From: Planctomycetales bacterium
Lineage (GTDB): Bacteria > 4484-113
Length of the DNA: 11,959 nucleotides
Reading direction: 5' to 3'
Assembly: GCA_037445915.1 (NCBI GenBank)
Contig: JBBIJQ010000012.1
Location: 31,818 to 43,776, forward strand
How positions within the stretch are numbered: the stretch's first letter is position 1; each line of letters starts with the position of its first letter. Under the pieces are notes generated by a model. That model saw only the letters and a list, made by a program, of their open reading frames with translations. It had not been told where the DNA came from and searched no databases. The position numbers and the translations under genes are program-made. Positions 1-11,959 of this stretch are shown here, piece after piece.

Positions 1-194
1 GCGAGGAAGCCGGTAACCTGGAAGAAATTTTGTTCAAGCTGTCCGACTACTTTGATACCGAGATTGACGCTACTATCAGAGGCCTTGCTAGCGTAATTGA
101 GCCGATGATGATCGTCATCATTGGCGGGGTCGTGGGAACCATCGTTATCTCGTTATACCTACCCATCTTCAACCTGGTAAACGTGATTAAATAA
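1..194 (+). CDS. pilC: Type II secretion F family / type IV pilus platform protein (PilC/GspF), C-terminal fragment, 5' truncated by the window
   Basis: The frame from position 3 reads EEAGNLEEILFKLSDYFDTEIDATIRGLASVIEPMMIVIIGGVVGTIVISLYLPIFNLVNVIK, stop TAA 192-194. This is the classic GExxG.L...L.....EP..hydrophobic TM..LYLPIF end of T2SSF proteins. It is not in the ORF track and lies directly upstream of a pilin gene. Confidence 0.92.
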   Translation, partial: EEAGNLEEILFKLSDYFDTEIDATIRGLASVIEPMMIVIIGGVVGTIVISLYLPIFNLVNVIK

Positions 195-281
195 AGGTAG
201 TTTATCCTTGGTAAAGGGGGGGACTTTTCAGCCGGGGGCTGGATTTAAGGCTTGAGAAAAGGCATTTCGCCAAAGTTCTCG

Positions 282-310
282 TTGACAGAATCGGTTTGCT
301 GTGGTATCAT
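282..310 (+). promoter_or_regulatory. Sigma70-type promoter of the pilin-like gene
   Basis: TTGACA (282-287), 17-bp spacer, TATCAT (305-310), with an extended -10 TG at 302-303. Near consensus. Confidence 0.85.
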
Positions 311-357
311 TCAACAACTGGGGTTCCCCCAGCGGATTCATTGTCCTCGAATATTAT

Positions 358-365
358 AGGAGGTG
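358..365 (+). promoter_or_regulatory. Strong Shine-Dalgarno site
   Basis: AGGAGGTG lies 9 nt before ATG 375. Confidence 0.85.
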
Positions 366-374
366 AAACGGTCC

Positions 375-1379
375 ATGAACCGTAGAGGTTTTACCCTCAT
401 TGAGCTGCTAGTAGTTATCGTAATTATTGGTATTCTGGCGGCGATTGCGTTACCGAACTACATCAAGGTGAAGGACAAAGCCAAGGAAGCTGAAGTGAAG
501 AGTAATCTGCACAACGTTCAGCTTTCAATTGAGCGCTTTGCTGTTGACACCGGCGGTACCTACCCCGATTTCCTAATCGGTGGACAGGGCAAGTACTCTG
601 CGTTCGTTGAGGGCAGCGCAAATGCCTTCATCAATGTAACAGATTGCCCTGACCGCACAATCCTCAGCGACCCGCTTCTTCGCAAGGGCTACATTGAAGC
701 TTATCCCAAGAACCCCTTTGCGACCAACGGCGCAGCCATTCACCGCTTCCAGACTGACATTGGAGACCCAATGTACAACGGTAGCAACATCGGCCGTGAC
801 CAGGGCACGCGCTTCGGCCCGTACTGCACGCTGATGGGCAACGTGCTTGCCGACTTCCGTTACACCCAGTATGTTGTGGTGAACCAGACGAACGGCACGC
901 AGTCCACCCGCAACAGCTACAGCAACATCCCTTATCCGTTCTGGGATCTGTGGCGCAGCAACAAGCCGAACCCGTTCCTTCCCGGCGAGTTCTTCTACAA
1001 GAGCGCGGGTTCTATCGTCGTCGCTAATGCGAACTCTGTTGACCCGAACCGCCCGGTTGTCCCGACCATTGTTGAGCTCTACATGCTCGGTGGTTATGGC
1101 GCAATCCGCACCAAGGGCAAAGATGTTCTAGGCCCCGAGCCGCAGATCACCTTCCGCCCCAACACCGGCCAGGGCGGCCAGACTTCTGAGTTCAGAGTGC
1201 CCGCCTGGACGCGTTCAACAAACCAGGCTGACGGCGCCAACTTCCTCGGAAGCCCGTACGGCGGCGCTACTGCCGACTCGACCGTGGAGCAGCTTGGCTA
1301 CGGCGCACCCAATGGCGTCCGCGACGGCATCATTCTGGTGCTGGTACCCGGCGAAGATACTAAGGGCGCACGCGAGTAA
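375..1379 (+). CDS. Large prepilin-type N-terminal cleavage/methylation protein (type IV pilin / GspG-like pseudopilin), 334 aa
   Basis: Class III signal MNRRG|FTLIELLVVIVIIGILAAIALPNY with Glu5, followed by the helix AKEAEVKSNLHNVQLSIERFAVDTGGTYP and a GspG-like YIEAYPKNPF motif. Start moved from GTG 363, which lies inside the SD, to ATG 375. Confidence 0.9.
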   Translation: MNRRGFTLIELLVVIVIIGILAAIALPNYIKVKDKAKEAEVKSNLHNVQLSIERFAVDTGGTYPDFLIGGQGKYSAFVEGSANAFINVTDCPDRTILSDPLLRKGYIEAYPKNPFATNGAAIHRFQTDIGDPMYNGSNIGRDQGTRFGPYCTLMGNVLADFRYTQYVVVNQTNGTQSTRNSYSNIPYPFWDLWRSNKPNPFLPGEFFYKSAGSIVVANANSVDPNRPVVPTIVELYMLGGYGAIRTKGKDVLGPEPQITFRPNTGQGGQTSEFRVPAWTRSTNQADGANFLGSPYGGATADSTVEQLGYGAPNGVRDGIILVLVPGEDTKGARE

Positions 1380-1412
1380 ACCCTTAGTCCGGCCTAGATT
1401 TCTAGACGTCCC

Positions 1413-1444
1413 GAGGGGGTCCTTTTTAGGGCCCCCTCTTTTTT
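1413..1444 (+). terminator. Rho-independent terminator after the pilin-like gene
   Basis: Stem GAGGGGGTCCT (1413-1423), loop TTTT, stem AGGGCCCCCTC (1428-1438); 11 bp with one G:U pair, then T6 (1439-1444). Confidence 0.88.
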
Positions 1445-1514
1445 GCTGTCTGCTCAGTTGCGCATGTCCGAGCCGCTAAGCTAAGATATGTCACCATAAT
1501 ATGGAGCCTTACCA

Positions 1515-3632
1515 ATGAAAGCACTACGCTTAGCTTTGCCCGCCACGATATTGATGCTGGCACTTTCCCTTTCCGCCTACGCCTCTGTGGAGTTCTTTCC
1601 GCTTTCGCATGTAAAAGCAGGGATGAAATGCATTGGCAAGACCGTAATTCGCGGGACAACCATTGAAACCTTCAATGTTGAGATACTGGACATCATTCCA
1701 GATGGCGGGTTTGACGGCTCGGCAATTATTTTAGCCAAGTTCTCAGGGCCAGTGATAGACTCCTCCAACGGCATTGCCGAAGGCTACTCTGGAAGCCCGG
1801 TTTATATCAACGGCAAGCTACTGGGCGCAGTCTCGTCCGCAATCCCCTTCAGCGACACGCATGTGGGCGGCATAACCCCAATAGCAAACATGCTTGCCGC
1901 GCTCCCGAACCGCTTTCGCGGCGATTACTCCAGCAATACCGTCGTCCCAGAGCCGAACGTAAAGCGCAAGCTGAAGTTCACTGAAAACCTGAAAGCCGCC
2001 GAGAAATCAAATGAGCAACAGCCTTTAGAAGGCGGGACGCTTTCGGCGGTTCCGATTAGCGCGCCCATCGTCGTATCAGGCCTCAGCGCAAACAGCATGC
2101 GCATACTGGAGGAGAAGATCGCCAACAGCCCCTTTCTTCACCTTGCGCCAATCGGCGGAGCTGGAGACGGAGTCGGCGGCTTGCGCAAAGGGCTGCTTTA
2201 CAGCCCTGCGGCTGATGGACCGCTTCAGGCAGGCGACGCAGCGGGAGTCTCGTTGATGACCGGCGACATTGACATCAGCGCAATCGGAACGGTAACTTAT
2301 GTTGACGACAACGGGCAGGTGCTTATGTTCGGCCACCCGTTCAATATGACCGGCGAGATTGACCTTCCGCTTCAGAAGGCATACATCGCCTACACTTATA
2401 AGAGCATTGAGCGCGCCTTCAAGGTCGGCTACACTCTCTACCCCGTAGGCGCCGCCAAGCAAGACCGCGCGGCGGCCGTTGGCGGGCTTCTGAACGCGGT
2501 GCCGGATATGGTGCCGATGAAGATCACTATCCGCGATATAGACATGGGCATTACGCGCGAGTTCAACGTGTCCATTGCGCGTGACCCAAGCTGGTTTGAC
2601 AGCCTGGCGATGACAGCGTTCGGCGAAGCTCTCGTGCGGACGGTTAATATGCAGCGCGGCGGAACGGTGCGGATGGAATTCGCGCTGGAAGGCAGCGGGC
2701 TCAAAGAGCCGCTTAAACGCACCAACTATTATTACTCCAACTTATCGCCTACGGACGTTGTCTGGGAAGAGATGCTCCCGCTTGCTTCGCTGCTCGCCAA
2801 CAATATCTACCGCGAAGTGAAGCTTACGAAGCTGTCAGTTTCGGTTGACTTCACCCGCAACCGCGTGAATGCTGCCATTGACGGCGCTGAGCTGCTGCTG
2901 CCCGGCGAGAAGCCGAAGAAACCGCTCTTAGCAGGCGAGCCTGCCCAGGCGGATGCGGCAGGGGATGAGGTGGAATCGCAGCCCGAAGGGGAGGACGGCG
3001 CAGGCAGCTCCACAACACAGCTACAGCAGCAAAACAGAACTGCTCAAGATAGCGCCGTGGCGGAAGCTGCCACCCCTCTCAGCCCAGCTCTGCCCCAGCC
3101 AAGGACAGTGCGCCCAGGTCAATTGCTGCGCGTGGTTGTGCGGCTCCAGCCATACCGTGAAAAGCCCATTGAGCAGATGATTTACTTCACTCTCCCCGCT
3201 GATTTCCCTGAAGGGCCGACTAGCATGGTTGTGCATAGCGGCGGTGGCCTGCTTTCCATATTCAACGAGTTTGGCGGGCGCGGCAGATACTTGCTTGGAA
3301 TGGGTAATTTCGTTAACGTGCCAGTCAACCTGCACGACCTAGACAAGATTATTGAGAAGGCTCTCTCAACTCCGCTCAACAACGATATCGTCGTGAGCAT
3401 CCTCAAACCAGGCGTTGACCCAAGCGCCGGGCAGAACGCGCAGCCGGCGAAAGCCGCCGAAGATCCGGACTGGGAACCCGATTTCCGCGTTAGCTTGCCG
3501 ACCAAGTGGGTAATTTATGAAGGGCAGATGATTCCGATAATCGTCGCCAAGGCGGGAAGCGAGGCTGATAACCAGCCCGCTACCCGCGCGGAGGCGGATG
3601 AAGTAGAAGGCGAAGGGGACGGGGAAGGCTAA
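1515..3632 (+). CDS. Secreted SpoIVB-like peptidase S55 domain protein
   Basis: Signal peptide MKALRLALPATILMLALSLSAYA; S55 serine motif GIAEGYSGSPVYINGKLLGAVS (Ser92); GTVTY...FGHPF motif (His274); GGAG SD at 1503-1506; acidic linker and acidic tail. Confidence 0.85.
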   Translation: MKALRLALPATILMLALSLSAYASVEFFPLSHVKAGMKCIGKTVIRGTTIETFNVEILDIIPDGGFDGSAIILAKFSGPVIDSSNGIAEGYSGSPVYINGKLLGAVSSAIPFSDTHVGGITPIANMLAALPNRFRGDYSSNTVVPEPNVKRKLKFTENLKAAEKSNEQQPLEGGTLSAVPISAPIVVSGLSANSMRILEEKIANSPFLHLAPIGGAGDGVGGLRKGLLYSPAADGPLQAGDAAGVSLMTGDIDISAIGTVTYVDDNGQVLMFGHPFNMTGEIDLPLQKAYIAYTYKSIERAFKVGYTLYPVGAAKQDRAAAVGGLLNAVPDMVPMKITIRDIDMGITREFNVSIARDPSWFDSLAMTAFGEALVRTVNMQRGGTVRMEFALEGSGLKEPLKRTNYYYSNLSPTDVVWEEMLPLASLLANNIYREVKLTKLSVSVDFTRNRVNAAIDGAELLLPGEKPKKPLLAGEPAQADAAGDEVESQPEGEDGAGSSTTQLQQQNRTAQDSAVAEAATPLSPALPQPRTVRPGQLLRVVVRLQPYREKPIEQMIYFTLPADFPEGPTSMVVHSGGGLLSIFNEFGGRGRYLLGMGNFVNVPVNLHDLDKIIEKALSTPLNNDIVVSILKPGVDPSAGQNAQPAKAAEDPDWEPDFRVSLPTKWVIYEGQMIPIIVAKAGSEADNQPATRAEADEVEGEGDGEG

Positions 3633-3643
3633 GCTTAGTTCGC

Positions 3644-4486
3644 TTACGCGAGCTCTGGCGGAAGCTCGATTCCCTCACCCATCGGGAATGGTCCCCGGCC
3701 TGCAAGGAGGTCATAAAGCTGTTTTTGCTGCACAAGCATTTCAGGCTTAAGGATTGCGCGCAAAAGCCCCTTCCTTGCTTCAGGAATATCTGCGACAAGG
3801 TCAGAATCCGGCGCGGCTACCATACTCATCCTAAACGTTTTCCCTTCGCCGTCAGTGCCGCCGTGGTTCACTCCCACAAAGTAGCACTGCGTCTCCTGTG
3901 CGCGCGCGAAGTGCAGGTTTAGCCAGGGCTTGATGCGCGTCTCCGGCCAGCAGGAGGGCAGCACCTGAACGTGGCAGCCGGCGAGCGCGTAGTTGAGGAA
4001 CATCTCCGCAAAACGCAGGTCGTAGCAGATTGCGAAGCCGACTTTCCATCCCGCGATCTCCGCCGTAAACAGCTTCTTGCCCGGCGTAAAATGTTGCGGC
4101 TCATGGAAAAGCGCAATCAAGTGTATCTTGTCGTAAGTGCCTTCTGTTGTTCCGTCCGGCGCAAGGAGGAACGCGCGGTTAAAGAGGTTTGCTCCTTCGC
4201 GCACCATCACGCTTCCGAGAAGCACATAAGCCTTGTGCTGCCGCGCTTGCCCGCGGAACGGCGCGATGAACTCTTCTTCCTCGCCGCCTATGAGCTTGGA
4301 CATCTCGCCGTAATGGTAGTAGAGGTTAGATGCTTCTGGCGTGATGATGAGGTCGCAGCTTTCCGGCTCAATCTCGGCAAACATCTCAAGCAGCTCACGC
4401 TGGTTTTCCTTTGCATCGCGCGAGAATAGCCCAGCCTGAATCCCGCAGACGCGCAGGTCGCCGGTTGGAGGCTGCCAGGCGCGCAT
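3644..4486 (-). CDS. Carbon-nitrogen hydrolase (nitrilase superfamily; Nit/YafV-like amidase branch likely)
   Basis: Intact Glu-Lys-Cys triad: LIITPEA, YDKIHL, ICYDLRF. Also carries the ARAQETQCYFVGVN motif. An AAGGA SD overlaps the end of the upstream gene. Confidence 0.9.
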   Translation of the reverse strand: MRAWQPPTGDLRVCGIQAGLFSRDAKENQRELLEMFAEIEPESCDLIITPEASNLYYHYGEMSKLIGGEEEEFIAPFRGQARQHKAYVLLGSVMVREGANLFNRAFLLAPDGTTEGTYDKIHLIALFHEPQHFTPGKKLFTAEIAGWKVGFAICYDLRFAEMFLNYALAGCHVQVLPSCWPETRIKPWLNLHFARAQETQCYFVGVNHGGTDGEGKTFRMSMVAAPDSDLVADIPEARKGLLRAILKPEMLVQQKQLYDLLAGRGPFPMGEGIELPPELA

Positions 4487-4488
4487 AC

Positions 4489-4875
4489 TTATTCCTTAGC
4501 GGCGTCCTGGTAAATACGCCTTGCCATGTCAAAAGTCTCCTCGGCAATTGCCATCGCCGATGCGTCAAAGCCCACCAGCGGGAAATTAAAGACGTAAAGC
4601 ACTGTGGAAGTTTTCGTGTCCACGGCATACGAGCCCATCCATGTTTCACGGTTAAGCTCAAGCAGCATTTCAAACTGGGCCGCTGTATTCGCCTCGTCAA
4701 TGCGGTCAAGCACAAACATCAGGCGCAAGAATGTAGGCTTGCCCTTGTCCTGGAACGTTAGCGCGAGAAAGTAACGGTCATCGTGCTGCACCTGGTAGAT
4801 ATCCATGTTCCCTTCGGTAGTAGCTTTAGTGAAGGTGCAGTTAAGCGAGCCGAGCAGTTCTTCAAATCCGTTCAT
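4489..4875 (-). CDS. Small acidic protein, YbjN / CesT (type III secretion chaperone-like) fold predicted, 128 aa
   Basis: Size, acidity and the segment FEMLLELNRETWMGSYAVD followed by a C-terminal helix fit the family pattern (LLxLN....G.h.hD). ATG 4875 overlaps the upstream TGA (ATGA). ATG 4881 is an alternative start. Confidence 0.6.
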   Translation of the reverse strand: MNGFEELLGSLNCTFTKATTEGNMDIYQVQHDDRYFLALTFQDKGKPTFLRLMFVLDRIDEANTAAQFEMLLELNRETWMGSYAVDTKTSTVLYVFNFPLVGFDASAMAIAEETFDMARRIYQDAAKE

Positions 4876-6626
4876 TGGCAAAATCCTTTGTCCTTAAGGA
4901 ACGACCGCAAGGACATAGTGTTATTACATTCCCGTTCGGTGGCGATGAAGGTAAACTTCTGCAACCCAAGGCGCTCCTTTAGCAGTGACGGCATCCACAC
5001 TACACGCTTCAGCCCGCCTTCAGCAGCAAGGAAGTCGCGGCTGCGAAGGTAATCGTCTGACACGCCCATAACCCCAGGGACCTGCCTGCCTGCGACTTCG
5101 CGGAGCAGGCCGAAAAAAGTGCGCTGGTCGGGGGAATGCCCGTCGTAATCGCAACTGAGAACGACAATGCCTTCCAAGTGTTCGTTGTAATACGCGATGT
5201 TCTGCGCAAAAACCGTAACCGGCGGCGGGGAATCAAGCAGCGATTGCAGGCTAACTTTGCTGATGCCGCCTTCGCTAAGGATGCGGGCAAACTTAGAAAC
5301 CCCGCTGTAGAACACCTTATGCTTGTCAACAAGCTCGCCGCGCTTAATGGGGAAATGCTCCAGGCTGCCAGTGAAAAGAGCGCGCGCGCGGATGCCGTCA
5401 TAGCTGAGCTCGCACTGCGGCGGGTGTAGGACGGAGACAAAGCAAAACCCGTTGCGAGAACACCTCTGGCAAAATGTGCAGACAAACAGCGGAGCGTCAA
5501 AGTCCCCGCGTTTGGCAAGCGCATGGCGGCGCTCTTCCTTGTAGCCTGCTGCGATAGCCTTCAAGTTTTGCAGGCGAAGGCTGTCAAAGATGAGCTTGAC
5601 TGAGACCTGAGTCAGCGCGAACTTCTCCTTGAGCCTGCGATAGATTTCCCAGCCCACCTCTTCCGGCTCGCGCATCTTGCCAATGAGCACCAGCTTAAAA
5701 AACTCGCCCGGCTCCATGCGAACCCATGGGTGGCGAGCAAAGATGCGGTGCAGCTCGTTCTCCAAGTATGCAGTAAGCGTGATGTCCACATCGCTGTCGC
5801 CGAGGTCAATGATTAGCCCAGCCTCGTCTTCCATCTTCCCGCGAACTTCAACCCCATCAATGCCGCCCATCGCGCGCACTACGCAAAAAGACGAGTATCC
5901 ACCGCCGACTTCAAACCTCTCTGTATCCTCAATCGCCGTCAGATTGCCCTCCACACGCTTGATTTTCCGCGCGTTGAACACAGGCTGTAGGCGGTGAATC
6001 TTGGCGAAAAGGTCGTCAAGGTCGCTGATGAGGTTGTAGTTAAACATCGGCCCCAATGGAACGCGGCTGAAAATGGGGATGCTCAGGTGGTGTAGTGAGC
6101 GTAGGAGATTCTGGTCAAATTCATCGGGCGCTTCGTTAACGACAACCGCAGCCATCAGCCGCGAGCGCAGCAGGCTCACGAGCGAAAACAGGTCGCGCTC
6201 TTCCCAGAGGAAGAAGTTGTGCGCGTAACGCAAAACGTTTTGCACGAAGGGGATGACATGCGCAGGCTCTTCTGCCTGCGAAATGAGGAGGCCCGGGCAA
6301 TCGTAGTTCTCAAGCTCAGGTTCAGGCGTTAGGAAGTGGACGAAAGTCGTTGCCGGCGGGTTTTTGCGGAAAAGCTGGAAGAACCGCGCCCAGTCCGTCT
6401 CGCCCCCAAAAAGTGAAGCAAAGTTGCTAATCTCCATAAGCCCCAGGAGAATCAGCGGGTTACGCTGGTAACCGGCCTCTATTTCCTCAGGAGATTTGTT
6501 GAGCAGCACTGTGGTATCAAAGAGCATCCGGTTGACGATGAGCCTTGGCTCGTCTGGCTTCAGCGAAAAGCCCTGGAGCGCTCTTGCCAGCCGTTTGATA
6601 TTGAATGATCTCTGAACCCTTGCCAT
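4872..6626 (-). CDS. Acetyl-CoA synthase (AcsB/CdhC family) homolog, divergent, lacking the Ni-binding Cys-Gly-Cys motif, 584 aa
   Basis: The C-terminal domain follows AcsB domain 3 in order: CTFCQ..N.FC...PPQC..SY, SPDQRTF, GRQVPGVMGV, FLAAEGGLKRVVWMPSLLKERL, IATE, FLKDKG. The middle domain (EVGG, GLIIDL, YLENELH, LKEKF, VSVKLIFD, YKEERR) matches domain 2. Start taken as ATG 6626, 1 nt after the argS stop. Confidence 0.85.
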   Translation of the reverse strand: MARVQRSFNIKRLARALQGFSLKPDEPRLIVNRMLFDTTVLLNKSPEEIEAGYQRNPLILLGLMEISNFASLFGGETDWARFFQLFRKNPPATTFVHFLTPEPELENYDCPGLLISQAEEPAHVIPFVQNVLRYAHNFFLWEERDLFSLVSLLRSRLMAAVVVNEAPDEFDQNLLRSLHHLSIPIFSRVPLGPMFNYNLISDLDDLFAKIHRLQPVFNARKIKRVEGNLTAIEDTERFEVGGGYSSFCVVRAMGGIDGVEVRGKMEDEAGLIIDLGDSDVDITLTAYLENELHRIFARHPWVRMEPGEFFKLVLIGKMREPEEVGWEIYRRLKEKFALTQVSVKLIFDSLRLQNLKAIAAGYKEERRHALAKRGDFDAPLFVCTFCQRCSRNGFCFVSVLHPPQCELSYDGIRARALFTGSLEHFPIKRGELVDKHKVFYSGVSKFARILSEGGISKVSLQSLLDSPPPVTVFAQNIAYYNEHLEGIVVLSCDYDGHSPDQRTFFGLLREVAGRQVPGVMGVSDDYLRSRDFLAAEGGLKRVVWMPSLLKERLGLQKFTFIATERECNNTMSLRSFLKDKGFCQ

Positions 6627-6627
6627 G

Positions 6628-8454
6628 TCACATCTCGTCTGGCAGCTCAATGCCGAGTAAGCCACAGCCTGACGCTAGAACCACGCAAAACACCTTCACT
6701 AAGCACTGGCGGAAGCGCCGCTCGGCCTCTTCAGCCTTGAGCACGGGGCACGCTTGATAGAAATCGGTGAAGGCGCGAGTAAGCTCGTAAAGGTAATTCG
6801 CGAGCAGGTTTGGCGAATGTGATTCCTGCGCAAGCCGGGCGCGATCCGGAAACTCCGCGATGACGCGGCAGAGCATAGTTTCCTGCGCGGCTGGCGAATA
6901 CGCGTCCGGCACATCTTCGCCTGTATAGCCAACCAGCAGCTTGCGCGCTCGCGCATATGCATATTGGATGTATGGCCCGGCGTTGCCGTCAAAGGTAAGC
7001 GCCTGCTCCCAATCAAAGACGATGACCTTGGACGGGTCAACTTTAAGGAATGCGTATTTAATTGCGCCCAGAGCGACTATCCCCGCGACTTTCTCGGTTT
7101 CAGCACTGATGCCGCGCTCCGCAGCAAGCTCACGCGCCTGGGCCTTTGCTTCGGCAATGAATGCGTGGTAGGGGATTACCGTCCCCTCGCGGCTGCTCAT
7201 TTTCCCGCCTGCAAGCTGCACCAGCTCGTAGGAGATATGACGGCACTTCGGCGCGGCTGCGAATCCCCATGCCTGAAGTATTTTGAAAACCTGTTTGAAA
7301 TAAAGAACTTGCTCGCTGCCGACAACGTAAAGCGATCGGTCCACAGCATATTCGCGGAACTTCACCTGCGCCAGCGCAAGCTCTTTGGTCTGGTAAAGCG
7401 TAGTGCCGTCGCTGCGGCGGATGACCATTTTCCCCAGCTCCGGCGCGCCAAACCGCGCGAAATCAACGACGGCGGTTCCGACATACTCTCCTTCTGCCGC
7501 AACTTCTGCAACACCTTTAACGAGAAGCTCTTCAACAATTGTTCCTGTAAGCCCTTCAGCCTCGCTCTCAAAGAACTCCACGTCAAAGCAAACACCGAGT
7601 TCCCCATAAACGCGCGCGAATTCCGCCAAGTCTTCGCCTCGCGTATTGCGCCATAGCGTATATGAATCACTTTCCGGGTTGTCCAGGTCTCGTAGGATTT
7701 GGGGAATTCCAGCTTCCGCCTGCATTTTGATCTCAGCTAGGCGGGGCATATCACTATCCGCCGTGAGCAGCCGTTCCACCCGCGCATACACGCTCGCGAT
7801 TTTTGCGCAACCCATCAGCCCTTCGGCCTCTGCGAGAAGCCCCGTGTGCTGCCGCCCCCAGAGCGACTTAGCGACATGTATGCCGTGGTCGCCGTAGTAA
7901 TTGGCGCGGAGCACCTTGAATCCAGCGAACTCGTAGAGGTTCGCGATGGCGTTGCCAAGCAACACGTTGCGCAAGTGGCCGACGTGAAACTCCTTGTGCG
8001 TGTTTGGCTGTGAGAACTCCACCATCACGCGCTCGCCCTTAGCCTCGCCACGCCCGAATCCCGCGCCCGCCTTTTTCACTTCGGCAAGCAGCCCGGCGCA
8101 AGCCTGCTGTGTGTTCAGGTAGAAGTTCAGGTAACCGCCTTCAGCCTCTACGCGCCCTGTGGAGGGCGGCAGCTTCGCAGCCACCTCTCCTGCCAGTTTC
8201 ATCGCTATTTCGCCTGCCAGCGCGCGGCTGCGTTCCTGAAGCGCTTTCTTGGCCGCCTTCTTTCCCAATTCGCCCTCTAGGCGTATTTGCTCGCCTGCCA
8301 ACAGCGCGGCGGCAAGCTCCTGTGGCAGAGTTGACGCATATCCCCATTCACGCGGAGGGGCGATGCGGCGCAACGCAACCGGCAAGCCGGGATAGCCCAG
8401 CTTTGCGGAAGCATCCGCAATTCCTGAGATGAGGCTTTCTTCAAGCGGCCGCAA
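6628..8454 (-). CDS. argS: Arginine--tRNA ligase
   Basis: VMVEFSQPNTHKEFHVGHLRN (HIGH motif), RRSDGTTLYQTKELA, YVVGSEQ, GKMSSREG (KMSKS motif), GPYIQYAYAR, FYQACPVL and C-terminal LLGIELPDEM. The TTG start is tentative. Confidence 0.97.
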   Translation of the reverse strand: MRPLEESLISGIADASAKLGYPGLPVALRRIAPPREWGYASTLPQELAAALLAGEQIRLEGELGKKAAKKALQERSRALAGEIAMKLAGEVAAKLPPSTGRVEAEGGYLNFYLNTQQACAGLLAEVKKAGAGFGRGEAKGERVMVEFSQPNTHKEFHVGHLRNVLLGNAIANLYEFAGFKVLRANYYGDHGIHVAKSLWGRQHTGLLAEAEGLMGCAKIASVYARVERLLTADSDMPRLAEIKMQAEAGIPQILRDLDNPESDSYTLWRNTRGEDLAEFARVYGELGVCFDVEFFESEAEGLTGTIVEELLVKGVAEVAAEGEYVGTAVVDFARFGAPELGKMVIRRSDGTTLYQTKELALAQVKFREYAVDRSLYVVGSEQVLYFKQVFKILQAWGFAAAPKCRHISYELVQLAGGKMSSREGTVIPYHAFIAEAKAQARELAAERGISAETEKVAGIVALGAIKYAFLKVDPSKVIVFDWEQALTFDGNAGPYIQYAYARARKLLVGYTGEDVPDAYSPAAQETMLCRVIAEFPDRARLAQESHSPNLLANYLYELTRAFTDFYQACPVLKAEEAERRFRQCLVKVFCVVLASGCGLLGIELPDEM

Positions 8455-8542
8455 TGCCTAATGATTATTGACGATAACTCCTGTTTTCACAAGGAAATCA
8501 GGCCTAGAGCCTATGAGTAAGTGGGGAATCTAGCCTCGTTTG

Positions 8543-8551
8543 TGCTAGAAT
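8543..8551 (+). promoter_or_regulatory. Putative extended -10 promoter for the primase/helicase-like gene
   Basis: TG-C-TAGAAT (8543-8551) in the 113-bp divergent intergenic region, followed by the SD-like AAGGGG at 8563-8568. No clear -35 element. Confidence 0.55.
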
Positions 8552-8567
8552 CTCCTTATCTTAAGGG

Positions 8568-10850
8568 GTGGCATTAACCTCGGTGAAACCAACTAAATAC
8601 TCACAGGTTTCTATTCAGGCCCTCTTGAAGAAGCTGAACCCACGCCAGGTGTACAGCGTTTTCGGAGTGGACTCCAGCCGGGTGCAGGAAGCGGAAGACG
8701 CATTTCGCATTGACTGCCCCTTCCATCCTACCGCGTCAAACTACTCGCTGGTTACGGAGAAGGACAATACCGCGACCTACTGCCTAGACCTGGGATGCCG
8801 CGCATCACGCCTGAACGAGGGCGGCGGCAACCTCATTGAGTTCTATGCAATGGCGAAGAACCTTCCCTACGACACGGCGCTGGATGAATGGGCGGAACGG
8901 CTCAACATGGCTATGGAATCGCGGGGCGAGGAGGAGCGCGAACATGAGCGCGACATTTCCTACTTCAAGTATGTTGAGATTGGACGTTTCACGCAGGTGG
9001 AAGGCGAAGAGGAAACCTCGCTATCCTTAAAGCCGGCTCACCTGGTCATCGCAGGCGAGGAAGCCATCGGGCGCGGTATTATCATTCCCTTGGCCCAGCT
9101 TCCAGCCGCCTCCATCCAGTACAATTCCGACTTCTACCGCTCGCAGTTCCTTTACGAGCTGACTGACAAGGAAGCCATTGAAGAGGAACACCGCCGTGGC
9201 AGCCTCTATATGCTCGGGAATTACTTCATTATCTTTGAAGCAAAAACGAGCGCTGAGATTGTCCATGCCATCAACCAGGCGATTGAACTCGTGGAACGGC
9301 TGAACAAGGATTTTGAGATACCCTTTGAAGCCATCAACATCTACTACTCTCACAAGTATATAGAAGTTGAGGTTGATTACACAGTCTTCGGCATAATCCC
9401 GCGCAACGACCTAGACCGCGTCTTTGCTGAGATGACCCGCATCCTCATCGCCCACGACTCGCAGGCAGGAGAGCCGTCAACCACTGTCGGCTTCAGCCAG
9501 GTGAAGATTGACGCGTACGCTTATAACTACATGACTGCTGTTCCCGGCACGCGCATCTCCGTCCCCGGCAAAGAGCTATACAAGATACGGCTGCCCTACA
9601 ACCTTTTTAAGAAAACCTCCTACCAGCGCTTGCACGAGCTTTCCCGCCGCAAGCCTGAACTGGGTGAGCGAGGGCTGGCCGAGCGCATATCTCCTGCTGG
9701 CAGGACGCTTTACGAACGGGCGGTGCGCGCGATTGAGGGCGAAGGCAAAGAGGACGAGCACGAGACCATCGCCTCAATGTTCTACCGCGAGTCCGAAACG
9801 AAAACCCTCCCTGCTACCGCTGACCAGCTTGCCAAGACGCTGTTAAAGCGCCTGTTCTCGGAAAACCGACTGATTCTGCGCACGCCCAGCGACCACCTCA
9901 ATCGCGCGCTAGGCGGCGGGTTCTATCCCGGCAATCTATATATGCTAGCAGGCTTTCCCGGCAGCGGGACAACGACCTTCAGCATCTGGCTTCTCTGCAA
10001 GATTGCAGAAGAGCACAAGATTCCCTGCGTCTTCGTGTCGCTGCAAGTGGGCATTGAAGAGGTGTTCAAGCGCGCGCTGGCCATGCTCGGCAACATTGAC
10101 CTTGCGGAGATTTCACAGAAACGGCTGCGCCCCAGCGAGCTGTACTCCGACAGCTCATTCCACAAGCGCGCTTTCGCCGCTTACGAAAAGTTCCAGAAAA
10201 TAACCGAGCATGTCTCCATTATTGAGGGAACTAAGATCGCCAGCATTGAACACCTGCGCAAACTAGCGCTTAAGCTCAAGCAGCAAACGGTGGAGCAAAA
10301 CGGGATATCCAACGTGTTCATTGTCATCGACTCGCTGCAGCTGTTTCTGGCGCATATGAAGGCCGCGAAGGTAACCGATGAGACCTACGACCTAGATATG
10401 CTCACGGCTGTCCTCAAGTCGCTTGCCCGCGAGATGGACATCACCATTTACGCAACCGCTGAGTACTACACCGAGCACAACTCGTTCTACGCCGGCGTTG
10501 ACCCGTCCAATGTTGACTTGAAGGAACTTTACCAAAGCACCCAGTTCGCGGATGCGGTTGCCATCTTGAGCAACCAGGAAACGCGGCTGCACAACCTAAA
10601 GGACTTTTACCGCAGCGCGCTTGCGGGCGGTTACGAAGAAGAGAAGACCGACCGCATCACGAGCAGGCTGGCAGCCGTAGAAGATGCCCTGCGCTCCAGC
10701 GCGGATATGAAATTGCGGAATAGCTGCTTCACCGTCATTGATATCATCAAGAACCGAGGTGGGCTGACTAGCAAGGTGCTCTTTATCTACAACCGCGCAA
10801 ATGCCAACTTTGAGCCGGTGGAATACTGCGACACTGTGAACGGCACCTAG
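8568..10850 (+). CDS. Fusion protein: CHC2-type primase zinc finger + degenerate AEP primase-like domain + degenerate DnaB-like (SF4) helicase domain
   Basis: N-terminal CPFH-x18-C-x4-C...GGNLIEF..AKNLPYDTAL; central INIYYS...VFGIIP..DL...KID....PGT....LYKIRL...SY..LHELS pattern of phage-type AEPs; C-terminal LNRALGGGFYPGNLYMLAGFPGSGTTT, VIDSLQL, LKSLAREMDI, FADAV, IIKNRGG. GTG 8583 is an alternative start. Confidence 0.8.
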   Translation: MALTSVKPTKYSQVSIQALLKKLNPRQVYSVFGVDSSRVQEAEDAFRIDCPFHPTASNYSLVTEKDNTATYCLDLGCRASRLNEGGGNLIEFYAMAKNLPYDTALDEWAERLNMAMESRGEEEREHERDISYFKYVEIGRFTQVEGEEETSLSLKPAHLVIAGEEAIGRGIIIPLAQLPAASIQYNSDFYRSQFLYELTDKEAIEEEHRRGSLYMLGNYFIIFEAKTSAEIVHAINQAIELVERLNKDFEIPFEAINIYYSHKYIEVEVDYTVFGIIPRNDLDRVFAEMTRILIAHDSQAGEPSTTVGFSQVKIDAYAYNYMTAVPGTRISVPGKELYKIRLPYNLFKKTSYQRLHELSRRKPELGERGLAERISPAGRTLYERAVRAIEGEGKEDEHETIASMFYRESETKTLPATADQLAKTLLKRLFSENRLILRTPSDHLNRALGGGFYPGNLYMLAGFPGSGTTTFSIWLLCKIAEEHKIPCVFVSLQVGIEEVFKRALAMLGNIDLAEISQKRLRPSELYSDSSFHKRAFAAYEKFQKITEHVSIIEGTKIASIEHLRKLALKLKQQTVEQNGISNVFIVIDSLQLFLAHMKAAKVTDETYDLDMLTAVLKSLAREMDITIYATAEYYTEHNSFYAGVDPSNVDLKELYQSTQFADAVAILSNQETRLHNLKDFYRSALAGGYEEEKTDRITSRLAAVEDALRSSADMKLRNSCFTVIDIIKNRGGLTSKVLFIYNRANANFEPVEYCDTVNGT

Positions 10851-10856
10851 CTTTGA

Positions 10857-10885
10857 TTGACATCTGCCCTGCGGCTGTCTAAGAT
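10857..10885 (+). promoter_or_regulatory. Sigma70-type promoter of tRNA-Arg
   Basis: TTGACA (10857-10862), 17-bp spacer, TAAGAT (10880-10885), ending 10 nt before the tRNA. Confidence 0.85.
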
Positions 10886-10895
10886 ACTCGTTCGC

Positions 10896-10969
10896 GCGCC
10901 CGTAGCTCAGGGGATTAGAGCGTCTGTCTACGGAACAGAAGGCCGTAGGTTCAAATCCTACCGGGCGTA
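10896..10969 (+). tRNA. tRNA-Arg (anticodon ACG), 3' CCA not encoded
   Basis: Cloverleaf: acceptor GCGCCCG/CGGGCGT, D arm GCTC/GAGC, anticodon arm TCTGT-CTACGGA-ACAGA (ACG 10930-10932), T arm GTAGG-TTCAAAT-CCTAC, discriminator A10969. Confidence 0.97.
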
Positions 10970-10979
10970 TTTTCCTTTC

Positions 10980-10993
10980 GCCGCCGAAGCGGC
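10980..10993. other. Short GC hairpin between the convergent tRNA-Arg and ackA
   Basis: GCCGC-CGAA-GCGGC on the + strand; GCCGC-TTCG-GCGGC (cUUCGg tetraloop) on the - strand right after the ackA stop. No downstream U tract on either strand. Confidence 0.5.
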
Positions 10994-11959
10994 CTACCCT
11001 TCAACCACGCGCTTCGCGTCGCGCGCAATCATAAGCTCTTCGTTCGTTTGGATAACGAATACCTTCACCGGGCTGCCAGGCAGCGTGATGTCGGTATCGG
11101 GGCTCTTGAAGGTCTTGCGGTTTTTCTCCACATCAAGCTTGATGCCCAGGAACTCCAGCTTCGGCAATACCATCTCGCGCAACAAGGGGTCGTTCTCGCC
11201 GATGCCAGCAGTAAACACGACTGCATCAAGCCCGCCGATAGCCGCTGCGTATGCGCCGATGTATTTGCGGATACGGTAAGCGAGCATTTCCATCGCAAGC
11301 TTCGCCATTTCGTCTCCAGCCTCCGCGCGATCTTCAACGTCGCGCATGTCGCTGCATCCCGTCAGCCCTTTGAGGCCGCTGTTACGGAACAGCAAGTCGT
11401 CCATATCGTCGGGCGTCATGTTCAGCTTGCGCATCAGGAACGTGAGGATAGACGGGTCAAGGTCTCCTGAGCGCGTTCCCATCGGGACGCCGCAGACAGT
11501 CCCAAAGCCAAGGGAGGTGTCAATACTGCGCCCGCCGTCAACCGCGCTCAGGCTCGAGCCGTTGCCGAGGTGGCAGGTGACTATCTTGAGGCTTTCCACC
11601 GGCTTGCCCATAAGCTCGGATGCGCGCATTACGACGTATTTATGGCTTAGGCCGTGAAAGCCGTATCGGCGGACAGCGAACTTCTCGTAGTATTCATAAG
11701 GGATGGCATAGAGGTAAGAATACTTCGGCATCGCCGCATGGAACGAAGTGTCAAAGACAGCGACGTTGGGGATGCCGGGCATCTTCGCCATGCAGGCCGT
11801 TATACCTAGCAAATTGGGCGGGTTGTGCAGCGGAGCCATCTCAAAGTGCGCCTTAATCGCCTCAATCACCTCATCATTGACTAGCGCGCTGTCGGTGAAC
11901 GCTTCGCCGCCGTGCACCACTCTGTGCCCGACCGCATTAATGGCGCTGAGGTCTTTGAT
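10994..11959 (-). CDS. ackA: Acetate kinase, 5' truncated by the window
   Basis: The frame is open to the window end (IKDLSAINAVGHRVVHGG). Motifs: APLHNPPN, VAVFDTSFH, RRYGFHGLSH, CHLGNGSS, MGTRSGDLDP, VFTAGIGEN, TNEELMIA. Confidence 0.97.
   Translation of the reverse strand: MKDLSAINAVGHRVVHGGEAFTDSALVNDEVIEAIKAHFEMAPLHNPPNLLGITACMAKMPGIPNVAVFDTSFHAAMPKYSYLYAIPYEYYEKFAVRRYGFHGLSHKYVVMRASELMGKPVESLKIVTCHLGNGSSLSAVDGGRSIDTSLGFGTVCGVPMGTRSGDLDPSILTFLMRKLNMTPDDMDDLLFRNSGLKGLTGCSDMRDVEDRAEAGDEMAKLAMEMLAYRIRKYIGAYAAAIGGLDAVVFTAGIGENDPLLREMVLPKLEFLGIKLDVEKNRKTFKSPDTDITLPGSPVKVFVIQTNEELMIARDAKRVVEG

Follow-up and report, generated by a model that had tools for sequence, protein, structure and literature searches.

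A putative nickel-free relative of acetyl-CoA synthase encoded next to argS in a small uncultured bacterial phylum

Results

Gene organization at the argS-acsL locus

We analyzed a stretch of 11,959 nucleotides from a Planctomycetales bacterium (the window), in which a gene resembling that of acetyl-CoA synthase (ACS), here called acsL, lies on the minus strand directly downstream of the arginyl-tRNA synthetase (ArgRS) gene argS (Table 1). The open frame on that strand spans 4872..6665, and the predicted start of acsL is almost certainly the ATG at 6626, a start shared by every one of the database relatives (14/14). Residue numbers in an earlier, sequence-only reading of this DNA were counted from the same ATG.

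Table 1. Genes and features of the window that bear on acsL.
Feature	Position	Strand	Basis or remark
acsL (ACS-like gene)	4872..6626	-	584 aa; ATG 6626, stop 4874-4872; open reading frame and start of the homolog set
A1-like N-terminal domain, residues 4-218	5973..6617	-	prismane/Rossmann-like domain known from bacterial AcsB, here shortened; structure match
A2-A3 core, residues 232-584	4875..5933	-	structure match to 9c0s_E; phmmer 6.5e-27
Cubane-binding motif (predicted), C383-x2-C386-x8-C395-x9-C405	5412..5480	-	spacing and conservation
Thr471-Val472-Phe473, aligned to the Cys-Gly-Cys nickel ligands	5208..5216	-	alignment
Cys567, clade-specific fifth conserved cysteine	4926..4928	-	17/18 clade members
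argS (arginyl-tRNA synthetase)	6628..8454	-	Pfam tRNA-synt_1d and DALR_1; directly upstream of acsL
YbjN-like gene, 128 aa	4489..4875	-	Pfam YbjN 3e-4, below cut-off
Nitrilase-superfamily (CN_hydrolase) gene	3644..4486	-	Pfam 1.4e-35
Sigma-70-like promoter match (candidate)	8464..8492	-	intergenic, upstream of argS; sole match in the stretch

The junctions between the predicted genes show a tightly packed string, argS-acsL-(ybjN-like)-(nit-like). One base separates the stop codon of argS from the start of acsL (TGA-C-ATG), the acsL stop overlaps the ATG of the YbjN-like gene (ATGA), and a gap of 2 nt (TAA-GT-ATG) precedes the nitrilase gene, the best NCBIfam matches of which are of the omega-amidase/Nit type and fall below their cut-offs. 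The promoter scan returned 1 site where 1.8 were expected, and only its position is suggestive; the terminator scan stayed at chance level. A complex prediction for the acsL and YbjN-like products scored 0.00 (mark 0.32), a value that counts neither way.

The arrangement was also found in other genomes. On the upstream side, acsL is abutted or overlapped by argS in the window and at 14/14 further distinct loci from other genomes, the most divergent with 32% acsL identity, and the adjacency spans f1 to f3, three of the phylum's four families, in which ArgRS of the other families is 36-48% identical to that of the window. A YbjN-like ortholog follows acsL in 11 loci (f1-f3) and is absent in 4, and loci of f1 and f3 have a nitrilase-family gene on the downstream side of acsL. 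A divergently transcribed DnaB-like gene is also conserved at the locus.

The acsL product has the predicted fold of a three-domain ACS

The AF2 model of the acsL product (pLDDT 90.4, pTM 0.85) shows a complete three-domain (A1-A2-A3) protein predicted to descend from acetyl-CoA synthase. The sequence-only reading had proposed superposing such a model on the ACS of Moorella thermoacetica, and VIA-align gave Z 36.3 with 554 aligned residues for 1oao_D. Residues 232..584 matched archaeal CdhC (9c0s_E; Z 35.2, rmsd 2.8, 353 aligned), residues 4..218 matched the ACS A1 domain alone (9g03_D; Z 15.1, rmsd 3.7, 207 aligned), and the A1 region also matched 9fnc_D (Z 14.3) and, over residues 7..222, the CODH component 8riu_D (Z 12.2). 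A Foldseek comparison with 7zkj_B gave an E value of 4e-36.

Pfam PF19436 (ACS_CODH_B_C) matches acsL at 1.3e-25 (90.8 bits, cut-off 25) and matches 34/34 relatives scanned; the Pfam models of the A1 and A2 domains gave no match in the acsL product. Scores against the curated NCBIfam models were far under their cut-offs: 112 bits vs 356 for TIGR00316 (cdhC), 132 vs 372 for NF003379, 109 vs 809 for NF007078 and 104 vs 800 for NF040764. The source names on record for relatives read only 'hypothetical protein' (3/14 clusters). The expectation that automated annotation would suggest a Wood-Ljungdahl pathway was therefore not borne out by these scores and names. A bare match to PF19436 is the sole annotation route that could mislead. 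The ESM Atlas returned canonical ACS clusters only, at 0.81-0.82, below the 0.9 used as the lead level. Across the clade the product is near neutral (pI 5.5-8.0, net charge -18 to +2), and nucleic-acid binding, considered on the basis of charge, found no support in these values.

The cubane cysteines are kept and the nickel cysteines are lost

We take Cys506/509/518/528 of M. thermoacetica AcsB to bind the cubane and Cys595-Gly596-Cys597 to be its nickel ligands. The corresponding cubane cysteines of acsL are encoded where the sequence-only reading had placed them (Cys383, 5480-5478; Cys386, 5471-5469; Cys395, 5444-5442; Cys405, 5414-5412), with offsets of 0/+3/+12/+22 and with identical spacing in canonical ACS representatives (CTMCQSFAPDHVCIVAPERLGLC). 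All four are invariant in the 14 close relatives (14/14) and in the 18 clade members (18/18), and their columns are common to all 28 canonical and sister sequences compared. The TVF segment that had been described 88 residues past Cys383 was confirmed at 5216-5208. HMMER aligned ..PPPVTV/FAQN.. of acsL to ..PHTSCG/CFEV.. of Methanosarcina thermophila CdhC (9c0s_E, E 6.5e-27), and T/V/F therefore occupy the C/G/C positions.

No clade member has a nickel-ligand cysteine at either position (0/18), the loop reading (S/T)-x-x. The first position is Ser or Thr in 18/18, and the Gly position, which in ACS provides a backbone-amide ligand to Nid, is Ala, Val or Pro. Cys567 is present in 17/18 clade members vs 1/28 sister and canonical sequences. 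Motifs of the A3 domain of true ACS are retained (G513, Q515, G518, Y526, S529, F532, G537-G538 and W544), and 66 positions are at least 89% conserved across 18 orthologs that are about 32-100% identical.

Two details of the sequence-only reading concerned residues around the cubane. The extra Cys389 (CQRC), at a position that presumably corresponds to Phe512 of Moorella AcsB, is real in the window protein; in the 14 close relatives the position holds Cys in 3, Tyr in 9 and His in 2. Cys389 as a ligand of a new metal site with Cys386 is thus rejected, being present in only 3/14 close relatives. The loss of the NHVC histidine is likewise real, as NGFC, in the window's family-level group f1, but the histidine is retained in most f2/f3 orthologs sampled (as KDHFC, KHHVC or PHAFC), which rules out the loss as a trait of the clade.

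The CoA-binding Trp of the ACS A2 domain is reported as Trp405 in C. autoethanogenum (10.1101/2024.08.05.606187). The alignments disagree on its counterpart in acsL, MAFFT placing Lys311 and HMMER placing Trp301 in the column. Trp301 is confined to the f1 family, and the Cys-x-Cys-bearing sister clade is also without the CoA-stacking Trp.

acsL is under purifying selection and is found across the phylum

The NG86 dN/dS of acsL was 0.044-0.067 in six pairs of relatives (dS 0.47-1.29), and that of ArgRS in the same six pairs was 0.128-0.152. Relatives were paired with one another, comparisons of the window acsL with them being saturated (dS > 2.4 or not computable). These estimates show acsL to be, by this measure, more tightly constrained than the adjacent ArgRS. 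Contigs from three further runs of the same study carry acsL without indels, and 10/10 population SNPs in these runs are synonymous; the four runs listed with the gene are all DNA runs, none of them RNA. Matches to acsL in the phylum genomes have no internal stops, and the frames are intact in all orthologs. The claim of an intact gene with selectively kept Fe-S ligands is upheld by the low dN/dS and by the contrast between the cubane cysteines (18/18) and the nickel cysteines (0/18).

acsL was found in 22/24 phylum genomes, as a single match in all of these but G003, where there are two fragments. In one of the two genomes without a match (G022) the contig ends inside argS, and the other (G007) is 62% complete and also has no argS. 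A metagenome scan returned 7 loci with an alignment as the query and no loci with the single acsL protein. acsL is a core gene of this small uncultured phylum, inherited vertically and probably universal.

The partners of ACS are missing from most or all genomes

We searched the same genomes for the partners of ACS. CdhD (CFeSP, PF03599) was found in 0/24, and the prismane family (PF03063) in 3/24, as open frames of 555-567 aa, none of them in the window's family-level group. The genome that contains the window, which is 90% complete, has neither PF03599 nor PF03063. These searches show a phylum that, as far as its genomes predict, is without the corrinoid Fe-S protein and, in most or all genomes, without CODH. 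The acsL protein is unlikely to be an ACS because CFeSP is found in 0/24 genomes and the prismane family in only 3/24. A nickel-free lifestyle as the cause of the nickel-site loss is ruled out, since two NiFe-hydrogenase large-subunit genes in the window's own genome indicate that the organism uses nickel.

Nickel-site loss is derived in the acsL clade and recurs elsewhere

The sequence-only reading had called for a tree of homologs lacking Cys-Gly-Cys. We built one with IQ-TREE (40 rows, 356 columns), and the acsL relatives came out as a single clade: the 12 rows without nickel ligands group together with an SH-aLRT of 97, nested in a clade of SH-aLRT 100 that also contains 13 Cys-x-Cys-bearing sequences. 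The nesting inside this third, Cys-x-Cys-bearing ACS clade indicates that the nickel-site loss is derived. The tree shows a single loss, in the ancestor of the nickel-less clade, within a lineage distinct from both classical AcsB and classical CdhC.

Both nickel cysteines are absent in 43 of the 144 proteins compared, and one is absent in a further 20. Outside the acsL clade, 21 further representatives without both cysteines fall in AcsB-like and CdhC-like parts of the tree, which requires at least 15 state changes at the nickel cysteines. The census of 144 proteins suggests that, among divergent ACS homologs, offshoots without nickel are frequent. Like acsL, these homologs have kept the cubane cysteines and lost the nickel cysteines; they arose, however, by separate losses, far from acsL on the tree. 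A phylum-wide core gene with linkage to argS is documented here for the acsL clade. In the main texts of the literature that we searched, we found no description of an ACS clade without nickel ligands.

Discussion

Among known systems, AcsB of M. thermoacetica (1OAO/1MJG) and Carboxydothermus hydrogenoformans (7ZKJ/7NYP/1RU3) shares with the acsL product the A1+A2+A3 body (Z 34-36, about 555 aligned), the C-x2-C-x8-C-x9-C cubane motif and the A3 motifs (G/S)xxY(L/I)xSxxF...GG...VVWMP. The acsL product differs from AcsB in having no Cys-Gly-Cys, an A1 domain about 90 residues shorter and an identity of only 17-22%, in lacking a CODH or CFeSP partner, and in being encoded in an argS operon and no acs cluster. 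Its best sequence and core-structure match is archaeal CdhC (M. thermophila, 9C0S/9C0T), which has no A1 domain and carries an SCGCFE nickel loop, whereas the acsL product has an A1 domain and reads VTVFAQ. The nearest phylogenetic neighborhood is a third ACS lineage of about 610-650 aa (P0030, P0033, P0035, P0040, P0047 and others), which has an alignable N-terminal domain like acsL but keeps both nickel cysteines, as CGC or CSC. This lineage possibly corresponds to a clade 'with an N-terminal structured extension' that is reported to sit in CODH gene clusters (bioRxiv 10.64898/2026.07.07.736967).

The sequence-only reading saw here a repurposed Fe-S protein that is unable to assemble a normal A-cluster and does not function as an ACS. 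Computationally this view stands, given the nickel cysteines in 0/18 clade members, the missing partners and the purifying selection. We put the probability that the acsL product is a functional, nickel-free, non-ACS Fe-S protein at roughly 80%. Such a protein would neither make nor cleave acetyl-CoA by nickel chemistry; it would serve a housekeeping role as a [4Fe-4S] protein without nickel, in which the ACS body would still be used, with a hinged A2/A3 cleft beside the cubane and A1 as a docking domain. As to its role, a redox-active or redox-sensing Fe-S module acting on or with a partner protein is the candidate that we would name first, at somewhat less than an even chance. We tentatively rank second an enzyme in which the former nickel site and the cleft have been remodelled into a pocket; that pocket would be formed by clade-specific invariant residues (the R251-x-M-G-G...R262 loop, R351, K445, Y409, P469/A472 and Cys567). 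The cubane of the ACS A-cluster has all four of its Cys ligands and no open iron, and with such a fully Cys-ligated cubane a substrate is less likely to react directly at the cluster. A scaffold protein in which the cluster is mainly structural is unlikely, and another metal held at the old nickel site more unlikely still.

A functional tie to ArgRS would explain why acsL is always encoded with argS: the acsL product could serve the synthetase as an Fe-S subunit, regulate the charging of tRNA-Arg by redox state, or be an enzyme related to tRNA or arginine. The two genes abut or overlap in the window and at 14/14 other loci from f1 to f3 despite the 36-48% identity of ArgRS, one base separates them in the window, and in relatives acsL is the more conserved of the two. 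Against the tie, the acsL product is not basic, and no fused ArgRS-ACS-like protein was found among the longer proteins searched, which is weak evidence. Moreover, the DnaB-like and YbjN-like neighbors are equally conserved in place, and the argS block may therefore be merely stable housekeeping synteny; on balance we consider the tie to ArgRS improbable. Still less probable is a metal-dependent C1/thioester enzyme that holds nickel or another metal through a bridging Cys386 and Thr/Ser471, Cys567 or Tyr409. Ser or Thr at the first nickel-cysteine position in 18/18, Cys567 in 17/18 and the many true-ACS A3 motifs kept from G513 to W544 would fit such an enzyme, but both thiolates that define Nip and Nid are gone, the Nid-binding Gly is replaced by Ala, Val or Pro, the candidate ligand Cys389 is not conserved, and CODH as the CO source is absent in 21/24 genomes and CFeSP as the methyl donor in 24/24.

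Absent partners and lost catalytic ligands would also be expected if acsL were a relic of a lost Wood-Ljungdahl pathway, decaying or no longer functional. The dN/dS of 0.04-0.07, below that of ArgRS, the 10/10 synonymous SNPs, the intact ortholog frames and the 66 positions at least 89% conserved in orthologs as little as about 32% identical speak against decay; the lone decaying copy named in the sequence-only reading is excluded on these grounds, and a remnant of any kind has a very small probability. An assembly or binning artefact, which that reading had also named, is smaller still in probability and is excluded because acsL recurs in contigs of the three further runs, with few, synonymous differences and no indels, and because the gene order is identical in 14 independent genomes.

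In its boldest form, the reading of acsL as a nickel-free Fe-S protein would have it as a [4Fe-4S] protein with a new function, drawn from the ACS fold, essential phylum-wide and mechanistically coupled to ArgRS. The coupling could take the form of Fe-S or redox control over how tRNA-Arg is charged, or of a reaction in the former CoA cleft that is linked to tRNA or arginine. We regard this whole as a long shot. If it is true, the recurrent loss of nickel from proteins that keep the cubane, at least 15 times in the ACS superfamily, would mark out 'ACS-like Fe-S proteins' as a class not recognised so far, with a parallel in the hybrid-cluster protein (HCP) beside CODH. HCP is a nickel-free relative of Ni-CODH that has kept the fold and Fe-S core and does a different job. 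The relation of acsL to ACS resembles that of HCP to Ni-CODH, but the protein families differ, and HCP is characterized by a defined hybrid cluster and an established activity.

ACS serves as a marker for the Wood-Ljungdahl pathway and is counted among the oldest enzymes. The acsL clade indicates that the whole three-domain ACS body can persist for long without nickel, without a methyl donor and, in most or all genomes, without CODH, and matches to PF19436 in metagenome surveys need not mean carbon fixation. As a predicted natural 'cubane-only' ACS, the acsL protein could help to show what the [4Fe-4S] cluster and domain motion contribute apart from nickel chemistry. For the organisms themselves, subsurface fermenters of a poorly known phylum, acsL points to a housekeeping function.

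acsL keeps the cubane cysteines and lacks the nickel ligands

The open frame of acsL, the gene for the acetyl-CoA synthase (ACS)-like protein, spans 4872..6665 on the minus strand. All 14 database relatives (584-590 aa) begin at the residue of ATG 6626, and we therefore placed the gene at 4872..6626; the residue numbers of an earlier sequence-only reading were counted from the same ATG. That reading held that the four cysteines of the [4Fe-4S] (cubane) site are intact and that the nickel-binding Cys-Gly-Cys is replaced by Thr-Val-Phe. The codons were found where it had placed them, and the cysteine offsets (0/+3/+12/+22) match those seen in canonical ACS representatives. HMMER aligned PPPVTV/FAQN of the query with PHTSCG/CFEV of the archaeal ACS core CdhC from Methanosarcina thermophila (9c0s_E, E 6.5e-27), so that Thr, Val and Phe stand where CdhC has Cys, Gly and Cys. 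For AcsB of Moorella thermoacetica the earlier reading gave Cys506/509/518/528 as cubane ligands and Cys595-Gly596-Cys597 as the nickel-binding motif.

Close relatives of acsL (n = 14) are 51-100% identical, and seven orthologs from genomes of the same phylum extend the spread down to about 32%. All four cubane cysteines are invariant in the 18 members of the nickel-less clade that were compared, and none of the 18 has a cysteine at either Ni-ligand position, where the loop consensus is P-x-P-x-(S/T)-(A/V/P)-x. Just 3 of the 14 close relatives have the extra Cys389, suggested earlier as a metal ligand; the other 11 have Tyr or His, and Cys389 was therefore dropped as a candidate. Residues that reach at least 94% conservation within the clade but are rare among 28 sister and canonical sequences were R251, M253, G254, G255, R262, I272, D274, L338, R351, Y362, F394, Y409 (elsewhere Trp), K445, P469 and A472; Cys567 is also clade-specific (17/18).

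The sequence-only reading would have fallen had the gene been a lone decaying copy or an assembly artefact. Pairwise NG86 dN/dS of acsL was 0.044-0.067 in six pairs of relatives with unsaturated dS (0.47-1.29; pairs with the window itself were saturated and left out), below the 0.128-0.152 of the adjacent ArgRS gene in the same pairs, which indicates strong constraint. The gene was also present on contigs of three further runs of the one study in which this DNA occurs, with no indels and 10 single-base differences within acsL, all synonymous. Both explanations were therefore excluded.

Nickel-ligand loss in the ACS superfamily

A phmmer search of the full library gave 260 matches at E <= 1e-3, and the best 150 of 260 were used. 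The census of Ni-ligand states started from 164 proteins; in 145 of them the cubane motif was intact and followed by enough sequence (19 were dropped), and 144 remained once the query's duplicate was left out. Cys-x-Cys was found in 78 of them, neither cysteine in 43 (22 in the query's clade), the first only in 13, the second only in 7 and a gap in 3. Presence or absence of Cys-x-Cys changed state at least 15 times on a FastTree of the census rows. Many other homologs with four cubane cysteines and one or both nickel cysteines missing are scattered over the tree, in its AcsB-like as well as its CdhC-like part (database homologs P0059, P0062, P0066, P0079, P0080, P0083, P0087, P0089, P0103, P0105, P0121, P0126 and others).

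A tree of homologs lacking Cys-Gly-Cys was among the checks proposed in the earlier reading. In a quick IQ-TREE analysis (40 rows, 356 columns) the 12 Ni-less rows formed one clade (SH-aLRT 97) within a support-100 clade that also takes in 13 proteins of about 610-650 aa bearing CGC or CSC; the rows of AcsB and CdhC fall outside this joint clade. The sister group keeps both nickel cysteines and the query's clade lacks both; the loss is therefore single and derived. The accessible text of the 2026 preprint 10.64898/2026.07.07.736967 reports a clade of ACS that carries a structured extension at the N terminus, branches between CdhC and AcsB and is located in CODH gene clusters; it may be this sister group, and we found no mention of nickel-less members in that part of the account. 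Nor did we find in the literature a description of a nickel-ligand-less ACS clade.

Sequence models and predicted structure

Pfam detected only the C-terminal ACS domain in acsL (PF19436, 1.3e-25, residues 393-567 in the GTG-numbered frame), and the curated NCBIfam ACS/CdhC models gave 104-132 bits against cut-offs of 356-809. The AlphaFold2 model, built from an alignment of 34 rows, was confident (pLDDT 90.4, pTM 0.85). It matched two whole bacterial ACS chains over model residues 7..584 (1oao_D, Z 36.3, rmsd 8.5, 554 aligned; 7nyp_A, Z 35.4, rmsd 6.1, 555 aligned), the CdhC core over 232..584 (9c0s_E, Z 35.2, rmsd 2.8, 353 aligned) and an isolated A1 domain over 4..218 (9g03_D, Z 15.1, rmsd 3.7, 207 aligned); Foldseek matched it to 7zkj_B (E 4e-36). 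Because whole chains and separate domains are both matched, the product is a full A1-A2-A3 protein and no fragment, sharing all three domains with bacterial ACS but with a shorter A1.

Gene neighbourhood of acsL

On the minus strand argS, acsL, the YbjN-like gene and the nitrilase-superfamily gene follow one another in operon-like packing, with junctions TGA-C-ATG, an ATGA overlap and TAA-GT-ATG. The single sigma-70-like promoter match lies upstream of argS, a count at chance level.

Coordinates of features in the window and in related genomes
Feature	Position	Strand	Remark
Type IV pilin-like protein	363-1379	+	N-terminal methylation motif
Secreted protein, 705 aa	1515-3632	+	SpoIVB/S55 peptidase match, partial only
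Nitrilase-superfamily gene	3644..4486	-	
YbjN-like gene	4489..4875	-	
Thr-Val-Phe (Ni loop)	5216-5208	-	codons read from window sequence
Cys405	5414-5412	-	codon read from window sequence
Cys395	5444-5442	-	codon read from window sequence
Cys386	5471-5469	-	codon read from window sequence
Cys383	5480-5478	-	codon read from window sequence
argS	6628..8454	-	
DnaB-like protein, 760 aa	8568-10850	+	N-terminal CHC2 primase-type zinc finger and C-terminal DnaB-like helicase domain (Pfam)
Acetate kinase gene, cut by window end	10994-11959	-	Pfam 9.4e-128
Apparently split ArgRS ORFs	L008 4681-5088 and 5902-7437		
Apparently split ArgRS ORFs	L014 11981-12388 and 9640-11175		
Prismane-family gene	G009:C9:27843-29486		among only three in the phylum's 24 genomes
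Prismane-family gene	G012:C67:17337-18953		among only three in the phylum's 24 genomes
Prismane-family gene	G013:C86:3627-5240		among only three in the phylum's 24 genomes
NiFe-hydrogenase large-subunit-like gene	G000:C23:13977-15248		open frame 493 aa
NiFe-hydrogenase large-subunit-like gene	G000:C48:13084-14232		open frame 435 aa

The immediate upstream neighbour of acsL is argS, both in the window and at each of the 14 further distinct genome loci examined (L002-L015; L016 repeats L007 and L017 repeats L006), even where acsL identity falls to 32%. Eleven loci, spread over three of the four families of the phylum (f1-f3), have the YbjN-like gene after acsL; L005/L019, L007 and L023 lack it, and there a nitrilase-type gene adjoins acsL directly. 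Nitrilase-type genes lie downstream in f1 and f3 loci and were not found in the stretches examined for f2. Of these 14 loci, 11 have a DnaB-like gene divergent from argS (38-73% identity); none was found in L006, in L007 or within the shorter stretches of L012 and L015. In the window's DnaB-like protein the zinc finger match is weak (9e-4), the helicase domain match is 1.9e-20, and the score falls far below the DnaB equivalog cut-off; the protein is a candidate for an unusual replicative protein of primase-helicase-like type. The acetate kinase gene did not keep its position near acsL in six relatives' loci (L002-L007).

In one genus of the phylum ArgRS appears split: an N-terminal ORF of 135 aa and an ORF of 511 aa with the catalytic and DALR parts are separated by about 800 nt. 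The genes for the pilin-like and 705-aa secreted proteins are syntenic throughout f1, the window's family, where the pilin-like protein is 68-78% identical, above ArgRS of the same loci.

Distribution in the phylum and absence of partner genes

The acsL protein was found in 22 of 24 species genomes of the phylum, with one match per genome except for two fragments at contig ends in one (G003). The two misses are due to assembly: the G022 contig breaks off within argS, and G007, at 62% completeness, is missing argS as well. Of the Wood-Ljungdahl partners, CdhD, of the corrinoid Fe-S protein family, was found in none of the 24 genomes, and the prismane/CODH family in three from a single family (frames of 555-567 aa), whose length points to candidate hybrid-cluster proteins and away from CODH. 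Neither was found in the genome of the window itself (1.79 Mb, 90% complete). That genome does carry two NiFe-hydrogenase large-subunit-like genes, and nickel is therefore in use by the cell.

Candidate roles of the acsL product

A redox or sensing module is given the most weight, at a probability of roughly 0.4, and an enzyme with a remodelled pocket almost as much. Arg and Lys residues and a Gly-rich loop, gained specifically in this clade, hint at a putative site for an anionic ligand; the CoA-stacking Trp of canonical ACS, described in the accessible part of 10.1101/2024.08.05.606187, is not clearly kept, because alignments disagree on its counterpart. A scaffold role seems unlikely, and another metal at the old nickel site is more doubtful still. 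Whether it serves in redox chemistry or sensing or otherwise, acsL belongs to the core genes of the whole phylum and is linked to argS, and we infer that its product is a [4Fe-4S] protein free of nickel that serves a housekeeping role.

Follow-up and report, generated by a model that had tools for sequence, protein, structure and literature searches.

Introduction

Dead enzymes that are kept as structural subunits form a pattern familiar in eukaryotic and viral replisomes. Metazoan Twinkle, for instance, is a T7 gp4-like primase-helicase in which the TOPRIM-type primase half is inactive and the helicase active. RadA/Sms combines a Zn finger and a DnaB-type RecA domain carrying KNRFG with an inactive Lon-like domain. 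With respect to primases of the AEP fold, the available portion of PMC5862659 describes bacterial AEP primase-helicases as encoded almost exclusively in mobile elements, the PrimPol-PV1 type being composed of an AEP domain, PriCT-1 or a Zn-binding domain, and a DnaB, RepA, MCM or DUF3987 ATPase; the same portion reports that PolpTN2, an AEP enzyme, lost both polymerase and primase activity when its two motif-I Asp residues were changed.

We have analyzed a pseudo-primase-helicase (protein X, encoded by gene X) found in a window of 11,959 nucleotides from a Planctomycetales bacterium (contig JBBIJQ010000012.1, positions 31,818 to 43,776). An initial annotation, made from the sequence of this window, had described it as a primase-helicase fusion with both catalytic centres apparently disabled.

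Results

The longest ORF, on the forward strand from 8568 to 10850, encodes 760 aa and is open throughout, so that the intact single frame described earlier holds; its start at 8568 does not, the conserved one being the GTG at 8583 (Table 1). This likely true start, giving a protein of 755 aa, is present as GGTGAAACC in all six relatives compared, and homologues begin with V/MKPTKYS. A promoter of its own had also been proposed for gene X. A strict sigma-70 scan (two-hexamer rule) yielded none on the + strand upstream of the gene; there is, however, a candidate extended -10 element in which T-TGCTA-AAT of TGCTA(G/A)AAT does not vary among the six intergenic regions of relatives that were aligned. 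Gene X sequence was recovered from four DNA runs of one study (0.78-0.93 of sampled words), and no RNA run carried it among the sequencing runs listed. One further sequencing run, from a second study, contains a small share of it.

Table 1. Positions of gene X, its modules and its neighbours within the window
Feature	Position	Strand	Basis
argS, divergent, conserved neighbour	6628..8454	-	TIGR00456, 346 bits
Candidate extended -10 promoter element TGCTAGAAT	8543..8551	+	31 nt upstream of GTG 8583
CDS of protein X	8583..10850	+	ORF call; start kept in 6/6 relatives; homologue N-termini
DnaG-type (CHC2) Zn ribbon, residues 42-118, ligands C50/H53/C72/C77	8691..8921	+	Weak PF01807 match
AEP-fold (primase-polymerase palm) domain without catalytic motifs, residues 127-395	8946..9752	+	Model, structure and profile searches
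Linker helix, residues 418-429	9819..9854	+	Helix in model; L425, R428, F430 invariant
DnaB_C (SF4 RecA-like) domain, degenerate ATP site, residues 443-749	9894..10814	+	Pfam, alignments, Foldseek
Degenerate Walker A G462-F-P-G-S-G-T468-T-T470, Thr for Lys	9951..9977	+	Alignments
tRNA-Arg(ACG), directly downstream of gene X	10896..10969	+	tRNA call

Protein X comprises three modules, namely a DnaG-type Zn ribbon, an AEP-fold domain and a DnaB_C RecA-like domain, a layout which the initial annotation had recognized and which is borne out by the Pfam match to DnaB_C, by the four Zn ligands and by the fold of the middle domain when modelled separately. The model of the whole protein reached a pTM of only 0.48, too low for the arrangement of the domains, and Foldseek with this model returned DnaB chains only; the middle domain was therefore folded on its own, residues ~130-430 having no Pfam match. 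Modelled alone (pLDDT 88.0, pTM 0.86), it aligned by VIA-align with archaeal PriS 1zt2 (Z 11.9, rmsd 3.7, 194 aligned), with all 19 chains at Z of 5 or above being AEP-type entries and the next chain scoring 4.9, and by Foldseek with the LigD polymerase domain (E 7.6e-4). Neither Pfam nor NCBIfam gave a TOPRIM match in protein X, the finger being followed by the AEP fold instead, and PriCT-1 (PF08708) had no match at E<=0.01, residues 376-429 being helical in the model.

The match of the Zn ribbon to PF01807 (Zn_ribbon_DnaG; 19.4 bits, cut-off 24.9) is weak, and relatives score as high as 34.3 bits against TIGR01391 (profile positions 4-101). All four ligands are present with the spacing CxxH/C ... 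CxxxxC, in agreement with the earlier claim that they are kept. Residue counts here and below refer to 52 family members, of which 42-43 cover the Zn region; among these the Cys ligands are kept in 41-42, and position 53 is H in 21 members and C in 20. The region is missing from genus g7 (two genomes; loci L020 and L021) and from about nine metagenomic members, and its loss in g7 indicates that at least one lineage can do without this module.

Substitution of catalytic residues in both enzyme domains, the central claim of the initial annotation, was confirmed by alignments to DnaB and to active AEPs and by the counts across the family. In the AEP domain, motif I (DxD of active relatives) aligns with I222/E224, motif II (sGxGxH) with S261..E266, where the His is E266, and the motif III Asp with K313. 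The first motif-I Asp is found in 0/52 members and the second in 2/52, with position 224 highly variable; the motif-II His is likewise found in none, Glu occupying its place in 42/52. The motif-III Asp is kept in 32/52, mainly in deeper branches, and the position is K, N or S in close f1-type members. D270 is invariant in the family, and several active relatives likewise have Asp here. The helix S228-E243 (SAEIVHAINQAIELVE) is nearly invariant. As a counterpoint, the acidic residues at these positions (the motif-III Asp, the Glu in place of the His, D270) leave room for a remodelled acidic site.

The C-terminal domain matches DnaB_C (PF03796) with an E of 1.9e-20 (73.8 bits, cut-off 27) and DnaB structures by Foldseek with an E of 1.1e-15. 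Against the replicative DnaB equivalog TIGR00665 it scores 74.8 bits, vs. a cut-off of 385.25, and covers only profile positions 178-432. Its identity to the DnaB of its own genome is 25% over 222 aa. Where Aquifex DnaB and the DnaB of the same genome have G(M/V)GKT in Walker A, protein X has GSGTT; SLEM/SMEM of DnaB has become SLQV, and the H3 Gln is Glu. The Walker-A Lys is absent from every family member (0/52), and the catalytic Glu is replaced by Gln in 51/52 (Q493 in protein X). The Walker-B Asp (D588), the Walker-A Ser/Thr, E497 and the trans-acting K728 are each found in 52/52, and the arginine finger R730 in 50/52. The helix at residues 418-429 is probably the equivalent of the DnaB linker helix, judging from its position before GG..PG..Walker A.

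Gene X is present in one copy each in 23 of the 24 genomes of the phylum, including 13/13 high-quality genomes; the sole genome without a match is 62% complete. The frame, ~750 aa long, is intact in almost all of these 23 genomes (split in one, shorter in three), and also in 47 database homologues. The family is restricted to the phylum: a search of 1.84 billion proteins gave only six representative clusters at E<1e-30, and 185,579 species genomes gave 20 loci. For each of the three domains, dN/dS was 0.02-0.27 (four pairs with dS<0.6). Identity of protein X vs. ArgS of the same loci was 70-72% vs. 62-65% for five close relatives and 38-39% vs. 42-44% for two distant ones; protein X thus diverges about as slowly as ArgRS of the same loci. 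The position between argS and tRNA-Arg noted earlier is correct. The immediate upstream neighbour is argS in 9 of 20 loci, and in 13 it is no more than 6 kb away; the synteny, which also includes an ACS-like gene, persists down to 38% identity. The same tRNA-Arg is located <=~100 nt downstream in 5/20 loci and ~1.1 kb downstream in two more. In line with the initial annotation, Pfam and NCBIfam detected neither an integrase nor a phage gene in the window, and none was present in the neighbourhoods of related loci, where neighbours are housekeeping or variable. The substitutions are common to orthologs (none has the Walker-A Lys or the first motif-I Asp), argS adjoins gene X in many loci, and every domain is under purifying selection; recent decay or sequencing error is therefore excluded as the cause of the substitutions.

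Canonical DnaB and DnaG, which had been suggested as worth locating, are found elsewhere in the genome and in 24/24 genomes of the phylum, the true DnaB of the source genome scoring 464 bits on TIGR00665. The parallel search for an active AEP paralog of protein X in the genome found none. A DciA-like gene is present in 8/9 genomes of the source organism's GTDB family and, weakly, in 7/10 of f2; in families f3 and f4, neither query found DciA (0/5 genomes). No DnaC/DnaI-type loader was found; IstB_IS21 matches were partial, in frames of ~450-500 aa read as DnaA-like, apart from two near-full-length ones of IS21 type. PriA (TIGR00595) is below cut-off in 24/24 genomes. The 700-aa ORF at this match in the source genome carries the PriA 3'-DNA-binding domain (41.4 bits), and this domain is above cut-off in 12/24 genomes, including 9/9 in f1. 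Canonical RadA (TIGR00416) occurs in f3 (4/4 genomes), alongside gene X, and was not found in the other 20.

Three substitute roles for protein X were considered. A phylum lacking PriA, with protein X in its stead, is ruled out by the PriA 3'-DNA-binding domain in those 12 genomes. A role as a substitute helicase loader is weakened by the DciA-like genes, at least in its own GTDB family. As for a substitute for RadA, the two coexist in f3, and protein X is predicted to be unable to hydrolyze ATP.

Profile matches of protein X were to active AEP proteins with PriCT-1 (E 1e-13 to 1e-4). Some of these are fusions with DnaB_C, D5-like, MCM or AAA_25 domains, and one match has Zn_ribbon_DnaG together with DUF3987. 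In the ESM-Atlas, the clusters closest to protein X consist of viral DnaB_C/PriCT_1 proteins. Judged by sequence, its nearest active relatives are AEP primases of mobile-element or phage type with PriCT-1. Two of them, P0054 and P0057, have the same finger-plus-AEP N-terminus with motifs intact, P0057 scoring 29.7 bits on PF01807, above cut-off. The initial annotation had regarded a CHC2 finger before an AEP domain as unusual; the arrangement is indeed found here, but these active proteins show that it is not unique.

Discussion

The view that protein X is a domesticated pseudoenzyme is supported by the residue loss common to 52 members, the single-copy presence in all but one genome of the phylum, the synteny, and the purifying selection on every domain. 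We consider it probable that this vertically inherited, phylum-specific pseudoenzyme, derived from a mobile-element or phage-type primase-helicase, serves in replication or repair as a scaffold or organiser that binds DNA independently of hydrolysis. The ancestor would have had a CHC2 Zn ribbon, an AEP primase and a DnaB-like SF4 helicase, and would have been of mobile-element or phage type; in the ancestor of the phylum, an AEP domain stripped of its metal and nucleotide ligands and a helicase domain without the Walker-A Lys and the catalytic Glu would then have become fixed. Because the catalytic residues of both domains are lost, protein X is predicted neither to prime nor to unwind, and selection presumably keeps its non-catalytic part. 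We surmise that the intact Zn ribbon and the basic surface of the AEP palm (K339, R341, K348, K349) most likely still hold ssDNA or primer-template. The DnaB-like domain retains the Walker-B Asp, the Ser/Thr of Walker A and the trans-acting Lys/Arg finger, together with the probable linker helix, and hence most likely still oligomerises as DnaB does; the site between its subunits might accommodate a ligand but would be unable to hydrolyze it. The protein would act beside normal DnaB, DnaG, PriA-like and, where found, DciA-like proteins.

Loss of the Walker-A Lys normally also weakens nucleotide binding, so a homo-oligomer with an empty site leaves the retention of the Arg finger unexplained. 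One possible, if doubtful, elaboration is that protein X organises the replisome or repair as a DnaB-like assembly whose inter-subunit site is locked by the Glu-to-Gln change and the Arg finger, docking on or mixing with DnaB, with the AEP palm and Zn ribbon recognising a primer terminus or ssDNA. Were this so, a helicase-handling factor would have been recruited whole from a phage primase-helicase, and few examples of a two-enzyme fusion domesticated for nothing but its binding surfaces would be as clear. A loader or decoy role, as raised by the initial annotation, is somewhat disfavoured. As a helicase regulator or loader, which we regard as unlikely, the dead domain would dock on or insert into the DnaB ring and donate its Arg finger to a DnaB ATP site, with the Zn ribbon and AEP palm targeting ssDNA or the primer terminus; K728 and R730 being kept despite the loss of its own P-loop Lys, the invariant residues in the linker helix, the 25% identity to the DnaB of its genome, the lack of a DnaC/DnaI-type match and the failure to find DciA in f3 and f4 would all fit, but the DciA-like gene in its own family and, weakly, in f2, and the missing DnaB N-terminal domain, argue against it. 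An anti-phage decoy or sensor that co-oligomerises with incoming phage primase-helicases, thereby poisoning or sensing them, would be in keeping with the phage or mobile-element nature of the nearest active relatives and with dead centres next to preserved interaction surfaces, as would suit a dominant-negative subunit. Defence genes, however, are typically patchy in distribution and island-borne, and gene X is universal, single-copy and syntenic across the phylum; moreover, no PADLOC-DB 2.0 family matched the whole protein or the AEP domain at E<=1, the genes downstream include no conserved effector or partner, and the slow, uniform purifying selection gives no sign of arms-race divergence, making this proposal very improbable.

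That protein X is still an enzyme with a remodelled site, in which E266, D270 and D313 bind metal or the lysine-less P-loop takes another phosphorylated ligand, seems improbable to us. The invariant D270, the frequent Glu at 266 and Asp at motif III, and the near-invariance of Q493, E497 and helix S228-E243 speak for it; yet protein X itself has K313, the residue varies between K, N and S in close f1-type members, position 224 is highly variable, and D270 is no new feature, given the Asp of several active relatives. The inactivity of PolpTN2 after the motif-I Asp changes, as given in the available portion of PMC5862659, also argues against retained catalysis. A remnant of an integrated element decaying into a pseudogene, or an assembly error, has a negligible chance of being correct and is refuted by the conservation data: tRNA-Arg, a classical integration site, adjoins the gene and the ancestry is of mobile-element type, but the frames are intact in nearly all genomes with a match and in the database homologues, dN/dS is low and the substitutions are common to all members, and the presence of the same sequence in four DNA runs speaks against misassembly.

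Across this small, uncultured candidate phylum, an AEP primase-helicase that has lost both of its catalytic centres now belongs to the core genes passed on vertically. Protein X offers a natural experiment on a primase-helicase scaffold without its chemistry, adds a bacterial example to the pattern of dead enzymes as structural subunits, and suggests that this lineage, known solely through metagenomes, has a component of DNA replication or repair that is still to be characterised. In addition, gene X provides a clean phylum-specific marker gene. In the literature, including the available portions of PMC5862659 and PMC11382960, we found no chromosomal AEP-DnaB family described as inactivated; the supplementary tables of the former might list such proteins.

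In comparison with known systems, protein X is of the same AEP subfamily as the PrimPol-PV1 type, with common blocks h(E/I)VDxRVFG and LYKIxL and the same order of modules; relatives of this type include P0072, P0087 and P0117, which carry DnaB_C, and P0057, with the same CHC2 finger. In contrast to protein X, which has lost them all, this type keeps the DxD, SGxGxH and D motifs and the GKS/T P-loop; it also has PriCT-1, which Pfam did not detect in protein X, and is, going by the available portion of PMC5862659, nearly exclusive to mobile elements, whereas gene X is a syntenic chromosomal core gene. With DnaB (PDB 4nmn, 6qel, 2r6a) it has in common the RecA-like C-terminal fold (Foldseek E 1e-15), the linker helix, Walker B, and the LKxLARE, TQFAD and KNRxG Arg-finger blocks. 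Unlike DnaB, it is devoid of the N-terminal domain, has the Walker-A Lys, catalytic Glu and H3 Gln all replaced, reads AEYYT in place of the ssDNA-loop segment SQLSR, and bears a helical insertion of ~50 residues before KNRxG. RadA/Sms, to whose model TIGR00416 protein X gives a weak match, resembles it in the N-terminal Zn finger, the DnaB-type RecA domain with KNRxG and the presence of one pseudoenzyme domain, but has a functional Walker A and no AEP domain. Twinkle likewise represents a primase-helicase fusion kept by a cellular lineage, with a dead primase module as a structural or DNA-binding part; its primase module is, however, TOPRIM-type and its helicase active, whereas protein X is AEP-type and, as its sequence would predict, dead in both halves.

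Results

The pseudo-primase-helicase X is encoded by an uninterrupted frame of 760 codons (used here for residue numbering) and comprises three modules. The first, at residues 42-118, is a weak match to the CHC2 zinc ribbon of DnaG (PF01807, 19.4 bits, cut-off 24.9; TIGR01391, E 9.8e-5), and orthologs reach as much as 34.3 bits over that section of the DnaG model. All four zinc ligands (C50, H53, C72, C77) are present, as the initial annotation had it; among family members covering the region, the three cysteines are conserved in 42/43, 41/42 and 41/42, and at position 53 there is His in 21 members and Cys in 20. Residues ~127-395, for which there is no Pfam match, were modelled in isolation, with an alignment of 19 rows drawn from the loci (pLDDT 88.0, pTM 0.86); an all-against-representatives structural search with this model returned 19 chains at Z>=5 (next chain, Z 4.9), led by archaeal PriS (1zt2 and 1v33, Z 11.9) and including Prim-PolC, LigD polymerase domains, CAPP, PrimPol, RepB', poxvirus D5/E5, an ASFV PrimPol, HP0184 and members of Pol-alpha-primase complexes and a herpes helicase-primase complex. 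Judging from the entry titles, we take the complex chains to be their AEP subunits and HP0184 to be AEP-like. Foldseek with the same domain gave LigD polymerase (E 7.6e-4), then Prim-PolC, RepB' and D5/E5, and PHROGs "primase" matches were weak (E 4e-5 and 3e-4). Residues 443-749 are DnaB_C (Pfam E 1.9e-20; PHROG "DnaB-like replicative helicase", E 2.7e-21; DnaB structures in Foldseek, E 1e-15).

Helicase motifs were read from residue-by-residue alignments to Aquifex DnaB and the genome's own canonical DnaB, AEP motifs were mapped by aligning 18 relatives from the profile search to the X family profile, and residues were counted in 52 family sequences (the query, 47 homologue-search matches and 4 further representatives). 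X keeps Walker B (IDSLQL), the LKxLARE block, TQFAD and KNRGG of DnaB. As judged from these alignments, every family member is disabled at both catalytic centres, and X is predicted to be unable to use the canonical chemistry of primase or helicase. The observation of three modules in one frame with both centres disabled is thus real, and stronger than the initial annotation could know.

Catalytic and associated positions in X and its family
Position	DnaB or AEP relatives	X	Family
Walker A	G(M/V)GKT	GSGTT	
Walker-A Lys			0/52; Thr in 43
Walker-A Ser/Thr			52/52
H1a	S(L/M)EM	SLQV	
Catalytic Glu			Gln in 51/52
Walker-B Asp			52/52
H3	SQLSR	AEYYT	
H3 Gln			Glu in 51/52
K728			52/52
R730			50/52
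AEP motif I	hDhD	I222/E224	first Asp 0/52; second Asp 2/52
AEP motif II	SGxGxH	S261...E266	His 0/52; Glu in 42
AEP motif III	Asp	K313	Asp 32/52
RhPGS	Arg	A324	

Six aligned upstream regions of close relatives have the start context GGTGAAACC in common and diverge ahead of it, so that the GTG within the frame is most likely the true start. With respect to the promoter previously ascribed to the gene, an extended -10 element is invariant in the same alignment, and a strict two-hexamer sigma-70 scan calls no + strand promoter upstream of X. Its neighbours in the window are ordinary chromosomal genes (prepilin-type protein, S55-like peptidase, C-N hydrolase, ACS-beta-like protein, divergent argS, tRNA-Arg(ACG), ackA), with no integrase or phage genes, as noted initially. 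The promoter-like site of argS, conserved in relatives, leaves almost no leader. For the 705-aa protein, kept in close relatives, the sole match is a short one to SpoIVB/S55 peptidase (N-terminal residues 31-118), which leaves the remainder unassigned, and the ACS-like gene, initially called "Ni-less ACS", accompanies argS and X in 10/20 related loci, down to 33% identity.

Features of the X region in the window
Feature	Position	Strand	Detail
705-aa protein	1515-3632	+	
ACS-like gene	4872-6665	-	
argS start	8454	-	TTG
Promoter-like site	8464-8492	-	TTGTGA-17-AATAAT, just upstream of argS start
Extended -10 element	8543-8551		T-TGCTA-AAT, upstream of X
X frame	8568-10850	+	760 codons
X start, most likely	8583	+	GTG; 755 aa
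Promoter-like site	10857-10885	+	TTGACA-17-TAAGAT, in front of tRNA-Arg

Searching 24 species genomes of the same GTDB phylum with the N-terminal 430 residues revealed one copy of X in each of 23, including 13/13 high-quality genomes; the sole genome without a match is 62% complete. Identity drops with taxonomic distance (54-71% in family, 36-42% in order, 38-40% and 31% in class). A pattern scan of 185,579 species genomes yielded 20 X loci, labelled "Planctomycetales bacterium" (including 4484_113 and HK-STAS-UBP7_A-1), "Planctomycetia bacterium" or "bacterium" (some isolates UBP7), and the family is essentially absent outside the phylum. The latter is presumably GTDB phylum 4484-113, for which a review table gives 12 genomes of 1.54-4.11 Mb (PMC11382960), in keeping with these records. 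Canonical DnaG and DnaB, which the initial annotation had proposed to look for, are present in 24/24 phylum genomes (22 above curated cut-offs); in the window's genome (1.79 Mb, 120 contigs, 90% complete) DnaB (464 bits) lies on another contig, and the active paralog also sought there was not found, neither the family profile nor PF01896 detecting a second AEP-like gene.

Orthologs proved to carry the same substitutions and, in part, the same synteny: argS is directly upstream and divergent in 9/20 loci (<=6 kb in 13/20), the ACS-like gene is located on the far side of argS in 10/20, with the argS/ACS arrangement persisting down to 38% identity, and tRNA-Arg(ACG) is 3' of X within ~100 nt in 5/20 loci and at ~1.1 kb in 2. 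Genes downstream otherwise differ by lineage (LPG-synthase-like protein, TetR, ArsP, RDD, DUF4349, TPR protein). In four pairs with dS<0.6 (more distant pairs were saturated), Nei-Gojobori dN/dS was 0.019, 0.115, 0.131 and 0.225 overall and 0.016-0.27 per domain, and X is roughly as slow to diverge as the ArgRS of these loci; these rates indicate purifying selection on all three modules. In genus g7 (loci L020 and L021; genomes G010 and G011), X lacks the Zn-ribbon region (ORFs of 670-684 aa, matching from residue ~132), and the ribbon is therefore not universally required. In genome G017 (G017:C194), X is split into frames of 187 and 597 aa. Genome G007, 62% complete and of the window's genus, is the only phylum genome without X, and also has a DnaB match in pieces with an in-frame TGA (G007:C11:211829-213125), which may reflect an assembly or frameshift problem.

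Among 1.84 billion representative proteins, the family profile matched 114 at E<=1e-3, the six at E<1e-30 being the family itself. The closest outside protein, P0053 (372 aa, E 3.9e-25; remaining matches are more distant), is likewise devoid of AEP motifs I and II: it reads IQFKG at the DxD position of the relatives and contains no SGxGxH. No Zn-ribbon cysteine motif is evident in P0053, a helicase domain is absent, and the protein may be a second, independently inactivated relative. A Pfam scan of 20 of the 108 non-family matches found PriCT_1 in 9 above gathering score and 2 below, DnaB_C in 3 (P0072, P0087, P0117), and, in single proteins, D5_N/DUF5906, MCM, AAA_25, or Zn_ribbon_DnaG plus DUF3987; 6 had no match. 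Two relatives, P0054 (429 aa) and P0057 (855 aa), have the whole N-terminal finger-plus-AEP sequence in common with X, including the blocks ...CP.HG...S(L)....C.n.gC....GG..L...YA... and F.(Y/F).E(V/I)...., with DxD, SGxGxH and D...R.PNS intact; annotated primases of Bacillus and Staphylococcus phages match P0057. The ten nearest ESM-Atlas clusters shown were 75-100% viral, with DnaB_C, PriCT_1 or RepB_primase.

Discussion

The family-wide losses, single-copy core status in the phylum and low dN/dS support the earlier suggestion of a domesticated pseudoenzyme. We surmise that X rather probably acts in replication or repair as a DNA-binding scaffold or organiser that needs no hydrolysis. It would bind DNA through the intact Zn ribbon and basic and aromatic AEP-domain residues that are invariant (K339, K348, K349, Y344, Y352) or near-invariant (R341), and would oligomerise in DnaB-like fashion through a conserved linker helix with invariant L425, R428 and F430. 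The missing Walker-A Lys argues against tight canonical ATP binding; the near-invariant Gln in place of the catalytic Glu, along with the Walker-B Asp, Ser/Thr and Lys/Arg finger that X has kept, suggests that the site between subunits continues to matter. This site may hold a ligand without hydrolysing it, or may contact an active DnaB subunit.

A DnaB-directed regulator or loader is the main specific alternative and in our estimate an improbable one; replacement of the loader is weakened by DciA-like genes in 8/9 genomes of the window's family and weak DciA-like matches in 7/10 of a second family, with none found in the remaining 5 phylum genomes with the queries used. A defence protein or phage decoy, also raised initially, is disfavoured, since X is a single-copy gene across 23/24 phylum genomes, no partner genes are conserved downstream of it and PADLOC gave no matches. 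An active site remodelled around E266, D270 and D313 is conceivable in the family but improbable in the protein encoded in the window, where K313 occupies the motif-III position. Replacement of PriA by X was rejected on finding a PriA 3'-DNA-binding domain (41.4 bits) in a 700-aa ORF of the window's genome (G000:C7:51029-53131; L027:2029-4131, - strand). This ORF matches the PriA equivalog model partially (50 bits), and PriA appears unusually divergent in the phylum because 0/24 genomes reach the TIGR00595 cut-off. Canonical RadA/Sms (TIGR00416 above cut-off) was detected only in the 4 genomes of family f3; for the 20 others, one of them a complete genome of 4.1 Mb, the best matches are DnaB or Lon-like proteins.

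Fusions of bacterial AEPs with PriCT-1 or Zn-binding domains and with DnaB, RepA, MCM or DUF3987 ATPases have been described (PMC5862659), and according to the abstract of that study such bacterial AEPs reside nearly exclusively in mobile elements. Together with P0054, P0057 and the viral clusters, this indicates that the CHC2-finger-AEP and AEP-DnaB_C combinations both pre-exist in active mobile forms. Our best reading is that an active mobile primase-helicase was captured before the phylum radiated, possibly at the tRNA-Arg site, and then inactivated. In the literature searched, which did not include the supplementary tables of PMC5862659, we found no description of an inactivated chromosomal AEP-DnaB family. 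X represents a new variant, narrow in distribution, of the primase-helicase fusions already known; it is chromosomal, is universal within a single candidate phylum and has both centres dead.
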